In this document: positions 1 through 64,000 of the stretch, piece after piece | Numbering within the stretch: position 1 is the first letter of the stretch | Layout of the letters: the number at the start of each line of letters is the position of its first letter | From: a bacterium | GTDB lineage: Bacteria > Patescibacteriota > Patescibacteriia > UBA1558 > GWA2-36-10 | Direction: 5' to 3' | DNA length: 64,000 nt | NCBI GenBank assembly: GCA_018653315.1 | Contig: JABIAL010000037.1 | Coordinates: 1,487-65,486 of the forward strand | Notes under the pieces: generated by a model | What the model was told of the DNA's origin: nothing | Databases searched by the model: none | What the model saw: only the letters and a program-made list of their open reading frames with translations | Translations under genes and position numbers: made by a program

Positions 1-75
1 CGCTAAAACCAAATTAACCTTATACAAGGCTATAGCGCTAAAACCAATAAATGTAGACCAAATATATTTTTTCAT
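1..75 (-). CDS. Partial ORF, N-terminal end only (MKKYIWSTFIGFSAIALYKVNLVLA...), hydrophobic signal/TM-like start, runs off the window edge
   Basis: ATG (cat on the plus strand at 73-75) followed by an open frame to the window edge. The N-terminus is hydrophobic. Confidence 0.3.
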   Translation of the reverse strand, partial: MKKYIWSTFIGFSAIALYKVNLVLA

Positions 76-108
76 TTGTTTTTACTTATATAAAATAATG
101 TATATTAT

Positions 109-1734
109 TTAAGGTGTTTCACAATGAATGCCTGGGCAATCAACACCTGATTGTGGCGGATTACATACACAAGAACCTAAAGCATCATAACACTTACATG
201 TATACCAACAATTTTGATAAGTATCTAAAATATTAGACGATAAGGTTGGCACATAATCAGTACTAGGCTTTAAAATATCGTGATGTATATTTATAGTATG
301 GGAAAGATCAGTTAGTTCTAGCCAATAATTAAGCTCTATGTCTGGATCCTCTACAAAATCAATGTTAGTTGTATTAACTGAAGAAGCTAGCAGTGATTCG
401 TCAAAAGCTATCTTAATCGAGGAACCAACAGGAAAATTGGCATGTAATGCATCCATTTTATTAATTATAGGAGGAGTCAAATGAATGTCATTGTTAGTTT
501 CAAAAGTCCAATCATAATCACCACCAGCCGTGCCATTATCATCACCATCAAGTTGATTATCGGCCATATCTTTGATGTCATCTGTCACAGTAGCTATCAA
601 TTTAGCGCTAGACGGTAAACAATACACATCACCACCGCAAGAATTTACCCCACATAAATCAGCAGGATCAATATCTGCGAGAAACTCAACTGTTCGATAC
701 TGATTGGATATCCTATATGTACCCTTAAGAATTTCTGCTGGTGCTGGTAATATTTTTTCTATATTAATATAAGTAAAATCTGGTAGCACATCATCATAAA
801 CACCAGCAGCAAACATTGGATTAATAGCTTCCGAAAAATTTATTTGTACTACCGAATTACGTGCATTATCTATACCGACTGGTATTACAGAAGTGACTGT
901 TGGTGGTGTAAGATCTATCTCATTACTAACAGTAAACTCCCAATCATAACCACTTGGACTAAAGGCAAACTCTCCGTCATCTTTTTCAATAGCTCCATCT
1001 AAAAATATTTGATACTCCGTACTACCATTTTCATTACCAAGATGATTAATAGTAGAGCCACCATAAGGGTTAAAGCCAAAAACTTTTTGCTCAACATCAA
1101 ATTCTACTGCTAAATCAGCATTAGTAAAAGGTGTACTAGTAGCTAACACTAAATTAGTAGGGTGTGCACAACGAGTAATTGGAGCAGTACAGCCAACATT
1201 CGTAGTTAAATGATCAATATTAATCGCTTCTTTAAAAGTAATATAAATATTAGTATTTCTAGCAATATCTGTAGCATTACGCCCCGGATAATGACTTTCT
1301 ATCACTCCGCCGCCTAAACCAATACCGCCATGATAACCACCTCCGCCATTATTAGCATTATGACCATTCGTAGCATTATAAACCGTAGTTAAAACAAAAC
1401 GAGCAATAGCATAAGACGCTAAGACAATCATTAAACCAATAACAGCATTAAGAAGAATTTTTTTAGCTCGATCCACTTCAGTAGCCGATCCTTTGGACAT
1501 CATCCAAACCCAACCACCATAGAGTATCAATAAAGTAGCTAGAATTCCTAGAAAACCCAAGGCAACATTAATAATTCTGGCAATAGTATCTTTCAAATTA
1601 TTTGTACCTAAACTTGTACTAGTAAGATCATCTATTCCAAAATTGTTGACTTGCGCCAATACAATATCAGGTAATAAAAAAATAACTGCTAAAAAAATGA
1701 TTAACAAAACAGTTATCTTCTTTGATTTAAGCAT
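109..1734 (-). CDS. Large secreted or membrane-anchored protein with an N-terminus like CPR VirB2/TrbC-type pilins (signal peptide plus two TM helices), a Gly-rich linker and a Cys-rich C-terminus
   Basis: 541-aa ORF. The N-terminus LKDTIARIINVALGFLGILATLLILYGGWVWMMSKG...AVIGLMIVLASYAIARFVL resembles TrbC/VirB2-like pilin proteins common in CPR. A GGGGYHGGIGLGGG linker and many Cys residues occur in the last 60 aa. Confidence 0.5.
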   Translation of the reverse strand: MLKSKKITVLLIIFLAVIFLLPDIVLAQVNNFGIDDLTSTSLGTNNLKDTIARIINVALGFLGILATLLILYGGWVWMMSKGSATEVDRAKKILLNAVIGLMIVLASYAIARFVLTTVYNATNGHNANNGGGGYHGGIGLGGGVIESHYPGRNATDIARNTNIYITFKEAINIDHLTTNVGCTAPITRCAHPTNLVLATSTPFTNADLAVEFDVEQKVFGFNPYGGSTINHLGNENGSTEYQIFLDGAIEKDDGEFAFSPSGYDWEFTVSNEIDLTPPTVTSVIPVGIDNARNSVVQINFSEAINPMFAAGVYDDVLPDFTYINIEKILPAPAEILKGTYRISNQYRTVEFLADIDPADLCGVNSCGGDVYCLPSSAKLIATVTDDIKDMADNQLDGDDNGTAGGDYDWTFETNNDIHLTPPIINKMDALHANFPVGSSIKIAFDESLLASSVNTTNIDFVEDPDIELNYWLELTDLSHTINIHHDILKPSTDYVPTLSSNILDTYQNCWYTCKCYDALGSCVCNPPQSGVDCPGIHCETP

Positions 1735-1761
1735 GGGATTTAAAAATTAAAAATGTTAAAT

Positions 1762-2199
1762 TTATTTATCTAATTTTTCTTTGACTAATTTTTGTACTAA
1801 CTGACCATCAGCTAAGCCTTTGGTTTGAGCCATCACTTCTTTCATTACTTGCCCAAAATTATTTGCTCCTGTCTCAATGACCTTAGTCACTATCTGACCT
1901 AATTCTTCTTCTAATAACATAGCTGGCATATAAACACTCAAAATATCTGCTTCTGCTTGTTCATTTTGTGCCAATTCATCACGTCCAGCTTGAGTAAAAG
2001 CAGTAATAGAATCTTGTCTTTTCTTTAATTCTTTGCGAATCAAAACAATAATATCTTGATCTGATAATTCTTTGACTTTGTCTGCTATTAATTGATTTTG
2101 CACAGCACTTTTGAGCATCCTCAAAACAGAAACCTTTAATTGTTCCTTATTTTTAAGCGCTTGAATTAAATCTTGTTCAATGTTTTTCCACAATGACAT
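1762..2199 (-). CDS. yqeY: GatB/YqeY domain-containing protein
   Basis: 145 aa with the typical YqeY length and conserved helical pattern (LKSAVQN..., ...FGQVMKEVMAQTKGLADGQLV). Confidence 0.75.
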   Translation of the reverse strand: MSLWKNIEQDLIQALKNKEQLKVSVLRMLKSAVQNQLIADKVKELSDQDIIVLIRKELKKRQDSITAFTQAGRDELAQNEQAEADILSVYMPAMLLEEELGQIVTKVIETGANNFGQVMKEVMAQTKGLADGQLVQKLVKEKLDK

Positions 2200-2279
2200 G
2201 GGCTTATGGATAGAGAATAATCATTACTAACTTGCCAAACTTTCATACACTTGTACAAAAGATTAGCAAAAACTAAGGA

Positions 2280-2519
2280 TTATTTGTAACGACGATTAAA
2301 GAAATCATCTAGTTTACCAACTTTTTTCAAATAGTCTATCTTACCAGTCATTTCAATACGTCTTAAAGCACTTTCTCTTTGCCCTTTAGTAGACTTATCT
2401 TTACTATAAAATCTAACTTTTTTAGCCTGTAAAATACGGCCACTTTGGATAGTTTTTTTAGTGAAACGGCGAATCAAACTTTCAAAAGATTCATTGTCCT
2501 TTTTCTTCACTTCCAACAT
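2280..2519 (-). CDS. rpsU: 30S ribosomal protein S21
   Basis: 79 aa, very basic, with the S21 signature N-terminus (M-x-EVKKKDNESFESLIRRFTKK). Confidence 0.85.
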   Translation of the reverse strand: MLEVKKKDNESFESLIRRFTKKTIQSGRILQAKKVRFYSKDKSTKGQRESALRRIEMTGKIDYLKKVGKLDDFFNRRYK

Positions 2520-2623
2520 GCTTTTACCTCTCTTTCTAAAATTATTATTTTATTGATATTTAAAATATGTTTAACAACATATTCTTACTATTATAATGAC
2601 AAAATTTTCAACAAAAGTCAATC

Positions 2624-2649
2624 CCCCACTTTTATTCAAAAAGTGGGGG
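2624..2649 (-). terminator. Perfect 11-12 bp stem-loop (CCCCCACTTTT / AAAAGTGGGGG), the second of two tandem hairpins downstream of hisS and upstream of rpsU
   Basis: Inverted repeat read directly from the sequence. A U-rich tract follows on the minus strand (attgacttttgtt). Confidence 0.5.
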
Positions 2650-2657
2650 ATATTTTA

Positions 2658-2723
2658 CCCAGCACTACTTTTAATTCTCATCGATAATCTCATAAACTTT
2701 TTTAGAGAAAAGTAGTGCTGGGT
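2658..2723 (-). terminator. Perfect 15-bp inverted repeat (CCCAGCACTACTTTT ... AAAAGTAGTGCTGGG) with a ~36-nt loop, immediately downstream of the hisS stop
   Basis: Inverted repeat read directly. It is the first structure after the hisS stop at 2746 and probably acts as the hisS terminator or an rpsU leader structure. Confidence 0.45.
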
Positions 2724-2745
2724 TTATTCATACTATATAAAAAAA

Positions 2746-4083
2746 TTATACTTTTTTGGTGGTTTTTATTTTCAAAGATTTATCATTCATTTTACTGGCC
2801 AATCTTTTATGAACTTCTTTAACCACTTTTTTATGATCAACTGTTTCCTGCACACCGCTCTCCATGTCTCTGATTAAAATAGTGCCATCCACAAGCTCCT
2901 TTTGTCCTAAAATCAAAACATAACGAGCATTTTTTTTATTTGCCAATTCCAATTGATCTTTCAAACCATTTTTAGAAAAATCTTCAGACACTGTCAATCC
3001 TCCTTGGCGTAAATCCATAAATAATTTTAGACTCTTGCGTCGAGCTTCTATTCCTAGTTGAGCTAAATAAACATCTGGTCGCCAAACTTCTGGCAAAACA
3101 ACTTCTTTTTCTTTTATCTTGTTTATTATTCGCTCCATGCCCATGGCAAAACCAATCGCTGGAGTCTCGCGACCTCCTAATAATTTTACTAATTCATCAT
3201 AACGACCGCCGCCGCCTAAAGCTTGCAATTTTCCATCTTGATTGCTTTCAACAATCTCCCAAGTCGTTCTAGTATAATAATCTAAACCACGAACAATTTT
3301 TGGATTAAGATTATACTTTACTTCAGCTTCATCTAAATATTCTAAAACAGTAGTAAAATGTTTATTACAATCTTCACATAGATAATCTACCATCTGCGGT
3401 GCCTCCTCAGCTAATTCTTGACAACCTTTAACCTTACAATCTAAAAGACGTAATGGATTTTTAAGTAATCGCTTAGTGCAATCAACACATAAATCTTTTT
3501 TCTTATTCTTGTAATACTGAGTCAAAGCTTTAAAATATTTTGGTCGACAATGTTTATCACCAATACTATTGATCTGTACCTCGATATCTAAGCCTAAATC
3601 TCGCAAAATATTATAATTCATGGCTATTATTTGAGCATCGACAATAGGATCAGCATCACCAACAGCCTCAAAACCAAATTGCCAAAATTGTCGATAACGT
3701 CCAGCTTGTGGCTTATCATGACGAAACTGAGGTCCAATATAAAACATTTTAACTGGCTGTGGCTGGTTAAGCATGCCGTGCTCTATATAAGCACGAATAA
3801 CTCCCGGTGTACCTTCTGGCCTCAAGGATAAACGATCTCCACTTTGATCGACAAAAGAATACATTTCCTTAGATACAATATCTGTTTCTTCTCCAGTGGC
3901 TTTTTTAAATAATTGTGTAAACTCTACAATCGGCGTATCAATACGCATAAAACCATAGTCACGAGCAACTGATTCTACTCTACTCCTAACAAAATCCCAA
4001 ATATGTTGCTCTGTTGGCAAAATATCTTTCATTCCTTTTACTAATCTAATGCTAGTTTTAGCTGTTTTTTTCTTTGGTGACAT
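2746..4083 (-). CDS. hisS: Histidyl-tRNA synthetase, with a Cys-rich (putative Zn-ribbon) insertion
   Basis: Class II aaRS motifs are present (GMKDILP, RLSLRPEGT, GGGGRYDEL) and the 445-aa length fits. An unusual CxxC...C..C...CxxC insert (CVDCTKRLL...DCKVKGCQ...CEDC) is present. Confidence 0.9.
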   Translation of the reverse strand: MSPKKKTAKTSIRLVKGMKDILPTEQHIWDFVRSRVESVARDYGFMRIDTPIVEFTQLFKKATGEETDIVSKEMYSFVDQSGDRLSLRPEGTPGVIRAYIEHGMLNQPQPVKMFYIGPQFRHDKPQAGRYRQFWQFGFEAVGDADPIVDAQIIAMNYNILRDLGLDIEVQINSIGDKHCRPKYFKALTQYYKNKKKDLCVDCTKRLLKNPLRLLDCKVKGCQELAEEAPQMVDYLCEDCNKHFTTVLEYLDEAEVKYNLNPKIVRGLDYYTRTTWEIVESNQDGKLQALGGGGRYDELVKLLGGRETPAIGFAMGMERIINKIKEKEVVLPEVWRPDVYLAQLGIEARRKSLKLFMDLRQGGLTVSEDFSKNGLKDQLELANKKNARYVLILGQKELVDGTILIRDMESGVQETVDHKKVVKEVHKRLASKMNDKSLKIKTTKKV

Positions 4084-4131
4084 AATATTTCAATTACAAT
4101 TTATTATTTAACAGTGAGGATTTGGAAATAT

Positions 4132-4788
4132 CTAGTATGTTGGTCTATTAAAAGTTGATGCTCTATCAATGGGCCAACCTCTAAACCAAACCTTACCAAT
4201 GATATATTTTTTATCCAATGGACCAAATGATCTAGAATCTCGACTAACCATACGATTATCCCCTAAAACAACATATTCATCTGCTTCTAAATTTACTGAC
4301 GATAAATTTTTAATTGATAAATTTTCTATATACTCATCCTCTGCTAATTCATTACCATCAATTGAAACAATTCCAGAGACAATCTCTACGCTTTCGCCCG
4401 GCAAACCAATCACTCGTTTAATATAATATTGATTAGTTCTATCTGGATTTCGAAAAACTACTACATCACCTCTTTGTGGTTCATTGAAACGATAAGATAT
4501 TTCGTCAATAATCAAATATTCTTTATTATAAAAATTTGGTTCCATGGAAGCACCTTCTACATAAAAAGGTTGAATCAAAAACATACGAACCGGTAAAATA
4601 ATAGCCAAGGAAATCAATACTACTTTAACTACCTCAAAAACCAATAAACCAAACTTTTTTGCCCAAACTAACAAAGTATTTTCTTGTTCATGAGCAAAAC
4701 GATTAATATTTAAATCTTGAGACTCCACTTCTTTAATACTATCTAACTCTTCTGCCTTTTTTTCTTTTGATTTTATTTTTTGGTTCAT
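4132..4788 (-). CDS. lepB: Signal peptidase I
   Basis: An N-terminal TM segment and the S26 motifs are present (GASMEPNF, RGDVVVF, YIKRVIGLPGE, VLGDNR..SRDSR). Confidence 0.85.
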   Translation of the reverse strand: MNQKIKSKEKKAEELDSIKEVESQDLNINRFAHEQENTLLVWAKKFGLLVFEVVKVVLISLAIILPVRMFLIQPFYVEGASMEPNFYNKEYLIIDEISYRFNEPQRGDVVVFRNPDRTNQYYIKRVIGLPGESVEIVSGIVSIDGNELAEDEYIENLSIKNLSSVNLEADEYVVLGDNRMVSRDSRSFGPLDKKYIIGKVWFRGWPIDRASTFNRPTY

Positions 4789-4914
4789 ATCTATAATAAA
4801 TTCTGATTAAACAAAATTATTATACACAAAGGACAGACTAAAAGCAAACGTTTTTAAGCTAATAAACAAGCCTTTAGAGCTTATTTAAGTAAAATAGTCA
4901 AATTGTCAATAGGA

Positions 4915-4943
4915 TTGACTTTTAAGCTTTTTATTAGTATAAT
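4915..4943 (+). promoter_or_regulatory. Sigma70-like promoter TTGACT-17-TATAAT upstream of the LCP gene. An AGTCAA...TTGACT inverted repeat overlaps the -35.
   Basis: -35 at 4915-4920 and -10 at 4938-4943 with exactly 17-nt spacing, ~45 nt upstream of the ATG at 4986. Confidence 0.5.
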
Positions 4944-4985
4944 GCAATTACTTTAAATAGTAAAATAATAGAAAAAAGTGCCGAT

Positions 4986-6572
4986 ATGGGCTCTCCTGAC
5001 TTTACAAAACGTACAATTAATTTTTTAGAAGATGAGTCACGGCCAGATAAACAGAGTGCGGGGTTTACTGAATCTAAGCGAGCTAAAAAATCTAGACCAG
5101 TTCAAGATAATAGCATTGCAAGACGTCCGTCTTATAAAAAACCAAAACGCAACAAAAGGAAGAAATTTTCCTATTTTTTTATATTCTTGATAATAATACT
5201 AAGTTTATCAGGAAAAATATTAAGTGCTGGTAATGATGGTTTTTTATCTGGTATTAAACATAGTTATTTACTAAGGCAAATTGTAAATATCATTGCTCCG
5301 AGTGAAAAATATCTAAATGGTGAGCAAGAAGATAGAATAAACTTTCTCCTCTTAGGCATGGGTGGCGCTGGACATAATGGCCCATACTTAACAGATACGA
5401 TTATGTTGGCCAGTTTTAAGCCATCCACTAAACAAGCATCAGTCATCTCTATTCCTCGTGATATGATCGTGCCGATCGATTCACACAACTATCGTAAAAT
5501 AAATAGCGTTTATACTATTGGCAAAAATAACGGTCAAGGTGGCGGAGAATTTACAAAACAAGTTGTTTCAGAAACACTAGGTGTACCAATACATTATTTT
5601 GTAGCTGTTGATTTTGCTGGCTTTATAGAAATTATTAATGCTATTGATGGTGTAAAAGTAACCGTTGATCGTAGTTTTGTTGATAAACAATTTCCAACCG
5701 CGGATTATAAATACCAAGAGGTTTCATTCACTACTGGGGAACAAAAAATGGATGGCCTAACAGCTTTAAGATTTGCTCGTTCTCGACATGGTAATAATGG
5801 TGAAGGATCAGATTTTGCTCGTAGCAAAAGACAACAAAAAATACTAGCTGCTGTTAAAGATAAAATCACATCTTTTAACACTCTGATTAATCCGAAAAAA
5901 ATTACTAGTCTTTTTTCCATTGTTAATCAATACACTCAAACAGATATGGAACCATGGGAGGCTGTTAAATTAGTACATATGGTCAAAGGTCTAGATAGTC
6001 AAAAAATAGACATTCAATCGATTGACAATAGACCAGGAGGATTCTTGAAAGCTGGCATTTCTCTAGCTGGAGCTTATATTTTACAACCAGTCACCGGTAA
6101 TTTTGAACAAATACAACAACTAGCCAATAACATATTTGATATCAGTGAAGTTAGTAACGAAGACGCTAATATCGTTATCCAAAATGGTACTGATGTCCCT
6201 GGGTTAGCTTTAAAAGCGGTAAATTATCTTAGCTATATGAACTATCAAGTTTTACGCTATGGCAATGCTGCTGAACAAGATAAAACACAAACAATTATTT
6301 ACGATTATACAAAACAAAAACCAAAAACCAAAAAAACATTGGAATCTATTTTTTCCGTCAAAGTACTAGACAATCCACCGATAGAATACTCAAGCAGTGC
6401 TGTTACTACAAATTGGGATATTCGTAATGAAAATAACGAATTAGCTCAATTAGACTTTTTGATAATCCTGGGTTCCGATCAGTCAATTGATGAAAACATA
6501 GAAATTATCACGACTATTGACCCAGCTCTACTTAATACTTCCACCCCTACCACAACTGACAAAGAAATTTAA
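4986..6572 (+). CDS. LytR/CpsA/Psr (LCP) family cell-envelope phosphotransferase
   Basis: N-terminal basic tail plus a TM segment, then LCP core motifs (LLLGMGGAGHNGPYLTDTIML, ISIPRDMIVPI, ALRFARSRH). Confidence 0.8.
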   Translation: MGSPDFTKRTINFLEDESRPDKQSAGFTESKRAKKSRPVQDNSIARRPSYKKPKRNKRKKFSYFFIFLIIILSLSGKILSAGNDGFLSGIKHSYLLRQIVNIIAPSEKYLNGEQEDRINFLLLGMGGAGHNGPYLTDTIMLASFKPSTKQASVISIPRDMIVPIDSHNYRKINSVYTIGKNNGQGGGEFTKQVVSETLGVPIHYFVAVDFAGFIEIINAIDGVKVTVDRSFVDKQFPTADYKYQEVSFTTGEQKMDGLTALRFARSRHGNNGEGSDFARSKRQQKILAAVKDKITSFNTLINPKKITSLFSIVNQYTQTDMEPWEAVKLVHMVKGLDSQKIDIQSIDNRPGGFLKAGISLAGAYILQPVTGNFEQIQQLANNIFDISEVSNEDANIVIQNGTDVPGLALKAVNYLSYMNYQVLRYGNAAEQDKTQTIIYDYTKQKPKTKKTLESIFSVKVLDNPPIEYSSSAVTTNWDIRNENNELAQLDFLIILGSDQSIDENIEIITTIDPALLNTSTPTTTDKEI

Positions 6573-6581
6573 TAAAAATAT

Positions 6582-7937
6582 ATGCCGAAACTTTATAAAG
6601 TCGCTATTGTGGGCAGAGTAAATGTTGGAAAATCCACTCTCTTCAACAAACTGATTTCTCAACCAAAAGCCATCACATCCCGCGTAGCTGGCACAACTCG
6701 TGACCGTAATTACGCTATTTGTTCTTGGAATAGCTTAGATTTTGATTTGATTGATACTGGTGGCTTAGATGATGTCAAAGACCAAATAGACCAAGATATC
6801 AACGATCAAATAGAAGTTGCTCTAAAAGAATCTGATTTGGTTTTATTTGTAGTGGACTCTAAAACTGGAATCTTACCAACTGATCGAGAGTTACTAAAAA
6901 TTATCAAAAAACATAAAAAACCAATTATTTTAATAGCAAACAAAGCTGATAATAACCGATTACGTAATCAAACAGCAGAATTTTATAAACTGAATATTGG
7001 CGAACCATCTATTGTTTCAGCTGCTAATGGCGTGGGTACCGGTGACCTATTAGATAGATTAGTCAAAACACTAAAAAATTTAAAAAAATCTAGCCGCGGA
7101 CACGTCCAAACTGAGGATGACAAAATTATCAAAGTAGCTATAGTTGGTCAACCAAACGTTGGTAAATCATCATTAATCAATGCTTTGTTAGGCGAAGAAA
7201 GAGTAATTGTTTCCCCTGTTCCTCATACTACTAGAGACTCTCAAGATATTAGCATCAGTTACCATAAACAAAAAATAACTTTTATCGATACTGCCGGCAT
7301 TAGACGTCGTAGCAGACGAGCCATTAATCCTTTTGAAAAACAAAGCGTTGCTCAAAGCATGGAAAGCATTGATCGATCTGACATTGCTTTATTCATGATG
7401 GATGTAAATCAAAAATTAACATTCCAAGACAAACGTTTAGCTAATGAATTGGAAGAAGCTGGTGTTGGCGTGATTATCATAGCCAACAAATGGGATCAAG
7501 TACCAGAAAAAGATTCGGATACTGCTCAAAAATATCATGATTATTATTTTGCGCATCTCAAATTTTTAAGATGGGCTAAACTTTTATTTACCTCTACTAC
7601 TGATAAAACAAATTTACACAAAATTATTCCAATGATTATTGATGTTTATAAAGAAAAAAATAGAGTAATAGATGAAAATGCTTTAGATAAATTATTAAAA
7701 AAATTAGTCAAAAGACATAAGCCTGCTCGTGGTAAAGGAACTAAACATCCTTATATTTATTCTTTGAAACAAGTAAAAACCAACCCACCAATATTTGTAG
7801 TCAAGGTAGATTTTAAGGCTATCATGCATTTGTCTTATATTAATTTTATAGAAAATAGTTTACGTTATAAATTTGGTTTTGAAGGTGTGCCAATCAAAAT
7901 ACATCAAGAAAAATCACAAAATATGTTGGACAAATAA
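6582..7937 (+). CDS. der: Ribosome-biogenesis GTPase Der (EngA), with two tandem GTPase domains and a KH-like C-terminus
   Basis: Two G1 motifs are present (GRVNVGKST and GQPNVGKSS), and DTGG/DTAG and NKAD/NKWD match the EngA architecture. Confidence 0.9.
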   Translation: MPKLYKVAIVGRVNVGKSTLFNKLISQPKAITSRVAGTTRDRNYAICSWNSLDFDLIDTGGLDDVKDQIDQDINDQIEVALKESDLVLFVVDSKTGILPTDRELLKIIKKHKKPIILIANKADNNRLRNQTAEFYKLNIGEPSIVSAANGVGTGDLLDRLVKTLKNLKKSSRGHVQTEDDKIIKVAIVGQPNVGKSSLINALLGEERVIVSPVPHTTRDSQDISISYHKQKITFIDTAGIRRRSRRAINPFEKQSVAQSMESIDRSDIALFMMDVNQKLTFQDKRLANELEEAGVGVIIIANKWDQVPEKDSDTAQKYHDYYFAHLKFLRWAKLLFTSTTDKTNLHKIIPMIIDVYKEKNRVIDENALDKLLKKLVKRHKPARGKGTKHPYIYSLKQVKTNPPIFVVKVDFKAIMHLSYINFIENSLRYKFGFEGVPIKIHQEKSQNMLDK

Positions 7938-7974
7938 AAAAGGCCCACTCTCAAAGAGGGACCTCTAGAAATTG

Positions 7975-8008
7975 TTGCTTACAGAATGAAAACCATTGCT
8001 TACAGAAT
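7975..8008. repeat. 13-nt direct repeat TTGCTTACAGAAT x2 (7975-7987 and 7996-8008) at the 3' end of the GC-rich 186-aa ORF, just after the der stop
   Basis: Exact repeat read from the sequence. It is adjacent to an imperfect GC-rich hairpin (ggcccactctcaaagagggacc) at 7942-7963. Confidence 0.6.
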
Positions 8009-8560
8009 AGAAATTGAATCTAAAGGCAAGTAAATCTGTTGAGCAAAAGTAAATAGCGCAAACTGCTTAAGAAAGGTAAGATCAATCTCCAACTCCGAAA
8101 GTCCATCGAGGCTATCCGAATGACAGTAGCCCTGAATGTTTCCATCAACAGAGGTTTCCAAAAAACCAGCTTGCAGCAACATCATGATGTATGAGAGAGA
8201 GTCTAACACTCCTTGCTCTTCCTGAAAGACTAACCTCACACTGAAATTGTACTCTACAGCAAAATGCAACAAGGTAAAGACTTGATGTACGCCTGTACCT
8301 GTGAACTCTTCCACTAAGCTAACTTGTCTTAGCCACTTAGCAATATCTTGAGATACTGGATATTGGGTACACAGACCTGTTTGCAAAAAAATACCTAGCT
8401 CTTTAGCCGATAAATTATGCATCTTGTCAGCTTCTTCCTGATCAATCAACAGAACGATATTATCTGCTTGTGCTCTTAAACACCGCCAGCAAATACCCAT
8501 GTGCATCTTTTCATGTATAGAACACGCATCATCTGTCCATAAATGACTCATTAACTTCAT
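8000..8560 (-). CDS. Hypothetical protein of 186 aa. Its composition (about 40% GC by eye) is well above the flanking host genes. It has its own SD and a TTGACA promoter.
   Basis: A long ORF in an AT-rich background. An AGGAG lies 6 nt upstream of the ATG and a TTGACA -35 lies upstream (minus strand, plus coordinates ~8590-8637). No family was recognised by eye. A CxxC is present (GICWRCL). Confidence 0.5.
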   Translation of the reverse strand: MKLMSHLWTDDACSIHEKMHMGICWRCLRAQADNIVLLIDQEEADKMHNLSAKELGIFLQTGLCTQYPVSQDIAKWLRQVSLVEEFTGTGVHQVFTLLHFAVEYNFSVRLVFQEEQGVLDSLSYIMMLLQAGFLETSVDGNIQGYCHSDSLDGLSELEIDLTFLKQFALFTFAQQIYLPLDSISIL

Positions 8561-8654
8561 TTCTGACTCCTATTTTTTAACAGTATAACAAAGGACTAAA
8601 CAATATAGCTTTATACCATATATAATAAAAAATGTCAATAGTATAAAAAAACAT

Positions 8655-9209
8655 ATGAAATTAATCATTGGCTTAGGAAATCCAGAAGAAAAATATCAAT
8701 GGACCCGTCATAATTTTGGCTGGCTAACTTTGGATAATTTAACTCGCAAACATGAACTCAAATGGCGGAAGCATAAAATCAGTCAAGCCGATGTTGCTGA
8801 ATTACAAATTGGCAAAGAAAAAATAATTCTGGCCAAGCCACTAACTTTTATGAATAATTCTGGCCTAGCAGTCATAGCTTTAAAACAATTTTACAAAATA
8901 TCCGTTAAAGACATCATTGTGGTTTATGATGAGTTAGCTTTGGACTTTGGGCAAATGAGAATTTCACAAAATAAATCAGCTGGCGGACACAATGGCGTTC
9001 AATCTATTATCCAAAATATTAAATCAAAAGAATTTATTCGCTTACGTCTTGGTATTGGTCCACAAATGGGCGTAGCTGAAAAATTTGTTTTACATAGATT
9101 TTCAAGCGAAGAAAAAAAGAAACTTCCAGAAATAATAGATACTACTTATTTAGCCTTGGAAACCATCCTTAAAGAAGGTGTGGATAAAGCTGCTAATAAA
9201 TATAACTAA
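8655..9209 (+). CDS. pth: Peptidyl-tRNA hydrolase
   Basis: Pth signature N-terminus (MKLIIGLGNPEEKY..TRHNFGW) and a GGHNG motif. Length 184 aa. Confidence 0.9.
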   Translation: MKLIIGLGNPEEKYQWTRHNFGWLTLDNLTRKHELKWRKHKISQADVAELQIGKEKIILAKPLTFMNNSGLAVIALKQFYKISVKDIIVVYDELALDFGQMRISQNKSAGGHNGVQSIIQNIKSKEFIRLRLGIGPQMGVAEKFVLHRFSSEEKKKLPEIIDTTYLALETILKEGVDKAANKYN

Positions 9210-9215
9210 AAAAAG

Positions 9216-9239
9216 AGCCCCGATTAAAGCATCGGGGCT
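9216..9239 (-). terminator. 9-bp GC-rich hairpin AGCCCCGAT-TAAAGC-ATCGGGGCT, with a U-tract on the minus-strand side
   Basis: Inverted repeat read directly. The A-run 9211-9215 sits 5' on the plus strand, so this is a minus-strand intrinsic terminator. It lies 230 nt downstream of the pepA stop and immediately after the pth stop. Confidence 0.6.
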
Positions 9240-9469
9240 ACACGAGTAGCCAATTAGCATTTTGAGTGTTGAACATTAAACCGACAGCACGAAAAAAAGT
9301 GGAAAGAATCAATCAAAACGAATCAAAGTGAATGAGCTAATGACTACCTATCATCAAAACAACAGAAGGAACGGCAATGTATTTACCTTAGCATAAAAAT
9401 AATTAATCCGCAATACTTCTACAAATAGCTATTTTTAGCTATTTTTATTTACAATAAAAATTTAACAAA

Positions 9470-10975
9470 TTAATTATTCTGCAACCACTCCAATAGAGTC
9501 CGGACACCAAAACCAACACCACCAATTGGCGTATAATTATTAAATGATTTTTCAGCATAAGCCGGACCAGCAATATCCAAATGCGCCCAAACCACACCTT
9601 CTTTAATAAATTCTTGCAAAAACATAGCCGCCGTAATTGAACCACCATAGCGAGTGCTAGGAATATTTTTTATGTCGGCTATATTACTTTTATTCAAATC
9701 TTTATATTCTACTGGCAAAGGCATAGACCACATCTTCTCACCAGCCTTGTCAGCTGCATTTATCAAACTTTTATTCAGAGCTTGATCATTAGCATACAAA
9801 GCCGCATAATCAGTGCCCAAAGCCACAAGACATGCTCCAGTCAAAGTAGCTAAATCAATAATAGTGTCAGCTCCTTGTTTTTGGGCATAAGCCAAAGAAT
9901 CAGCTAATGTCACCCTTCCTTCAGCATCAGTATTACCAATCTCAATAGTTTTGCCTTGCATATTAGTCACCACATCACCTGGTTTCAAAGCTCCACCTGA
10001 GGGCATATTTTCACAAGCAGCAATAATACCATGTACTTCAGCTTTTAATTTTAACTGACCAATAGCTTCAAAAACTCCCAAAACAGTGGCTGCTCCACCC
10101 ATATCTATCTTCATCTGCTCCATACTGTCCCCAATCTTTATATTCAAACCACCGCTATCAAAAGTAATTCCTTTACCAACTATGGCTATTTTCTTCTTAG
10201 TAACTCTGGCCGGATGATAAATCAAATGAATAAATTTCGCAGCCTGTTCTGAGCCCTCGGCTACACTCAAAAAAGCATTCATACCAATTTTTTCAATTCG
10301 TTCTTTGTCTAAAATTTTAACTGAGATATTTTTATTATTTTTAGCAATAGCATTAGCTGTCTCTGCCAAAAAAGTCGGTGTCATTACTCCAGCTGGTTCA
10401 TTAACTAAATCACGAGCCAATATCGTACCTCTGGCTAACAATAAACCTAACTCCCAAGCTTTTTTAAAAGCATTTTTCTTAGCATTATCTAGCTCGATGT
10501 AGATCTCTTCTAGCTCAATCTTAATTTTATTTTTATCTTGTTGTTTATATTTAATAAAATCATAGCTCGCCAATAGCAAACCTTCTGCCAAGGCCTGAGC
10601 AAAATTATTAATATTATTATTTCCTTTTAACCAATGCTTAGCCGATAAGCCTATTTTTTTAGCTCGATAATTTTTAAGATAAGCAATCAAAGATCCAGCT
10701 GCTTTTCGCCAATCATCCATATCTACTTTATTTTCTTTGCCAAAACCAAATAAAATAACCGTCAAATCGTCACCATAGATAGTAAAAACCTGTCCTTGTT
10801 TACCAATAAAATTCTCTTTTTTTGTTCTGTTTAAAATAGCTTTTTCTTCTTCATAACATAAATCTTGCACTATTTTACTAAGGTGTTTTTCTCCCTCCAA
10901 CACAGGAATAAATAATAGCTCTATCTCCTGTTCATCAACATTTTTACTACAAAATTTTATTTCCATATATTTCAT
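9470..10975 (-). CDS. pepA: Leucyl aminopeptidase (M17 family)
   Basis: The NTDAEGR motif (IGNTDAEGRVTLAD) and M17 catalytic-domain conservation are present. The start is probably the internal ATG at 10975, not the ORF-track start at 11044. Confidence 0.85.
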   Translation of the reverse strand: MKYMEIKFCSKNVDEQEIELLFIPVLEGEKHLSKIVQDLCYEEEKAILNRTKKENFIGKQGQVFTIYGDDLTVILFGFGKENKVDMDDWRKAAGSLIAYLKNYRAKKIGLSAKHWLKGNNNINNFAQALAEGLLLASYDFIKYKQQDKNKIKIELEEIYIELDNAKKNAFKKAWELGLLLARGTILARDLVNEPAGVMTPTFLAETANAIAKNNKNISVKILDKERIEKIGMNAFLSVAEGSEQAAKFIHLIYHPARVTKKKIAIVGKGITFDSGGLNIKIGDSMEQMKIDMGGAATVLGVFEAIGQLKLKAEVHGIIAACENMPSGGALKPGDVVTNMQGKTIEIGNTDAEGRVTLADSLAYAQKQGADTIIDLATLTGACLVALGTDYAALYANDQALNKSLINAADKAGEKMWSMPLPVEYKDLNKSNIADIKNIPSTRYGGSITAAMFLQEFIKEGVVWAHLDIAGPAYAEKSFNNYTPIGGVGFGVRTLLEWLQNN

Positions 10976-11080
10976 TTTAATTATTAAATTTAACTTAACA
11001 TAGTTTAAAGCATATATCAATCTAATAAAAAAACCACCTTTCACGGCAGTTTTTTATGGTATACACAATTATGTGAAAAT

Positions 11081-11764
11081 TTATTTAATTGCTACTTTGA
11101 TGCTTGGCCCCATAGATGAAGCAATAAACATCGCTTTAATATAGGTTCCCTTAAGAGACTGCGGTTTTATTTTCTTTAATGATTCAAAGAAAGTATTAAA
11201 ATTTTCTACTAAATTTGCGTCATCAAATGATACTTTACCGATAACCAAGTGAACATTAGCAGCAGAATCATTTTTATATGATACCTTACCTTTCTTAAGC
11301 TCACCGATCATTTTCTTCAAGTCCTCACCGATAGTTCCAATTTTAGGATTTGGCATTAAACCTTTTTGTCCTAGAGTACGAGCAATTACTGCTAATTGTT
11401 TCATCATACCCGGAGTAGTAACAGCAATATCAAAATCACATTTGTTAGTTTTTTTAATCTCTGCAATTAAATCTTCATCGCCAACAATGTCTGCACCAGC
11501 ATCTTTTGCTTCTTTTAATCTATCATTTGGTACAAAAGCAGCAATCTTTACAGTCTTACCAGTACCGTGTGGCAAGTTAACTGAATCTCTAATAATTTGA
11601 TCACCTTTTTTTGGATCAATACCCAAACGAGCATGTACTTCTACAGAAGCATCAAATTTTACCTGTGATGTTTCTTTAACTAGCTTAATAGCTTCTTCGA
11701 TTGGATAAATTTTTTCCCTATCGATTTTTGCTTTAGCTTCTTTTAATCTTTTACTGATTTTCAT
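11081..11764 (-). CDS. rplA: 50S ribosomal protein L1
   Basis: The L1 N-terminus MKISKRLKEAKAKIDREKIYPIEEAIKLVKE matches. The ORF-track start at 11788 is a TTG. The ATG at 11764 gives the canonical N-terminus. Confidence 0.9.
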   Translation of the reverse strand: MKISKRLKEAKAKIDREKIYPIEEAIKLVKETSQVKFDASVEVHARLGIDPKKGDQIIRDSVNLPHGTGKTVKIAAFVPNDRLKEAKDAGADIVGDEDLIAEIKKTNKCDFDIAVTTPGMMKQLAVIARTLGQKGLMPNPKIGTIGEDLKKMIGELKKGKVSYKNDSAANVHLVIGKVSFDDANLVENFNTFFESLKKIKPQSLKGTYIKAMFIASSMGPSIKVAIK

Positions 11765-11827
11765 AATATTATAATTTGCGAGGTACAAATGCCCGATCGA
11801 CTAAAATCTGGCTCCCTCTAAAATAAT
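11765..11827 (-). promoter_or_regulatory. rplK-rplA intergenic leader containing GGGAGCC. Possible L1 autoregulatory binding site (a 23S rRNA H76-78 mimic).
   Basis: The minus-strand sequence ...gagggagccagattttagtcgatcgggcatttgtacctcgc... lies immediately 5' of rplA. L1 is known to autoregulate by binding an mRNA mimic of its rRNA site. No structural alignment was done. Confidence 0.25.
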
Positions 11828-12274
11828 TTATTTGCTTGCTCCGCCTTTGGCGGATTCAATTGTTACGCCCATTTGTTTAGCAGTACCAGCAATAATCTTT
11901 TTGGCTGCCTCTATGTCATTAGCGTTTAGATCTGGCATTTTCTTCTCAGCAATTTCAGTCAATTGAGCATCGGTCAATTTACCTACTTTTTCTTGTAATG
12001 GTTTACCTGACCCTTTTTTAAGACCAGCTTTGTCTTTGATCATTTCAGATGCAGGAGCAGTTTTTAAGATAAAATCAAAACTACGATCATCGTAAATACT
12101 TAACTCAACAGGAACAAGTTCTCCCATTCTATCTTTTGAATCTGCGTTAAATCTAGTACAAAACTCCTGGATGTTCAAACCATGGGGCCCTAAAGCGGTA
12201 CCGACTGGCGGTGCTGGAGTAGCTTTTCCGGCTTGAATCTGTAACTTAACAATCTGTTTTACTTCTTTTGCCAT
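11828..12274 (-). CDS. rplK: 50S ribosomal protein L11
   Basis: [39 protein letters not shown] is the canonical L11 sequence. Confidence 0.9.
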
Positions 12275-12283
12275 ATAATTAAT

Positions 12284-12829
12284 TTATATCTTCTTAATTT
12301 GTAAAAAATCTAACTCTACTGGGGTTTCACGACCAAACATAGAAACTAAAACTTTAGCCTTACCACGTGCTTCATCAACTTCTGAAACTTTACCTTCGTA
12401 ATCTTTAAATGGACCATCAACAATCTTAACAATTTCATCAACTGCAACGTCAACTTTATATTCAGGCTCATCTTGACCCATGCGTTGCATTAGTGACTGA
12501 ATTTCATCTTCAGAAACTGGCGTCGGCGTAGTACCAGAGCCAACGAATCCAGTAACATTTGGCGTATTACGAACAACATACCAAGACGCATCTGTTACAA
12601 TCATGCTAACCAAAACATAACCCGGAAAAATTTTTTCCTTGACCATTTTACGTTTACCATTTTTGATCTTAATCTTGGTTTCTACTGGAATCAAAACGTC
12701 AAAAATTTTATCTTCCATATCCATGGATTCAATTCTTTGACGTAAATTACGAGACACATTTTCTTCATAACCAGAATAAGTGTGTAGCACGTACCAGCGT
12801 CTGCCTTGTTGTGAAGTTTGTTTAGGCAT
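12284..12829 (-). CDS. nusG: Transcription termination/antitermination factor NusG
   Basis: NGN domain (RWYVLHTYSGYEENV), a C-terminal KOW (GKVSEVDEARGKAKVLVSMFGRETPVELDF), and synteny with secE/rplK. Confidence 0.9.
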   Translation of the reverse strand: MPKQTSQQGRRWYVLHTYSGYEENVSRNLRQRIESMDMEDKIFDVLIPVETKIKIKNGKRKMVKEKIFPGYVLVSMIVTDASWYVVRNTPNVTGFVGSGTTPTPVSEDEIQSLMQRMGQDEPEYKVDVAVDEIVKIVDGPFKDYEGKVSEVDEARGKAKVLVSMFGRETPVELDFLQIKKI

Positions 12830-12838
12830 AAGTTTATT

Positions 12839-13027
12839 TTAAATAAATAACTCTAATACTTTATTTAAACCATAATCAATTGCTCCCAAAAAGACAGCAA
12901 CGGCAATAGAAATAGCAATCACAATGCCAGTATGATTAATAGTAGTTTGTCTAGAAGGCCAAGACACCTTACCTAGCTCTTCACGAGATTTTTTGAGGTA
13001 ATTAAATAATTTTTTCATATATTTCAA
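12839..13027 (-). CDS. secE: Preprotein translocase subunit SecE
   Basis: Small single-TM protein (KVSWPSRQTTINHTGIVIAISIAVAVFLGAIDYG) immediately upstream of nusG. The true start may be the ATG at 13018. Confidence 0.75.
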   Translation of the reverse strand: MKYMKKLFNYLKKSREELGKVSWPSRQTTINHTGIVIAISIAVAVFLGAIDYGLNKVLELFI

Positions 13028-13041
13028 ATATTGGTATTTTA

Positions 13042-13063
13042 AAACAGCCTATCTGAGCTGTTT
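13042..13063 (-). terminator. 7-bp hairpin AAACAGC-CTATCTGA-GCTGTTT downstream of the membrane glycosyltransferase gene and upstream of secE
   Basis: Perfect inverted repeat with a U-rich tract on the minus strand. AT-rich and weak. Confidence 0.35.
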
Positions 13064-13150
13064 ATACTGAACAAAATATAGCACAAAAAAACAATTTTGA
13101 CAAGGCCTACAGAAAACTCTCTAAAAATAATACTTTTTATCTAAAATTAG

Positions 13151-14941
13151 CTATTTTCTAACAAATATAGACCAATTATTTAAGTTATATACTTCCTGCC
13201 AATATTGCTCTGAAATCAAATCTTTTTGTATACGAAGTTCTACATCTTTACCTCCGTTAGGAAAATCATCATGCCAAAACCACAATAAATATTCGTCAAC
13301 ACCATATAGATCTGTATTGTGATACAGCAACATAGCATCTATCTGCCTTGGATAGCCCTTGTCTATGATCTCTATAAATTCTTCTGGATTATTAGCTGCG
13401 CTTAATTTTTCTATTTCTGCCATCCGAACATTATAATTAGCTGCATGATGACTAAAATGTACACTGTGAGTAATATAATATGATAATGGTAAATAAGCGC
13501 CAACTTCCATAGAACCGCTTGATAGCCAAGTTCTCTCAGCATTGTCTGGAACATTATTCTTTATAGCCTCTACTAATTGAGTTATTTTTTGCTGAGCGTG
13601 CAAATCTTGTTCTATTTGTCTAAGCACAACTGGATCATCCATGAAATACACAAAAGGCATTCTAGAGACTAATAAAAGGAAACCAAGTATTACTACTCCT
13701 CTTTTAAATTTTAGCTGCCACTGAGAAATATATTTTTTGTAAACATAAATTAATAAATAAGTTAAGCCAACTGCAATTGCTGCTGTACCTAAAAACCAAA
13801 AACCCTTAGATGCTTGAATTGGCTTATGTCCTAACAAAAACAAAAATTGATTAAAAAATTGATAAACAAAAGTCGATGCTAGTACAATTAAACTTGCTTT
13901 GACAAAACTTTTTTTGACAAAAAATATTAAAGCAGCCAAACCAAATACATACATAATAGACTGCAAAGACAAATGTTGCCAAGGTACGTAGCTAAAAAAA
14001 TCTTCTGGCACAAAATGTGTCGCCTGACCAGCCTCTAAGCCATATTTAAAATATGACAAAAGTAATGGCACGATAAATACAGATGCTATCAAACTAATAA
14101 TAAGACCAAATAATACCGTTCTTTTTATATTAAGCCATTTATCTTTAGCCAATAAAGCTAGGACAAAAATAGCTGGCACTAACATGACCCACCAAAAATA
14201 ATAAATCAAAAATAATAAACCACCAGTAACTCCTATGAATAAGTATTGTTTATAATTCCATTTTTTATTATTAAAACTCTTGGCTATAAATCCAATCAAA
14301 ATAACACTAAATAAAGCCGGTAAACATTCGTATGGTTTTAGCATAACAGAATCAAAGTCTAACATGGCTATATAGATCACAGGTAATAACCACCAAAACC
14401 AAGCAGACGATTCAATAGATTTGTCTTCCTCTCGACAACTCGGCTGAGCTCGCCGTAGCCTTCGCTCGAGATTTTCAACTTTTTTAACTAGACTTATTTT
14501 ATTCCAAAAATACTTTTGCCATAAATAAGAGCCCAGAAACCATAAAATAAGTGTCCCTGCAATTCCTGCCTTGGCTGCTACTATAGCATTAGAAGCAAAC
14601 GGCCTAGACAGTAACCCTGTTACCCAAAAATAAAGTGGCGGATAAAACTGAGGTAACCAATCATAATAAAAATCATGCCAAGGATTTCCTAATAAAACTT
14701 TACCGAGAAATCCTAAAACAAACAACTCATCGCCAACATTCCCCCACCACATAGTTTTTAACGGTAATGCCAAAACTAAATAAAAAGAAACAAAAACAAC
14801 CGTGGTTAGTAACATGAATACCCATGGTTGCTTTTTTTTATAAATAAAAAATATTATTAGAAATGTGTATAGAAAAAATATTATTTTTGACAAGGCCAAA
14901 ATGTTTAAAGTTTGCTGACTAATATCTAGAATCATAAACAA
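13151..14941 (-). CDS. Polytopic membrane protein, probably a GT-C fold glycosyltransferase (PMT/ArnT-like)
   Basis: 596 aa with ~12 predicted TM helices and a conserved-looking Asp/Glu in the first extracytoplasmic loop (WWGNVGDELFVLG). It contains an in-frame GC-rich repeat copy at 14438-14460. Confidence 0.45.
   Translation of the reverse strand: MFMILDISQQTLNILALSKIIFFLYTFLIIFFIYKKKQPWVFMLLTTVVFVSFYLVLALPLKTMWWGNVGDELFVLGFLGKVLLGNPWHDFYYDWLPQFYPPLYFWVTGLLSRPFASNAIVAAKAGIAGTLILWFLGSYLWQKYFWNKISLVKKVENLERRLRRAQPSCREEDKSIESSAWFWWLLPVIYIAMLDFDSVMLKPYECLPALFSVILIGFIAKSFNNKKWNYKQYLFIGVTGGLLFLIYYFWWVMLVPAIFVLALLAKDKWLNIKRTVLFGLIISLIASVFIVPLLLSYFKYGLEAGQATHFVPEDFFSYVPWQHLSLQSIMYVFGLAALIFFVKKSFVKASLIVLASTFVYQFFNQFLFLLGHKPIQASKGFWFLGTAAIAVGLTYLLIYVYKKYISQWQLKFKRGVVILGFLLLVSRMPFVYFMDDPVVLRQIEQDLHAQQKITQLVEAIKNNVPDNAERTWLSSGSMEVGAYLPLSYYITHSVHFSHHAANYNVRMAEIEKLSAANNPEEFIEIIDKGYPRQIDAMLLYHNTDLYGVDEYLLWFWHDDFPNGGKDVELRIQKDLISEQYWQEVYNLNNWSIFVRK
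14438..14460. repeat. GC-rich 23-nt repeat ACTCGGCTGAG[C/T]TCGCCGT[A/G]GCC, copy 1. It is in-frame inside the glycosyltransferase CDS and encodes ...RRAQPSC... The second copy is at 62353-62375.
   Basis: 21 of 23 positions are identical between the two loci. Both sit in an otherwise AT-rich window. Confidence 0.7.
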
Positions 14942-14950
14942 TGTTTAATT

Positions 14951-17029
<2,079 letters not shown>

Positions 17030-17160
17030 TTAAGCTTAATCTTTCGATTGCTTTTTAAGATGAATAATATAGTCTAATTTTAGCATAATTTGACCAAAAA
17101 AACAAGCTAAAGTAAGCCTGTTTTTTTACTTAAGATTAGCTAAAAAAGTAGCTAAAATTG

Positions 17161-19590
17161 CTATCTTTGAACAGCTTTAAATTTTTTCTTTAAGACGCCT
17201 GTTATTTCCTTAACTAAGACATCAGCATCCTCTGATTCTAAGGTTTTTTCAGGGCTACGAAGTTCAACATGAAATGCCAATGATTTTTGTCCTGCTGGCA
17301 CTCCTTTGCCCATAAAGACGTCAAAAGGCTCAACACTAACAATAATATTAGATAGTTTATAAATTTCTACTGACAGATCCGTCCATTGTACATCCTCGTC
17401 TATTAAGATCGCTACATCACGTATAATACTAGGAAACTTAGATATTGATTGATAGACTTTATTTCTGTTCAAATATTTTACTAAAACCGAAAAATTAAAT
17501 TCCCACCATGTTGTTTGCACCGATTTTGTACCGCTATCTAGTAGCTCTTTATTTAATAAACCGTAATGTCCTAAAACTACATCTTGATGCTTAATAACAT
17601 AAGCTAACTTACTATACGATAACTCCGTAGCCTCCAAGGTCCAATCGATTCCTAAATAATCTTGTAAATTTTCTAATAAACCTTTAGTTTGTAAAAACGC
17701 TTCCTGAGCAGACAAATTGACTACCGATACTCCTGTTAAATATTTGTCTTGCAAAGGCAGGTATTTCTTTTTTCCATGACTAACAGCATAGATACTATTA
17801 GCAGATTTATCAAAAACTCGATCTAATTCAAAAATATTTATCTGATCAAAAAATCTCAAATTCTCCTCTGCTTTGGTTAATAAATTTGGTAATAAAGAAA
17901 GATTCAAATATTGTAGCTCCGGTGTAAAACTATTAGTAACTTTAATAAAATCCTTGGTATCAAAGCCCAATTTTTCTGCCCAAGCAATATTTGTAAAAGG
18001 ATAAGTGTAAACCTCTGAATAACTATGCGCTTGACTTAACCAATATCGAATATCTCTAGAGGCCTTAAGTGCTACATCAATGATTGGTGATTGAATAGAT
18101 ACTTTTGGTAAAATAGCCTGAATATTATCATAGCCATAAATACGAGCTACCTCCTCTACAATGTCCTCAGGAATAGAAATGTCTTTAGTTGCTCTAAAAG
18201 ATGGTACTTTGATATCAAAAATACCAGCCTTATACTTCACCTCAAATTGTAATCTAGTCAAAATATCTTGAATATCTTTTTGAGGAACATCAACACCGAA
18301 ACGATCATTGATCAATTTCTCCTCTACTTTTAGATTAATTGTTTCAAATGGATTATTATTTACATCTATTAATTTACTAGCCACATAAGACTCCTTACTG
18401 ATTTCTAAGATTAATTCACTTGCTTTTTTAATGGCTTGTTCGGCTAATTCTGGATCTAAAGATTTTTCAAAACGAGTAGAACTTTCTGAACGCAAACCTA
18501 ATGCCGTAGAAGTACGACGAACATTAGCTGCTTTAAAATTAGCTGATTCTAAAATAATATCAGTGGTATCTGAATTAATTTCACTATTTTGACCACCCAT
18601 AATCCCAGCCAAGGCAATATATTTCTTAGAATCGGCAATCATCAAATAATCTTCAGATAATTTTCTCTTAGTTCCATCTAAACTGATAAATTTTTCTCCT
18701 TTTTTGGCTGTCTTTATTTCAATTTGATTTTTATCAACTTGCTTAGCATCAAATGCGTGCATTGGCTGTCCTAATTCATACATCACAAAATTAGTAACAT
18801 CAACAATATTATTAATTGGTCTAATACCAACTGCTTGCAAACGAGTTTGTAGCCACCAAGGAGACGCCTGAATTTTTATGTTTTTTATAACTAGCCCTAA
18901 ATAACGAAAACATTTTTCTTTATCTCTAACGCTTACTTTTAATTTAACTTCATCTTTAAGACTAATATTACTTACCACATAATCTTTTAACTTAGTACGA
19001 TAAATAGCCGCTATCTCTCTGGCTAAACCATATTGCCCCCATAAATCTGGGCGATGATTGATAGATTTATTATCAATATCAATAATAAAATCATCTAAAC
19101 CTAAAGCTGAGGCTAAATTTTCACCGACTTTAAGATTAAATTTTGATAAATCTAAAATATCCTTTTCTGATTTGACTGGAAAAAGATTAGTTAAACCAAT
19201 TTCTGAAGCGGCGGCGATCATGCCAACACTCTGTACACCGCGAATTTTTACTTGTTCTAGGGTAACCCAATCTCCTTCACCATGCCAACGCACACGACTA
19301 CCGATAGTAGCTACCGCCACTAACATACCTGTGGTTAAATTAACGCCTCCACAGACAATTTGTTCTTCTCTATCACCTAAAGAAACACTGCAAACCTGCA
19401 AACGATCGGCTTTGGGATGCTTGGTAATCTCTTTAATCTTACCAACTACAATACCCTTCAAGCTATCTGCTTGGTCTATTACTTCCTCTACCTCAACGGT
19501 AGACATAGTCAAATCATTAGCTAATTGTTTTGGTGTAAGATCTTTTGGTAATTTTACCCAATCTTTTATCCAATTTACTGATAAATACAT
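17161..19590 (-). CDS. pheT: Phenylalanyl-tRNA synthetase beta subunit
   Basis: 809 aa with an N-terminal tRNA-binding domain (SVNWIKDWV) and B3/4 and B5 domains. It lies adjacent to pheS. Confidence 0.9.
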   Translation of the reverse strand: MYLSVNWIKDWVKLPKDLTPKQLANDLTMSTVEVEEVIDQADSLKGIVVGKIKEITKHPKADRLQVCSVSLGDREEQIVCGGVNLTTGMLVAVATIGSRVRWHGEGDWVTLEQVKIRGVQSVGMIAAASEIGLTNLFPVKSEKDILDLSKFNLKVGENLASALGLDDFIIDIDNKSINHRPDLWGQYGLAREIAAIYRTKLKDYVVSNISLKDEVKLKVSVRDKEKCFRYLGLVIKNIKIQASPWWLQTRLQAVGIRPINNIVDVTNFVMYELGQPMHAFDAKQVDKNQIEIKTAKKGEKFISLDGTKRKLSEDYLMIADSKKYIALAGIMGGQNSEINSDTTDIILESANFKAANVRRTSTALGLRSESSTRFEKSLDPELAEQAIKKASELILEISKESYVASKLIDVNNNPFETINLKVEEKLINDRFGVDVPQKDIQDILTRLQFEVKYKAGIFDIKVPSFRATKDISIPEDIVEEVARIYGYDNIQAILPKVSIQSPIIDVALKASRDIRYWLSQAHSYSEVYTYPFTNIAWAEKLGFDTKDFIKVTNSFTPELQYLNLSLLPNLLTKAEENLRFFDQINIFELDRVFDKSANSIYAVSHGKKKYLPLQDKYLTGVSVVNLSAQEAFLQTKGLLENLQDYLGIDWTLEATELSYSKLAYVIKHQDVVLGHYGLLNKELLDSGTKSVQTTWWEFNFSVLVKYLNRNKVYQSISKFPSIIRDVAILIDEDVQWTDLSVEIYKLSNIIVSVEPFDVFMGKGVPAGQKSLAFHVELRSPEKTLESEDADVLVKEITGVLKKKFKAVQR

Positions 19591-19599
19591 ATTTAAAAA

Positions 19600-20607
19600 C
19601 TAAAATTGATTAAGAAATCTAAGATCACCGGACTGTAATAAACGAATATCATCAATCCGATATTTCATCATAGTCATACGAGTAAGACCTAGACCAAAAG
19701 CAAAACCAGAATATTCTTTGGGGTCTACTCCAGTAGCTTCTAAAACTTTTGGGTGAACCATGCCACAAGGCATAAGCTCTAACCAGCCAGATTGTTTACA
19801 AACAGAACAGCCATCACCGTCGCAAATCAAACATTTTATGTCCATTTCAAAACCAGGCTCAACAAAGGGAAAAAATCCTGGACGCAAACGAACATCAACA
19901 TCTGTTTGAAATACGGATGATAATAATGTTTTCATGGTAGCAATTAAATTGCCAATATTAATATCCTTATCAATCATTAAGCCTTCTAATTGGTAAAAAG
20001 TATGATCATGCGAAGCGTCAGTAGCCTCATAACGAAATACCCTGCCAGGGAAAATACCTCTAAAAGGTGCGCCATGTTTTTCTAACATCCGTATTTGTAA
20101 ATTGGAAGTATGAGTACGCAATAAATTCTTTCCTTCTACCCAAAAAGTATCTTGAGTATCACGAGCTGGATGATCTTCCGGGATATTCAAAGCGGTGAAA
20201 TTATAATAATCTGATTCTAATTGCGGACCATCATAAACTGTAAATCCCATTTTACTAAAAGCATCCTCAATTTCGTATTGAACGATTGTAGAAGGATTTA
20301 AGTGTCCTTTATCTTTTCTGTTGCCTGGTAATGTTGGATCAAAATCTACACCTTCATCAGCCTGACCATGCCAAAGCTTTTCCGCCCGGTCAAAAAGAAC
20401 CACTAACTCTTTCTTTACTTCGTTAGCTAATTGACCAATACGTGGTTTTTCTTCAATAGTTAAATCTTTGAGACCTTTTAAGATGGTTGCCAACTCACCT
20501 TTACGTCCCAAATATTTAGTCTTCAGGTCAGCTACAAACTTAGCATCCTTTACCTCATCTAATTCTTTGATGATCCTATTTTTTAAACTTTTTAATTTAA
20601 TTTCCAT
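19600..20607 (-). CDS. pheS: Phenylalanyl-tRNA synthetase alpha subunit
   Basis: Class II motifs are present (FRVFRYEATDASHDHTFYQLEG, GFAFGLGLTRMTM). Confidence 0.9.
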   Translation of the reverse strand: MEIKLKSLKNRIIKELDEVKDAKFVADLKTKYLGRKGELATILKGLKDLTIEEKPRIGQLANEVKKELVVLFDRAEKLWHGQADEGVDFDPTLPGNRKDKGHLNPSTIVQYEIEDAFSKMGFTVYDGPQLESDYYNFTALNIPEDHPARDTQDTFWVEGKNLLRTHTSNLQIRMLEKHGAPFRGIFPGRVFRYEATDASHDHTFYQLEGLMIDKDINIGNLIATMKTLLSSVFQTDVDVRLRPGFFPFVEPGFEMDIKCLICDGDGCSVCKQSGWLELMPCGMVHPKVLEATGVDPKEYSGFAFGLGLTRMTMMKYRIDDIRLLQSGDLRFLNQF

Positions 20608-20646
20608 ATAATCTTTAATTGCTTTTATATTTACCCCGTTAGATGT

Positions 20647-21039
20647 TTATTTATCTAACTTAGGTTGGCGAAATACCAAAACTAAAAACTCAAATAATGT
20701 TGCAACAATTATCAATAATAATATATTCCACCAGGTTAACAAACGTGAAGATTGTAAAATTAAAGCAATTATTAAAATAATTGAAAAAATTATAGCCTGA
20801 CGGAAAGATTCAGCAGCAGATCTATAAGATAGCTCTTTTTTGTGTCGCCAGATTTTGCGCCACCAAAAACCTAAAATTGCTAAACTACCTAAAACACTTA
20901 AAAATAAACTAACATAAAAAAACACAAACACCGCCATATTAGCTTGATTAGGGTCAAAATTACCAATCACCAAGAAAAAACCGAGCCAAGCAACAATGGT
21001 GGCTCCAAGCATAGCGAAATTGTATATTTTTATTTGCAT
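20647..21039 (-). CDS. Hypothetical small membrane protein (4 TM helices)
   Basis: 130-aa hydrophobic ORF with no recognisable family. Confidence 0.4.
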   Translation of the reverse strand: MQIKIYNFAMLGATIVAWLGFFLVIGNFDPNQANMAVFVFFYVSLFLSVLGSLAILGFWWRKIWRHKKELSYRSAAESFRQAIIFSIILIIALILQSSRLLTWWNILLLIIVATLFEFLVLVFRQPKLDK

Positions 21040-21094
21040 TGCATTAAATATACTAAAAATAGCTCAAAAAATCAATCCCTCAGTTTAAAATAGA

Positions 21095-21391
21095 CTAGCT
21101 CAAAAAATGTAGATCATCTACTACTTCTTGCTGCCAATATGCATTTATAGCCTCTATAAACATTGCTTTATCCTCTGTTAATTTATGTAAAATGTCATCA
21201 GACAAAATAGCAATGGTCAATAATTTCTTTTTAAAATAAATAGCTTGAGCCTTGCTTTCAACATCATCATCAAAAAACTGTACTAATAGTTTATTAGCAC
21301 TATCTATCACCAAAGAATCTTTGGCTTGTTTCCAAGTGTTATTATGAGTTACTTTATACTTAGCTAAATTTTTAAAAGAATTCCACGGCAT
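21095..21391 (-). CDS. Hypothetical protein, translationally coupled to the helicase-nuclease gene (ATGA overlap)
   Basis: 98-aa ORF whose start overlaps the stop of the 974-aa helicase-nuclease gene by 4 nt. Confidence 0.4.
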   Translation of the reverse strand: MPWNSFKNLAKYKVTHNNTWKQAKDSLVIDSANKLLVQFFDDDVESKAQAIYFKKKLLTIAILSDDILHKLTEDKAMFIEAINAYWQQEVVDDLHFLS

Positions 21392-21393
21392 AA

Positions 21394-24318
21394 TTAATTT
21401 TTCTTAGCGAAAGGACAAATCTTATTAAAATCACAAGTGCTACACATAAAACCCGGTGTAGCCGTAAAATCTCCTGTCAAAATATTAGCAATGGTATCTA
21501 GTATCCATTTTTTAGTTTTATCTAATTCCTTTTCAGTTCCCAAAAAAGAAACTTCCGTATTATTTGTCAGATAATAAAAAGTAAGAGCTTTAACTGGCAC
21601 CTTAAAAACTTCTTTGGCTGCTATCTGATAAATTAATAACTGTTTTTTATCTTCAAATGTAATCTTATCTACTTTTGGTTTACCAGTTTTATAATCAATC
21701 AACTCCCACTTCCCTTCTGTGTCGACATCAACTCGATCAAAAACACCATACAAAGAATAATCACCAATCTTTATATTAGCTCCTTTTTCCAAAAATAATG
21801 GCACTGGCCAATTGCCTTTAAATTTCTGATAAAATTCTTTTAAAATCTTATCCCCTTCTTTTTGATAACGTTCTTTTTCTGTCTGACCATTATACCAATC
21901 ATCAATCCACGACTCTTTATAATAATTCATCAAGTCTTCTAAGCTTGGATCTGTGGTTTTATGATCCTGACCAAATAAATCAGCTTGAGTTTTTTGCCGA
22001 CGATTAATAACATCTTGAAAAAACTTTTGTAAAGTAGAATGCATTGTTTTACCAAAACTAAAAACTGCCTTTCCTTTACCACGAAGTTTAACTATATGCG
22101 AATAATAATATTGTCGCGGACAAGTTTCATAGGCCTTAAGTTGTGAAAAAGAAAATCTCTTGGGAATGGCATTTTTTATCTGCTCCAAAGGCAAGTCAAT
22201 TTTATTCGGTTCCTTGATATCTTTACCGGGAACTACTTTAGAGGCTATTTTAATCTCCTCAAGAAATCTAGATGGCTTACGCTCACGAGAGCCTCCGTAG
22301 TCTTTGGCCCAAGTCAAATAAACTGCCTGTTTAGCTCTGGTTAAAGCAACATAAAACAATCTTCGCTCTTCCTGCAAATGAGCATCACCACTCGGCAATT
22401 GTTCTTTGATAAACTCTTCTGGTATAGAAATAGGATCCCGTCTTTGGGTACTTGGAAAACGTAAATGTACTAAATTAGTAATAAACACATACTTAAACTC
22501 TAAACCCTTGGATCCATGAATGGTCATTACCTTAATAGCATCGGGGCCAGCATCCGCATCCTGTTTTATTGAGCCTTGCTCTCCAGACTCTAGCTCCATG
22601 TCCATTTGAGTCAAAAATTGATGCACCGAACCATCCAGTGCTTCTTCTTCCCATGATCGTACTTTTCTAAAAAACTGATTCAAAAAGTTTAATTGTTCGC
22701 GTGTATATTGTGTTTCTTCTAAAGTAATTAACTTCAAATAGCCACTATCTTCCAACCAAGTATAAATAACTTGTGAGACTGGTTTGTCTTTGGATAATTC
22801 GGTATGAGTTTTTATTTGAGCCAAAATTTCATCAATAATTCTACTCTGCCCAACCGGTAAATTAATATGTCCTCTATATGCTTTGAGCGTATAATACAAA
22901 CTCCAACTTTTTCTATTAGCCAGATGATTAAGATGAATTAAAGTCTGAATATCAATATTAAAACAAGGCAAACTCAAAACTCTAAACAAAGCCGGTGACT
23001 CATGATAATTATCTAATAACTTCAAATAAGCTACGATATCCAAAACAATATCCTGAGCATATAAACCACGAGAAGCTAAAAACTGATGTGGCCAGCCAAT
23101 TTTTCGCATCATACTGACAAAACCAGCTGCCTGATCGTTGGCTCTGACTAAAATGGCAAAATCCGACCATTGCGCTTCTTTGTCTTTTTTCTTGATTTCA
23201 GCAATCTGCTGTAAGACACCATCGATCTCAGAATTTTTATCTGTATACGATAAAACCTTAACCTGTCCTTTTGTTTTATTATGACCGGTTAATTTTTTAT
23301 CTAATTTTTTATTGCCAACTTTAAGCTGTGCTTCTAAACGATCTGGATTATTTAGCTGAATAAAATTATATGCTTTATCTAAAATATTTTGACCAGAACG
23401 ATAATTATCTGTTAAGAAAATTTGTTTAGCTTTTGGATAATCTTTTTGGAAACTTAAAATATTAGAAATAGCAGCTCCTCTAAATTTATATACCGCCTGA
23501 TCATCATCGCCAACCACCATTAAATTATTATTTGGTGCTGCTAAAATTTTAATCAGTTCATATTGAGCCCAATTGGTATCTTGAAACTCATCAACTAAAA
23601 TATACTTAAATTGTTTTCTAAATTGTTCTAAAATTTGTGGACGTTCTTGAAATAACTTGAGTGTATAATTTATTAGATCTCCAAAATCCATAGCATTATT
23701 GTCTAACAATAATTGCTGATAAACATGGTAAGCATTAGCCACTTCTTTAGCTCGATTTATTTCCATCTCTACATCTTCCCGATCAGCCGCAGAATCTGAA
23801 TCTAACTGTAGATTTTCTGCATACTCTAAATAATTTTCCGGGTAAACCACCTCATCTTTGCAACGAGAAAAGTGACTTAATAAAGCATGAATAAATTTAG
23901 TTGGATTACCTAAAGGCTGGTAATAATTTAATTCAAATTTATCTAGATTATTCCGCACCAACATCCAAGTTGCTGTTGTGTCTAAAAGCTTAAAATCATT
24001 AGACAAGCCAATGTCCAAAGCATAATCTTTGAGTACTTTCTCAGCAAAACCATGAAAAGTGTGAATCCATAATTCTGAATAACCTAAGGGCAAAAGCTTA
24101 TCTACCCGCTCTTCCATTTCAGCGGCTGCTTTTTCGGTAAAAGTGACCGCTAAGATCTCCTCTGGCTTGGCTTTTTTCTTGACTATCAAGTGAGCAATAC
24201 GTTGGGTAATTACAGTTGTTTTACCGGTTCCTGCTCCAGCAATCAAAATAACAGGGCCTTTATCGTGAATAACGGCCTGTTTTTGGGCTGGATTTAACTT
24301 AGATAGGTTTATAGGCAT
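21394..24318 (-). CDS. UvrD/PcrA-family SF1 helicase fused to a C-terminal PD-(D/E)XK nuclease domain of RecB/Cas4 type with 4 Cys (AddA-like single chain)
   Basis: Walker A GAGTGKTT, UvrD motifs (ILVDEFQDTN, VVGDDDQAVY, TIHGSKGLEF), and a C-terminal nuclease with CPRQYYYSH...DYKTGK...CSTCDF..C. This is the Fe-S Cas4/AddB-like cysteine pattern. Confidence 0.8.
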   Translation of the reverse strand: MPINLSKLNPAQKQAVIHDKGPVILIAGAGTGKTTVITQRIAHLIVKKKAKPEEILAVTFTEKAAAEMEERVDKLLPLGYSELWIHTFHGFAEKVLKDYALDIGLSNDFKLLDTTATWMLVRNNLDKFELNYYQPLGNPTKFIHALLSHFSRCKDEVVYPENYLEYAENLQLDSDSAADREDVEMEINRAKEVANAYHVYQQLLLDNNAMDFGDLINYTLKLFQERPQILEQFRKQFKYILVDEFQDTNWAQYELIKILAAPNNNLMVVGDDDQAVYKFRGAAISNILSFQKDYPKAKQIFLTDNYRSGQNILDKAYNFIQLNNPDRLEAQLKVGNKKLDKKLTGHNKTKGQVKVLSYTDKNSEIDGVLQQIAEIKKKDKEAQWSDFAILVRANDQAAGFVSMMRKIGWPHQFLASRGLYAQDIVLDIVAYLKLLDNYHESPALFRVLSLPCFNIDIQTLIHLNHLANRKSWSLYYTLKAYRGHINLPVGQSRIIDEILAQIKTHTELSKDKPVSQVIYTWLEDSGYLKLITLEETQYTREQLNFLNQFFRKVRSWEEEALDGSVHQFLTQMDMELESGEQGSIKQDADAGPDAIKVMTIHGSKGLEFKYVFITNLVHLRFPSTQRRDPISIPEEFIKEQLPSGDAHLQEERRLFYVALTRAKQAVYLTWAKDYGGSRERKPSRFLEEIKIASKVVPGKDIKEPNKIDLPLEQIKNAIPKRFSFSQLKAYETCPRQYYYSHIVKLRGKGKAVFSFGKTMHSTLQKFFQDVINRRQKTQADLFGQDHKTTDPSLEDLMNYYKESWIDDWYNGQTEKERYQKEGDKILKEFYQKFKGNWPVPLFLEKGANIKIGDYSLYGVFDRVDVDTEGKWELIDYKTGKPKVDKITFEDKKQLLIYQIAAKEVFKVPVKALTFYYLTNNTEVSFLGTEKELDKTKKWILDTIANILTGDFTATPGFMCSTCDFNKICPFAKKN

Positions 24319-24402
24319 ATAGTCTATTTTAGCAGATATTAGATTTTTGGCAAAAGAAAAAGACGATCTATTCAGATCGCCTAATAATCCTATGCTATCA
24401 CA

Positions 24403-24807
24403 TTATTGACATTGCCAACTTTCAACTTCAATGGCAGTACCACAATAACTATTTCTTGTCCCCACTTCTTTACTACATGGACCAACATTTTCTTTTAGCA
24501 CGCCCGAAATAAAAACTTCTTCCTGGCAATCTATCTTTACATCTGAAATTAATATAGTTTGTCCAAAATCAGTACTCCAATAAGATTGTTTTTTGTCAAA
24601 ACTAATAATTGGATGGTTTGACATAGCGTAACCTTCATTATAAGTTGCTGTTATCTGTATCATTTTTTCATGACATTCTTCATTAATATAATCACAAAAT
24701 TTATCTTTTGTTTCATTATTTTGAATATTATTTGATGGTAAAGATGGATTGTTACAACCAGATAAAATAAAAAATGCTAAGAAAAACAGTACAACTTTTA
24801 TTTTCAT
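24403..24807 (-). CDS. Putative lipoprotein
   Basis: Signal peptide with a lipobox (FFILSGC). 134 aa, Cys-containing mature part. Confidence 0.5.
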   Translation of the reverse strand: MKIKVVLFFLAFFILSGCNNPSLPSNNIQNNETKDKFCDYINEECHEKMIQITATYNEGYAMSNHPIISFDKKQSYWSTDFGQTILISDVKIDCQEEVFISGVLKENVGPCSKEVGTRNSYCGTAIEVESWQCQ

Positions 24808-24881
24808 ATTTTTTACTACTAATTAAAATTAACTCTCTGTTATCATCAACTCTAACATAAGATAAAATATTAAGCAAAAAT

Positions 24882-24908
24882 AAAAAACCGCCCAAATGAA
24901 TAGACGGC
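24882..24908 (-). terminator. Hairpin CCGCCC...GACGGC followed by a U-tract on the minus strand, just downstream of the beta-CA-like gene
   Basis: AAAAAACCGCCCAAATGAATAGACGGCAA. The minus-strand reading gives a stem-loop followed by TTTTTT. Confidence 0.4.
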
Positions 24909-24916
24909 AAATGAAT

Positions 24917-25366
24917 TTATTCGATTGTCTGATATTCCAAACCTTGTGGCACTGGTTTAGAATAAGCCATGATAATTTCTAAATCATCTGGTAACTCTTT
25001 GGCCAAAATATCTTTGACTGCTTGTAAATCTTGGCAATATTTTTTCTCTTCTGCTGAAGTATCTGTAAAAGATTTACTGCCGCCATAGCCACCACAGTCC
25101 CAATGCCATAAGAGTAAAAGCTTCTTAATCTTATGTAAACCACGAGAAACAGAAACAATGTGTTCTACAAATTCTGTTTTGAAACCATTTTGACGTAGCA
25201 CTGCTTTGGCAGCACCTGGCCAAGAGTATAAATCAAAATCTGCAAAACCCAAACCTTTTTCAATAAACTCTTGATCACTTGTACGAAAACGAAAATCGAC
25301 ACACTTGATCACAGCCAGTGGACACTCGTGTTTATCGAGATTGTCATTTGGAACAGTAAATTTCAT
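24917..25366 (-). CDS. Small protein with beta-carbonic-anhydrase-like Zn-ligand motifs
   Basis: CVDFRFR resembles the beta-CA C-x-D-x-R motif, and LLLWHWDCGGYGG resembles H-x-x-C-G. The start is probably the MKFTVP ATG at 25366. The family call is tentative. Confidence 0.35.
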   Translation of the reverse strand: MKFTVPNDNLDKHECPLAVIKCVDFRFRTSDQEFIEKGLGFADFDLYSWPGAAKAVLRQNGFKTEFVEHIVSVSRGLHKIKKLLLLWHWDCGGYGGSKSFTDTSAEEKKYCQDLQAVKDILAKELPDDLEIIMAYSKPVPQGLEYQTIE

Positions 25367-25376
25367 AAGTCTTCCC

Positions 25377-25814
25377 TTAATGTTTACCGGTACGAATACC
25401 TTTATGTTTATATTTGCGAACAATACGCAAACGATTCATTTCTTTTTCCAAATTAGCAGTTAGTGCTGCAAACTCTGCGCTGTCTACTTTTTTATCTTGC
25501 AAAGCATCTTCGGCCCGTTTTCTAGCTTCTTCAGCCCGATCTTCATCTATCTCCGCTACATTCTCTACTCGATCAGCCAAAATAATGACTTGTCCTGGAA
25601 CTACTTCAACAAAACCACCAAAAACAGCCATTAGATTTTCTTCTTTACCTTGCTGTTTAACCACAATCTCTCCAGCTGCTAATTGGCTAACCAGAGGCAC
25701 ATGATTAGATAAAATAGTAATTTGACCAGTACTAGAAGTGACTGAAACCTGACTAACCTTATCGGTTAATACTACTTTTTCTGGGGTAACAATTTTTAAT
25801 GTAAAATCTTTCAT
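25377..25814 (-). CDS. atpC: F0F1 ATP synthase epsilon subunit
   Basis: N-terminal beta-sandwich (LKIVTPEK...LSNHVPL) plus a C-terminal helical hairpin, in operon position after atpD. Confidence 0.85.
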   Translation of the reverse strand: MKDFTLKIVTPEKVVLTDKVSQVSVTSSTGQITILSNHVPLVSQLAAGEIVVKQQGKEENLMAVFGGFVEVVPGQVIILADRVENVAEIDEDRAEEARKRAEDALQDKKVDSAEFAALTANLEKEMNRLRIVRKYKHKGIRTGKH

Positions 25815-25837
25815 TGAGCTTGGCTATCTTAAACCTT

Positions 25838-27214
<1,377 letters not shown>

Positions 27215-27223
27215 TTATTCAAT

Positions 27224-28138
27224 TTATTCTAAAGCGGCTGCACCAGCAGAAATCTCTGCTAACTCAGCAGTAATATTAGCTTGTCTAGCCTGATTATATA
27301 TTAATGTTAATTCGTTTATCATATCTGTTGCAGCATCTGAAGCATTACGCATAGCAAACATGCGAGCTGAATGTTCTGAAGCTTCACTTTCTAAAACTGC
27401 CTGAAATAATTGCATTTCAATTAATTTTGGTAAAAATGAATTCAAGATTTCTTCTCTGCTTGGTTCAAAGGTAAATTCAGCAATCTCATCAATATCTACA
27501 TGTTCTTTATTCTTTTTTTCGTGAATGATGTGCCCCAATCGTTCGTCAATATGTGAAGAAAAAGGTAATAATTGTTTAACATGAGCTATTTGTTTTAAAG
27601 AGGACATAAAATCCATATAAGCCACAAATACCTTATCGTATTTTTCGGCTTTAAATTCTTTGACTAATAAATGCGCTATTGGTAAAACATCAACTGAATT
27701 TTCTGTAATATCATTTTTTGGAAAATCAGCTATCAGATTCAAATTTTTGCGTATAACCTCTTCTCTGCCCTTAACGCCGAAAGTAATAATATCTGTATTG
27801 GTAACTTCTGGAGCATGTATCTTGATAGAATCAATAACTTTTTGTACTAATTGTCCATTAAAACTGCCACACAAGCCTCGATTGGTACTAACTAAGATAA
27901 TAGCTATGTTCTTTGTTTCTTTGGCCTCTCTAAAAAATGGATGTCCACTTGTATCTACTTTTTTTACCAAACGTAAAATCATATCCCAAGATAAATCGGC
28001 ATAACTACGAGTACTCAAAACTCTACTAATTGCTTTACGCATTTTAGCTGCCGAAACCAACTCCATCGCTTTAGTAATTTTGTTGGTACTTTTAACCGAC
28101 TTTATCCTTCTTTTAATATCTCCTGTGCCTTGTGACAT
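27224..28138 (-). CDS. atpG: F0F1 ATP synthase gamma subunit
   Basis: Gamma-subunit N- and C-terminal helices (IKSVKSTNKITKAMELVSAAKMRKA ... ITAELAEISAGAAAL). Confidence 0.9.
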   Translation of the reverse strand: MSQGTGDIKRRIKSVKSTNKITKAMELVSAAKMRKAISRVLSTRSYADLSWDMILRLVKKVDTSGHPFFREAKETKNIAIILVSTNRGLCGSFNGQLVQKVIDSIKIHAPEVTNTDIITFGVKGREEVIRKNLNLIADFPKNDITENSVDVLPIAHLLVKEFKAEKYDKVFVAYMDFMSSLKQIAHVKQLLPFSSHIDERLGHIIHEKKNKEHVDIDEIAEFTFEPSREEILNSFLPKLIEMQLFQAVLESEASEHSARMFAMRNASDAATDMINELTLIYNQARQANITAELAEISAGAAALE

Positions 28139-28140
28139 AC

Positions 28141-29661
28141 TTATTCTGTTTTAGTAAATGTACTTACTAAATCTTCAATAATTGTTTTTAACTTTTCTTC
28201 TAATTTTTCATCCAAAACGCCCTCCGTTTCAATATTTTTTAAAATATCTTGACCTTCAGCGTCTAATTTAATAAATAATTGCCCCTCAAACTTAGAAATA
28301 TCTGTCACCGGAATATTATCTGTATAACCATTACTAACCGCATAAATAATAGCCACCTGTTTATTCTGATCTATTGGTGAAAATTGAGGTTGTTTCAAAA
28401 CTTCAGTAATACGCGCTCCTCTATTTAACTGTTGTTTAGTAGCATCATCCAAATCTGAACCAAATTGAGCAAAGGCTTCTAATTCACGATATTGAGCTAA
28501 ATCTAATTTCAATTTACCAGCTACTTTTTTCATAGCTTTAATTTGAGCAGCTGAACCAACACGTGATACTGACAAACCAGCATTTAAAGCTGGGCGAATA
28601 CCCTTGTAAAACAAATCTGTTTCTAAGAAAATTTGACCATCAGTAATAGAAATAACATTAGTTGGAATATATGCTGAAATATCACCAGCTTGGGTTTCAA
28701 TAATTGGCAATGAAGTCAACGAACCACCGCCTTCTTTATCGCTCATTTTAGCTGAACGTTCTAATAAACGAGAATGTAAATAAAAAACATCTCCCGGATA
28801 AGCCTCACGTCCTGGTGGACGACGTAATAATAAAGAAATTTGTCTATATGCTACTGCATGTTTAGATAAATCATCATAAATTACCAAAACATCTTTTCCT
28901 TTTTCCATGAAATACTCAGCTATAGCCGTACCTGTGTATGGTGAAATATACGATAAAGAAGCTGAATGAGAAGCACCAGCTACAACGACAGTAGTGTAAT
29001 CCATGGCGCCAGTCTCTTCCAATTTAGCCACAATCTTGGCAACCTTTGATTCTTTTTGTCCGATAGCTACATAGACACAAATAACATCTTTTCCTTTTTG
29101 ATTGATAACAGTATCAATGGCCAAAGCAGGCTTACCTGTTTGACGATCACCGATAATCAACTCACGTTGTCCTTTACCAATTGGGATAATAGAGTCAATA
29201 ACTTTAATACCGGTCTGTAATGGCTGATGCACTGATTGTCTAGTAATAACACCAGGAGCTATCTTTTCTACTGGATAAAAATCTTTAGTCTTAATATCAC
29301 CCTTACCATCAATAGCTTCACCCAAGGCATTAACCACACGGCCGACAACTGCCTCACCAACTGGAACTTCTAAAATTCTCTTAGTGCGACGTACTTTATC
29401 TCCTTCTTTCAAAACTTGGTAATCACCCAAGATAATAGCACCAATAGAAAATTCTTCTAAATTCAAAGCAACGCCGTAAATTTTTTCTCCAGTGCTAGAC
29501 TCAAACTCCAGCATCTCAGAAGCCATGGTCTCGTTCAAACCAGACACACTAGCAATACCATCACCTATTTCAATGATCTCGCCAACTGTTTCTTCTTTGA
29601 CATCACCCTGCCAATCTTCAAGTTGCTGTTGTAAATTTTTGATTAAATATTCGTAAGACAT
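28141..29661 (-). CDS. atpA: F0F1 ATP synthase alpha subunit
   Basis: P-loop GDRQTGKPA, highly conserved alpha-subunit sequence. Confidence 0.95.
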
Positions 29662-29686
29662 CTTTTTTACTTTATTAATATTATAA

Positions 29687-30091
29687 TTAATTTTCTAATT
29701 GTTTTGCTAATTTGTTAATTTTAGTTTTAATTGAAGCATCAATCATCTTATCATCATAGCGTAGTATTACACCACCGATAATATCTTCATCTACACGATT
29801 AGTTAAATCTATTTCTTTAGCTAATCTTTTTTTCATTGTCGCTGTTAACTTATCGAGCACATCAGTTGATAATCCATCTTTAGCAGTAACCTTAACGCCA
29901 ACTGTATCAGTAGCTTGATAATACAAATTTTTCACAGCTACAATGATCTTTGGTAGTAAAGGAGTTAATTTGTGCTCTTTTAAATAAACTATAAAATTAT
30001 CAACAACCTTATTGGCTTTTTGTTTATCTTTATCTGCTAAGCTCAAAAATACAGCTTTAGCTAAAATTGTAGCTTGTTCTGCTGGTTTCAT
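29687..30091 (-). CDS. atpH: F0F1 ATP synthase delta (OSCP) subunit, short form
   Basis: Position between atpF and atpA, with the OSCP-like C-terminus ([24 protein letters not shown]). Confidence 0.7.
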
Positions 30092-30585
30092 TATTTTAAT
30101 TCTTTCAAAGTTTTTTCAATATATTTTTGATCAATATCCTTACTTAGTCCTTCGGATAAAATCTGTTGCAAAGCCTTAGTTAATAATCCGGCAATTTCTG
30201 TTTTAGCACCATTAACTAAATCTTTCTTTTCAGCAGCAATCTGCTCTTTAGCTTTTTTGACTACTTCTGCTACTTCATTTTTAGTTTGTTCTAAACTATC
30301 TTGATGATTACTTTCTGACTGTTTTTTAGCTTGCTCCAAAATTTCTATTGCCTCAGCTTTGGTTTCCTGCAATTTGATTTTAACATCATGTTCTACCTCT
30401 TCTATCTTGTCAGCTGCTGCTTTGGCATCATCTAAGCCTTTACTTATTTCTGCATTTCTAGATTCCATCGTCTTCATCAATGGCTTAATGGCAAATTTCC
30501 ACAAAACCAATAAGACGATAACAAAGTTTACTAACTGAGCTATCATTAATCTCCAATCAACGCCAAATAATTCTAAAATTTCCAT
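30091..30585 (-). CDS. atpF: F0F1 ATP synthase subunit b
   Basis: Single N-terminal TM helix followed by a long charged coiled coil, in operon position. Confidence 0.8.
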   Translation of the reverse strand: MEILELFGVDWRLMIAQLVNFVIVLLVLWKFAIKPLMKTMESRNAEISKGLDDAKAAADKIEEVEHDVKIKLQETKAEAIEILEQAKKQSESNHQDSLEQTKNEVAEVVKKAKEQIAAEKKDLVNGAKTEIAGLLTKALQQILSEGLSKDIDQKYIEKTLKELK

Positions 30586-30651
30586 TTTTAATTCATTTTA
30601 ATTACTCTCTTCTGGCTCAAATATCTTTGAACCAGTAAGAATAATCAAAGA

Positions 30652-30867
<216 letters not shown>

Positions 30868-30960
30868 CTAATCTCCTTAAAATAATCTGATTCGTCAAAT
30901 TATATTAATTAATAATTATTGGCTGAATACTAAATAATATCCAATCAATAGTTATTAATT

Positions 30961-31842
30961 TTAATGATCATGCGCAGTAGCGGCGATCGTAAAATATACC
31001 AAAGTTAAGATAGCAAAAATCAAAGCCTGAATCAAGCCAACGATCACCTCTAAAAACATAAAAGGCAAGGGTAAACCAAAGGCTAAAATAGCGGAAATGG
31101 AAGCTAATAAAACTTCGCCCGCAAAAACATTACCAAATAAACGAAAAGACAAAGAAGCAATTTTAGCGACTTCGGAAATTACTTCAATTAAGCCGACAAA
31201 AAATGAAATTGGATTGATTAAAACAATCGTTGGTTCTTTTTTAATCTTCTTAGGAATAGCTAAAATAGCCTTGATATTTATGAATTTATTAAAATAATTC
31301 CAGCCACCGACAACCATCACACCAAAAATATTGGCAGCAATTACGGCAAATAAACTCAAAGCTAAAGTGGTATTCAAATCAGCTGTACCACCTCGAAAAA
31401 TATGATGACCATTAAAACTAATTGAGCCAATACCAGGTATTAATCCTAACCAATTATTTACCAAAATAAAAATAAAAACAGCAAAAATTATAGGAAAAAG
31501 CTTCTTACTTCTAGATCGATCATTGGTCACTAAATCCATCATATTCAAAGCACCCTCTACTACTAATTCTATAATACTTTGAAATATTGAAGGAATTCTT
31601 TTGGTTTTTTTACGAATTGCCAAAGAAAGTAAAATAATTAAAAACACTGCTACCCAAGAGGTAAGCAATGAGTTGGTTACAGGAAAATTGCCGATATGTA
31701 CAATCGGTTCTGCATACAAAGTAAGCTCATGCCCTTCTTCAGCATGTTCTTCTGACGCATGTTGGTTTTCACCTATTTCTACATCATGTAAAACTTCTGG
31801 CTCCGAATGTGTAGGTTCTGAATTGTGATTATCTGTAGACAT
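30961..31842 (-). CDS. atpB: F0F1 ATP synthase subunit a, with an acidic/His-rich N-terminal extension
   Basis: Conserved Arg in SFRLFGNVFAGE and multi-TM topology. Operon position. Confidence 0.85.
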   Translation of the reverse strand: MSTDNHNSEPTHSEPEVLHDVEIGENQHASEEHAEEGHELTLYAEPIVHIGNFPVTNSLLTSWVAVFLIILLSLAIRKKTKRIPSIFQSIIELVVEGALNMMDLVTNDRSRSKKLFPIIFAVFIFILVNNWLGLIPGIGSISFNGHHIFRGGTADLNTTLALSLFAVIAANIFGVMVVGGWNYFNKFINIKAILAIPKKIKKEPTIVLINPISFFVGLIEVISEVAKIASLSFRLFGNVFAGEVLLASISAILAFGLPLPFMFLEVIVGLIQALIFAILTLVYFTIAATAHDH

Positions 31843-32234
31843 TATTTGTTTTCTTTATCATCCTGCTTATCCTCCGAAACTTTAGTGAAGGAGGAAGTGT
31901 TAACTGAAGGATCATCCTGCTTGTCCTTTGGAGCTTCAGCGGAAGAGGAAATGTTAGCCGAAGGGGTCTCTCCTGAGCTTGCCGAAGGATTAACTATTTT
32001 TAAATATTTTGCACCAACTAAACTAACACCAACACAGGAAATTACAAACGCTAAGGCAGTTAAGCCGAAAAAATATAAATTCCCTGTCTCTTGTCTTTGG
32101 TCTAGCCAACGCCCTAAAAACAAAGCACCAATAATTGGCAAGACTATCCAGGTGGTCATTTCAGTAAAAATAATTAAGGCTAATTTATTATACTCTTTAT
32201 CTTTACTATTTTTAAATTTATTGATCCAAGACAT
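31842..32234 (-). CDS. AtpZ/AtpI-like small membrane protein upstream of atpB. The C-terminal tail has a tandem duplication (KDKQDD...KDKQDD).
   Basis: Two TM helices (VLPIIGALFLGRWLD ...). It lies immediately 5' of atpB, with a 1-nt overlap. Nucleotide direct repeats ATCATCCTGCTT(A/G)TCCT lie at ~31855 and ~31911. Confidence 0.45.
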   Translation of the reverse strand: MSWINKFKNSKDKEYNKLALIIFTEMTTWIVLPIIGALFLGRWLDQRQETGNLYFFGLTALAFVISCVGVSLVGAKYLKIVNPSASSGETPSANISSSAEAPKDKQDDPSVNTSSFTKVSEDKQDDKENK

Positions 32235-32237
32235 ATA

Positions 32238-32540
32238 CTACTCTTTATTCACCGGAAATTCAGAAAATTCTTGTTCTGTTATTTGACCAATCTCAGTTAA
32301 TTCATCTGAATAAGCGCCAACTACACCATCTACTTCTTTCATTATAGAAATATAAATTACTATTAGTGCCGTAACAATATCCGATAAAATCAAAATGACT
32401 GGTAACCAAGTATACTTCTGGCATAGACCCTTTAACCATGGTATTTCATACAGATAAACGCTAGCCACCACGAAAATAGCAATTATTAGAATAATGCGGA
32501 AAATAAAAAAACTAGGGTGACCCATCTGTTTTAATGCCAT
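32238..32540 (-). CDS. Hypothetical two-TM membrane protein
   Basis: 100-aa hydrophobic ORF between the atp operon and rmuC. Confidence 0.4.
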   Translation of the reverse strand: MALKQMGHPSFFIFRIILIIAIFVVASVYLYEIPWLKGLCQKYTWLPVILILSDIVTALIVIYISIMKEVDGVVGAYSDELTEIGQITEQEFSEFPVNKE

Positions 32541-32563
32541 GATTTATAAATAATTTAGTCTCT

Positions 32564-32604
32564 CAAATAACAAAAGGCGACATCAGTATATACTGAAACA
32601 CGCC
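32564..32604 (-). terminator. Intrinsic terminator after rmuC (GGCG-loop-CGCC hairpin followed by a U-tract on the minus strand)
   Basis: Minus strand reads ggcgtgtttcagtatatactgatgtcgcc followed by ttttgttatttg. Confidence 0.45.
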
Positions 32605-32667
32605 CCAAGTCAAGATATTTTTAAAAAATTAGGTACTTTATTAGCTTATTTTAGCAATGCGCTAAAT

Positions 32668-33711
32668 TTATTCTATTTTTGGCTTATCTAAGTCTTCAAT
32701 TTCAATATTTTCACCATTTCCACTTATCTTTAAAATATCTTTATCTACCTTTTTAAATTCTTTACTGCTGAAATTATAGGCATTTATAGCTGTACCTAGG
32801 TGATTACCTAGTTTTTTATGATACTCACTATAAGCCGCCATGTGTTTTTGCAATTTAGTAACATTTGCTCTTATTTCTTTAGCCGACTCCTCTATTTGCA
32901 AAGCACGCAACCCTTGCAAGACTGTCTGCAAATATGCAGCAAAAGTAGTTGGTGAAACAATAATTACTTTTCGTTCATTAAAAGCATAATCAATCAAACT
33001 ACGAGTATTTACTTTGACGGCTCCAACTTCGTTTATTAACAAGTCATAATAAATACCTTCAGCCGGAATAAACATAAAAGCAAAATCTAAAGTATCCTCA
33101 CCCGGACGAATATATTTAGAGGTCTCATCAATCCTCTTTTTCAAATCATTTTTAAATTCTTTTTCTAAAACTTTTTTCTTTTCTTTGTTGGTTTCATTTA
33201 TAATACGGCGATAATTTTCCAAAGAAAACTTGGCATCTACTGGTAATAGTTTATCTTTAATTTTTACTACGGCATCTACTGCTTCACCGCTTTTGAAATG
33301 ATACTGCATCTGATAACTTTGTGGCGGTAAAATATTTGCTAAAATCATCTCTAAGCTAGCCTCACCAAGTGAGCCTCTATTTTTTGAATTAGTCAAAACT
33401 TTTTCTAGATTCTGTAGTTGATCGGTAAAACTTACAACCTGTTTATTTGTTTCTTCTAATTTTAATAACTTTTCAGTAACTTCTTTGGAAAGCCGAGAGG
33501 TTTCTATAAACTGATCTTGTAACATCTTGGAAGAATGTCGACTAGACTGATCAAACTTTTGACTCAACTGCACATTTAAATCATTAATCTGTTGTTGCAA
33601 CATTAATGCAGTTTTATCATCTTCTTTATTGACCGGCTCCTGTTTTTTCATCAACAAAAATACTACTGTTGCAAAACCGACTATAAAAACTATTAATAAA
33701 GCAATATCCAT
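32668..33711 (-). CDS. rmuC: DNA recombination protein RmuC
   Basis: N-terminal TM segment, long coiled coil, and the conserved RmuC core (KNRGSLGE...LPVDAKF). Confidence 0.8.
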   Translation of the reverse strand: MDIALLIVFIVGFATVVFLLMKKQEPVNKEDDKTALMLQQQINDLNVQLSQKFDQSSRHSSKMLQDQFIETSRLSKEVTEKLLKLEETNKQVVSFTDQLQNLEKVLTNSKNRGSLGEASLEMILANILPPQSYQMQYHFKSGEAVDAVVKIKDKLLPVDAKFSLENYRRIINETNKEKKKVLEKEFKNDLKKRIDETSKYIRPGEDTLDFAFMFIPAEGIYYDLLINEVGAVKVNTRSLIDYAFNERKVIIVSPTTFAAYLQTVLQGLRALQIEESAKEIRANVTKLQKHMAAYSEYHKKLGNHLGTAINAYNFSSKEFKKVDKDILKISGNGENIEIEDLDKPKIE

Positions 33712-33721
33712 ATAATTAAAA

Positions 33722-34504
33722 TTATTTTATCTTAAATAATTGTTTAGCATTGTCTCCTGTAATTTTAATCACTTCCTCAACGTTCATATTTTTGATCTCA
33801 GCGATTTTAACAGCTACTTCTTTGACATACACTGGTTCATTGCGCTTACCTCTATAAGGCACCGGGGTTAAATAAGGAGCATCTGTTTCTATCAAAATTT
33901 TATCTAAAGGCATCATTTTTATAATCTCCGCTAATACTCCTGTTTTATCAAATGTAACAATCCCTGTAAAGCCCAAATACAGTTCTAAGTCTAATATTAG
34001 CCTAGCCTGTTCAAGTGAACCACCGAAGCAATGCACTACCGCTTCTCTAACTTGTTGTTCTTTCAAAATATTATAAATGTCTTGATAGACATCTAATCTA
34101 TTCTCTTTGTCGTTGCGGCCGTGAATAATCAAAGCTAGATCATTTTTCTTAGCCAATTCTATGTGTTGTAAAAAAATCTCTTCTTGTTTTTCTTTGGTGT
34201 CTTGATTATGAAAATAGTCTAATCCAGTTTCGCCAATGGCTATTACTTTTTCTGGATTACTATCTATTAATTTTTGATAATCAGCTATTTTAAACTCTTC
34301 ATCCAAAACATGAATCGGATGCAAACCAATACTGGCATAAAAATTTTTATTTTGTTGAGCCAACTCCACAGCTTTTTGACTTGAGTCAAAAGCGGCTCCG
34401 ACATTAATCAGAGCCATCTTAGCTTGCTGACAATGATCTATTACCTCTGCCCGATCATCGTCATAAGCTTGAAAATTAAGATGAGTATGTGAATCTATTA
34501 ACAT
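33722..34504 (-). CDS. tatD: TatD-family metal-dependent DNase/hydrolase
   Basis: MLIDSHTHLNF start, HPIH, ..HCF.. and ETDAPYL motifs. Confidence 0.85.
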   Translation of the reverse strand: MLIDSHTHLNFQAYDDDRAEVIDHCQQAKMALINVGAAFDSSQKAVELAQQNKNFYASIGLHPIHVLDEEFKIADYQKLIDSNPEKVIAIGETGLDYFHNQDTKEKQEEIFLQHIELAKKNDLALIIHGRNDKENRLDVYQDIYNILKEQQVREAVVHCFGGSLEQARLILDLELYLGFTGIVTFDKTGVLAEIIKMMPLDKILIETDAPYLTPVPYRGKRNEPVYVKEVAVKIAEIKNMNVEEVIKITGDNAKQLFKIK

Positions 34505-34505
34505 G

Positions 34506-35012
34506 TTAAATTATTTCTTTTACACTTTTTATAGCTTCAGGAATCAATGGCTTAATGATCACTGCTACACTCAAAGCAATGGCGGCTAATTGTGATTCTT
34601 CTACCACCTCAGCAATAGCATCTGAAAAAGAAAATAAAGATAATAAATAAACCAATGCCGCTACCGCTAGAACACCACCAATAACCCCAACTAAAGATCC
34701 GGCTAACTTATTTGCCAAATCTATGAAAGGTATAATATTAAAAATTTTATTTATGATCCAAACTATAATACTAAATATAATATTAATCAGTATAAAAATA
34801 GCAATGAATCCTAAGATATTAGCTAAAGATTGATTAGTCATACTTAATGACCGCATCAACCAACCTGCTACTTGAGTCATAAAATGTGAGCCGGCCCAAA
34901 TACCAACAATTATACCTAAAAATCCGCCAATAGCACCTACTAAACCAGCTCTAAAACCTTTCCAGAAAAAGAATAATAAGATAACTATAATTACAATGTC
35001 TAACCAATTCAT
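34506..35012 (-). CDS. cvpA: CvpA-family membrane protein
   Basis: MNWLDIVIIVILLFFFWKGFRAGLV N-terminus and four TM helices. Confidence 0.75.
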   Translation of the reverse strand: MNWLDIVIIVILLFFFWKGFRAGLVGAIGGFLGIIVGIWAGSHFMTQVAGWLMRSLSMTNQSLANILGFIAIFILINIIFSIIVWIINKIFNIIPFIDLANKLAGSLVGVIGGVLAVAALVYLLSLFSFSDAIAEVVEESQLAAIALSVAVIIKPLIPEAIKSVKEII

Positions 35013-35022
35013 ATTTTTATTA

Positions 35023-35145
35023 TTAATTTAATTGTATAACATCATATGACTCTGTTTCTTCGATTGATTTAATTCGACAACCAGATACAACAACGGTCAC
35101 AGTTAACAAGAGAAGAACAAAAATCATTAATTTAGAAAATTTCAT
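35023..35145 (-). CDS. Unannotated 40-aa sORF with a lipoprotein-like signal (MKFSKLMIFVLLLLTVTVVVSGC...)
   Basis: The ORF is in the gap between cvpA and the next gene and is not in the supplied ORF track. It has a signal peptide plus lipobox VSGC. It is short, so confidence is low. Confidence 0.25.
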   Translation of the reverse strand: MKFSKLMIFVLLLLTVTVVVSGCRIKSIEETESYDVIQLN

Positions 35146-35176
35146 ATTTTCATCATAAAATAATATATGCCTAAAA

Positions 35177-35395
35177 TTACTTTTCCATTTCTCTTAGCCT
35201 AAAATCATTAAAAAATAAAATTGCTAAGCCAACAACGATTGATATAGAATAACTAATCAATTCATTGCCTGGAAATAAATAAAGATCTAATAATCCCCAA
35301 AGACCTCGCCAATATAACAAAATCCCCAAACCAATAATAATCGAATATACATTTCGATTAGTCTTTTTTAAACGTTGTAACAAATTAGTTTTCAT
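35177..35395 (-). CDS. Hypothetical small membrane protein
   Basis: 72 aa with two hydrophobic helices. Confidence 0.4.
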   Translation of the reverse strand: MKTNLLQRLKKTNRNVYSIIIGLGILLYWRGLWGLLDLYLFPGNELISYSISIVVGLAILFFNDFRLREMEK

Positions 35396-35402
35396 GACTT
35401 TT

Positions 35403-36875
35403 TTACTTTAATCTTTCAAATAATGGTGTACTTGGTTTAACTATTTTATCTGCTGTTAAAATAGTTAAAATTTCTTGAGATTTTTTTGGCATAAAAGGTT
35501 GCAAGGCAATCGCTATATTATATAAATCAGCAGTCCCCTCAGTCAACAAATCCTCTAACTTTATTTTATCATCCGGCTTATCAGATTTAGCAAGCTCCCA
35601 TGGCTTTTGCTGATCAATTGCTTGATTCAAATTCTTTATGGGAATCCACGTTCTAAGTAATGCACCCCTAAAATCTAATTTTTCTATCTTCTCTTGAGTT
35701 TCTGACACAAAATGTTTCTCTGCTTTGTTAAATTTAACCTTGCCGCCTAAATAATCTTCTGTCATCTTTGTAATGCGGTTTACTAAATTGCCTAAGCCGT
35801 TTACTAAATCAGCATTATACTTAACGCCGAACTCTTCTATTTTGATATCTGACTCTGAACCAAAAGAAAATTGAGATAAAATTAAATATTTAGTTGCTTC
35901 CGCTCCATATTTATCTACTAATTCATCCGGATGAATGACATTGCCCAAAGTTTTGGACATTTTTTTGCCATCGATAGTAAAAAAGCCATGGATATTTAAT
36001 TGCTTTGGCAAATCAGCTCCCAAGGCTAACAATATTGCTGGCCAATAAATAGCGTGGAACTTCAAAATATCTAGAGCCATCACTTGGTTATCAGCTGGCC
36101 AATATTTTTTGAATAACTCGCCATCCGGATAATCTAAGGCCGTAATATAATTAGATAGTGCGTCTACCCAAACATAAGCTTTTTGATTCTCATCCCAAGG
36201 TAAATCAATCCCCCAAGAAACAGCTTTAGCTGAACGAGAAATAGAAAAATCTGGTAAATCTTGTTTCTCTAATAAACCCAGAACTTCATTTTTTCTAGAT
36301 TCTGGATAAATAATTAATTCATTATTTTTTATTTTTTCAATAATAGTTGGCAAAAAATCCTGCAGTTTAAAAAACCAATTTTTCTCAGTTACTTGTTCGG
36401 GTTTTTTGTTATGATCCGGGCATAGACCATTGTCTAATTCATTTTCGGTAATGAATTTTTCACAACCAACACAATACAAACCTTGATAATCTGCTTCATA
36501 CAAAACATCATTGCCTTGCGGTGTTTTGGCTGTTTTTAATTTATTTAAAATTTCGGTTACAATTTCTTTATGCTTGTCATCAGTAGTGCGAATAAATTGA
36601 TCATGTTCAATTTCTAGTTTTGCCCAAGCATCTTGAAACTGTTGGCTTACTTGGTCAGTAAAAATCTGTGGTTCTACTCCTGTCTTAGCAGCTGACTCTG
36701 CAATCTTTGCTCCATGCTCATCAGTGCCAGTCAAGAAATAAACATCAGCTCCTTGCTGACGATAAAAACGAGCTAACACATCAGCGACAATGGTAGTATA
36801 AGCATGACCAATGTGTGGCTGGTCATTGACATAATAAATTGGAGTTGTAATATAGTATTTTTTCTTTTCGGTCAT
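35403..36875 (-). CDS. metG: Methionyl-tRNA synthetase (short form without a C-terminal dimerisation domain)
   Basis: HIGH motif (PHIGHAYTT), KMSKT (KMSKTLGN) and Zn-knuckle cysteines (CVGCEKF...CPDH). Confidence 0.9.
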   Translation of the reverse strand: MTEKKKYYITTPIYYVNDQPHIGHAYTTIVADVLARFYRQQGADVYFLTGTDEHGAKIAESAAKTGVEPQIFTDQVSQQFQDAWAKLEIEHDQFIRTTDDKHKEIVTEILNKLKTAKTPQGNDVLYEADYQGLYCVGCEKFITENELDNGLCPDHNKKPEQVTEKNWFFKLQDFLPTIIEKIKNNELIIYPESRKNEVLGLLEKQDLPDFSISRSAKAVSWGIDLPWDENQKAYVWVDALSNYITALDYPDGELFKKYWPADNQVMALDILKFHAIYWPAILLALGADLPKQLNIHGFFTIDGKKMSKTLGNVIHPDELVDKYGAEATKYLILSQFSFGSESDIKIEEFGVKYNADLVNGLGNLVNRITKMTEDYLGGKVKFNKAEKHFVSETQEKIEKLDFRGALLRTWIPIKNLNQAIDQQKPWELAKSDKPDDKIKLEDLLTEGTADLYNIAIALQPFMPKKSQEILTILTADKIVKPSTPLFERLK

Positions 36876-36896
36876 AGATTATTCTACAAAGTATTT

Positions 36897-37400
36897 TTAT
36901 TTGATTTCTTCTAACTTATTATTTAAAATTCCATATATTTGATCTACATATTTATTTGGCACCAATAATGGGAAAAATCCGTGTTTATCTTTTTTAATAT
37001 AATATTTCTTTCGTTCTGCACTATTTGGTCCACTACTGAAATCAGGATTTTCTTCCGGATAACTTGAGTGCTTAGTACTAAATGATTTTAAGTCTTCCCA
37101 TTTATATTCATATTTTTTATTACCCTTTGCTTCGGTCACTATAATAGCATTTTCATTCACTTCAAATAACTGAACCCTTAATTTAAATTTACGTTTAAGA
37201 AATAAATGCCAAAATAATAAGCTAATGATATATGCAAATATTAGCGTAATGCCAAAACTTGTTTCTCTATTCTCAAAATAATAAACATACAAATAAATAA
37301 CGCCACTAAAATAAAAACAAAAACCTAAAATTTTAGGCATTATACTGGCTCTTTTTAAATCATCGGCTGTGGGCTCATAGCGCCATTGTATTGATTCCAT
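36897..37400 (-). CDS. Hypothetical membrane protein
   Basis: 167 aa with two N-terminal TM helices and no family recognised. Confidence 0.4.
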   Translation of the reverse strand: MESIQWRYEPTADDLKRASIMPKILGFCFYFSGVIYLYVYYFENRETSFGITLIFAYIISLLFWHLFLKRKFKLRVQLFEVNENAIIVTEAKGNKKYEYKWEDLKSFSTKHSSYPEENPDFSSGPNSAERKKYYIKKDKHGFFPLLVPNKYVDQIYGILNNKLEEIK

Positions 37401-37404
37401 AAAA

Positions 37405-38073
37405 TTATTTATTTACTATAATAATAAACTCTCCCTTGACTTGTATTTTATCTGCATTTAAAATTTCTAAAATTTCTTGAGCTGTGCCACGATAAATAGT
37501 CTCAAACTTTTTTGTTAACTCTCGACCAACGATCAACTGTTTATCACAATCGCCTAGTTGCTCTAAAGCTTTTTGAATACGATGCACGGATTCCAAAAAT
37601 ATTACCGGACGTTTAGAATCTTTAATTTCTGTCATCAAAGTTTGTCGACCCTTTTTATGAGGTAAAAAACCTAAAAACAAAAATTTATCTAGCTGAATCC
37701 CAGCTATTGAAATAATAGTCGTCAAACTAGATGCACCTGGTATCGGTACAATATTTACTTCTGGAAAATCAATTAGCACTTTCTCAATCAATTTCCCTCC
37801 TGGATCAGACAATCCCGGTGTACCAGCATCAGTTACTACAGCCAAATCTTTATCTTCATTTAATAGTTTTTTTATTTTATTCCAATCAGCATCTTTACTA
37901 TGTTGATGCCAAACTAATAATTGAGTCTTAATATCAAAATGCTCTAGTAATTTTTTAGTCACTCTTTTGTCTTCTGCTACTACAAAATCTACCTCGGCCA
38001 GAATTCTTTTAGCTCGCAAAGTTAAATCTTCTAAATTTCCAATTGGCGTAGCAACAAAATAAAGAGTAGACAT
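37405..38073 (-). CDS. rsmI: 16S rRNA (cytidine1402-2'-O)-methyltransferase RsmI
   Basis: LYFVATPIGNLEDLTLRA N-terminus (tetrapyrrole-methylase fold) and DAGTPGLSDPG. Confidence 0.85.
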   Translation of the reverse strand: MSTLYFVATPIGNLEDLTLRAKRILAEVDFVVAEDKRVTKKLLEHFDIKTQLLVWHQHSKDADWNKIKKLLNEDKDLAVVTDAGTPGLSDPGGKLIEKVLIDFPEVNIVPIPGASSLTTIISIAGIQLDKFLFLGFLPHKKGRQTLMTEIKDSKRPVIFLESVHRIQKALEQLGDCDKQLIVGRELTKKFETIYRGTAQEILEILNADKIQVKGEFIIIVNK

Positions 38074-39122
38074 TATTTAGCTAATTTAGTTTCTTGTTTA
38101 GTTTTTCGACTAAGTAAATCTTCAAAATAAACAGCAAAGGCAGTGGCTACTGGCACGGCTAATATTGCTCCTACTGGCCCAGCAAGACGAGCACCCGTCA
38201 AAATACTAAGAATAACAATAATCGGATTAAGGCCAACAATCTTACCCATCACCTTTGGTACAATCAACTGATTTTCTGCTTGCTGAATTACAAAATATAA
38301 ACCAAGCACAGCTAAAGCACGCCAAGGATCTTGAGCATAAGCTAAAAATATAGCTGGCACAGCAGACATTAGTGGACCTAAATAAGGTATAATTTCAAAT
38401 AATCCTGCTACTAAAGCTAAAATAAGAGCATATTTAATACCGATAATACTCAAGCCCAAATAAACCAGTATGAAGACAATAACCGACAAAATTAGTTGGC
38501 CACGCAACCAATATCCCATGCGATGCTGAATTTTATTTATCAATTGAGTAACATATGGTTGATGTCTCGATGGTGTCATACTACGAATAAATCGCTTCAT
38601 ACCATCTTCTTCTACTACCAGGTAAAAAGTAATTACTAGAATAATAAAGAAAGAAATCACCCCGCCAAATAAAGATACGACAAAGCTAAATATGCCATTA
38701 GTAGCTTTTGATAAACCACTAGAGATAAAAGATAGCCCTGTTGCTTGTTGTGTTTCACTACTAGTAAAACTTAACTGTTGTAAATTCTTGAAACCCTCTT
38801 CTATCTTTTGATAAAACTGAGCTGTATTAGCATCACGTGACACCTCTTTGATTTGTTCAACAACTGGACCAGAAATCAAAAATATTGTTCCTGCAACCAA
38901 AGATAAAAAGATAATATAAACTCCTAAAATACTTAATGCACGAGGAATTCTTCTGGCCTGCAACCAATCTACCATTGGATCAAAAGCGGCTGATAAAACA
39001 ATCGCTATGAACAATAGGGCTAAGACGTCTTTGATTAAAAACAAAAAGCCTAGGAGCAAAAAAATGACAATGACCCTAACGATTGTACCTGTCGAAATTG
39101 ATACATTCTTAAAATTTGACAT
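38073..39122 (-). CDS. AI-2E family transporter (PerM/YhhT-like permease)
   Basis: 349 aa with ~8 TM helices and the typical AI-2E C-terminal region (LAGPVGAILAVPV). Confidence 0.75.
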   Translation of the reverse strand: MSNFKNVSISTGTIVRVIVIFLLLGFLFLIKDVLALLFIAIVLSAAFDPMVDWLQARRIPRALSILGVYIIFLSLVAGTIFLISGPVVEQIKEVSRDANTAQFYQKIEEGFKNLQQLSFTSSETQQATGLSFISSGLSKATNGIFSFVVSLFGGVISFFIILVITFYLVVEEDGMKRFIRSMTPSRHQPYVTQLINKIQHRMGYWLRGQLILSVIVFILVYLGLSIIGIKYALILALVAGLFEIIPYLGPLMSAVPAIFLAYAQDPWRALAVLGLYFVIQQAENQLIVPKVMGKIVGLNPIIVILSILTGARLAGPVGAILAVPVATAFAVYFEDLLSRKTKQETKLAK

Positions 39123-39125
39123 AAA

Positions 39126-40415
39126 CTATTTATTTAGAATATTTAAAAATTTATTTTTATTGGTGAATGAACCGATAATAGCCAAATTAGCTTTTGGCCA
39201 GGAAATAATCTCACTAGCTAAATTATTTATCTGTTTTAAAGTAACTTTTTCTAAATCAATCAATAACTGGTCTAAATCTCTAATTTTTTTCTCTAATAAC
39301 TCCTGTCCAGAAATAAAATTTAACTGAGTATTTATATCTTCTAACTTCAAAATTAAACGACCTCGCATATTATCTTTAGCATGACGCAATTCTTCAATGC
39401 CAATACCGTCATTCTTCAACTTGTTCAGTTCATCCTTAATAGCCTGCAAAGCTTCATATATCTTATCTTTATTTAAACCAGCATGAATAGCAAAACTAGA
39501 AATATCTTCGTATCCAGAAGCCACGGCTTTAATAAAATAACACAGCCCACGACGTTCTCTAATTTGTAAAAATAAACGTGAGCTCATAGTGCCCCCTAAA
39601 ACATTAGCCAACACCTGACTGACTAAAAACTTTGGATCATTTTTGGCTACACTACGCCAGCCTAAATTAAGCTGTACCTGCTCTAATCCATTACGAGATA
39701 AAATTGTTACTCGTGGAGCTTGTTGTAGTTTCGGTTTTGTCTGAATATTCCTTACTCTAGTCTTAGTTTTAACAATTGGAAAAAACTTATCAATCAACTT
39801 CAAAACTTGCTGTTCTTTAAAATTTCCGGCTACAGCTATTACAGAATTTCCAGAATAATAATATTTCTGATAATAATTATACAAACTATTGCGAGTAATA
39901 TTACGAATATTGTCTCGCGGACCAGCAATCAACCTGCCTAAAGGTGTGTCCTGATACAATAAATTTTCAAAAACATCTTCTATGTACATCAAAGGATTAT
40001 CTTCGTACATATTTATCTCCTCGATAATTACCCCTCGCTCTCGATCAATTTCTGTTTTTTCAAATTTAGAATTATGCAGCATATCTGACAACATTTCTAC
40101 TGCCAAAGGCAAATGACTACTATCTGCCTTAATATAATATCCCGTGTGATCTTTACCAGTAAAAGCATTATACTCAGCACCAATGCCATCTAATTCCTTA
40201 GAAATTGAGGCTGTATCCGGTCGCTTGTCTGTACCCTTGAACATCAGGTGCTCTACAAAATGAGAAGCGCCGTTATTCTTGTCATTTTCTTGACGGGAAC
40301 CAACTTTATATAAAACTTCAAAAGTTATAGCCTTTGTTTCTTTTTGTGGTAGCAAAATTATGACACTACCGTCTTTTCTTACAATTCGTTTATACATTTG
40401 GCACACAATCACCAA
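39126..40415 (-). CDS. M16-family (pitrilysin/insulinase-like) zinc peptidase
   Basis: The inverted zinc motif HxxEH is present (GASHFVEHLMFKGT), with matching length and domain layout. Confidence 0.8.
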   Translation of the reverse strand: MVIVCQMYKRIVRKDGSVIILLPQKETKAITFEVLYKVGSRQENDKNNGASHFVEHLMFKGTDKRPDTASISKELDGIGAEYNAFTGKDHTGYYIKADSSHLPLAVEMLSDMLHNSKFEKTEIDRERGVIIEEINMYEDNPLMYIEDVFENLLYQDTPLGRLIAGPRDNIRNITRNSLYNYYQKYYYSGNSVIAVAGNFKEQQVLKLIDKFFPIVKTKTRVRNIQTKPKLQQAPRVTILSRNGLEQVQLNLGWRSVAKNDPKFLVSQVLANVLGGTMSSRLFLQIRERRGLCYFIKAVASGYEDISSFAIHAGLNKDKIYEALQAIKDELNKLKNDGIGIEELRHAKDNMRGRLILKLEDINTQLNFISGQELLEKKIRDLDQLLIDLEKVTLKQINNLASEIISWPKANLAIIGSFTNKNKFLNILNK

Positions 40416-41364
40416 TCATATAAAATGGAAAATTATACGGCGTAACCACAGAACACATTATAGCACCATTTCCTTCATGAACAATTGTCCAATCACCATC
40501 TCTTTTGGCCGCTAAAAACATTCCTCCTTCACCATTCAAATTGACAAAGCCTCGGACATGCTCATAAGATTGCTGTAATACTTTAACACTGACATTCTCT
40601 ACACTAATACCGTGATCATACGCAAAAACATGTTCTAATATGGAATTCAATTCTTCACGCTCATCTTCTGCTGCTTGATGTAAAAACTCAAAACTATCTA
40701 CAATAGTATCAAAATATTCTATGTCTTCAATCTCAGTGCTATTTATAAAAATATTGATACGTCCACTTTCTAATAAAACACTAACTCCGCTCTTAGGAAA
40801 ACCATTATAAGTAACTCTTAATCCATCTACGCCATTAATATTAATATCCTGTCTACTGGTGTATTGAATTTCTGTAGTACTCTCCATATAGTCTAGATAA
40901 TCAGATAATGAAAATTTAGACGAGATTAACTCTACACCACCTAAAGCCATGCCACTAGGCGTAGCTTCTGGCCCAAAGAAAGCATAATTAGGATCATATT
41001 TACTAGTAACAACATTCCACGCCTCCGGATACTCAAAACCATAACCAAAGGTTAAATTACTATAAGTCTGTAAACCATCTACAACTTCTTCCTCCTCTTC
41101 TCCATCATCTCCCTGTAAATCTTCAATCTGTTGTTGCAGAGATTCTGTTTGATTAGTCAAAGCTTCGACTTGTTCTTGCAAGATATCATCATCGCGCTCT
41201 GTATCTGGCAAAACAACAAATTCATACGTAGCGTAAGCGCCAGCAGCTACAACAATAAAGGTGATGATAATACTTAAAGTAATTGCCAAGGCCTTGCCTG
41301 ATTTCACAGGTTTTTGTAATGGAGCTGGCCTTAATGGTGGCAGTGGTTTTATTTTTGCTTCCAT
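40390..41364 (-). CDS. Hypothetical membrane-anchored protein with an acidic coiled coil (EQVEALTNQTESLQQQIEDLQGDDGEEEEE)
   Basis: 324 aa with an N-terminal TM segment. It overlaps the M16 peptidase gene by 26 nt. Confidence 0.4.
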   Translation of the reverse strand: MEAKIKPLPPLRPAPLQKPVKSGKALAITLSIIITFIVVAAGAYATYEFVVLPDTERDDDILQEQVEALTNQTESLQQQIEDLQGDDGEEEEEVVDGLQTYSNLTFGYGFEYPEAWNVVTSKYDPNYAFFGPEATPSGMALGGVELISSKFSLSDYLDYMESTTEIQYTSRQDININGVDGLRVTYNGFPKSGVSVLLESGRINIFINSTEIEDIEYFDTIVDSFEFLHQAAEDEREELNSILEHVFAYDHGISVENVSVKVLQQSYEHVRGFVNLNGEGGMFLAAKRDGDWTIVHEGNGAIMCSVVTPYNFPFYMIGDCVPNV

Positions 41365-41370
41365 AATTTT

Positions 41371-42756
41371 TTATGTTAATTTTTCTTTAAAATAACTTTC
41401 TAAATCAGCAATAGCAATTCGCTCTTGCTCCATGGTATCTCGATCCCTGACTGTCACCTGATTATCTTCTAGACTTTCGAAATCAACTGTTACACAATAT
41501 GGCGTACCAATTTCATCTTGACGACGATAACGTTTTCCAATAGAAGCCGTCTCATCATATTGAATACGATAACTCTTCACTAAATCATCATAAATCTCTT
41601 TAGCCTTATTAGCTAAAGGTTCTTTTTTAGAAAGCGGTAAAATAGCTATCTTGATTGGCGCTAACCTATGATGAAGTTTTAACACTACTTCTTTCTCTTT
41701 ATTACTTTCGGTAGTAGTAGTCCGACCACCGTCTATTTCTGTATAAGCGTCAAATAAAAATGCTAAAAATGCTCGATCAACACCACCAGAGGTTTCAATC
41801 ACATTAGGAATATAATCATTATTATCTTCATCTTTAACAGTCATCTTTTCACCAGAATATTCTTGGTGACGAGATAAATCCCATTCACCGCGATGATGAA
41901 CGCCTTCTAATTCTTTGAAAGGCTCTTCCCCTGAAAAAGCAAATTTATATTCAATATCCAAGGCTCGTTTAGCATAATGAGCTAATTCGTCTTCATCATG
42001 TTCTCGAAAACGTAAATTATCTGGATTTATACCTAAAGACAGGTACCAATCCATACGTAATTGTTGCCAATTAGCGAAAACCTCCTCTGTTTTATCTGGA
42101 TGAACAAAATATTGCATTTCCATTTGTTCAAATTCACGCATCCGGAAAATAAAATTACCAGGCGTAATTTCATTACGGAAAGCTTTACCTATCTGGGCAA
42201 TACCAAATGGCATCTTCAGACGCATGCTATCTTTGACATTCAAAAAATTTACATAAATACCTTGCGCTGTTTCTGGTCTTAGATAAATTTGGTTAGCATC
42301 TTCTTCTACTGGACCAATAAAAGTTTTGAACATTAAATTAAATTGACGAATATCCGTCAAATCACCTCCACAATCAGGACATTTTATATTTTTAATCTCT
42401 TCTGGCTTTTCATGAAAATGATCCGGCTTCAAACCCTTGCTTTCTAATAGATGGTCTGCTCTAAAACGAGTTTTACATTTCTTACAATCCACTAATGGAT
42501 CACTAAAACCTTGAATATGTCCTGAAGCTTCCCAAATCTTGGGATGCATCAAAATACCAGAGTCTAAACCAACGACATCTCGACGAGCCAACATAAAATC
42601 TTGCCAAGCTTGTTTAATGTTGTTTTTTAACTCAACTCCCAAGGGACCATAATCATGAATAGAGCTTAAGCCGCCATAAATTGTCGACGAAGGAAAGACA
42701 AAACCACGAGTTTTTGCTAGATTAACTACCTTATCAAACTTACGTTCATTTTCCAT
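41371..42756 (-). CDS. glyQS: Glycyl-tRNA synthetase (dimeric class II type)
   Basis: Class II motifs and the FRNEITPGNFIFRMREFEQME segment match GlyRS, as does the 461-aa length. Confidence 0.9.
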   Translation of the reverse strand: MENERKFDKVVNLAKTRGFVFPSSTIYGGLSSIHDYGPLGVELKNNIKQAWQDFMLARRDVVGLDSGILMHPKIWEASGHIQGFSDPLVDCKKCKTRFRADHLLESKGLKPDHFHEKPEEIKNIKCPDCGGDLTDIRQFNLMFKTFIGPVEEDANQIYLRPETAQGIYVNFLNVKDSMRLKMPFGIAQIGKAFRNEITPGNFIFRMREFEQMEMQYFVHPDKTEEVFANWQQLRMDWYLSLGINPDNLRFREHDEDELAHYAKRALDIEYKFAFSGEEPFKELEGVHHRGEWDLSRHQEYSGEKMTVKDEDNNDYIPNVIETSGGVDRAFLAFLFDAYTEIDGGRTTTTESNKEKEVVLKLHHRLAPIKIAILPLSKKEPLANKAKEIYDDLVKSYRIQYDETASIGKRYRRQDEIGTPYCVTVDFESLEDNQVTVRDRDTMEQERIAIADLESYFKEKLT

Positions 42757-42791
42757 AATAAATACCTCTAAAATATATAATCAATGCTCAA

Positions 42792-42820
42792 ATTATAACT
42801 AATATCGCTACTTTTAGCAA
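42792..42820 (-). promoter_or_regulatory. Sigma70-like promoter TTGCTA-17-TATAAT for glyQS (minus strand)
   Basis: rc of 42815-42820 is TTGCTA and rc of 42792-42797 is TATAAT, with a 17-nt spacer, ~35 nt upstream of the ATG. Confidence 0.45.
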
Positions 42821-42935
42821 TATTGACGGATAGGCAAAAAATCATTAAACAAAATAAAAAACCCAACAACCAAAATAATTGTGACATGATAAAATATTGT
42901 CTAAAAATAGACTTCTATATTGTATAGAATTTCTT

Positions 42936-45650
42936 TTAGTGAAATTTCTTAGCTTTTTCTATTCTGATTTGGCCACCTTTATCAAAAACTACTACATCAC
43001 GACGACCAATTTTGCCTTTTAACAAAAATGTAGCCAAAGCATTATCTACTCTGTCTTGAATAACTCGTCGTAAAGGACGAGCACCAAATACAGGATCAAA
43101 ACCTAGTTGTGCCAACTCAGTTTGAGCTTCATCAGTGGCTGTAAAAAATATTCCTTTCTCAGCCAAACGTTTTTGTACTTTCTTTAACATCAAGCCAGCA
43201 ATTTGAAATATCTCTGTTTCAGTCAAAGGTCTAAAGACAACTGTGCTATCAAAACGATTTAAAAACTCCGGACGAAAAACTCCTCCTAACTTTTCTTTGA
43301 TTAGTTCATCTTTAAAATCATCTATTGATCTATGTTCTTGAATTTGTTTTTGAATATAAGCCGTACCGGCATTAGAAGTAGCAACAATAATCAGATTGGT
43401 AAAATCAACAGTCTTACCAAAGGCGTCAGTTAAACGACCATCTTCCATTACTTGTAAAAAAACATTTAAAATATCCGGATGTGCTTTTTCAATTTCATCT
43501 AAAAGTAATAAAGCAAACGGCTTATGTCGCACTGCCTCGGTCAACAAGCCTGTTTGACCAGAACTAACCGAACCGATTAAACGATCCAGACTATTTTGAT
43601 TTTGATACTCTGACATATCCAAGCGAATCATGTTTTCTTCATCACCAAAATATTTTTCAGCTACGGTTTTTGCTAGTTCTGTTTTACCAACACCAGTTGG
43701 TCCTAGAAATAACAAAGTAGCAATTGGTCTTTTTTTGTCTCTCAATTCAGCACGTGCTCTTTGTAAAGCAGTGGTCACTTGCTTAACTGCTTCTTCTTGA
43801 CCAATCACACGTTGATGAATCTCTTCTTCTAAATTCAAAAGCTTTGACGACTCTTTAGTCGATAAACTAGTCAATGGAATCTTGGTCTTACGAGAAATAA
43901 GACCAGCCACATCTTCAGCCCTGATTAATTTATCTTGTTTTTTTATTTTACTAGATGCTACGGCTACCTCTTCCATAATGGTAATTGCCTTGGTTGGTAA
44001 ATATGTATCTGGTAAATAACGATCAGTTAAATCATAAATTTTCTCCAAAGCATTATAGGTAAAATAGATACCGTACTTATTCTCTAAACCACCAACATGT
44101 GACTCCATTATTTGAATAGACTGATTTTTGCCTGGCTCTGCTATATCAATTTTACGTAAAGCCTGACCGAGCTCTTTGCCCTCTAATTGTCTAACGTATT
44201 CTTGATTGGTAGTAGAGGCGATAACAATAATATTTTTATTACGGATTTCAGCGGCTAACACTTCAGACAAATCAATCCCTTCAGTGCCTTCTGAACTAAC
44301 TCCAACAAGATTATGAATATTATCAATAAACAAAATTATATTGCCAGAAAGAGCTGTTTCACTTAAAATGCCCAGAAATCTTTCTTCTAATTTACCGGTA
44401 CCGGTAGCACCAGAAATAAGCCAAGGAATAGAAATGCTAACTAAACGCTTATCTTGAAAGACAGTAGGCACTTCTTCGGCCATCATGCGATTAGCAATGC
44501 CCTCTACAACATTTGTCTTACCAACACCCGGCAAGCCTACTAAAACTACGCTGGCCATATCACTCTCCATGGTATTCATAATTTCAACAATTTCTTCTTC
44601 TCTGGCCACAGACAATGGCAAACGACCAAACTTAGCTGCTAGAGTCAAATCTGAAGAAAAATTATCCAACATTGGAGTGGCGATGGCAGTATAAGAACGA
44701 TTGATGCCTGACTTTGATCTAAATAAAGAACGGCCTCGATAACGACGATAACGATGACCTAATTGTAAATTGATATCTAACCAAGCAATGACATTGTCTA
44801 TTTTATCATCGTTAATTTTAAAATCATAAAAGAAATCCTTGATATCCTCATTGTGCTTGACTAAAGCTGCTAATAAATCTATTTCTTCAACTTGTTTAAC
44901 TTTTCGAATAACAGCCGCATGCCAATAAGCATTTAATAGAACATTTTTTAAGCTATCTGATAAATCTAATTTTTGTTTACGAGTCAACTTTTTCTTGGTA
45001 TTTTTTTTGACTAACTCGACTAAATTTTTATCAATAATCTGTTGAAGATTTGCTGCACCAACTCCCAAACGAGCCAAGACTACCTTAATGTCTTTATCAT
45101 TTAATAAAATGAATAATAAATGCCAAACAGTAGCTGGCCACATTCTTTTATGGTGAGCGTAAAGCCAGGTCTTATCTAGGATATCCTCTGTTTCTTGATT
45201 AAAGCTATTGGCAATATTATATTTAGTAAATGTTTCTTTATCACCTAATTTTTTGGCATTAATATTCTTGCGATGAGACGGTAAGGATAAGCGATAGTAC
45301 AAATACATATCAGCTATTACTAAAAGAGCTAACCAAATATTATCTACGCTTGGCGTAGTAAGAAAAGTCAATAGATTATGCGGATCAAATTCTACTTTAT
45401 CCAAAATATTATAAATAAACCAGACGCTAAAAATCGTAGTTAAAATTAATAGCCCGTTTATCAATAAATCAATAACTAGCCTTATTTCTCGAATAAAAAT
45501 ACTAGAACGATTGATTCTTTTATCCCAATATAAAAAATTGTTATCTTTAAAATAAAAACGTCCCAAGCTAAAACAAGCCTGACACTTTTTATTTATAATA
45601 GAGCCATGGCCACGACACTGATCACATTGTTGAAAACTTATGCCAGCCAT
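42936..45650 (-). CDS. Clp/Hsp100-family double AAA+ ATPase (ClpA/ClpC-like, no M-domain) with an unusual N-terminal zinc ribbon and a TM segment
   Basis: D1 Walker A GLPGVGKTN and D2 Walker A GPTGVGKTE. Clp-N-like repeats. N-terminal CDQCRGHGSIINKKCQAC followed by the hydrophobic helix LVIDLLINGLLILTTIFSVWFIY. Confidence 0.8.
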   Translation of the reverse strand: MAGISFQQCDQCRGHGSIINKKCQACFSLGRFYFKDNNFLYWDKRINRSSIFIREIRLVIDLLINGLLILTTIFSVWFIYNILDKVEFDPHNLLTFLTTPSVDNIWLALLVIADMYLYYRLSLPSHRKNINAKKLGDKETFTKYNIANSFNQETEDILDKTWLYAHHKRMWPATVWHLLFILLNDKDIKVVLARLGVGAANLQQIIDKNLVELVKKNTKKKLTRKQKLDLSDSLKNVLLNAYWHAAVIRKVKQVEEIDLLAALVKHNEDIKDFFYDFKINDDKIDNVIAWLDINLQLGHRYRRYRGRSLFRSKSGINRSYTAIATPMLDNFSSDLTLAAKFGRLPLSVAREEEIVEIMNTMESDMASVVLVGLPGVGKTNVVEGIANRMMAEEVPTVFQDKRLVSISIPWLISGATGTGKLEERFLGILSETALSGNIILFIDNIHNLVGVSSEGTEGIDLSEVLAAEIRNKNIIVIASTTNQEYVRQLEGKELGQALRKIDIAEPGKNQSIQIMESHVGGLENKYGIYFTYNALEKIYDLTDRYLPDTYLPTKAITIMEEVAVASSKIKKQDKLIRAEDVAGLISRKTKIPLTSLSTKESSKLLNLEEEIHQRVIGQEEAVKQVTTALQRARAELRDKKRPIATLLFLGPTGVGKTELAKTVAEKYFGDEENMIRLDMSEYQNQNSLDRLIGSVSSGQTGLLTEAVRHKPFALLLLDEIEKAHPDILNVFLQVMEDGRLTDAFGKTVDFTNLIIVATSNAGTAYIQKQIQEHRSIDDFKDELIKEKLGGVFRPEFLNRFDSTVVFRPLTETEIFQIAGLMLKKVQKRLAEKGIFFTATDEAQTELAQLGFDPVFGARPLRRVIQDRVDNALATFLLKGKIGRRDVVVFDKGGQIRIEKAKKFH

Positions 45651-46018
45651 AAAACACGCAAATTATTAACTAATTGCATAATAACTACTAATGGTAATAA
45701 TACCCAAAATGCTAACAAACAAATATAGAGCACTGTTCCAATAACAAAAACCACGAAACGACTTATTAATAGGATAAAACGCATAAAAAAACTGATTGCC
45801 CGTCCAGCTCGATCATATTGACCAAACATAGGGCTAAGCAAATGCGTAATCATCACTTTCAAAGATAAACTGTATGCTAATTTTTTTACACTTCGCCAAA
45901 TATAAACAAATACACCTTTCAAACCTCTGGTGTACCACCAAATAGGAAAATACAAAATTTCCCCAATCAGATCAATGAAGAGAGTTTTAATTGTTTTGAT
46001 AAAAATATTTTCACTCAT
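45638..46018 (-). CDS. Hypothetical membrane protein, 13-nt overlap with the Clp ATPase gene
   Basis: 126 aa with 3 TM helices. Confidence 0.4.
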   Translation of the reverse strand: MSENIFIKTIKTLFIDLIGEILYFPIWWYTRGLKGVFVYIWRSVKKLAYSLSLKVMITHLLSPMFGQYDRAGRAISFFMRFILLISRFVVFVIGTVLYICLLAFWVLLPLVVIMQLVNNLRVLWLA

Positions 46019-46048
46019 CGTAAATATTATAGCATTTTTTACTACAAA

Positions 46049-46077
46049 TTGACAAAAAATATCAAATTATCTAATAT
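46049..46077 (+). promoter_or_regulatory. Canonical sigma70 promoter TTGACA-17-TAATAT, followed by the strong SD TAGGAGGA 7 nt before the ATG of the 65-aa ORF
   Basis: -35 at 46049-46054, -10 at 46072-46077, SD at 46107-46114. Confidence 0.55.
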
Positions 46078-46121
46078 AGAATAAACAAAGTTCATCATAC
46101 ACAATCTAGGAGGATCAAAAA

Positions 46122-46319
46122 ATGATGCCCAGAATTACCACTAACGAAAATGGAGAACGAGTAGTGGTTGACGCTATGAGCGGCAAACGCTATCCTCCAG
46201 ACGAAGAGGGTATGATCTTAGCTCAAATTGATCTAAGCACAGTCGAAGAAGATAATGAGCCTGAAGATGAGGAATCAAAAGACAAATCGAATATTCCGAT
46301 TTTTCTAAAACCAAACTAG
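46122..46319 (+). CDS. Small, highly acidic hypothetical protein (65 aa) in a self-contained transcription unit
   Basis: Consensus promoter, strong SD and an intrinsic terminator flank the ORF. GC content is higher than the host. Net charge is about -10. Confidence 0.5.
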   Translation: MMPRITTNENGERVVVDAMSGKRYPPDEEGMILAQIDLSTVEEDNEPEDEESKDKSNIPIFLKPN

Positions 46320-46328
46320 GCTAAAACT

Positions 46329-46358
46329 AAAAGCACTTCATTTGACGAAGTGCTTTTC
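46329..46358. terminator. Bidirectional intrinsic terminator AAAGCACTTC-ATTTGAC-GAAGTGCTTT between the convergent 65-aa ORF and tgt
   Basis: Perfect 10-bp stem with U-rich tracts on both sides. Confidence 0.7.
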
Positions 46359-46361
46359 TAT

Positions 46362-47468
46362 TTATAACTTATTATTTTTTATAGCTTTTCTTATTTCTAA
46401 CATCAAATCTAAATAAAATTTGAGATTATTCAAAGTTGCCAGTCGCAAGGCCAATGGCTCTTGAGTTTTAAATAAATGATGTAAATAGGATAATGAATAT
46501 TTACCAAATTTACCCTCAGCTAACAAAGTTTTGTCTTTAGCAAATTTGGCGTTAGTAATATTTATAGTTTTGTAGAAATCTTTTTTAGTGACACTTGGCT
46601 TTCCTTTCCATAAATACAATCTTCCGTGCCGAGCTTCTCTAGTCGGAATCACACAATCAAACATGTCTAATCCCCGCTTAACTGCCTCAATAATATTATC
46701 TGGATAACCAACTCCCATTAAATAACGAGGTTTATCGGCTGGTAAAACTGGCGTGGTATAATCCAAAACTTTATACATCACATCATTAGACTCACCAACA
46801 GCTAGTCCACCGATGGCTAATCCGTCCCAATCAAATTGCATTAGCTCATCAGCTGAGCGTTTACGTAAATCCTCAAAATCAGCTCCTTGAACAATGCCAA
46901 ATATCAATTGCTTCTTGATCTTAACTGATTTTTTATTTAATTTTTGTTTATAATTAAAAGCCATCTCAGCCCAACGTGTAGTTCTATCCAAAGCTTTAAT
47001 AGCATCCTGACGCTTAGCCGGCAAACCAATACACTCATCCAAAACCATCATAATATCAGAATTTAAAGCAACTTGGATATCTACTACCTTTTTTGGATTC
47101 AAAACATGTTTAGAACCATCAATATGTGAACGGAAAGCAATATTGTCACCATCTATCTTCCTCAAATTAGACAAAGAAAACACCTGATAACCACCGCTGT
47201 CTGTTAAAATAGGTAAATCACAATCCATAAATTGGTGTAAATTACCATGTTTTTTTATTACCTCCATCCCTGGACGCAAATAATTATGATAAGTATTAGA
47301 CAAAATAATTTCTGCTCCCAAATTTTTGACTTCATTAGCAGTTAAGCTTTTTAAAGCCGCTTTTGTAGCTATTGGCATAAAAAAAGGCGTACTGACTTTG
47401 CCACGGGCAGTAGTCAACACACCTAATCTTGCTTGTGATTTCTGAGAAGTTTTTAAAAGTTTAAACAT
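46362..47468 (-). CDS. tgt: Queuine/preQ1 tRNA-ribosyltransferase
   Basis: TIM-barrel TGT with Zn cysteines (CxCxxC...H region) and the conserved FMPIATKAA, DSGGYQ and LMGVGYP motifs. Confidence 0.9.
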   Translation of the reverse strand: MFKLLKTSQKSQARLGVLTTARGKVSTPFFMPIATKAALKSLTANEVKNLGAEIILSNTYHNYLRPGMEVIKKHGNLHQFMDCDLPILTDSGGYQVFSLSNLRKIDGDNIAFRSHIDGSKHVLNPKKVVDIQVALNSDIMMVLDECIGLPAKRQDAIKALDRTTRWAEMAFNYKQKLNKKSVKIKKQLIFGIVQGADFEDLRKRSADELMQFDWDGLAIGGLAVGESNDVMYKVLDYTTPVLPADKPRYLMGVGYPDNIIEAVKRGLDMFDCVIPTREARHGRLYLWKGKPSVTKKDFYKTINITNAKFAKDKTLLAEGKFGKYSLSYLHHLFKTQEPLALRLATLNNLKFYLDLMLEIRKAIKNNKL

Positions 47469-47479
47469 TTAAAAAATAT

Positions 47480-49288
47480 TTATTGAACAGTACCAATCGG
47501 TTCACTACTATCTGCCACTGCATCGGATGTTTTTAAAATCTTTGAGCGAACAATAACTTCTTCTTGTTGACCAACTGCTTTGGCTGTTACTGGATTTAAT
47601 AAAGTCATCGTTTGACCACGATCATCCTCAGTAGGTACAAGATCAATCATGAAAGAAGTGGTAACTGGTAATAGTAAATCTCCAAAAGCATCTAAAGTCC
47701 AAGTAATACTACGATCATCTTCATCAAAAACTAATCCTCCTTCTTCTACTTCTGCTTCATCAGCAAAAGAAACATTTGGTGGCAAGATAGTACTAACTGT
47801 AACTGTATCAAAATCTCCTGTGCTCTGTGGTAATGACCAAACAACTAAATATCCTGTTGTTTCGCCTACCTGTGGTGGTAATAAACCAGAACCTACTCTA
47901 CGACCACCTAAATGCCAATAAACTCCATTATTAAACCCCAAACTTTCACCAACTGTAATTTGAGAAATAGTCTGTAATTGTTCCCAGTCACTTAAACCAG
48001 CAACATTAATCATGATAATATTTTCAATCAAACGTTCCGGTTGCGGTTGATCTATTAATTTAACTTCCCAAGTAAAAGTTTTTGTTTCACCTGATGTCCA
48101 TAAAGTTAAAGCATCATCAACTTCGGTTGTCCAAATAATTTTTTCTCCTAAGTACTCACCAACTGTATCTAAGGTATCCCAAGATAATAAATCTCCAGTC
48201 AATAACGCCGCAATCTGGACATCGGCTATATCACTAGCGCTATCATTAGTAATTTTTAATTGATAACGTAAAGTATCATCCCAATCAGCTGTGATATTAC
48301 CCGAATTACCATTAATCTCTAAATCGATACTAAATTGTGGATTAACTACGATAACAGCATGCTCCTGCCGAGAAAGTCGACGAAAATCATCATTAACTAC
48401 TTTACCAATCTCTGCTACTACTAATTGATCAACTCGACTATCTATAGAAAAATTACCTTTGATAACTACGATTTTTTCTTCTTCTGGCTCAAGTGAGCTA
48501 GTCCAAAAATCACCCTCTTTAGCTGGCGTGGTACTAGCTGTAATCCAATCGTCTGGTAACAAAACATCTAAGCTTATATCAACCAAAGCTTCTTTGCTTA
48601 AATTACGATAAACAATCTTTATCTCTTGCTCAGTATCAATTAATGTTTTATCAGCAGTCTCTATAGCCAACTCAATTTTCTGATCTTTGACTTTGGTTTC
48701 AACTGTATCTTTGGCTCTAAAATCAGAATGAAAATTAGCTGGCTGATAATCTAAATTAAAAGACACTGTTAATTCTTCATCTTTGGCACCAACTAATTGA
48801 CCTACGATTTCTATAGTCGCTGTACGACCAGGCTCTAAGTCTGTTAAGGTCCAAGTCTTAGCATTAGCATTATCTGGTTCAATCGTAGCCTGATCAAAAT
48901 AAAATCCAACTGGCCAATAAACGCTAAGTTCCATATTCGTCAAAGGTACTGTATCCAAATTAGTATACTCAACTACATAAGTCACTTCATCACCAGAAGT
49001 AATTTTAGCTGGACCAGTAGCCTGAAACTGCAAGCTAGTTTGATTTTCACCATTCATGTTACCGTTCCAATGCCACAAGCCAGCGGCAGCGGCAATGAAT
49101 ATTAAAAATAAAAAGAAAATCAAGCCACCTCTAGCTTTAGGTGCTTTTTTAAAAGTTCTAAATTCTTTTGGCACTTCTCTTTTTCGACCGCTTGATTTAC
49201 GTCGAGTAACTATAGGCGCTTCATAAGAATTTTTACGTACCGGTGATCTTTTAACAGAATCAACACTACGTTTTTTTACTTTAGCCAT
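47480..49288 (-). CDS. Hypothetical surface protein with a basic cytoplasmic N-tail, one TM helix and a large extracytoplasmic beta-rich domain
   Basis: 602 aa. RK-rich first 50 aa, then LIFFLFLIFIAAAAGLW. No family recognised. Confidence 0.45.
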   Translation of the reverse strand: MAKVKKRSVDSVKRSPVRKNSYEAPIVTRRKSSGRKREVPKEFRTFKKAPKARGGLIFFLFLIFIAAAAGLWHWNGNMNGENQTSLQFQATGPAKITSGDEVTYVVEYTNLDTVPLTNMELSVYWPVGFYFDQATIEPDNANAKTWTLTDLEPGRTATIEIVGQLVGAKDEELTVSFNLDYQPANFHSDFRAKDTVETKVKDQKIELAIETADKTLIDTEQEIKIVYRNLSKEALVDISLDVLLPDDWITASTTPAKEGDFWTSSLEPEEEKIVVIKGNFSIDSRVDQLVVAEIGKVVNDDFRRLSRQEHAVIVVNPQFSIDLEINGNSGNITADWDDTLRYQLKITNDSASDIADVQIAALLTGDLLSWDTLDTVGEYLGEKIIWTTEVDDALTLWTSGETKTFTWEVKLIDQPQPERLIENIIMINVAGLSDWEQLQTISQITVGESLGFNNGVYWHLGGRRVGSGLLPPQVGETTGYLVVWSLPQSTGDFDTVTVSTILPPNVSFADEAEVEEGGLVFDEDDRSITWTLDAFGDLLLPVTTSFMIDLVPTEDDRGQTMTLLNPVTAKAVGQQEEVIVRSKILKTSDAVADSSEPIGTVQ

Positions 49289-50009
49289 AAATAAATAATT
49301 TTAATGCTTGAGAAGGACGATCGTAAACTTCCTGATAATAAGCTTGCGAAGCTTGAAGCCATTCTCTATTTAATTGTTTGGCTATTGATATATCTAAAAC
49401 ATCTATCAACGGCCGAGATAATATCTCTCTTAAAAATTGTAACAGATCTTTACTCATTAACAAAGCATTGGCTGATCTATCCTGCATACAAACTACTCCC
49501 TTGCCTGGCAAATAAGCCCCACTACTTACTGAACAACCACATATAATACAATGATCTAATTGGGGATGCCAGCCACTAATGCTTAAAAATTTCCATAAAA
49601 ATGTACGCACTAATAGCATCTTCTGTTCATCAGTTAAACGCTTATCATTTAATAATACCATCATTTCTTCTAACAACTGAAATTCTTTCCAACGAGGCCC
49701 CGAGCTTGCTTCTCCTAAAAATAATTCTACTATGGAAGCTGCTAATGATATATTGCGTATGTTGGTCCTGATATTTTGATAATCTTTGATTAAATGTGTG
49801 CCAGCAACATGATCCATTTTACCGCGGCCAATCATTACTTTGACTTTAGCAAATGGCGGTAAATGTCCAGAAAGTTTACTGCTAGATTTAGCAGCTGCTT
49901 TAACGACCGCTGTGATCAAACCTTCGTGTGGAGTAAATAAATAGTATAACCTGTCCGCTTCTCGCCAAGTCCTTGTCCTCAATACAAATGCTTCGGTTTT
50001 GAAAGCCAT
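49281..50009 (-). CDS. recO: DNA repair protein RecO
   Basis: OB-fold N-terminus (EAFVLRTRTWREADRL) and a C-terminal Zn motif (CIICGC...C). Confidence 0.8.
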   Translation of the reverse strand: MAFKTEAFVLRTRTWREADRLYYLFTPHEGLITAVVKAAAKSSSKLSGHLPPFAKVKVMIGRGKMDHVAGTHLIKDYQNIRTNIRNISLAASIVELFLGEASSGPRWKEFQLLEEMMVLLNDKRLTDEQKMLLVRTFLWKFLSISGWHPQLDHCIICGCSVSSGAYLPGKGVVCMQDRSANALLMSKDLLQFLREILSRPLIDVLDISIAKQLNREWLQASQAYYQEVYDRPSQALKLFIYG

Positions 50010-52955
50010 TTATTTCTTGTCCGCCTTTGGCGTGATTAATCCTAAAATAATCTCTTCACCATTAATCTTTTGAACCTTCTGTCTTTCTGGACTAGTATCT
50101 ACTTTTTCCAAAGATCCAGCTGAGGTGCTTTTTATAATTTCTTCTTTATACTTTTCTATTACAACTAATAAATTCTTTGATTCTGTTTGATAGGTCTCTA
50201 CTGGTTTATCTGCTGGTTTTAATCCTGATTCTTTACGTAAAACATTTATAAAACGAATCAACTCTCTTAATATTCCTTTTTCTTTTAAATCATCGGTTAA
50301 ATTGGTATCTAAAGATACTTTAAAATCATTTACTTCTGTAACAATCCAGCCATCAGCAGTTATCACATCATCTATTATCACTGACTCTACATTTAACTCA
50401 TCACTTAAAATATTCAAATAATCTTTATTTTTAGCTAAACCAGATTTATCCGCTACTTTTAAGGTAGACAAAGGCTGACGTACTTTGATGCCAGCTTCAG
50501 CTCGAGCAGCATGAACACTTTCAGCAATCTGACGAACCATATCCATTTTAGCTAAAACTTCTTGATCTATTAATTTCTGATCAGCTTTCATCCATTCTTC
50601 TAAATGAACAGATGTTTTATTATCAAACTCCTGCCAAATAATATCCGCTGTCATTGGTGTAAATGGAGCGATCAATTTAGCAAATTGTTTTAAGATGAAC
50701 GCCAAGGTCTCAATGGCTTGTTCCTTGTCTTTCAAATCATCACCTTTGAAACGATCACGACTACGTCTTAAGTACCAGGTAGATAGCTCATCAACAAAAT
50801 CAAATAAAGGACGAGTAGCTTTAACTAGATTATATTCTTTCATTGCTTCTGTCACCTCTTGATGCAATTTATAAAACTTAGCAACAATCCATTTATCTAA
50901 ATCATTATTTAATTTTGCTAATTTATCTCCGTCTATTTTAGCTTCACCTTTAAACATCTGATAAAAACTAAAAACATTTTGTAGTAAGCCAATAAAACGA
51001 CGATAAGTAGTCTGTAAATCTTTTTCTACAAAAGAAAGATTCTCAGCCAACATCACCGGAGAAGATAATAAGTACAAACGTAAGGCATCGGCGCCATATT
51101 TTTCCATTATGTCATTTGGATCTGGATAGTTTTGTAATTTCTTGGCCATTTTCTTACCATCTTCAGCTAAAACAATCCCATTAACAATAACATTATCAAA
51201 AGCTTGTGAACCTTTAATGGCGACAGCTAAAATATGCATGTAATAAAACCAAGCTCTAGTTTGATCTAAGCCTTCAGCAATAAATTTGGCTGGAAAGTTA
51301 TCATTAAACCTATCTTCGTTTTCAAATGGGTAATGCATTTGAGCATAAGGCATTGAACCAGAATCAAACCAAGTATCCAAAACATCCGGCACCCGTTTCA
51401 TAGTGCTGCCACCTGCCTGCCGGCAGGCAGGCATTGAACAAGCAAAGGTGATTTCATCAACTATATGTTTGTGTAAATCTGTTACTTTTTGACCGCTGGC
51501 TTTTTCTAAATCGGCAACCGATCCAAATACTACTTTTTCCTCACACTTATCACACTCCCAAATTGGCATCACGGAAGCCCAAAATCTTTGACGAGAAATC
51601 GACCAATCACGAGCTCCTTCTAGCCATTTTCCAAAACGGCCTTCTTTAATATGATCTGGAGTCCAATTTATATTCTTAGCGGTTTTTTGGGCCTTGTCTT
51701 TGACTTTAGTGACTGCTACAAACCAAGATGAAGTGGCATAATTCAATAATGGAGTTTCACAACGCCAACAATGAGGGTAGCTATGCTCATATTTTGTTTT
51801 ATCAAATAGCAAACCCTTAGCTGCTAAATATTTAATAATAGCTACGTCTGTAGATTGCACATCGTCTATTGGTTTGACGTGCAAACCCTTAAAATCTGTG
51901 ACTTCTTCTTTGATAATCCCATCCATGCCAAGATGTTGCACAAAAGGCAAATTTTTTTCTTTGCCTAATCTCATATCATCTTCACCAAAAGCAGGAGCGA
52001 TATGAACCACGCCCGTTCCTTCTTCAGTAGTCACAAAATCAGCCGTTACAATCTGCCAGCCATTATTTACATTTTCTGAATCTTTATCTTTAGAGTAATA
52101 ATCAAAAAGTGGCGTATATTTCTGAGCAATTAATTTCTTACCTTTAAATTCTTCGACGATTTTATACTCACCAAATTTATCTGCAAATTCTTCTAATAAT
52201 TCTTTGGCTAAGATAAATTTTTCTTTTTCTGATTCTACTTTTATGTAATCAATATTTTCTCCGACAGCCAAAGCAACATTACCAATCAAAGTCCAAGGAG
52301 TTGTCGTCCAAGCCAAAACATATGTGCCTGGCTCATCAACTAACTCAAACTTAGCAGTCAGTGATAAATCTTTAATATCTTTGTAGCCTTCAGAAACCTC
52401 TTGTTGAGATAAAGTAGTTTCACAACGAGGACAAATATGCATCGAGCGATAATCTTGATAAATCAAATCTTTATCCCAAAGCTCTTTGAATACCCACCAA
52501 ACAGATTCCATATATTCTAAATCCATCGTACGATAGGCATTTTTCATATCTGCCCAACGTCCCATGCGAGTGACAGTTTTCTCCCATTCAGCAACATAGC
52601 TCAAAACTTTTGAACGACAAAGTTCATTAAACTTAGCCACGCCCATTTCTTCAATCGCTTGTTTAGATTTGGAACCAAGTTCTTTTTCGACAATATTTTC
52701 CACTGGCAAACCATGACAATCCCAACCCCATTTTCTCTCCACTCTATATCCTTGCATAGTCCAAAAACGAGGGACCACGTCTTTCATGATATTACCTACT
52801 AAATGTCCATAATGCGGAGTTCCAGTAGCAAATGGAGGCCCATCATAAAAAAGATAATCACCATTAGGCGCTGGTTTATCTAAAGATTTCTGAAAAGTTT
52901 GATCACTTTCCCAAAAATCCAATATTTCTTTTTCCCGATCTTTGAAATTAGTCAT
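50010..52955 (-). CDS. ileS: Isoleucyl-tRNA synthetase
   Basis: HIGH variant (PHYGHLVGN), KMSKS variant (KMAKK), editing domain, 981 aa. It contains an in-frame copy of the 20-nt GC-rich palindrome at 51412-51431, encoding PACRQAG in a Cys knuckle. Confidence 0.95.
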   Translation of the reverse strand: MTNFKDREKEILDFWESDQTFQKSLDKPAPNGDYLFYDGPPFATGTPHYGHLVGNIMKDVVPRFWTMQGYRVERKWGWDCHGLPVENIVEKELGSKSKQAIEEMGVAKFNELCRSKVLSYVAEWEKTVTRMGRWADMKNAYRTMDLEYMESVWWVFKELWDKDLIYQDYRSMHICPRCETTLSQQEVSEGYKDIKDLSLTAKFELVDEPGTYVLAWTTTPWTLIGNVALAVGENIDYIKVESEKEKFILAKELLEEFADKFGEYKIVEEFKGKKLIAQKYTPLFDYYSKDKDSENVNNGWQIVTADFVTTEEGTGVVHIAPAFGEDDMRLGKEKNLPFVQHLGMDGIIKEEVTDFKGLHVKPIDDVQSTDVAIIKYLAAKGLLFDKTKYEHSYPHCWRCETPLLNYATSSWFVAVTKVKDKAQKTAKNINWTPDHIKEGRFGKWLEGARDWSISRQRFWASVMPIWECDKCEEKVVFGSVADLEKASGQKVTDLHKHIVDEITFACSMPACRQAGGSTMKRVPDVLDTWFDSGSMPYAQMHYPFENEDRFNDNFPAKFIAEGLDQTRAWFYYMHILAVAIKGSQAFDNVIVNGIVLAEDGKKMAKKLQNYPDPNDIMEKYGADALRLYLLSSPVMLAENLSFVEKDLQTTYRRFIGLLQNVFSFYQMFKGEAKIDGDKLAKLNNDLDKWIVAKFYKLHQEVTEAMKEYNLVKATRPLFDFVDELSTWYLRRSRDRFKGDDLKDKEQAIETLAFILKQFAKLIAPFTPMTADIIWQEFDNKTSVHLEEWMKADQKLIDQEVLAKMDMVRQIAESVHAARAEAGIKVRQPLSTLKVADKSGLAKNKDYLNILSDELNVESVIIDDVITADGWIVTEVNDFKVSLDTNLTDDLKEKGILRELIRFINVLRKESGLKPADKPVETYQTESKNLLVVIEKYKEEIIKSTSAGSLEKVDTSPERQKVQKINGEEIILGLITPKADKK
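51412..51431. repeat. Perfect 20-nt palindrome CCTGCCTGCCGGCAGGCAGG, copy 1, inside the ileS CDS
   Basis: Identical to the 54359-54378 copy and nearly identical to 53202-53222. Confidence 0.75.
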
Positions 52956-53201
52956 ATTTACAGTATTTCTGATTAATTAGTAAGATTTATTCTAGCCTAA
53001 AAGCATATATTTTACAATATTTACCTTTCGGCTACGCTCAAGGTGATTAAAAGTCAAAAAAATATGGAATATAAGCTATGCCACCAATTTTTTTTGGTCT
53101 TTTTACATAACCTGGGCTGGTAAACCCTATGTTTACACTTGGCTTTAACAAAAATTTTGTCTAGTTTCTTATGCATATTTTATTTAGCTTGTTGTTTACT
53201 C

Positions 53202-53222
53202 CCTGCCTACCGGACAGGCAGG
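53202..53222. repeat. Palindrome variant CCTGCCTACCGGACAGGCAGG, copy 2, intergenic at the ileS-proximal edge of the MerR cassette
   Basis: 7-bp arms identical to the other copies. It is followed by more GC-rich hairpins (GCCTTC-AGAGCC-GAAGGC at 53244-53261). Confidence 0.7.
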
Positions 53223-53280
53223 CGCCTCCCGTTCAGGGCCTAAGCCTTCAGAGCCGAAGGCTGACGGATAATATTTAAAA

Positions 53281-53316
53281 CCCTCAAGCTCCTAAGCATG
53301 AAAAAGGAGCTCGAAG
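53281..53316 (-). terminator. Intrinsic terminator for the MerR-like gene (minus strand: cccttcgagctcc-loop-ggagcttgaggg followed by ttttaaatatt)
   Basis: A 12-13 bp imperfect stem immediately 3' of the stop at 53320, with a U-tract. Confidence 0.55.
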
Positions 53317-53319
53317 GGA

Positions 53320-53574
53320 TTAAAACAATTGTTTAATCTCCTTAACAGATAATCTTTTTTTGCTTTGGAGATATTCTATTTTTTGTAGCGTGCGAATAGC
53401 TTTATCTGGACTATAAAGACGATAGCCGCCTTGAGTGCGCCCATCTTCTTTTAATAAACCTTCGCGAGTATAAAAATTAATAGCCGACGGCAAAACATCG
53501 AACATCGTCGCCAATGTACCGATTTTTACTAATTTGCTACTCGCTTGTTTGTTTCCAGTTTTTATTTTCCGCAT
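53320..53574 (-). CDS. Small MerR-family HTH DNA-binding protein (DNA-binding domain only, 84 aa)
   Basis: VKIGTLATMFDVLPSAINFYTREGLL...GGYRLYS matches the MerR HTH and wing pattern. No effector domain is present. Confidence 0.7.
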   Translation of the reverse strand: MRKIKTGNKQASSKLVKIGTLATMFDVLPSAINFYTREGLLKEDGRTQGGYRLYSPDKAIRTLQKIEYLQSKKRLSVKEIKQLF

Positions 53575-53672
53575 GCTTCTTGCTTGTGATTATAAGCAAT
53601 ATTTATTATAAACCATAAAGTAAGAAGTGTAAAGTAATTAGTAATAGTTTATAGTTAATATAAAAAAATACA

Positions 53673-53724
53673 CCTGTCGTTACAATTCGAACGACAAGTG
53701 TGCGATTAAAAGTCTTTAAGACTT
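53673..53724. promoter_or_regulatory. A stem-loop (CCTGTCGTT-ACAATTCG-AACGACAAG, 53673-53698) and a 15-nt perfect palindrome AAGTCTTTAAGACTT (53710-53724), both between the 143-aa gene and the MerR gene
   Basis: Inverted repeats read directly. The position suggests an intergenic terminator or attenuator plus a candidate operator for the downstream HTH gene. Confidence 0.4.
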
Positions 53725-53727
53725 GAT

Positions 53728-54159
53728 TTACTTAGGAACACCGCCAACCCAATAGCCACCAGGAACGCCTTCTTTGCTACGATCAGCAGCTATACGATGC
53801 TCACCGTTCTTGTTATGAAACGAGGCATAGCACCAATGCCCTACATCTTTCCAATGAACGCCATTAGGATGATCGTCAGCAAAATTAGGATCATTAATAT
53901 TAACTTGTATTTGAGCATAAGGATCGTGGATTAAACCATGCTCATTCAACACACCCTCCAACTCATCTTCACTACAGCGACCAACCACCTCGAGGAAAGC
54001 AACTCTGACAAACTCACCTTCGCCTCTAGGTATAGACCCAATAACGGCGTCGGATATACATTGTTGTTCTCGTCCAATAGACTTAAACAGTTGTTGTGGC
54101 GTCTTGTTACGATCTACGCGAACATCAACGTAGATCAAACCTTGATTTGTTGTTGGCAT
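53728..54159 (-). CDS. Hypothetical protein of 143 aa, His-rich. Composition is foreign (about 44% GC by eye). First gene of the 2-gene cassette, upstream of the MerR-like gene.
   Basis: Long ORF with an SD-like AAGGGG 7 nt upstream and a TTGACA-17-TATATT promoter. No family recognised (…DDHPNGVHWKDVGHWCYASFHNKNGEHRIA…). Confidence 0.5.
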   Translation of the reverse strand: MPTTNQGLIYVDVRVDRNKTPQQLFKSIGREQQCISDAVIGSIPRGEGEFVRVAFLEVVGRCSEDELEGVLNEHGLIHDPYAQIQVNINDPNFADDHPNGVHWKDVGHWCYASFHNKNGEHRIAADRSKEGVPGGYWVGGVPK

Positions 54160-54181
54160 GATAATGCCCCTTTTTCTTTAG

Positions 54182-54203
54182 TATTTACTTCCGTAAGTAA
54201 ATA
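54182..54203 (-). promoter_or_regulatory. Perfect 9-4-9 inverted repeat TATTTACTT-CCGT-AAGTAAATA in the 5' leader of the 143-aa gene. Candidate operator or leader hairpin.
   Basis: It lies between the promoter (54233-54261) and the SD/ATG (54159). Confidence 0.5.
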
Positions 54204-54232
54204 GATGGATGTAACGAACCTAACAATATGGT

Positions 54233-54261
54233 AATATAGCATATATACGCTATTTTGTCAA
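54233..54261 (-). promoter_or_regulatory. Canonical sigma70 promoter TTGACA-17-TATATT (minus strand) driving the 143-aa / MerR-like cassette
   Basis: rc of 54256-54261 is TTGACA and rc of 54233-54238 is TATATT, with a 17-nt spacer. Confidence 0.5.
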
Positions 54262-54295
54262 TAAGCAAACAAAAAGCCCCAGCCTAATTAACCCC

Positions 54296-54357
54296 TCCAG
54301 CCTCCCCTTAACAGGGGAGGTTTTTTAGATTAAAAAAGTCCCCCTGTTAAGGGGGAT
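54296..54357. terminator. Pair of mirrored GC-rich hairpins (CCTCCCC-TTAACA-GGGGAGG then TTTTTT, and TCCCCC-TGTTAA-GGGGGA preceded by AAAAAA), forming a bidirectional terminator
   Basis: The two stems are reverse complements of each other around an A/T-rich centre. They terminate the minus-strand 193-aa gene and insulate the cassette. Confidence 0.6.
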
Positions 54358-54358
54358 T

Positions 54359-54378
54359 CCTGCCTGCCGGCAGGCAGG
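54359..54378. repeat. Perfect 20-nt palindrome CCTGCCTGCCGGCAGGCAGG, copy 3, at the dprA-proximal edge of the cassette
   Basis: Identical to the ileS-internal copy. Confidence 0.75.
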
Positions 54379-54403
54379 CAGGGGGTTTAAATTTTAATTT
54401 AAC

Positions 54404-54916
54404 TTACAAACTTTGTTGCCGAGTTATTTCCTTTAATACCTCCGAATCATCGCCAACTTCTTCAATGGAAGTAATCTTACTACGATTGATTTGTAACATT
54501 CCTTGCGGCTGATGCAATTCTGCTCCCCGCTTGATCAAAATCGGCACTTCTATTACTTGATCTTGCGCTCCTTCTTCAGTAGCCGGAACTAATTGTTGCT
54601 CGGTTTGAATATAATAAACTTCATCCAAGTAAACATTAAGCGCATCCTCTTTGATTACTTTAGCAAAATATACTTGTCCATTGTCTAAAAAGACAGCCTT
54701 ATATTTATATTCTTTGTTTAAATTACCTTGAGATAAAAATACTAAAGCTCCTGACAAAACAATAATAACTATAATCAAAGTAAGTGTGATCCATATTTTA
54801 GATCGACCACTTCTTGGTTTTCTGGCTACAAATTGCTCAAAATCTTCTAATTCTTCTGCTACTTTAACTGGTCTGGCGGTAGCTGCTCTTGGCTTTGTTG
54901 TTTTTTTGACTGGCAT
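54404..54916 (-). CDS. Hypothetical membrane-anchored protein (N-terminal basic tail, one TM helix, extracytoplasmic domain)
   Basis: The start is probably MPVKKTTKPRA at 54916, with TM helix IWITLTLIIVIIVLSGALVFL. Composition is host-like. Confidence 0.45.
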   Translation of the reverse strand: MPVKKTTKPRAATARPVKVAEELEDFEQFVARKPRSGRSKIWITLTLIIVIIVLSGALVFLSQGNLNKEYKYKAVFLDNGQVYFAKVIKEDALNVYLDEVYYIQTEQQLVPATEEGAQDQVIEVPILIKRGAELHQPQGMLQINRSKITSIEEVGDDSEVLKEITRQQSL

Positions 54917-55046
54917 AATAAATAAAATTAAATATTTTTTAGTACATTGATTATATATCAAGCTAGAGATTTTGCCAAGAGACAATTTTACAAATCTTCC
55001 CTTGTATATTATGATAATTAATAATTAAATATAAAGAAGAAAAGCG

Positions 55047-56105
55047 ATGTTAGATCAAGAAAAGTATTGTTTATTTTATTTGAAAAATATTCATGGCCTA
55101 AAAGAAAGTTTGTTGTGGAATTATTTAAGAGACGGATTTTTGCCGAGCGAACTTTTGCAACAGCCACCAAAGGAAATTTCTCAATTAATAAACTCTGCTA
55201 AACAAAATAAACAGTCTGACGCAAAAATCCGCCAAGAATTTCCACCTTACCAAAATGCTGTAAGTATCCTGGATGATAATTATCCTGAATTATTGAAAAC
55301 AATTTTTGATCCACCGCTCTTTTTATTTCACCAAGGAAATTTGGATCTATTAAAAAGCGAATATTTATTAACTATTGTTGGCTCACGTACTTTGACTCAA
55401 TACCATCAAGCAACTTTAAACTCTTTGATCAAAGATCTAGCGAACACACCAATAATAATTGTCAGTGGATTAGCATATGGCATTGATGCTTTAGCACATT
55501 CTGCCGCTTTAGATAATAATTTACCAACTATCGCTGTTTTGGGATCTGGCTTTGATGATAATGTTTTATACCCCCGACAAAATCTTAATTTAGCTAAAAA
55601 AATTATAACTGCCAATGGCTTAATCTTATCTGAATATCCACCAAGCACTAAAGGAGCTGTTTATCAGTTTCCGAAACGAAATCGTATTTTAGCTGGCTTA
55701 AGCCGTTGTACTATGGTTATTTCTGGGGCTAAAAAATCTGGCACTCTAATAACTGCCCAATGTGCTTTAGATAATGGTCGAGAAGTTTATGCTTTGCCAG
55801 GTAATATAAATCTAACTTTATCACAAGGACCAAATAACTTAATTGAACAAGGCGCTAATATTTTATTAACTAGTGCTAACATTTTACAAATTTATGATCT
55901 AGCAACAAATAAAACTGAAATGACTATTAAACTTGATTCCCAACAAAATCAGGTTTATCAACTACTAAAAATTCAAGCTCATACTTTAGAGCAGCTACAA
56001 ACTCAAACAAAACTTGATTTTCAAATCGTACAACAGCTAGTAGCTCAATTAGAACTTATGAACTTGGCTAGGCTCAATAAATTTAACCAAATAGAAATAA
56101 TATGA
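55047..56105 (+). CDS. dprA: DNA-processing protein DprA (Smf)
   Basis: Rossmann-like core motifs are present (IVGSR, SGLAYGIDALAH, LSEYPP, RNRILAGLS, VISGAKKSGTLITAQ). Confidence 0.85.
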   Translation: MLDQEKYCLFYLKNIHGLKESLLWNYLRDGFLPSELLQQPPKEISQLINSAKQNKQSDAKIRQEFPPYQNAVSILDDNYPELLKTIFDPPLFLFHQGNLDLLKSEYLLTIVGSRTLTQYHQATLNSLIKDLANTPIIIVSGLAYGIDALAHSAALDNNLPTIAVLGSGFDDNVLYPRQNLNLAKKIITANGLILSEYPPSTKGAVYQFPKRNRILAGLSRCTMVISGAKKSGTLITAQCALDNGREVYALPGNINLTLSQGPNNLIEQGANILLTSANILQIYDLATNKTEMTIKLDSQQNQVYQLLKIQAHTLEQLQTQTKLDFQIVQQLVAQLELMNLARLNKFNQIEII

Positions 56106-56740
56106 TTACTTTTTCTCAAGAACAAAAAATTAATTTACTTAAATACGTTTTTATTGCCACTATCTTATTGGTCAATATACTTGGCTCAAAAATAATGACC
56201 CTTGGCACTATTAATATCTCGGTAGCTATCTGGTTGCTACCTATTTTATTTTTAATCACCGACATCTTAGAAGAAGTTAAAGGTGCTCACACTGTCCGCA
56301 ACTTAGTTTTTTCTAGTGCGGCTATTTTATTATTCTCTTTCCTATTTATCCAACTAACTGTTTATATCACACCAGCCGAACGTTATACTCATAACGATGC
56401 CTTTGTTACTATCTTTCAAAATTCTAGTCGAATGATTATAGCCTCTATCTTTGCTTTCGTCATTGGTCAAATGCATGATATCTGGGCTTTTGACTTTTGG
56501 AAAAAGAAAACTCACGGAAAATACTTGTGGTTACGAAATAATTTATCTACTGGGGTTAGTCAATTTATCGACACAACAATCTTTATTTTCCTAGCTTTTT
56601 ATCAGATTAGCCCAAAATTTGACTTTGCTTTTATGTGGAAGTTGATTTTACCCTATTATGCTGTAAAATTAGTACTAGCGTTCTTAGATACTCCTTTTGT
56701 CTACCTAGGAGTCAAATGGCTTAAAAAATCACCCAAGTAA
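56102..56740 (+). CDS. yhhQ: Queuosine-precursor transporter (YhhQ/DUF165, VUT family)
   Basis: 6-TM protein with the conserved LPILFLITDILEEV start region and QFIDTTIFI. Confidence 0.75.
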   Translation: MITFSQEQKINLLKYVFIATILLVNILGSKIMTLGTINISVAIWLLPILFLITDILEEVKGAHTVRNLVFSSAAILLFSFLFIQLTVYITPAERYTHNDAFVTIFQNSSRMIIASIFAFVIGQMHDIWAFDFWKKKTHGKYLWLRNNLSTGVSQFIDTTIFIFLAFYQISPKFDFAFMWKLILPYYAVKLVLAFLDTPFVYLGVKWLKKSPK

Positions 56741-58045
56741 ATGAAGAAGACCAATCACACATATCAAAAAGATGTTAGCTGGCTAGAATCGACAGCTAAT
56801 TTGCCGACCAAAAATTTTATGTTAGATACTCATGATCGACAGATTTTTTTGATCCGCGTTCAAAACTTTTTAAACTTGCTTGGTAATCCAGAAAAAAAAT
56901 TAAAGTTTATTCATCTAGCTGGCACGGCTGGCAAAGGGTCAACTGTAACTGTTTTACAAAACCTAATGGTCGATGCTGATTTAACAGTAGGCTCATATAC
57001 CTCTCCCTTTGCTACCACCACTATCGAAAAACTACGAATTAATGATAAACTTATTTCGCCTAAAATTCTTCACCAAATTATTGAAGATAAAATAAAACCC
57101 GGCTTAGATAAATATATTTTAAAATACAAAACTGAAACTCCTTCTTATTTTGAAATCTTTTTATGTATTGGCTTTCTATATTTTGTTCAAGAAAAATGTG
57201 ACTGGGTAATTTTAGAAGCCGGACTAGGCGGAACGCATGATGCTACCAATGTTATAAAAAATCCCGTTGTTATTGCTATCACTAATATTGGTTTAGATCA
57301 TATGGAACTTTTAGGTAACACCAAAACAAAAATTGCCGCTGACAAAGCTGGCATCATAAAAAAAGATTCATACTTCTTAACCAGTGAGCAATCACCGCAG
57401 ATAAAAAATCTTTTGCTTAATATAGCTAATAAACGAAAAGCTAAAATTGTAGAACTAAAAGATTTGAGCTCAGAATATAAAAGTGGCTTATACTTTCAAA
57501 CTAAACAACAACAAAATAATCTTAACTTGGCTTTAAATATTTTAAACACTCTAAAAATAAAACCACAGCAAACTCAAAAGGTAATTAATAATTTTCGCAT
57601 GACTTGCCGACAGGAAATTATGCAAGTCAATCCTCTAGTGGTACTTGATGGCGCTCACAATAATGACAAGCTTGGTAATTTAGTTGATTTTATTAAAACA
57701 CTAAAGTATAAAAAGCTACACCTCATCTTGGGATTAGCAGCAGATAAAAATTATCAAACAGCTCTGAAACAAATATTACCATTGACTCATAAACTATACC
57801 TAACTAGATTTCTGATCATTCATCGTAAAACAGCAGACCTACGTCAATTAGCTGCTGATTGTAAAAAAGTAAAAAATATTACTACGCAAATTTTTCACGA
57901 TCCCGAACAAGCTTTGGCTGCTGCTTTAAAAAATGCTCACAAAAATGATTTAATAATCATAGCCGGTTCATTTTTCTTAGCTGGTGAGCTTAGGAAACAC
58001 TGGATCAGTGAACAATATATTATTGAAAATCTACGTACTAAATAA
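56741..58045 (+). CDS. folC: Folylpolyglutamate synthase / dihydrofolate synthase (Mur ligase family)
   Basis: P-loop HLAGTAGKGST, DGAHN and LILGLAADKN, as in FolC. Confidence 0.8.
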   Translation: MKKTNHTYQKDVSWLESTANLPTKNFMLDTHDRQIFLIRVQNFLNLLGNPEKKLKFIHLAGTAGKGSTVTVLQNLMVDADLTVGSYTSPFATTTIEKLRINDKLISPKILHQIIEDKIKPGLDKYILKYKTETPSYFEIFLCIGFLYFVQEKCDWVILEAGLGGTHDATNVIKNPVVIAITNIGLDHMELLGNTKTKIAADKAGIIKKDSYFLTSEQSPQIKNLLLNIANKRKAKIVELKDLSSEYKSGLYFQTKQQQNNLNLALNILNTLKIKPQQTQKVINNFRMTCRQEIMQVNPLVVLDGAHNNDKLGNLVDFIKTLKYKKLHLILGLAADKNYQTALKQILPLTHKLYLTRFLIIHRKTADLRQLAADCKKVKNITTQIFHDPEQALAAALKNAHKNDLIIIAGSFFLAGELRKHWISEQYIIENLRTK

Positions 58046-58071
58046 TAGGATAAAAAAATAAAAATAAACAA

Positions 58072-60075
58072 GTGTCCAAAAGTATCAAATACAATTTAAT
58101 ATTCACCGTGCTGTTTTTTGGTCTGTTTGTGACTTATTTCGCCATTTACTCCTATCTACTACAGCTAAACATCTCTTATTTACATCTGACATTCATTGCA
58201 ATGTTTAGCATCTCTTACATCGTTTTGCTTAATTTTATCAACAAACAATGGTGGTATTTTATTTGCTATATAGGAATAACAATTTTATTATTATTTAGTT
58301 TAGTCAATTTTGCTTATTTTCAAATTTTCAAAAATTTTATTGTATTTGGTCCAAATCAAATTAGCCAAGTTAACTCTGGTTTACTATATATTTTTCAAGA
58401 TTTTTATCATCTAGTCCCTAATACATTGTATACATCTGGTGCCTTACTTTTAGTGGCTGTGATTATTTTGGCTAGTATCTATTTAGAAATTAAAATAAAA
58501 AGAAAGATTGGAGATTTACTATTTCAAAATACCAAATTTAAAATTTTTATCAAAATACCATCACGGCCAATTAAAAAAATATTATTAGCTCTCTTATTTT
58601 TTGTTATAATAAATTTTAGTATTTTTAATTTTGTTAGCTATTTACAAAATAATCCAAAGCAAAACTGGTGGAAGAATGCCCAAAAATTAAATGAGATCGG
58701 GTTTTTAGGAGATTTTTATGAACAACTTTTTAGCCCATGGATCACCACCCAAGCAAAAAATGAAAACTCCAGCACAATGGCTACAACTGAAAAATCAAAT
58801 GACAAAAAAATTGCTGAAAAAAAATATATACTACCAGAAGATATCTTAGAACAAACAAAATATATTTACCAAACAATTTTACCTGACTTAGCAAAGACTA
58901 CAAACAAAATTATTGGCCTTCCTCAGATAGCACCAGACACAAATGTTTTGATTATCCAATTAGAGTCTGTCAGCGACTGGGCAATAAACAACGACCCGTC
59001 ACCAATGCCATTTTTAAAATCTTTAATCAAAGACAACATTTCTGTAGATAATTTTCACGCTAACAGTTGTCAAACGGTCAATGCCGAATTTACTTCTTTG
59101 TGTGGTTATTGGCCTGACTCTGAAGGCACAATTGATAGCACCCATCTTCAAAATGATTTTAACTGCTTGCCTCAAACTCTAAAAGATAAAAATTATGAAA
59201 GTTATTATTTTCATTCTGATTTACCAAATTTTTATAGCCGCGATGTGTTACTACCAAAATGGTCATTTGATTACACTTATCTCACTCCATACTTTCGACA
59301 AAAAGAAGATGATGAGTTTGTCTTTTTACACTCGCTAGACATTCTAGCAGAAAGTGAAAAACCATTCCTAGCTTATGTCTTGAGTTTTACTACTCACTCT
59401 CCTCACAATGATGAGCTGATAGATTATAATCTCGAAAAAAATAATCTAAAAATCACTCCTTGGCGTGATAAATTAAATCCGGAATACGTAGAATTACTTG
59501 AATCTGAAAAACATCGATATGAAAATAAAAAATTAATAGAAAACTATTATGGTTTTTTAAAAACTACTGATGATGCTCTCAAGGCAACCTTTACTAAATT
59601 ATCTGAATTGGATATGTTGAATGACACCTTAATCGTAATACATAACGACCATCGATTTTATAGTTTCTTTTCTGATGACTTCAAAGGCTGGCAACAATAT
59701 AATCTAATGCCCTTTGTAATAATCACGCCAGAAAAAGATAAAATGCTAATCCAAGACACCGCTTCACATCTAGATATTGCCCCTACTATTTTACATCTAC
59801 TTAATCAAGATACAACTAAAATTCCGCAACATTTTACTGGCCATAGTTTATTTGCAGACGATTTTCCTAATCAGGTCCTAAACAAATGTTTAGATAATGT
59901 TTATTATGCAAATAAAGATCTACTAATTGAAGGTAGCAACAAATCAAACATTTATCATATGTCCAAAGAACCTCAAAATATGACAAGTGAAAACAAAGAA
60001 AATTGGCTAAGCTGGGTCAAAACATTAGCACAAACAAGCGATCAAGTTTTAGATCAAAACAAGTTACAACCATAA
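58072..60075 (+). CDS. LtaS-like polytopic membrane sulfatase (alkaline-phosphatase superfamily, phosphoglycerol- or phosphoethanolamine-transferase-like)
   Basis: GTG start. 5 N-terminal TM helices followed by an extracellular sulfatase-like domain (LIIQLESVSDW...HANS...TTHSPH). Confidence 0.7.
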   Translation: MSKSIKYNLIFTVLFFGLFVTYFAIYSYLLQLNISYLHLTFIAMFSISYIVLLNFINKQWWYFICYIGITILLLFSLVNFAYFQIFKNFIVFGPNQISQVNSGLLYIFQDFYHLVPNTLYTSGALLLVAVIILASIYLEIKIKRKIGDLLFQNTKFKIFIKIPSRPIKKILLALLFFVIINFSIFNFVSYLQNNPKQNWWKNAQKLNEIGFLGDFYEQLFSPWITTQAKNENSSTMATTEKSNDKKIAEKKYILPEDILEQTKYIYQTILPDLAKTTNKIIGLPQIAPDTNVLIIQLESVSDWAINNDPSPMPFLKSLIKDNISVDNFHANSCQTVNAEFTSLCGYWPDSEGTIDSTHLQNDFNCLPQTLKDKNYESYYFHSDLPNFYSRDVLLPKWSFDYTYLTPYFRQKEDDEFVFLHSLDILAESEKPFLAYVLSFTTHSPHNDELIDYNLEKNNLKITPWRDKLNPEYVELLESEKHRYENKKLIENYYGFLKTTDDALKATFTKLSELDMLNDTLIVIHNDHRFYSFFSDDFKGWQQYNLMPFVIITPEKDKMLIQDTASHLDIAPTILHLLNQDTTKIPQHFTGHSLFADDFPNQVLNKCLDNVYYANKDLLIEGSNKSNIYHMSKEPQNMTSENKENWLSWVKTLAQTSDQVLDQNKLQP

Positions 60076-60080
60076 GGTCC

Positions 60081-60109
60081 TTGTCAAAAACGCAAGTTTA
60101 TTGTATAGT
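60081..60109 (+). promoter_or_regulatory. Sigma70-like promoter TTGTCA-17-TATAGT upstream of topA
   Basis: -35 at 60081-60086 and -10 at 60104-60109 with a 17-nt spacer, ~30 nt before the ATG. Confidence 0.45.
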
Positions 60110-60140
60110 CAAAATCAAAATATTAAGATAAATATCAATT

Positions 60141-62342
60141 ATGCCAGATTTAATCATCGTTGAGTCCCCTACTAAAGCTAAAACTATTAAAGGTTTTTTA
60201 GGAAAGGACTATAAAGTAGAATCAAGTTTCGGCCATGTTCGTGACTTACCTAAAAGCAAATTAGGAGTAGATGTTGAAAATAACTTCGCTCCATCTTATG
60301 AGGTGCCTACTAAAGCAAAAAAACGAGTTAGTGAACTAAAAGCTTTAGCTAAAAAAGCTGACATAGTTTATTTCGCAACTGATGAAGATCGAGAAGGAGA
60401 AGCAATTAGCTGGCACTTACAAGAGCTACTAAATATTCCTGTGGAAAAACAACGCCGTATTGCTTTCCATGAAATTACTAAGAAGGCTATTTTGAATGCC
60501 TTGGAAAATCCTAGAAAACTAGATGACAACTTAGTTGATGCCCAACAAGCTCGCCGAGTTTTAGACAGATTAGTTGGTTATAAACTTTCTCCATTATTAT
60601 GGAAAAAAGTAACTAAAGGATTATCAGCCGGACGCGTACAATCTGCAGCCTTAAGATTGATTGTTGAACGTGAAGAAGAACGTAACAACTTTAAAAAAGA
60701 AGAATACTGGACAGTAGAAGGAGAGGCTGCCAAAGATAAGCCAAACTTTAAAATTTCCTTATGGCAAAAAGATAACAAATCTATCTCAAAATTTGATCTA
60801 GATGAAAAGCTTGCTAATCAAGCAGTCACGGATATTAAACCAGCAAAATTAATCATCAATAAAGTTGACGCTAAAGAACATACAAAGTCTCCTTTAGCTC
60901 CTTTTACTACATCTACTTTACAACAAGAAGCAAATAGACGTTTTGGCTATTCGGCTAAACAAACCATGATGGTAGCCCAACAACTATACGAGGGTTTAAG
61001 CTTAGGCGAAAAAGGAAACGCCGGTCTAATCACATACATGCGTACTGATTCCAAAAATTTGTCAGCTGAATTTGTCAGTGATGCTTTGGATTATGTAAAA
61101 AATAAATTAGGAGAAAAATATATTGTAGCTGGTGGTCGCACTTTTAAAAAGAAAAGTAAACTAGCTCAAGAAGCTCATGAGGCTATTCGACCAACTGATG
61201 TCCAACTAGTGCCAGAAGAAATCAAAGAACATTTAGATAGCAAACAATTCAAAGTTTATCAATTGATTTGGCAACGAGCCGTTGCTTCACAAATGTCAGA
61301 TGCCATTACTGAAACTACTAGTGTTGGCATTGAAGCCAAAGACACCATCTGGACTCTAAAAACCGTTGGCACAGTAACTAAATTTGCTGGTTGGCGAGCC
61401 GTTTACCAATCTAATGGTGAAGACAATGAATTACCGACTTTGGCTATTGGTGATGAGCTAGAACTGAAAACTCTAGATGCTTTACAACATTTTACTTCTC
61501 CTCCAGCCCAATATTCAGAAGCCGGATTAGTAAAAGAAATGGAAAAATTGGGCATTGGTCGCCCATCTACTTATGCGCCAACTATTGCAACTTTAGTTAG
61601 TCGCCAATATGTAGATAAAGTAGATAAAAGATTAGCACCAACTGAAATTGCTATTATTGTTATTAAATTATTAGTCGAACATTTTTCTGATATTGTTGAT
61701 TATAATTTTACTGCTGAAATGGAAGATGATTTAGATCGTATTGCTGACGGTAAAAAAACTTGGCAACCAATTATCAAAGAATTTTACGAACCTTTTATCA
61801 CTAACTTAGAAAAGAAAGAAAAAGAATTAGATAAGAAAAAAATCACCGAAACTGCTACCGATGAGAAATGTGAGAAATGTGATAGTCCAATGGTGATTAA
61901 ACTTGGTCGTTTTGGAAAATTTTTGGCTTGTTCGAACTACCCAGATTGCAAGAGCACTAAACCAATTAATGAAAAAGGTGAAATCGAAGAACCAGAAACA
62001 ACCGATGAAAAATGTGAAACTTGTGGGGCTGACATGATGTTTAAACATGGTCGCTTTGGAAAATTTTTGGCTTGCTCAAATTATCCAAAATGTAAAACAA
62101 CTAAACAAGTCAATAAAGAAGTTGGCATCAAATGTACAAAATGCGACAAAGGACAAATGGTAGAAAAACGTAGTAAGCGTGGCAAAACATTTTTCAGTTG
62201 TGACCAATATCCAAAATGTGAACATGCTGTTTGGACTAAACCAACTGGTGAATTCTGTCCGGAATGTAAACAACTTTTATTATTTGCTGCTAAAGATAAA
62301 GTAAAGTGTGAAGAATGTGACTTCACTAAAGACCAAGAATAA
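60141..62342 (+). CDS. topA: DNA topoisomerase I with three C-terminal C4 zinc ribbons
   Basis: TOPRIM (LIIVESPTKAK, DEDREGE), the catalytic Tyr region (GLITYMRTDS), and repeated CxxC...CxxC zinc fingers. Confidence 0.95.
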   Translation: MPDLIIVESPTKAKTIKGFLGKDYKVESSFGHVRDLPKSKLGVDVENNFAPSYEVPTKAKKRVSELKALAKKADIVYFATDEDREGEAISWHLQELLNIPVEKQRRIAFHEITKKAILNALENPRKLDDNLVDAQQARRVLDRLVGYKLSPLLWKKVTKGLSAGRVQSAALRLIVEREEERNNFKKEEYWTVEGEAAKDKPNFKISLWQKDNKSISKFDLDEKLANQAVTDIKPAKLIINKVDAKEHTKSPLAPFTTSTLQQEANRRFGYSAKQTMMVAQQLYEGLSLGEKGNAGLITYMRTDSKNLSAEFVSDALDYVKNKLGEKYIVAGGRTFKKKSKLAQEAHEAIRPTDVQLVPEEIKEHLDSKQFKVYQLIWQRAVASQMSDAITETTSVGIEAKDTIWTLKTVGTVTKFAGWRAVYQSNGEDNELPTLAIGDELELKTLDALQHFTSPPAQYSEAGLVKEMEKLGIGRPSTYAPTIATLVSRQYVDKVDKRLAPTEIAIIVIKLLVEHFSDIVDYNFTAEMEDDLDRIADGKKTWQPIIKEFYEPFITNLEKKEKELDKKKITETATDEKCEKCDSPMVIKLGRFGKFLACSNYPDCKSTKPINEKGEIEEPETTDEKCETCGADMMFKHGRFGKFLACSNYPKCKTTKQVNKEVGIKCTKCDKGQMVEKRSKRGKTFFSCDQYPKCEHAVWTKPTGEFCPECKQLLLFAAKDKVKCEECDFTKDQE

Positions 62343-62352
62343 CCCTTCGGCG

Positions 62353-62375
62353 ACTCGGCTGAGTTCGCCGTGGCC
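62353..62375. repeat. GC-rich 23-nt repeat ACTCGGCTGAGTTCGCCGTGGCC, copy 2. Intergenic, at the topA-proximal edge of the two-ORF cassette.
   Basis: Matches 14438-14460 at 21 of 23 positions. It is embedded in the hairpin CGGCGA...TCGCCG. Confidence 0.7.
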
Positions 62376-62410
62376 TGATGCTCGGGGTAAATAAATTTGA
62401 GTAAAAAAAG

Positions 62411-62441
62411 AAAGCCCTGTCTCACTGAGACGGGGCTTTTT
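62411..62441. terminator. Bidirectional intrinsic terminator AAAGCCCTGTCTC-ACT-GAGACGGGGCTTTTT shared by topA (+) and the cassette operon (-)
   Basis: 11-13 bp GC-rich stem with T/A runs on both sides. Confidence 0.75.
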
Positions 62442-62456
62442 CATTTCCTTGTGCCG

Positions 62457-62681
62457 TTATGGCACCCTCAATCCACTGACGGGAAGAGGCCAAGCAGGTT
62501 CACCCGGCATTCGAACGACCATGTGTTGAGTCACGGGCCTGAACTCGATACAAAAACCCACATTGCCATCTTCATCGATAACACTGGCACTACGACTAGC
62601 AAGGTCGCGCAACTGTTCTTGAGAACCCTGCTCCAGACAAAACCCGGAAGTCATCTGATCAACCCCTGAAGTGTAAGACAT
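62457..62681 (-). CDS. Hypothetical 74-aa protein (gene B of the GC-rich cassette): MSYTSGVDQMTSGFCLEQGSQEQLRDLASRSASVIDEDGNVGFCIEFRPV...
   Basis: ATG at 62681 with AAGGAA 6 nt upstream. Composition is about 50% GC by eye. The ORF track shows a longer frame but no better start. No family recognised. Confidence 0.45.
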   Translation of the reverse strand: MSYTSGVDQMTSGFCLEQGSQEQLRDLASRSASVIDEDGNVGFCIEFRPVTQHMVVRMPGEPAWPLPVSGLRVP

Positions 62682-62697
62682 GTGATTCCTTTCTATT

Positions 62698-62721
62698 CTG
62701 TGGTGAAAACTGTGGTGAAAA
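62698..62721. repeat. Tandem 12-nt direct repeat CTGTGGTGAAAA x2 (minus strand TTTTCACCACAG x2) between cassette genes A and B
   Basis: Perfect tandem copy immediately after the stop of gene A. Candidate protein-binding or translational-coupling element. Confidence 0.6.
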
Positions 62722-62952
62722 TCAGACTGGATAATCTGGGTCATCATCCGGAAAAGCCAACTGGTCGGCTTTGACTTCAGAGATACCTGAGGTAGGCGAA
62801 ACGAACAAATAGGTATTGTACGCTGTCTTACCAATTATTCGACCTTGTGATCCTTCATTCAACATCAACATGCCATACTTCATGGCCCAACTGGCTTGAG
62901 TATCAGGGCTACCCAACACTGCACTCTCTGACAATCTCAACATTTCTGTCAT
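62722..62952 (-). CDS. Hypothetical 76-aa protein (gene A of the GC-rich cassette): MTEMLRLSESAVLGSPDTQASWAMKYGMLMLNEGSQGRIIGKTAYNTYLFVSPTSGISEVKADQLAFPDDDPDYPV
   Basis: Strong SD GCAGGAGGAGTT immediately 5' of the ATG and a consensus promoter upstream. Composition is about 45% GC by eye. No family recognised. Confidence 0.5.
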   Translation of the reverse strand: MTEMLRLSESAVLGSPDTQASWAMKYGMLMLNEGSQGRIIGKTAYNTYLFVSPTSGISEVKADQLAFPDDDPDYPV

Positions 62953-62995
62953 AACTCCTCCTGCTTGTTAGTTGTAAGGTTCATTAATGTCTGCT

Positions 62996-63024
62996 ATATT
63001 AGCATAAAATGCTAAAAAAGTCAA
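62996..63024 (-). promoter_or_regulatory. Consensus sigma70 promoter TTGACT-17-TAATAT (minus strand) driving the cassette operon of genes A and B
   Basis: rc of 63019-63024 is TTGACT and rc of 62996-63001 is TAATAT, with a 17-nt spacer. The SD GGAGG lies at 62955-62960. Confidence 0.55.
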
Positions 63025-63090
63025 GAGGCATGTTATTTTCTTGCTATTTTCTAAGGAAAACATTAAAATAAACATACTCATAATAATTCT

Positions 63091-64000
63091 ATGATTACTT
63101 TTGAAGATTTAAAAAAAGTCCTATTAACCGATTATGCTGATGAAAATATAAATATTATCATCAAGGCTTTTCATTTTGCCTCAGAAGCTCATCGTGGCCA
63201 AAAACGTCGTACTGGTGAAGATTATATCTACCACTCTATTGCTACTGCTCACACCTTGGCTAAGATGAAAATGGACGTGCCAACTATTGCCGCTGGTTTA
63301 TTACATGATGTACCAGAAGATACAGATTTTACTCTAGAAGATGTTAAAAATGTTTTTGGTAAAGAAATAGCCGGTTTAGTAAAAGGCATTACAAAATTAA
63401 GTACTCTTAAATATCGTGGCCTAGAACGTTATGCTGAAAATTTACGCAAAATGTTTTTGGCTATGTCCAAAGACTTACGAGTAATTATTATAAAACTAGC
63501 CGACCGTCTGCATAACATGCAGACTCTAGAAGGTGTTCGTCCGGAAAAACGTTTGCGTATTGCTCAAGAAACTTTAGAAATATTTGCACCGATTGCCAAT
63601 CGCTTAGGCATGTTTGAAATAAAAACTAAACTAGAAGATTTAGCTTTTATTTATGTTTATCCTGACGAATATAATTGGGTAAAAAATTTAGTTCAAGACC
63701 GTTTGAAAACTGAAACTAAATACATTGAAAAAATTAAAAAAATAGCCCAACGAGATTTAGCCAAACATAATGTAAGTTACATTCAAATAAGAGGACGAAT
63801 AAAAAGCTTATATAGTTTATACCACAAATTGTTACGCAAAGGAAAAGATCTAAATAAAGTATATGATTTAATTGCCTTGCGTATTATTGTGCCAGATGTA
63901 ACGGATTGTTATAGTGTCTTAGGCATCATTCATAAACGCTGGACGCCCCTCAAGGGACGAGTTAAAGATTATATTGCTCAACCAAAACCAAATGGCTATC
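63091..64000 (+). CDS. rel: Bifunctional (p)ppGpp synthetase/hydrolase Rel (RelA/SpoT homologue). 5' portion only, continuing beyond the window.
   Basis: HD hydrolase domain (HRGQKRRTGEDYIYH...LLHDVPEDT) followed by the start of the synthetase domain (DLIALRIIV...RVKDYIAQPKPNGY). Confidence 0.9.
   Translation, partial: MITFEDLKKVLLTDYADENINIIIKAFHFASEAHRGQKRRTGEDYIYHSIATAHTLAKMKMDVPTIAAGLLHDVPEDTDFTLEDVKNVFGKEIAGLVKGITKLSTLKYRGLERYAENLRKMFLAMSKDLRVIIIKLADRLHNMQTLEGVRPEKRLRIAQETLEIFAPIANRLGMFEIKTKLEDLAFIYVYPDEYNWVKNLVQDRLKTETKYIEKIKKIAQRDLAKHNVSYIQIRGRIKSLYSLYHKLLRKGKDLNKVYDLIALRIIVPDVTDCYSVLGIIHKRWTPLKGRVKDYIAQPKPNGY

Follow-up and report, generated by a model that had tools for sequence, protein, structure and literature searches.

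The stretch of DNA analysed here (the window) is 64 kb long, has an overall GC content of 33.9%, and carries three short GC-rich repeats in and beside the gene ileS. Two of them are copies of a perfect 20-nt palindrome, here called PAL; one copy is located within ileS and the other is intergenic. The third, called VAR, is a non-palindromic relative of 21 nt that has the same 7-bp stem as PAL (CCTGCCT/AGGCAGG) and the loop ACCGGAC. No other 20-nt stretch in the window reaches 80% GC. The RNA folding energies of the two words are -13.9 kcal/mol (PAL) and -10.6 kcal/mol (VAR). The genes and repeats of the locus are collected in Table 1.

Table 1. Positions of genes, repeats and hairpins at the ileS locus
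Feature	Position	Strand	Remarks
ileS	50010..52955	-	type-2 IleRS, 981 aa; host gene of PAL copy 1
PAL copy 1	51412..51431		CCTGCCTGCCGGCAGGCAGG, perfect 20-nt palindrome; within ileS
Putative +1 compensating base	51434..51435	-	one of two T (A on the coding strand, in TCAATG); from deletion test
Second small GC-rich insertion	53023..53056		..CACCTTGAGCGTAGCCGAAAGGT..; MerR-ileS spacer; absent from relative L126
GC-rich mosaic block, 70 nt	53198..53267		VAR and two further small hairpins; MerR-ileS spacer
VAR	53202..53222	+	CCTGCCTACCGGACAGGCAGG, 21-nt non-palindromic relative of PAL
MerR-family HTH gene	53320..53574	-	84 aa; conserved syntenic neighbour of ileS
143-aa ORF	53728..54159	-	promoter-like and terminator-like sites of its own
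Mutually inverted GC-rich hairpin pair	54301..54356		CCTCCCCTTAACAGGGGAGG and TCCCCCTGTTAAGGGGGA
PAL copy 2	54359..54378		CCTGCCTGCCGGCAGGCAGG; intergenic

The two identical 20-mers and the variant lie where a first-pass annotation of the sequence had placed them. That annotation had judged chance recurrence of the 20-mer to be negligible, and in 100 dinucleotide-preserving shuffles no exact PAL is expected in the window. It had also raised the possibility of chimeric assembly joins; the copies are not such joins, since all three recur at identical positions in five assemblies of this organism that were made independently from ENA, NCBI and JGI samples and agree at 99.97-100% identity. The flanks of the copies share no homology that would speak for gene conversion. 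Rfam returned no match for the whole window at gathering thresholds, and only chance matches for 51.3-54.5 kb at E<=10. In the literature searched, no paper contains PAL, its sub-strings, or the peptides LPAGRQ, PACRQAG and CLPAGR.

The palindrome within ileS

Translated on the minus strand, PAL copy 1 reads P-A-C-R-Q-A-G, as had been proposed from the sequence and as the translation of the 981-aa ORF bears out. The palindrome is placed between both cysteines of a C-x-C pair, part of a four-Cys cluster that we take to be a zinc-binding site, and its in-frame TGC is the second cysteine of the pair. A PDB sequence search found this Cys pair to be absent from eukaryotic IleRS. Alignment of orthologues, a check that the first-pass annotation had suggested, identifies the PACRQAG segment as an insertion: the IleRS of the window is 7 aa longer than those of its nearest relatives, and 59 IleRS orthologues have C-x(1-2)-C-G-G-T-M or some other insert at the PAL point. 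The notion that orthologous ileS genes encode the same nucleotides therefore falls away.

In silico removal of PAL alone from ileS leads to a stop at aa 524. Removal of PAL together with one A yields a 974-aa ORF, the length found in the relatives, that reads FACSCGSTMKR and restores C-S-C-G-S-T-M. These deletions point to one extra base that would keep ileS in frame after a 20-nt insertion, and the predicted pre-insertion sequence is GCTTGTTCATGTGGCAGCACTATG. PAL would have entered the second Cys codon (TG|T) in the C-x-C half of the cluster, the +1 base would have put the reading frame right, and the element's own TGC would now provide the cysteine in a surface loop that is 7 aa longer. Splicing of PAL out of the ileS mRNA is excluded by the +1 compensation. 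The AlphaFold2 model of the IleRS (mean pLDDT 78 overall, 74-83 around the insert) speaks neither for nor against a tolerated loop.

The intergenic copies and gene order

The block that contains VAR is absent from a relative of 83% identity (L126), and alignment of the MerR-ileS spacers resolves its sequence, like the second small insertion in the same spacer, into clean insertions. PAL copy 2 lies 25 nt past the stop codon of a 170-aa gene on the minus strand, directly before the terminator hairpin of that gene, and is lengthened to 54382 by a third CAGG. The inverted hairpins CCTCCCCTTAACAGGGGAGG and TCCCCCTGTTAAGGGGGA are each followed by a T-run and together make up a bidirectional terminator-like module that abuts it. 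Both VAR and PAL copy 2 sit in 3' or intergenic spacers that are missing from the nearest relative.

These two copies had been described as intergenic and as marking the edges of a MerR cassette. They are indeed intergenic, but MerR is no cassette, because the order DprA-hyp-MerR-IleRS-RecO is kept in all five relatives compared (L126-L130), where a MerR gene of 79-84 aa lies directly upstream of ileS and neither PAL nor VAR occurs. From this comparison of sequences, the PAL and VAR copies were probably gained in the present lineage. The only gene at the locus that is missing from the relatives is the 143-aa ORF. This ORF has no Pfam match, a word-indexed protein search returns only the ORF itself, and it has 674 distant uncharacterised relatives. 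PAL is found at one of its edges only, the far edge being an ordinary terminator, and the syntenic MerR gene stands between it and VAR.

Distribution across phyla

When one genome per species is considered, the exact PAL 20-mer occurs in at least 120 contigs from at least nine phyla, against about 0.5 expected by chance. The hosts include Patescibacteria, Bacteroidota (among them cultured isolates), Omnitrophota, Planctomycetota, Proteobacteria, Bdellovibrionota, Nitrospirota, Chloroflexota and others; PAL is also present in complete or curated genomes and in 35 viral stretches. Cultured carriers include Croceiramulus getboli, Namhaeicola litoreus and Winogradskyella echinorum. VAR had been listed as a variant of PAL. 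It is no decayed copy but a word of its own, found exactly in at least 120 unrelated metagenome contigs. The flanks of both words are unrelated across carriers. Other hairpins of the window (CCTCCCCTTAACAGGGGAGG, GCCTTCGGCTCTGAAGGC and others) gave no exact cross-genome words in 1.95 Mb of fetched loci.

Insertion sites

PAL goes in as a unit of precisely 20 nt and duplicates no target sequence. Excision of exactly 20 nt rebuilds the interrupted tRNA arms at many loci (L015, L037, L085, L099, L106, L118, L162, L155, L288, L289, L295, L297 and L298). No target-site duplication was seen at the tRNA sites, and flanking repeats of at least 6 nt accompany only 4% of copies, mostly as the 7-mers of heptamer arrays. 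The preferred sites are the loops of existing hairpins (tRNA D and anticodon arms, other hairpin repeats, and PAL itself), after an A; the flank logo has A at -1 and -3, T at +1, and nothing else. PAL is enriched fourfold within 300 nt of tRNA genes. By ARAGORN and inspection, most PAL-bearing tRNA pieces are 5' fragments beside an intact tRNA copy, which speaks against splicing of PAL from functional tRNAs. Copies are also nested: PAL and VAR lie within copies of themselves, in the loops of other hairpins, and between heptamer repeats. Diverged variants also exist.

PAL contains no stop codon in any frame, and coding insertions therefore survive when, in total, they lengthen the gene by a multiple of three. 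In-frame insertions of the PAL/VAR type occur inside Pfam-confirmed GatB, S6, RfbB-like, ScpB and FtsK proteins. For VAR, 32 of 123 copies are in long ORFs; 30 of these 32 are in the sense orientation, and 26 read LPTGQAG.

A GIY-YIG nuclease beside PAL

The only specific family that recurs beside PAL is a single-domain GIY-YIG nuclease of about 80 aa, wedged against tRNA genes; other recurrent neighbours (histidine kinases, ABC ATPases, ClpP, thioredoxin reductases) were set aside as generic families. Half of the GIY-YIG ORFs found (7 of 14; PF01541, 72-98 aa) are within 300 nt of PAL. The gene order at the nuclease loci is tRNA(1..x)-PAL-tRNA(x+1..y)-nuclease gene-intact tRNA, with the exact PAL immediately upstream of the nuclease gene at L037, L162, L118, L106, L288, L289, L297 and L298, and on both sides of it at L295. 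In a reverse test of only seven homologues from two phyla, fetched blind to PAL, all seven abut an intact tRNA gene; the upstream tRNA fragment carries the exact PAL in five, and one homologue has a 16-nt core. The taxa of the nuclease clade (CPR, Bacteroidota) are the main PAL hosts; members of the clade include proteins of WWE3, Dokdonia and Croceiramulus getboli. The nearest solved structures are UPF0213 proteins (1zg2, 1ywl) and Slx1, and NCBIfam gives the nuclease no name. A scan of viral contigs found the nuclease at two loci only.

Only about 4-5% of PAL copies adjoin a nuclease gene, VAR shows no association with GIY-YIG or tRNA genes, and the 64-kb window contains neither a GIY-YIG gene nor a tRNA gene. 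Two GIY-YIG/tRNA elements carry different hairpins, one at the same D-loop site (L039) and one in a 3' tRNA fragment (L290).

Origin of the repeats

We favour, as somewhat better than an even bet, the explanation that an Ssn-like selfish element with a GIY-YIG nuclease has a hairpin partner, of which PAL and VAR are solitary copies. The two words would constitute one family of 20-21 nt GC-rich, hairpin-forming, non-autonomous selfish DNA elements. PAL would be the hairpin partner of the clade of single-domain GIY-YIG proteins of about 80 aa (Ssn/UPF0213/Slx1-like), and the nuclease, acting on single-stranded hairpin DNA, would be the likely agent that mobilises it in trans. By analogy with NTS/SRM repeats around ssnA and REPs around RAYT genes, the three copies in the window may be solitary dispersed products. 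The early suggestion that a REP/MITE-like element can be accommodated in frame within coding DNA was essentially right as to behaviour, but PAL and VAR do not fit the formal definitions of REP, MITE or SRM.

To our knowledge, GIY-YIG enzymes are hydrolytic nucleases without strand-transfer activity; insertion would therefore need a host ligase or repair step. It is also awkward for the partner-nuclease explanation that entry of 20 nt into an essential gene demands simultaneous or very rapid +1 compensation.

A bolder form of this explanation, which we put forward tentatively, makes PAL the smallest known mobile DNA: a 20-nt hairpin "nano-transposon" that is cut by the GIY-YIG nuclease and re-ligated by the host into single-stranded hairpin loops. 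Such an element would travel between phyla, probably with phages and the tRNA-targeting nuclease element, and would time and again give essential proteins the same 7-residue loop (LPAGRQ, LPTGQAG, PACRQAG) and tRNAs extra arms. If this is true, it represents a general and so far unnoticed source of micro-insertions in bacterial proteins.

The competing explanation that fares best keeps PAL and VAR as mobile mini-hairpins and gives them another mover, either HUH/RAYT- or IS110-type enzymes in trans or host replication and repair (hairpin excision and re-ligation, or template switching), so that the GIY-YIG/tRNA elements are merely favoured hairpin-loop targets. We regard this as a less probable account, though a serious one. 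It accommodates the many copies in other hairpin loops, between heptamers and within themselves with no nuclease gene near, the lack of any GIY-YIG or tRNA link for VAR, and the different hairpins at L039 and L290. However, an exact PAL in five of seven blind homologues from two phyla is too regular for opportunistic hits, IS200-type Y1 transposases occur at only 2 of 275 loci, adjacent to PAL at neither, and no other family is recurrent near PAL.

It is improbable that the repeats are host-selected stem-loops (terminators, mRNA stabilisers or protein-binding sites) that arose or were kept for function. The hairpins are stable, PAL copy 2 is in a 3' UTR just ahead of a canonical terminator, and VAR is downstream of MerR. 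Yet convergence cannot account for 20-21-mers that are identical in at least nine phyla while their flanks are unrelated, and copies are found in coding sequences, in tRNA pseudo-fragments and in each other. In an intrinsic-terminator test, a T-run is missing after VAR, after the ileS copy and after PAL itself. For PAL copy 2 the terminator score is weak and concerns the plus strand, on which no gene lies ahead of it; it is the neighbouring hairpin at 54356-54339 that is the real terminator. Individual copies may still have been secondarily exapted.

Two further proposals of the first-pass annotation, attC-like or recombinase sites that bound a MerR cassette and gene conversion among the three loci, now seem very unlikely. 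PAL copy 2 does abut one edge of the lineage-specific 143-aa ORF, and copies 1 and 2 are identical. But MerR accompanies ileS in five palindrome-free relatives, which largely refutes the cassette; the far edge of the ORF has an ordinary terminator only, the third copy, at 21 nt, is another word, and no integrase or recombinase was found near the copies. Gene conversion has no shared homology in the flanks to support it and is unnecessary, given that at least 120 other species and 35 viral stretches have the same 20-mer between flanks that are unrelated.

Artefacts of assembly, library preparation or contamination can be dismissed almost entirely. At first one may well be wary of a constant short palindrome that turns up in so many metagenome assemblies, and one same-species contig (L124) ends at the hairpin cluster. 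But five independent assemblies agree, cultured isolates and complete or curated genomes have PAL too, coding copies are frame-compensated, and diverged variants and nested copies occur.

Hairpin repeats (REP, NTS/dRS3, SDR) are abundant, and their movement is mostly inferred. PAL can be traced over phyla at single-base precision: its filled sites in tRNA genes and essential proteins are clean, the corresponding empty sites can be reconstructed, and a specific candidate enzyme is encoded beside it. Several questions are now testable: whether small GIY-YIG ssDNA nucleases mobilise hairpins; how an essential gene accommodates a 20-nt insertion, as in ileS, where the Cys codon of the element would replace the disrupted cysteine of the four-Cys cluster; and what share such elements have in recurrent 7-aa insertions (LPAGRQ, LPTGQAG) in streamlined organisms such as Patescibacteria. 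In annotation, the PAL and VAR words give rise to false small ORFs, strange tRNA calls and broken contigs.

Comparison with known systems

Among known repeats, mitochondrial GC clusters (yeast: PMC8811140, PMC4464245) and the repetitive hairpin-forming elements of sponges (PMC2800124) are likewise short GC-rich palindromes that invade AT-rich genomes, spacers and occasionally genes (e.g., var1), and presence/absence polymorphism suggests that they are mobile. In contrast to PAL, they are organellar, 30-60 nt long and lineage-specific, typically have an AT or TA target duplication, and have no known GIY-YIG/tRNA partner. MITEs (about 50-500 bp) are IS-derived, with terminal inverted repeats and a fixed target-site duplication, whereas PAL and VAR have 20-21 nt and no target duplication. 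Integron attC sites are imperfect palindromes of 57-141 nt at the 3' end of promoterless cassettes; PAL is 20 nt with no integrase, the 143-aa ORF has a promoter-like site of its own, and MerR is syntenic in five relatives.

Rickettsia palindromic elements (RPE) were reportedly described by Ogata et al. in 2000. They are reviewed in PMC10969869 and PMC1779305. Like PAL, they are selfish palindromes that enter protein genes in frame, essential genes among them, and add surface peptides to the translated protein; unlike PAL, they measure 100-150 bp, are confined to Rickettsia and do not share sequence across phyla. The relation is one of analogy and not of membership: the in-frame coding behaviour fits, and size and sequence do not.

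The SDR4-6 repeats of Nostocaceae are said to be hairpin-capable sequences of 21-27 nt for which Elhai et al. argued mobility in 2008 (in Genome Res 18:1484), and reportedly occur inside one another, amid tandem heptamers and in conserved sequences, with no enzyme in cis. PAL and VAR resemble them in all of these respects (size, hairpin capacity, nesting, heptamer repeats, conserved-sequence sites and no enzyme in cis). Their sequences, however, are unlike PAL, and they are not known to come with a nuclease partner or a tRNA architecture. The work of Elhai et al. is cited in PMC3116915 and PMC5861425; SDRs are reported in Nostocaceae only.

REP and REPIN sequences are short GC-rich extragenic palindromes associated with RAYT (Y1, IS200-like) transposases (PMC3116915, PMC3733652). 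The likeness lies in small size, GC richness, non-autonomy, presumed trans mobilisation via single-stranded hairpins, and mosaic clusters. PAL differs in having no GTAG/CGTC tag and in being a perfect palindrome where REPs are imperfect, in entering genes (ileS, GatB, S6, ScpB, FtsK, RfbB) where REPs are extragenic, in its low local density with VAR (three copies in 64 kb) where REPs reach high copy numbers in one species, and in being common to many phyla, whereas REP families are species-specific. A jackhmmer search for Y1 (RAYT) ORFs found none in the window.

The Ssn GIY-YIG ssDNA nucleases and their cognate NTS/SRM hairpin repeats occur across phyla (Chenal et al. 2025, PMC11893778). A small single-domain GIY-YIG gene (CDD cd10448) has a hairpin repeat of 20-50 nt on one or both sides, many solitary copies are dispersed through the genome, and the authors propose an IS-like origin; beside the hairpin, the nuclease cleaves ssDNA and leaves dsDNA intact (PMC11893778). 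PAL is a perfect 20-nt palindrome outside the SRM consensus (HGTCWYN(0-2)YYVSBRHN(0-5)WNVSBRGN(0-2)RNCYNB), which none of the 289 PAL and VAR copies overlap. It is also wedged into tRNA-gene fragments, whereas tRNA is never mentioned in PMC11893778; one exact word is common to distant phyla; long open reading frames hold 8-26% of the PAL and VAR copies, compared with 2% of NTS; and the closest solved relatives of its nuclease are UPF0213 proteins and Slx1. A single-domain GIY-YIG gene of about 80-100 aa flanked by the repeat is found at other PAL loci and not in the window. The two systems have in common the small single-domain GIY-YIG gene with a hairpin repeat, the solitary dispersed copies and the pairing across phyla, and PAL and VAR are often lodged in SRM-like hairpin loops (GGATTCCCG..CGGGAATGAC).

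Hairpin copies in the window

The window comes from a member of the Patescibacteria (CPR); the IleRS sequences most similar to its own bear Nomurabacteria, Komeilibacteria, and Parcubacteria annotations. Its three hairpin copies are solitary and belong to a family of elements 20-21 nt long. As the first-pass annotation reported, a GC-rich, perfectly palindromic 20-mer (PAL) occurs twice and a 21-nt variant (VAR) occurs once. VAR is non-palindromic but has the same stem. Dinucleotide-preserving shuffles of the window give an expectation of 0 PAL, and apart from these sites no 20-nt stretch reaches 80% GC in DNA that is 33.9% GC overall. The copies are not chimeric assembly joins, as had been considered, because all three stand at identical places in each of five assemblies made independently from this organism (ENA, NCBI GCA_018657795.1, JGI; 99.97-100% identity).

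A search of the whole window (1-64000) against Rfam gave no family at the gathering threshold; tRNAs, rRNAs, riboswitches, and other known RNAs are all absent. Nearly all of the window has negative GC skew, and it therefore probably lies inside a single replichore. Two more isolated GC-rich hairpins stand in AT-rich surroundings, and a GC-rich 15-mer hairpin word, TCCGCCTTTGGCGGA, has seven occurrences in six unrelated fetched loci (0.004 expected); its sibling TCCGCCAGCTGGCGGA has eight occurrences in seven loci.

Features of the window: hairpin copies, neighboring genes, and other GC-rich hairpins
Feature	Position	Strand	Description
PAL copy 1	51412-51431		CCTGCCTGCCGGCAGGCAGG; within ileS
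PAL copy 2	54359-54378		identical to copy 1; 25 nt past the stop of a 170-aa gene, directly before that gene's terminator hairpin
VAR	53202-53222		CCTGCCTACCGGACAGGCAGG
ileS	50010-52955	minus	981-aa IleRS ORF
Spacer insertion 1	53198-53267		VAR and two small hairpins; from alignment with nearest relative
Spacer insertion 2	53023-53056		GC-rich; from alignment with nearest relative
40-aa ORF	53054-53176	minus	MHKKLDKIFVKAKCKHRVYQPRLCKKTKKNWWHSLYSIFF; between MerR and ileS
143-aa ORF	53728-54159	minus	only lineage-specific gene here
Promoter-like site	54261-54233		of 143-aa ORF
Terminator-like site	53701-53670		of 143-aa ORF
Isolated hairpin	9217-9238		GCCCCGATTAAAGCATCGGGGC
Isolated hairpin	16887-16907		CCCGGTCTTTTACGAACCGGG
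Hairpin word TCCGCCTTTGGCGGA	11840-11854		within last codons (..SAKGG..) of ORF 11828-12274 (minus)

Insertion into ileS

Translation of the ORF bears out the earlier reading that PAL copy 1 is in frame within ileS and encodes P-A-C-R-Q-A-G. The alignment of orthologues identifies this peptide as inserted rather than conserved: across 59 IleRS sequences the segment reads F-x-C-x(1-2)-C-G-G-T-M-K-R, whereas the window has FAC-SMPACRQAG-GSTMKR, seven residues more than its nearest relatives. The relative with 83% identity reads TGT AAG TGC GGA GCT ACG ATG where the window has TGT TCA ATG CCT GCC TGC CGG CAG GCA GGT GGC AGC ACT ATG. Removal of PAL alone in silico produces a frameshift and a stop at residue 524; removal of PAL together with one A of TCAATG yields a 974-aa ORF with FAC-S-C-G-S-TMKR, the exact orthologue pattern. 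The simplest history would be that the 20 nt entered the second Cys codon (TG|T) and that a +1 base compensated for the shift, and the second Cys of the pair would now come from PAL's own in-frame TGC.

The C-x-x-C ... C-x-C cluster, which we take to be the second of the zinc sites in Thermus IleRS, is kept in this clade and is missing from eukaryotic homologues. In another CPR clade (IleRS P0019, P0032, P0041; loci L128-L130), a different GC-rich insert, ACCCGCCTTGACTCGGCGAGGCAGGAG, read TRLDSARQE, lies between the same two cysteines, so the Cys loop has either taken up insertions repeatedly or tolerates them unusually well. The GC-rich word of this TRLDSARQE insert, CGCCTTGACTCGGCGAGGCAGG, also stands beside VAR in a metagenome contig that is unrelated (L193).

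Distribution and insertion settings

A one-genome-per-species scan of 596 Gb, in which about 0.5 chance matches are expected for a 20-mer, gave at least 120 exact PAL matches. Among the matches listed, carriers include Patescibacteria, Bacteroidota (with the cultured isolates Winogradskyella, Flagellimonas, Longitalea, and Flavivirga), Omnitrophota, Planctomycetota/PVC, Gamma- and "Delta"-proteobacteria, Bdellovibrionales, Thermodesulfovibrionales, and Chloroflexi. PAL is also present in 35 viral stretches; one 29.5-kb viral contig of 60% GC (IMGVR_UViG_3300037242_000417; L151, L158, L159) has six exact copies, several of which cap longer hairpins that are themselves repeated, GTGTCGCCC-PAL-GGGCGGCAC. 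VAR is not a decayed PAL; it recurs exactly in at least 120 metagenome contig matches. Intermediates exist (CCTGCCTGCCGGACAGGCAGG and a form with loop ACCGGC), and PAL and VAR are therefore relatives with the common stem CCTGCCT/AGGCAGG. In the literature searched, about 8 million papers, neither the two DNA sequences nor the peptides they encode were found.

In more than a dozen tRNA-derived sequences, perfect D or anticodon arms re-form when exactly 20 nt are taken out. In the flanks of PAL, positions -1 and -3 are preferentially A and position +1 preferentially T, and only 4% of copies have flanking direct repeats of at least 6 nt, most being 7-mers of heptamer tandem arrays. Recurrent settings of PAL and VAR are their own copies, in which they nest; the loops of other GC-rich hairpins, including the Ssn-related-motif-like GGATTCCCG..CGGGAATGAC; and the junctions between heptamer units. 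Such heptanucleotide repeats (CACAGAA.., AATTACG.., CTACAAA..), with PAL or VAR often at their edges or between units (L233, L246, L268, L272, L275, L101, L082, and others), are reminiscent of cyanobacterial STRR arrays. In a viral (phage) tRNA-Met (L155 2239-2330), PAL occupies the variable loop; because ARAGORN still calls a 92-nt tRNA with PAL as an extra arm, the tRNA may be functional.

No frame of PAL contains a stop codon, and VAR contains only one. In-frame copies of PAL occur in other genomes within Pfam-confirmed GatB, ribosomal protein S6, ScpB, FtsK, and an RfbB-like dehydratase, where a nested double copy adds exactly 15 aa. Of 123 VAR copies, 32 are in long ORFs, 30 of these in sense orientation and 26 in the LPTGQAG frame, a skew that speaks for strong filtering toward a peptide that is tolerated. 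In its behavior, the element largely bears out the proposal of a mobile repeat able to sit in coding DNA. Target duplication is absent at the tRNA-derived PAL sites.

The MerR neighborhood

The gene order DprA - hypothetical (162-182 aa) - MerR (79-84 aa) - IleRS - RecO - CLIPPER-like - TGT is kept in five relatives (L126-L130) in which neither PAL nor VAR was found. MerR is therefore a fixed neighbor of ileS, and the proposal that the copies are recombination sites bounding a MerR cassette is not supported. Alignment with the nearest relative reveals two clean GC-rich insertions in the MerR-ileS spacer. The 143-aa ORF, missing from all five relatives, has no Pfam domain and 674 distant uncharacterized relatives, mostly of about 200 aa with an extra N-terminal part. 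The 40-aa ORF is conserved at the protein level in the nearest relative (MKRKLDKVFSKAKCKHRVYQPRPCKKSKKSWWQSLYSLFF in L126) and may be a real small protein or an ileS leader peptide. The flanks of PAL and VAR are unrelated in all sets compared; gene conversion among the loci, also suggested earlier, is not supported. We hold with high confidence that the three copies are insertions gained in this lineage and that the family is mobile and horizontally shared.

A candidate partner of PAL: a GIY-YIG nuclease beside tRNA genes

When the ORFs of 155 PAL loci were clustered all against all, only generic families and one specific family emerged, the latter being single-domain GIY-YIG proteins (PF01541) of about 80 aa; of the 14 found, seven have a PAL within 300 nt. 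Among solved structures, UPF0213 proteins and the structure-specific endonuclease Slx1 come closest to the nuclease. The elements have the order tRNA(1..x) - PAL - tRNA(x+1..y) - spacer - nuclease ORF - intact tRNA. In CPR and Bacteroidota, GIY-YIG genes of 72-98 aa stand directly upstream of an intact tRNA (L037, L106, L118, L162, L288, L289, L295-L298; e.g., L297 840-1520), preceded by a duplicated 5' part of the same tRNA whose D or anticodon loop is interrupted by PAL. Judged from this layout, the unit looks like a tRNA-targeting selfish element, of which no published description was found.

In the reverse test, seven homologues of one PAL-linked nuclease were picked without reference to PAL. 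An intact tRNA gene (Asn, Arg, or Leu) adjoins all seven, and exact PAL interrupts the upstream tRNA fragment in five (Shapirobacteria, Dokdonia, Colwellbacteria, Croceiramulus getboli, Namhaeicola litoreus); the other two have a 16-nt PAL core and a different hairpin, respectively. PAL fragments lie on both sides in Colwellbacteria, and the unit is tandemly duplicated in C. getboli. Within 300 nt of tRNA genes PAL is four-fold enriched and VAR is not. IS200-type transposases are rare at PAL and VAR loci and not adjacent. In the 64-kb window, neither a GIY-YIG gene nor a tRNA gene was found. By association, the nuclease has about an even chance of being the mobilizing enzyme, with a hypothetical strand-joining step. 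In one HsdS-like (type I restriction specificity) ORF (L060 2751-4892), a GIY-YIG domain is fused in frame between the two halves for target recognition, and the junction carries PAL (PACRQAG).

Comparison with known systems

In behavior, PAL is similar to REP/RAYT, Rickettsia palindromic elements, mitochondrial GC clusters, and the SDRs of Nostoc, which are 21-27 nt long. It also behaves like a partner hairpin of the Ssn kind; Ssn are single-domain GIY-YIG nucleases that cut only ssDNA beside cognate hairpin repeats (NTS/SRM) (Chenal et al. 2025, PMC11893778). Those repeats flank the nuclease gene and have hundreds of dispersed copies across several phyla, and the authors remark on the IS-like NTS-ssnA-NTS layout (PMC11893778). 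In contrast to the Ssn repeats, PAL does not match the published SRM consensus, is tied to tRNA genes (tRNA is never mentioned in PMC11893778), and often lies inside coding sequences.

Follow-up and report, generated by a model that had tools for sequence, protein, structure and literature searches.

A short-form member of a Parcubacterial DGR variable-protein family, apparently frozen, forms a single-gene insertion next to an ancestral merR-type gene

The region between ileS and dprA in the analysed stretch of DNA (64,000 nucleotides, here called the window) is best read, with a probability of about 0.7, as two independent transcription units: an ancestral merR-type gene and an insertion of ~0.6 kb that carries a frozen lectin-like gene of the diversity-generating retroelement (DGR) type. 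Both genes and their expression signals lie on the minus strand. The inserted gene (53728..54159), characterized by its ORF, HMMER searches and AF2 modelling, encodes a 143-aa protein that is a short-form, stand-alone member of a Parcubacterial family of DGR variable proteins with a predicted C-type-lectin-like (CLec) fold. The preliminary description of this DNA had treated both genes as one cassette inserted between ileS and dprA; this holds for the 143-aa gene, but not for merR, which is present in every relative.

The 143-aa protein at first appeared to be an orphan, since a word-indexed protein search yielded its own cluster and nothing else. This was overturned by an exhaustive phmmer/HMMER search, which identified 674 relatives (representative clusters), 264 of them at E<=1e-10. 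The phmmer matches (E=3.6e-28 to 1e-13) extended over residues 8-143. Most relatives are 200-215 aa long and are matched in their C-terminal 135 aa; those with a named source belong to Paceibacterota, Ryanbacteria, Zambryskibacteria and the Parcubacteria group. The earlier statement that the protein matches no family can thus be replaced by an assignment, as most of the long-form relatives are DGR variable proteins. No match was obtained in Pfam, PHROGs, NCBIfam or PADLOC, in a sequence-profile search of the PDB, or, at a significant level, when the model was compared by Foldseek with PDB and BFVD. Searches of phage, plasmid and IMG/VR collections likewise revealed no homologs.

The invariant and nearly invariant residues of the family (R17, R30, P44, L76, D79, N87, F93, A94, P98, N99, W103, F114 and G140) are all retained in the 143-aa protein. 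The N-terminal helical domain of ~65 aa that is typical of the long forms is absent; the ORF, which is maximal at 143 aa, starts at the CLec domain. About one in five of the listed relatives is similarly short. The AlphaFold model proposed as a check was obtained with high confidence (AF2, pLDDT 93.7; a single-sequence AF2 run gave pLDDT 44) and showed a C-type-lectin-like fold in which the variable segment occupies the C-terminus. DGR variable proteins share the CLec fold as their conserved scaffold (PMC5006420, PMC6328139). By analogy with these proteins, the 143-aa protein would bind a ligand, and its last ~35 residues would be the counterpart of their hypervariable ligand-binding surface.

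The long-form members of the family are variable (target) proteins of DGRs. Genes for bAvd and RVT_1 were found next to the family genes in three cases (L020/L021, L022/L023 and L144); in L019, whose contig ends there, only bAvd was found. In the VR/TR repeats of the relatives, which are 92-101 nt long, 65 of 65 mismatches fall at TR adenines. Among 80 further metagenome loci, 36 of the 45 non-redundant long forms (~80%) are accompanied by a TR, Avd or RT, compared with none of three short forms, or none of four when the window is counted (Fisher p=0.013 and 0.003, respectively). The layout VP - TR - Avd(-) - RT(+) recurs in the relatives, with the TR ~320-400 nt past the VP stop codon. Independent short forms (142-152 aa) are also seen repeatedly in other genomes, again without a nearby DGR. 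As a separate observation, locus L146 carries a family gene but neither Avd nor RT; flanking this gene are a 41-nt direct repeat, corresponding to the 3′ end of the neighbouring map gene, and a repeated 27-nt palindrome.

The family can be compared with the C-type lectin DGR targets Mtd of Bordetella phage BPP-1, TvpA of Treponema denticola, archaeal AvpA and Thermus TaqVP. Like these, the sequence homologs of the 143-aa protein (E as low as 4e-28) are genuine DGR targets: they have a VR at the C-terminus, a TR that mismatches only at adenines, bAvd and an RT. The solved proteins, however, show no detectable sequence similarity to the 143-aa protein, and the copy in the window differs from such targets in three respects: TR, Avd and RT are absent from the 64 kb, the VR shows no variation across nine other assemblies beyond one SNP, and the N-terminal domain of its own family is missing. 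The family also resembles the cellular DGRs restricted to CPR bacteria ('DGR clade 2', Roux et al., 2021, PMC8144416; Wu et al., 2018, PMC5758913). Its named members are likewise Parcubacteria/Paceibacterota, it is likewise absent from phage, plasmid and IMG/VR collections, and it shares with them the recurrent gene layout given above. In contrast to these systems, the window carries only the target-type gene and no retroelement, and the gene is of the short form, which was never DGR-linked in this data set.

The extent of the insertion was defined by comparison with five related lineages within L010-L018 (ileS 65-86% amino acid identity). In all five, the order is membrane gene, ~140-240 nt, merR, ileS; the 143-aa gene is missing and the synteny is otherwise identical. 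The synteny check therefore supported only part of what had been proposed, as merR is kept at the same position and the 143-aa gene is the only extra one. Alignment with L010, L014 and L015 delimits a lineage-specific single-gene insertion that reaches from promoter to terminator (53665..54261, approximate). At its left end, homology to the relatives restarts at TATATTAACTATAAAC, ~53664, the boundary being ambiguous inside the terminator region. Within the insertion lie a near-consensus promoter, an inverted repeat in the leader, an SD-like sequence, the ORF for the 143-aa protein and a terminator. The flanks of the locus are formed by the housekeeping genes ileS, recO, dprA and topA. When the non-coding ends of the insert were compared with all other family loci by blastn, no conserved cassette ends were found.

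The GC enrichment noted by eye (about 44%) was borne out by the per-gene computation, which gave a GC content of 0.440 for the 143-aa gene compared with a mean of 0.342 (sd 0.034) for the genes of the window (z ~2.9). The increase at third codon positions was modest (GC3 0.333 vs 0.250, z ~1.7). Since the family is GC-richer than its host everywhere, with a GC3 usually of 0.58-0.85 vs 0.25 in the host, the GC excess is in part a trait of the family, and since GC3 is only modestly raised, composition alone does not prove recent transfer. Together, the data support the 143-aa gene as an insertion that is specific to the lineage, atypical in composition and equipped with its own expression signals. 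We infer a horizontal origin of the gene, which might have been acquired as a self-sufficient single-gene unit.

Several signals listed in the preliminary description could be located around the 143-aa gene. Its promoter, TTGACA-17-TATATT (54261..54233), has 11 of 12 consensus matches and a TG extension and lies inside the block that is absent from the relatives; the gene is probably expressed from it, judging from the sequence, and would then give rise to a ligand-binding module whose specificity is fixed. The leader does contain the perfect 9-4-9 inverted repeat TATTTACTT-N4-AAGTAAATA (54182..54203). A sequence scan of the window, including the promoter of merR, revealed no second perfect copy of it, and the leader folds no better than shuffled sequences (z=-0.25). 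The SD-like AAGGGG (54167..54172), 7 nt 5′ of the ATG, is indeed unusual for the host: a motif of this kind is present in only 5 of 52 window genes, and 47 have none. Both elements described between the two genes were also found, namely a 15-nt palindrome with 7-bp arms, AAGTCTTTAAGACTT, after the stop codon (53710-53724) and a 12-bp hairpin followed by a U-run (T-run in the DNA; 53670-53701, -20.1 kcal/mol, z=-3.7) that resembles an intrinsic terminator. By sequence and folding, these form the end of the inserted unit (53660..53724). The hairpin fits an intrinsic terminator equally well as a DGR element, and an IMH needs a TR to define it. Rfam searches of the whole window gave no match that reached the gathering thresholds, and in 52900-54450 and 62300-63100 the matches were only at chance level; the idea of a T-box or another RNA leader upstream of ileS was therefore dropped.

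The VR-equivalent C-terminal region of the 143-aa protein (residues 109-143, 53731..53835), defined by gap-free alignment to the VR/TR of L019, L020, L022 and L144, is apparently frozen. In tblastn searches of the 64 kb, two family-linked RTs gave nothing better than E=2.2 and three Avd sequences nothing below E=1, and blastn and pattern searches for a TR did not reveal the 3′ end of the gene at a second site. Nine other assemblies differ from the window by one SNP in 2.2 kb, at 53817, and all nine share the same VR, as judged from assembly consensus sequences. With no TR, Avd or RT nearby and a sequence that hardly varies between samples, the gene is probably not diversified at present. A DGR is presumably also absent beyond the window, and the 143-aa protein would apparently be a horizontally acquired, frozen ligand-binding protein of the DGR type.

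A more dynamic interpretation is that the 143-aa gene is a live remote target whose C-terminal codons are rewritten in trans by a DGR (RT, Avd, TR) elsewhere in the genome. Such targets exist in other DGRs (PMC5758913, PMC8144416), and several features of the gene are in line with this. The sole SNP among the ten sequences falls in the VR-equivalent region, at the first base of codon 115 (CAT/TAT, His/Tyr), which aligns with the first variable AAC codon of the homologous TRs, and each of the two codons is obtainable by adenine mutagenesis of an AAT codon. The codons at variable positions are mostly NNY, consistent with AAY ancestry, and a hairpin follows the 3′ end of the gene, as in known DGR targets. 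However, apart from the missing retroelement, the VR consensus is identical among the nine other assemblies, and a single retrohoming event usually alters many adenine-templated positions together and not one. The VR of the window has also diverged at framework positions that a TR would keep constant, and the short forms elsewhere also lack a nearby DGR. In addition, CPR DGRs are reported to possess, for the most part, a single adjacent target, and targets more than 100 kb away were reported only in another lineage (PMC5758913). A remote target is therefore considered improbable.

The absence of the N-terminal domain found in most relatives, the lack of a nearby DGR, the drifted framework positions of the VR and a GC3 that lies between the usual value of the family and that of the host could also be explained if the gene were a decaying relic of a lost DGR, that is, an N-terminally truncated remnant without present function. 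Yet the ORF is intact, its promoter is near consensus, and both an SD-like motif and a terminator accompany it; the conserved family residues are all kept, and the AF2 model is confident over the entire chain. Independent short forms of this size are also present in other genomes. Moreover, the relatives show no DGR trace at the site, so that the gene would have reached it in its present form and not have decayed there. We regard such a relic as unlikely, and the intact, frozen gene as the preferred reading.

The second transcription unit is the merR-type gene (53320..53574), which Pfam matches and synteny identify as an ancestral gene outside the insertion. The MerR-type assignment of this 84-aa ORF could be substantiated by Pfam (MerR_1 PF13411, E=1.3e-11; PF00376, E=5.5e-10; residues 17-83). 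The protein is a minimal winged-HTH protein: it ends at residue 84, and the C-terminal coiled-coil dimerisation helix and the effector-binding region are absent. It covers only positions 1-67 of MerR-type models that are 124-141 long, and its scores are far under the equivalog cut-offs. Homologs with 62-92% identity are found in L010-L018 in the same order, membrane gene - merR - ileS - recO, and the gene would thus have been located between the membrane-protein gene and ileS since before the divergence of the compared lineages. Its own promoter, TTTACA-17-TATAAT (53605..53633), is conserved in all relatives, and the strong terminator described after the gene corresponds to a hairpin at 53274..53324 that is conserved in most of them.

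Minimal members of the MerR superfamily without an effector domain include BldC, the N-terminal domain of TnrA/GlnR, and HspR. The 84-aa protein likewise matches only the N-terminal winged HTH of MerR models (residues 16-83); it has a PDB sequence match to an 86-aa glutamine synthetase repressor and a weak NCBIfam match to the BldC family, but all of its scores are far below the equivalog cut-offs. The gene has a conserved position upstream of a 40-aa small ORF and ileS, and to our knowledge no such arrangement has been described for BldC/TnrA/GlnR/HspR-type proteins.

The two genes had been described as one operon, which does not agree with the terminator-like hairpin and the second promoter (53633..53605) that lie between them. 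Because this terminator and the conserved promoter separate the genes, and because a tblastn search of the 80 other metagenome loci that encode the 143-aa family revealed no merR homolog, merR is independent of the 143-aa gene, and the MerR-type protein is no regulator dedicated to it. A two-gene accessory module with MerR regulating the 143-aa gene via the palindromes, similar to acr-aca, toxin-regulator or anti-phage systems and mobile between GC-rich palindromes, is largely refuted by the synteny and highly improbable. In its favor are the gene order, with a small ORF in front of a small HTH gene, the palindromes found in the leader and in the intergenic region, and a weak PADLOC match of the HTH protein to mad1 (E=4.8e-7), but merR occurs with the same promoter and without the 143-aa gene in all five related lineages, the leader repeat is not found at its promoter, the 143-aa protein has neither a PADLOC nor a PHROG match nor relatives in phage, plasmid or IMG/VR collections, and a third copy of the palindrome lies inside ileS. 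Likewise, the co-transcription and phyletic linkage of an HTH gene with an upstream small gene, by which acr-aca operons are recognized, is not observed here, and instead of residing on a mobile element the locus is flanked by housekeeping genes.

The palindromes that had been thought to bracket the unit are present at 53202-53222 and 54359-54378. The first, degenerate copy, CCTGCCTACCGGACAGGCAGG, is part of a GC-rich structured block of ~60 nt (53195..53262) that is absent from the relatives. The second, exact copy, CCTGCCTGCCGGCAGGCAGG, belongs to a cluster of hairpins (54296..54384) where the membrane-protein gene has its terminator region. By sequence and folding, this cluster also contains two mirrored CCCC(T)TAACAGGGG hairpins (54301-54356), in agreement with the mirrored double hairpin described earlier. 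At the position of this cluster, four of the five relatives have just one GC-rich hairpin, which differs from those of the window, and in L017 the hairpin is AT-rich. A third, exact 20-nt copy is located in frame inside ileS (51412..51431), where it encodes PACRQAG and results in a net gain of 7 aa in a Cys knuckle (C-SMPA-C-RQAG-G in the window vs C-K-C-G in the relatives). Because of this copy, the palindromes are not the ends of a cassette, and the proposed bracketing does not hold.

The motif thus occurs in two exact and one degenerate copy within 3 kb and is absent at all three sites in the relatives. As a diagnostic mobile element it was rejected, since the exact 20-mer also occurs in 35 stretches of unrelated viral contigs, most of them GC-rich, where its flanks are unrelated too, and is therefore no specific marker. 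The palindrome may arise recurrently rather than move; it may also be a minimal mobile palindromic element with three landings in 3 kb, once in frame in ileS. Like REP-like palindromic repeats, it is multi-copy, here with one copy in frame in an essential gene, but the unit is only 20 nt long and no associated transposase was seen. Rickettsia palindromic elements are a precedent for the in-frame landing of palindromic repeats in coding sequence.

With this analysis a false lead is removed, as the locus is no undescribed effector-regulator or anti-defence system. In addition, 674 representative clusters of 'hypothetical' Parcubacteria proteins, for which no Pfam model exists, can now be assigned as DGR variable proteins with a C-type lectin fold, and short members without the N-terminal domain occur without a retroelement. 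Very tentatively, the short forms could represent a distinct class of 'frozen' CLec variable proteins that spread among Parcubacteria as single-gene mini-cassettes reaching from promoter to terminator or, alternatively, the first remote, trans-diversified CPR DGR targets. If they are indeed stable binders derived from hypervariable ancestors, the short forms would record specificities that became fixed in episymbiotic bacteria. This would be of some relevance to how CPR cells recognize their partners, and would extend known biology rather than add a new category to it.

The 143-aa ORF at 53728-54159 (minus strand) had been described as matching no family, and no match to its product was found in the curated libraries that were searched. 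A word-indexed search returned solely its own 99% cluster, invariably in the same genomic context. An exhaustive HMMER search, however, identified 674 related representative clusters with E ≤ 1e-3, of which 264 reach E ≤ 1e-10. The relatives whose source is named are annotated as hypothetical proteins and come from Paceibacterota, Ryanbacteria, Zambryskibacteria and the Parcubacteria group; most members are 200-215 aa long, and the match to the 143-aa protein covers their C-terminal 135 aa. The relatives have no Pfam family, and no sequence relatives of the family were found in the PDB. AlphaFold with the family alignment gave a confident model of the 143-aa protein (pLDDT 93.7, pTM 0.88) with a C-type-lectin-like fold. 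The protein of the window is a short form, beginning at the lectin domain, and this fold is the scaffold known to carry the variable regions (VR) of diversity-generating retroelements (DGRs) (PMC5006420, PMC6328139).

At three loci (L020/L021, L022/L023 and L144) the family gene is followed by the accessory variability determinant bAvd on the opposite strand and an RVT_1 reverse transcriptase (RT); at L019, bAvd follows the gene and the contig then ends. The final 92-101 nt of the gene recur 410-470 nt downstream in L019, L020, L022 and L144, and all mismatches between the repeats fall at adenines of the downstream copy (20/20, 16/16, 12/12 and 17/17 in the four loci). Repeat pairs with adenine mismatches in a bAvd/RT context are the signature of a DGR, whose target gene contains the VR and whose template repeat (TR) carries AAC/AAT codons. 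In a wider sample of 80 metagenome loci, TR, Avd or RT was present at the expected positions relative to the family gene (TR ∼+320-400, Avd ∼+450, RT ∼+850) in 36 of 45 non-redundant long-form genes, which carry an additional N-terminal domain, and in clear TR/VR pairs 584 of 648 mismatches were at TR adenines. Cell-encoded DGRs restricted to CPR are a described clade (PMC8144416). It is concluded that the 143-aa gene adds a new short, stand-alone member to a known kind of protein, the Parcubacterial variable proteins of DGR type with a C-type-lectin fold.

The preliminary description had placed this gene in one two-gene operon with the 84-aa MerR-type ORF (merR; 53320-53574, minus strand), whose product matches MerR_1 (E = 1.3e-11) and MerR (E = 5.5e-10) within its N-terminal winged HTH only. 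The pair is flanked by ileS (50010-52955, minus strand) and by a membrane-protein gene (54404-54985), beyond which dprA lies on the plus strand. Every non-coding motif listed for the locus was present: the promoter of the 143-aa gene, TTGACA-17-TATATT (54261..54233; 11/12 matches, TG extension), a perfect 9-4-9 repeat (54182-54203), a 15-nt palindrome (53710-53724), a terminator after merR, mirrored hairpins (54301-54356) and GC-rich palindromes at 53202 and 54359. On motifs the description was largely right; on the operon structure and the extent of the insertion it was wrong. The 143-aa gene is followed by a 12-bp hairpin with a U-run (53670-53701) that scores as an intrinsic terminator, beyond which a second promoter, TTTACA-17-TATAAT (53633..53605), precedes merR.

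Homologues of the MerR-type protein with 62-92% identity were traced to contigs of five related lineages, whose ileS products are 65-86% identical to that of the window. All five show the order dprA <- / membrane gene -> merR -> ileS -> recO, with only ∼140-240 nt and no additional gene between the membrane gene and merR. All five have nearly the same merR promoter region (…ATTACTTTACACTTTTTACTTTATGGTTTATAAT…); the merR terminator is likewise conserved, as is a small ORF of 40 aa upstream of ileS. Homology with the relatives picks up again at TATATTAACTATAAAC (∼53664); the lineage-specific block therefore spans ∼53665-54261 and contains the 143-aa gene alone, from promoter to terminator. merR is an ancestral neighbour outside any cassette, and the reading as a new effector-regulator system is not supported. 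The merR promoter region (window 53595-53665) is almost invariant across lineages (L010-L017), and two direct TTACTTTA repeats lie between and around its -35 and -10 elements, which suggests that the minimal MerR-like protein is autoregulated through them. The 40-aa ORF (MHKKLDKIFVKAKCKHRVYQPRLCKKTKKNWWH...; 53054-53176, minus strand), flanked by the terminator of merR and the promoter of ileS, encodes a very basic product without a Pfam match, whose amino-acid sequence is conserved in 5/5 related lineages; it is probably a real small protein.

The GC-rich palindromes had been taken as boundaries of the cassette. CCTGCCTGCCGGCAGGCAGG occurs exactly at 54359 and 51412, with a degenerate copy at 53202, and, of the six perfect GC-rich hairpins in the 64 kb (stem ≥ 7, GC ≥ 0.6), five lie within 51.4-54.4 kb, three being copies of this one palindrome. 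Because the palindromes bracket an ancestral gene together with the insert, and a third, exact copy lies outside, within ileS, they are not cassette ends. The copy at 54359 falls within the membrane gene's terminator region, which carries one different GC-rich hairpin in four of five relatives and an AT-rich hairpin in L017; the copy at 53202 belongs to a structured block of 60 nt that has been inserted beyond the merR terminator. The exact 20-nt copy at 51412-51431 is in frame within ileS and encodes PACRQAG (net +7 aa), changing the Cys-x-Cys knuckle from C-K-C-G to C-S-M-P-A-C-R-Q-A-G-G with the second Cys retained; the five related lineages have C-K/N-C-G at this site. This insertion is found in every same-species assembly spanning the site, and the two palindrome copies matched by the search pattern are found in every same-species contig covering them. 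The palindrome is absent from the loci of the relatives, where the corresponding sites carry other sequence. As a specific marker it was rejected, since 35 stretches of unrelated viral contigs, most of them GC-rich, contain the identical 20-mer between unrelated flanks. In three such IMG/VR contigs (L148, L171, L178) it is located at the presumed variable arm or D-loop of tRNA-like sequences.

The GC enrichment noted for the 143-aa gene (∼44%) was confirmed at 0.440, compared with 0.342 on average (sd 0.034) across 56 ORFs of the window. Codon position 1 (0.611) accounts for most of the excess, and GC3 is 0.333 vs 0.250 (sd 0.050). The gene is preceded by the SD-like AAGGGG; such motifs were found upstream of only 5 of 52 window genes, four of the five being compositionally atypical small genes. 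The host appears largely SD-independent, so that an SD motif may be a sign of acquisition. Five relatives lack the 143-aa gene yet have its flanks, which makes a gain in the window lineage the parsimonious reading; a foreign source would agree with the SD-like motif and the raised GC. In all of L019, L020, L022, L144, L145 and L146 the family gene is much GC-richer than the host locus (0.59 vs 0.37 in L022; GC3 up to 0.85), so that the signal is partly a family trait, which could reflect adenine avoidance or frequent cassette transfer; with a GC3 of 0.33, the window copy seems partly adapted to the host. Searches of phage, plasmid and IMG/VR collections yielded no homologues. Two further units were noted. 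At 62457-62952 (minus strand), two small ORFs of 76 and 74 aa (∼48% GC) with strong SD motifs (AGGAGG, AAGGA), a promoter-like sequence of their own, a terminator and no Pfam or Rfam matches lie between a RelA/SpoT-type gene and topA, which are directly adjacent in L017; this looks like a second lineage-specific mini-cassette. A 186-aa ORF at 8000-8560 (minus strand) shows the highest GC3 (0.39) among chromosomal-looking genes and no Pfam match; it carries a promoter-like sequence of its own, an SD motif (AGGAG) and a terminator, and may be another foreign single-gene unit.

In L146 (GCA_039739875.1), a long-form family gene that has neither Avd nor RT lies between two repeat pairs. One is a direct repeat of 41 nt (98% identity; 3701-3741 / 4803-4843), a duplicate of the 3' end of the upstream map (methionine aminopeptidase) gene; the other is a repeated 27-nt palindrome (∼3897 / 4778). 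It looks like a site-specific single-gene insertion, and single-gene insertions of the family would therefore occur outside the window too. Flanking repeats of this type, or conserved ends, were not found around the window insert. DGR cassettes of the family were also observed beside ileS and recO, ordered VP-Avd-RT-ileS-recO in L020 and L193 (VP, variable protein) and ileS-VP-Avd-RT-recO in L144. The neighbourhood of the cassettes in L020 (6001-12045), L144 (1-7037) and L193 is that of the window insert and, in these small numbers, may be a preferred site of the family.

Neither RT nor Avd was detected in the 64-kb window by tblastn with those of the relatives, and no second copy of the 3' end of the 143-aa gene was found there by blastn or degenerate patterns. 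Over the whole locus, nine other assemblies, which come from different samples, show 99.9% identity and differ from the window at only one base in 2.2 kb. The difference, at 53817, turns codon 115 from TAT into CAT; homologous TRs have their first variable AAC codon at the aligned position, and the substitution is of the type made by adenine mutagenesis. It is, however, a single transition, whereas a retrohoming event normally alters many positions at one time. DGR targets >100 kb away have been found in another lineage only (PMC5758913), and continued action of a distant DGR is regarded as a minority possibility. Several framework residues that are constant in TRs are changed in the window copy (e.g. 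W to K, W to V, F to V and R to P). At the other short forms (L183/L184, L212, L215), no TR, Avd or RT was found where the flanks permit the test, giving DGR parts in 0/3 short forms (0/4 with the window) vs 36/45 long forms (Fisher p = 0.013 and 0.003, respectively). The window without RT, Avd or TR, the near-invariant VR, the changed framework and the DGR-less short forms together argue for a stand-alone gene, and the 143-aa gene is read here as encoding a lectin-fold, predicted ligand-binding protein that is at present undiversified.

Follow-up and report, generated by a model that had tools for sequence, protein, structure and literature searches.

Between topA, the gene for topoisomerase I, and rel, the genome of an uncultured low-GC marine bacterium carries a GC-rich segment with two small genes, here called A and B. 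Is this segment a recent arrival, such as a toxin-antitoxin or phage-derived pair inserted between two housekeeping genes, or an old operon that has been inherited in place? And do its two open reading frames encode proteins that selection maintains? To answer these questions we followed up an initial annotation of the window, the term used here for the whole 64-kb stretch of DNA that was analyzed.

Anatomy and composition of the operon

The operon lies on the minus strand and spans positions 62404 to 63024 of the window. Its features and the element next to topA are as follows.

62343..62387, no strand assigned: 45-nt GC-rich hairpin element, directly after the topA stop; not part of the operon
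62404..62446, no strand assigned: two-way intrinsic terminator common to the convergent topA and A-B transcripts; the inverted repeat forms a 15-bp stem, with runs of T on either strand
62457..62681, minus strand: gene B, 74 aa; its start is an internal ATG of a 125-aa ORF
62687..62692, minus strand: Shine-Dalgarno sequence of gene B (AAAGGA), separated from the ATG by 5 nt (read from the sequence)
62698..62721, minus strand: exact tandem 12-nt repeat, two copies, in the A-B spacer; TTTTCACCACAG twice on the coding strand, equal to CTGTGGTGAAAA twice on the plus strand
62722..62952, minus strand: gene A, a 76-aa ORF with an acidic product (pI 4.2)
62957..62962, minus strand: Shine-Dalgarno sequence of gene A (AGGAGG), separated from the ATG by 4 nt (read from the sequence)
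62996..63024, minus strand: sigma-70-type promoter of the A-B operon; -35 hexamer TTGACT at 63024-63019, a 17-nt spacer and a TG-extended -10 hexamer TAATAT at 63001-62996 (consensus scan)

The promoter, the ribosome-binding site of A, gene A, the repeat, B and the terminator were all present where the initial annotation had placed them, and the two genes indeed form a minus-strand operon served by a promoter of its own, two ribosome-binding sites and a terminator. The length of the topA-rel gap had to be corrected: with the rel ATG at 63091 it amounts to 748 nt rather than 720 bp. Apart from rel and topA, the neighboring genes comprise parAB, a pilin-like gene, folC and dprA. No mobility genes were found near the operon, and no paralogues of A or B elsewhere in the 64-kb window.

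The GC enrichment, which had been estimated by eye at 45 to 50%, was borne out by measurement (45 to 54%, compared with 34% for the window). In 200-nt segments the GC fraction was 0.445 to 0.50 between 62300 and 62800 and reached at most 0.54 in a finer scan, against a window mean of 0.339 (standard deviation, 0.046), and no other GC island of the 64-kb window is as long or as high as the A-B segment. GC content was atypically high at all three codon positions of the operon in every one of the four lineages in which it was found. At third positions it was 0.38 to 0.50, compared with 0.16 to 0.39 in the genome, and this difference, too, persisted in all four. Translational selection was considered as the source of the high GC3 and rejected, since the GC3 of ATP synthase and ribosomal-protein genes was only 0.18 to 0.28.

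Conservation of the operon and its two proteins

The initial annotation had named a misassembly or contaminant join as grounds for dismissing the segment. The region 62200-63200 was reproduced by eight independent contigs differing by 1 to 5 single-nucleotide polymorphisms, with the same junctions. A survey of related genomes, proposed with that annotation, located the rel/A-B/topA arrangement, together with its promoter and ribosome-binding site, in four lineages: that of the window, L003, L016 and L022. Because independent assemblies and four related lineages share this gene order, the locus is neither a misassembly nor a recent insertion. Among these lineages rel and topA are saturated at synonymous sites (dS, 1.1 to 1.7); since the operon occupies the same site with the same signals in all of them, we regard it as old and inherited in place. 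The description of the operon as inserted between topA and rel was therefore abandoned for everything except the 45-nt element.

The expression signals have changed little. The -35 hexamer is invariant across the four lineages, as is the CAGGAGG site of gene A, and the TG-TAA core of the -10 region is kept. The Shine-Dalgarno sequence of gene B reads AAAGGG in L003, and L016 and L022 have comparable purine-rich sites. The terminator (folding z = -3.6) is 95 to 97% identical in the L003 lineage and has an equivalent hairpin in L016. The promoter spacer contains a palindrome, TAGCAT-TTT-ATGCTA, that is absent from L016 and L022; since its sequence varies within the window lineage, it is unlikely to be an operator. 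The 12-nt tandem repeat, which is unstructured as RNA, fared no better as a general regulatory site, the role first considered for it, being present in only two of the four lineages: L003 keeps a diverged form (TTTTCATCACAG TTTTTAACACAG), and the repeat is missing from L016 and L022, in which 3 and 19 nt separate the A stop from the B start. The A-B spacer is 39 nt long in the window and thus ranges from 3 to 39 nt across lineages.

The proteins themselves have diverged much further. Protein A and the N-terminal half of protein B change several-fold to more than 10-fold faster than the neighboring housekeeping proteins. Between the window and L003, dN was 0.038 for rel and 0.10 for B; between L016 and L022, the corresponding values were 0.069 and 0.28. 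The A family has four very fast-evolving members of 76 to 113 aa, and the exact A protein of the window occurs on 19 contigs. The window and L003 A genes could not be aligned with each other, and a first DNA alignment had suggested a cassette replacement in which the L003 lineage carried an unrelated gene. This was rejected, as L016 and L022 bridge the family: the L016 protein matched both A of the window (E = 1e-3) and A of L003 (E = 8e-6) and is 41% identical to that of L022. Judged by these similarities, the syntenic A genes are one family, in which only the core G..G...G.......F.S...G is kept. The dN of A between L016 and L022 was 0.53, and A changes at a near-neutral rate (omega, about 1). 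In the L003-lineage contigs it was skipped by gene callers.

For B, one orthologue was 81% identical, and the others were 30 to 35% identical with the C-terminal motif in common. The N-terminal half of B is variable; its C terminus carries the conserved motif G(F/M)C(I/L)EF(R/K)P....M...(MP/VS)(G/D)EP(A/D)WP(L/I)P...LR, which can be abbreviated as CxEFRP....M...MPGEPxWPxP...LR, a beta motif of roughly 30 residues. The dN/dS ratio of B was about 0.27 and 0.23. Its isoelectric point is 4.6 to 5.1 or 9.8 to 10.2 depending on the lineage, so that the net charge flips, which speaks against a single, simple electrostatic mechanism conserved in all of them.

A lack of coding signal in comparative alignments had also been named as a possible refutation of the two genes. 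We found the frames to be kept despite near-total sequence turnover, an excess of differences at third codon positions and pN below pS. In A, differences between L016 and L022 were distributed 49/35/66 over the three codon positions (pN of 0.38 versus pS of 0.73); in B, the counts were 29/21/43 for the same pair (0.24 versus 0.61) and 9/6/16 for the window against L003. Each A frame was open in merely 0.3 to 1% of shuffles and each B frame in 0.3 to 3%. Both ORFs are coding and, as shown by these sequence comparisons, maintained by selection. A 90-aa ORF that lies antisense to B and is open in the lineages was rejected as a gene, as the substitutions fit the sense frame.

Two operon types could be distinguished, one with a short A and a short acidic B and the other with a long A and a long basic B. 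Because the A/B divergence between them (dN, about 0.8) lies above the prediction from rel distances, allele import or an old polymorphism between the types is possible. In addition, topA dS, which is otherwise 1.3 to 2.1, drops to 0.42 in the final 59 codons, and B has a dS of 0.37, forming a low-divergence tract. Constraint at the RNA level was considered for the low B dS and set aside: the same dip in the adjacent 3' end of topA is explained more simply by local recombination or a low-divergence tract.

The earlier statement that neither protein resembles anything recognizable was upheld. Domain libraries (Pfam, PHROGs, PADLOC and NCBIfam) were run on A, B, the 125-aa ORF, the antisense 90-aa ORF and all orthologues. 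At E ≤ 10, Pfam, NCBIfam and PADLOC gave no matches, toxin, antitoxin and defense profiles included, for the eight A and B proteins of the four lineages. What came up in the whole set was noise, namely, RelB with the antisense ORF (E = 0.23), Fur_reg_FbpA (E = 0.063) and PHROGs hits with E values of at least 0.099. Profile searches of the PDB were empty, and fold searches gave nothing significant. Likewise, no copy was detected by tblastn against 50,697 phage records, in 72,556 plasmids or by a scan of IMG/VR with the B alignment. An exhaustive HMMER search for B in 1.84 billion representatives and a word-index search for A and B in 5.8 billion proteins returned only these loci, besides two hits that were hairpin-repeat artifacts; the distant B matches (P0005/L018, L023 and L024) were rejected as translated GC-rich hairpin repeats of unrelated genomes. 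With homologues in four sister lineages only and with coding selection, A and B can be classed as taxonomically restricted, or orphan, genes.

The AlphaFold2 models of the two proteins were of low confidence. That of A from the window (pLDDT, 62) showed a helix and four or five short beta strands, and that of B (pLDDT, 60) a helix and four strands. Foldseek placed Hfq chains first for the A model, followed by Tudor, SH3 and PWWP domains, all weakly (E ≥ 0.04, TM of about 0.45) and from a model with a pLDDT of 62. In its predicted order of an N-terminal helix followed by strands, A may be likened to small beta-barrel proteins (Hfq/Sm, SH3, Tudor and KOW), a resemblance at the level of the fold only. 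Unlike Hfq, A lacks an Sm2- or YKHA-type motif and a match to Pfam Hfq/LSM, and it changes too fast to be a conserved core RNA chaperone. No fold match was obtained for the B model. Two further impressions were discarded. The predicted secondary structures of A and B are alike, but an origin as tandem paralogues was rejected on an hhalign probability of 0.5%; and the HeH/SAP-like look of the B N termini of L016 and L022, noticed by eye only, had no Pfam support.

Explanations of the gene pair

We tentatively favor, with a confidence that stops somewhat short of even, a clade-restricted orphan bicistronic operon that is vertically inherited between rel and topA and is not a recent insertion, with A and B as a putative cognate pair. 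On this explanation, two small soluble proteins acting jointly would be made from a strong promoter that is constitutively active, each with a ribosome-binding site of its own. The conserved C-terminal module of B may contact a conserved cellular target or partner, and A, a small beta-barrel protein according to its low-confidence model, may be the rapidly coevolving partner or modulator of the pair. The logic would be toxin-antitoxin-like, or of the conflict type, outside every known toxin-antitoxin, defense and phage family. It should be noted that the persistently high GC3 of the operon is not predicted by simple vertical inheritance and counts against this explanation.

The size, pairing and compact regulation of the genes had led the initial annotation to propose a toxin-antitoxin, abortive-infection or phage origin. 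In its classical form, this would be a horizontally acquired type II toxin-antitoxin or abortive-infection module, one product of which poisons growth while the other neutralizes it and autoregulates the promoter. The operon indeed shares several traits with chromosomal type II operons such as mazEF, which in E. coli adjoins relA (a lead only): two small adjacent, cotranscribed genes with a spacer of 3 to 39 nt, a strong promoter of their own and a single terminator in four lineages, and a composition atypical for the host. Its upstream gene also evolves faster, and in type II systems the antitoxin is often encoded by a faster-evolving upstream gene. In L016 and L022, moreover, A or B shows an acidic/basic contrast, whereas both proteins of the window are acidic. 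We nevertheless consider this origin unlikely. None of the eight proteins matched a toxin, antitoxin or defense profile; they lack similarity to known families and a recognizable DNA-binding antitoxin fold; and the operon has no conserved operator, its sole promoter palindrome being polymorphic in one lineage and absent in others. Toxin-antitoxin operons are usually patchy and mobile, whereas A-B is inherited vertically at one fixed site in one clade, in four lineages with saturated dS, and no homologue appeared elsewhere in 1.84 to 5.8 billion proteins or in phages, plasmids or IMG/VR. In our analysis, the operon is toxin-antitoxin-like in layout only; on that ground A and B may act by a toxin-antitoxin-like partner-pair mechanism.

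The rapid change of A raises another explanation, an arms-race locus whose products face a fast-changing external partner (phage, host cell or competitor), with divergent alleles being swapped when the conserved flanks recombine homologously and the GC content being kept high by GC-biased gene conversion or repeated import. A is unalignable where Rel is 94% identical, yet its surroundings, from the promoter and ribosome-binding site to the spacer repeat and B, are 82 to 97% identical. The two architectural types with their divergence above rel distances, the local low-divergence tract and the lack of amelioration in operon GC3 would also fit. We regard such a locus as doubtful, however. Neither a signal peptide nor a membrane segment was predicted in A or B, and there are no secretion or defense genes among the neighbors; no donor pool was found in protein databases or IMG/VR; and the four alleles known come without within-lineage polymorphism in the sampled contigs. 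Under saturated dS, an omega of about 1 also suffices to render A unalignable without positive selection. The same near-neutral rate, together with start signals and an end just before B that are kept in all lineages, and the failure of gene callers to report A in L003-lineage contigs, could mean that A is mainly a translated upstream frame that serves translational coupling or mRNA protection of B, with a product of little sequence-dependent function and B as the sole functional protein. This appears very unlikely: A shares a core motif and is significantly similar in pairwise comparisons between lineages, its differences show a codon-position bias with pN below pS, its 76 to 113 codons are far above the need of a coupling ORF, and B owns a ribosome-binding site. 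In AT-rich genomes GC-rich islands are often structured RNAs, and an antisense ORF is open opposite B; the possibility that the segment is a structured noncoding RNA or an assembly or contaminant join with accidental ORFs is, however, effectively refuted. Rfam gave no match at the gathering score in the whole window and only subthreshold terminator look-alikes at E ≤ 10 in 62200-63200, ARAGORN detected no tRNA or tmRNA, and transcript folding was unremarkable (z = -0.18 for the sense and -0.51 for the antisense strand; the value of -3.2 for L016 derives from 20 shuffles only). The ORFs are also kept in four lineages with substitutions matching the sense rather than the antisense frame, and the junctions recur in the eight contigs.

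More speculatively, A-B may be an undescribed conflict or specificity module, a proposal that we rate as rather improbable. It would combine a strongly expressed pair, exchange or diversification of A alleles among sister species by way of the conserved flanks, an old two-type polymorphism and a GC content actively maintained by biased conversion or mRNA selection, with a role in self/nonself recognition, addiction or phage/host interaction in an uncultured marine lineage whose genome is probably reduced.

Returning to the favored orphan operon, A and B resemble orphan small-protein genes in being short and fast evolving (A near neutral, B with an omega of about 0.25), in lacking domain matches and in their restriction to a narrow clade. 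They differ from typical orphans in that their expression signals are unusually strong and conserved and their pairing is kept across lineages, and from orphans born out of AT-rich intergenic DNA in a GC and GC3 content far above that of the host, held over saturated synonymous divergence. At present the locus has the status of an uncharacterized orphan operon, a matter of annotation and not a discovery. If A and B form a functional partner system, the small bicistronic conflict modules would gain a new family, one that comes from a little-known uncultured lineage, with inheritance in place rather than mobility. Whatever its function, the operon offers a clean natural case of reading frames that persist while almost all of their sequence is replaced. 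A gene pair whose GC3 stays roughly double that of the genome across saturated divergence also bears on amelioration and GC-biased gene conversion in bacteria.

The 45-nt element beside topA

The 45-nt element is a lineage-specific insertion, the sole such part of the locus. Every contig of the window lineage carried it, and it was missing from the L003 lineage, where topA leads straight into the terminator. Short palindromic insertions that land in frame within genes are known in the form of the Rickettsia palindromic elements. The likeness, which concerns the 45-nt element only, lies in GC-rich, hairpin-forming short repeats that occur both between genes and in frame within genes of an AT-rich genome. 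The differences are in length (approximately 20 to 45 nt here, compared with 100 to 150 nt), in number (two or three copies in 64 kb) and in sequence, which is unrelated. The 45-nt element folds into a modest hairpin (z = -1.6 to -2.0). As the initial annotation had noted, it includes a 23-nt GC-rich repeat (62353-62375) that recurs at 14438-14460; the two copies match at 21 of 23 bases, and the latter lies in frame within a 596-aa membrane ORF.

The topA-rel interval and its inheritance

The operon described in the initial annotation lies in the interval from the topA stop (62342) to the start of rel (63091), and the promoter, AGGAGG site, two ORFs, 12-nt tandem repeat, two-way hairpin and GC enrichment are all present as claimed. 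The features are as follows:

63024-62996 (-), A-B promoter, TTGACT-17-TAATAT with a TG-extended -10
62722-62952 (-), gene A, a 76-aa ORF with AGGAGG 4 nt upstream of its ATG
62698-62721, exact 12-nt tandem duplication in the A-B spacer
62457-62681 (-), gene B, a 74-aa ORF with an AAAGGA site upstream
62404-62446, hairpin with a 15-bp stem and T-runs on both strands (folding z = -3.6)

In 200-nt windows, the GC content of 62300-62800 was 0.445 to 0.50 compared with about 0.28 to 0.40 in the flanks. Scanned in 50-nt steps, this island was the longest and highest in the 64 kb, peaking at 0.54 against a window mean of 0.339 (standard deviation, 0.046). Eight contigs from independent assemblies carry 62200-63200 with intact junctions and 1 to 5 SNPs, so a mis-join at the locus can be dismissed.

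Exact or near matches to A and B were found only on contigs sharing the neighborhood of the window, in the order M23 peptidase, parA, parB, pilin-like gene, rel (divergent), A, B, topA (convergent), folC, and dprA. The identities of rel (HD_4, RelA_SpoT, and TGS) and topA (Toprim, Topoisom_bac, and Zn_ribbon_Top1) are backed by Pfam. The search for the operon between topA and rel in relatives located it at the identical site in three lineages besides that of the window:

L003 lineage (loci L001-L007 and others), A of 97 aa, missed by gene callers; B 81% identical to window B
L016 lineage (loci L016 and L017), A of 113 aa; B of 100 aa
L022 lineage (loci L022 and L025), A of 106 aa; B of 98 aa

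The four lineages are congeneric, yet their silent sites are far diverged (rel and topA dS of 1.1 to 1.7, with dN of 0.04 to 0.08), and all of them keep the -35 hexamer, the TG-TAA core of the -10 and CAGGAGG. The shared site and conserved signals across such divergence show that the operon is old and was inherited in place, and the proposal that it had been inserted between topA and rel is not supported. The one true insertion in the window lineage is a 45-nt GC-rich hairpin directly after the topA stop (62343-62387), which occurs in all contigs of the window lineage and is missing from the L003 lineage.

A box, AAAATAGCAAGA, at 63041-63069(+), upstream of the A-B -35 hexamer, is kept in all four lineages, and on the opposite strand it coincides with the -35 (TTGCTA) predicted for rel, which is transcribed divergently. 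The rel and A-B promoters thus lie back-to-back in a stretch of about 45 nt and could be coregulated. At L016 (1553-1561), A and B share one frame, split only by TAG TTC, so that read-through of a single stop would yield a fusion. Their relative frames differ in the window and L022, unlike in L016, and the in-frame arrangement is probably incidental.

Coding status and evolution of A and B

Both A and B are protein-coding. The coding signal, which the initial annotation had singled out for checking, was evident for both ORFs in codon-position bias, in pN values below pS in every A or B comparison made, and in frames open beyond shuffle expectation (retained in only 0.3 to 1% of shuffles per A and 0.3 to 3% per B), the A sequences being nearly independent of one another at the DNA level. 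Differences between L016 and L022 at the three codon positions numbered 49/35/66 for A and 29/21/43 for B; for B of the window and L003, they numbered 9/6/16. An ORF antisense to B did not fit this substitution pattern. A noncoding RNA or an artefact would be the alternative. The 593-nt A-B transcript folded at shuffle level (z = -0.18), Rfam gave no match to the locus at gathering score (sub-threshold matches were terminator look-alikes only), and no tRNA or tmRNA was found there. The same coding signal speaks against a rival reading of A as a mere coupling ORF, with which its rate of change might agree.

In the alignment of the window with L003, identity falls to random precisely from the conserved ATG of A to the spacer repeat. 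This gave gene A the look of a swapped cassette, a reading that was rejected once the longer orthologues of L016 and L022 bridged the family; an arms-race locus with allele exchange is a less likely rival reading. The window A matched that of L016 with an E value of 1e-3, the L003 and L016 proteins matched at 8e-6, L016 and L022 shared 41% identity, and the core G..G...G.......F.S...G was common to the aligned proteins. A is therefore a single family, evolving at a roughly neutral rate. B is slower (omega of about 0.25), with a variable N-terminal half and a retained C-terminal motif, G(F/M)C(I/L)EF(R/K)P....M...MPGEPxWPxP...LR. Two operon architectures were distinguished, one pairing a short A and a short acidic B, the other a long A and a long basic B, and dN between them (about 0.8) is above expectation from rel distances. 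Between the window and L003, the two closest lineages, topA dS is 1.3 to 2.1 over the 5' two-thirds of the gene but only 0.42 over its final 59 codons (62149-62342), and that of the adjoining B is 0.37. This suggests that B, the terminator and the end of topA next to them form a recombination tract or a stretch of locally reduced substitution rate, rather than one under RNA-level constraint.

Affinities and possible function

That neither protein resembles anything recognized was borne out. Pfam, NCBIfam, PADLOC, and PHROGs gave nothing above noise for any of the eight proteins (A and B of four lineages), and PDB profile searches were empty. An exhaustive HMMER search of 1.84 billion representatives with a B profile returned only the A-B clade and two artefacts; word-index searches of 5.8 billion proteins matched only the four lineages. 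Phage, plasmid, and IMG/VR collections held no copies, the 64-kb window held no paralogues, and A and B were not detectable as paralogues of each other. Hydropathy is low (GRAVY of -1.2 to 0.05), with no signal peptide or membrane segment obvious by inspection.

A-B is a genuine, strongly signaled, clade-restricted bicistronic operon, vertically inherited, with fast-evolving products. The initial reading as an insertion of toxin-antitoxin, abortive-infection, or phage type is only partly supported: in layout, A-B is like toxin-antitoxin systems. A true module of this kind differs from A-B in every other testable criterion: there is no family match, no mobility, and no conserved operator, since the sole promoter palindrome is polymorphic. 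The 12-nt repeat is confined to two of the four lineages, which excludes it as a general component of the mechanism. The products may form a cognate pair, in which the conserved C-terminal module of B would be a functional or contact element and A its rapidly coevolving partner. As an orphan operon the locus is real, and its evolutionary signature is interesting.

Composition and other GC-rich elements

GC3 of A and B was 0.38 to 0.50 in all four lineages, compared with 0.16 to 0.39 for the other 52 ORFs of the window; the 41 ORFs that have an ATG start and encode 150 aa or more average 0.24. Presumed highly expressed genes were not GC3-rich (ATP synthase beta, 0.18; L11, 0.28). Because silent sites are saturated and change in A is almost neutral, decay towards host composition was expected, yet it was absent. 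Possible causes are recombination at the locus with biased gene conversion, mRNA-level selection, or repeated import. After A and B, GC3 in the window is highest (0.39 versus the mean of 0.24) in a 186-aa ORF at 8000-8560(-), beginning MKLMSHLWTDDACSIHEKMHMGICW; this gene, too, may be atypical or acquired.

The 23-nt GC-rich repeat reported near topA is real: a relative of the 62343-62387 block, identical at 21 of 23 bases, lies at 14438-14460 (region 14430-14470), in-frame in a 596-aa membrane ORF, where it sits in a loop and encodes ..LERRLRRAQPSCREE.. These hairpins constitute a second GC-rich family beside the perfect palindrome CCTGCCTGCCGGCAGGCAGG, which has two exact copies (51412-51434 and 54356-54381; 0 expected by chance) and a degenerate one at 53200-53232. 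One exact copy is in-frame in the gene for a 981-aa isoleucyl-tRNA synthetase, encoding ..PACRQAGGS..., and the other is intergenic; CCTGCCTGCCGGCAGGCAGG would appear to be a short insertion element of palindromic type, tolerating coding positions.

Another gene of atypical composition, encoding 143 aa at 53728-54159(-) and lacking an obvious annotation, has a GC content of 0.44, a GC1 of 0.61, and hairpins on its flanks. Its promoter (about 54230-54260; TTGACA-17-TATATT with a TG-extended -10) is much like that of A-B, and the 84-aa ORF downstream (53320-53574) appears MerR-like by eye.
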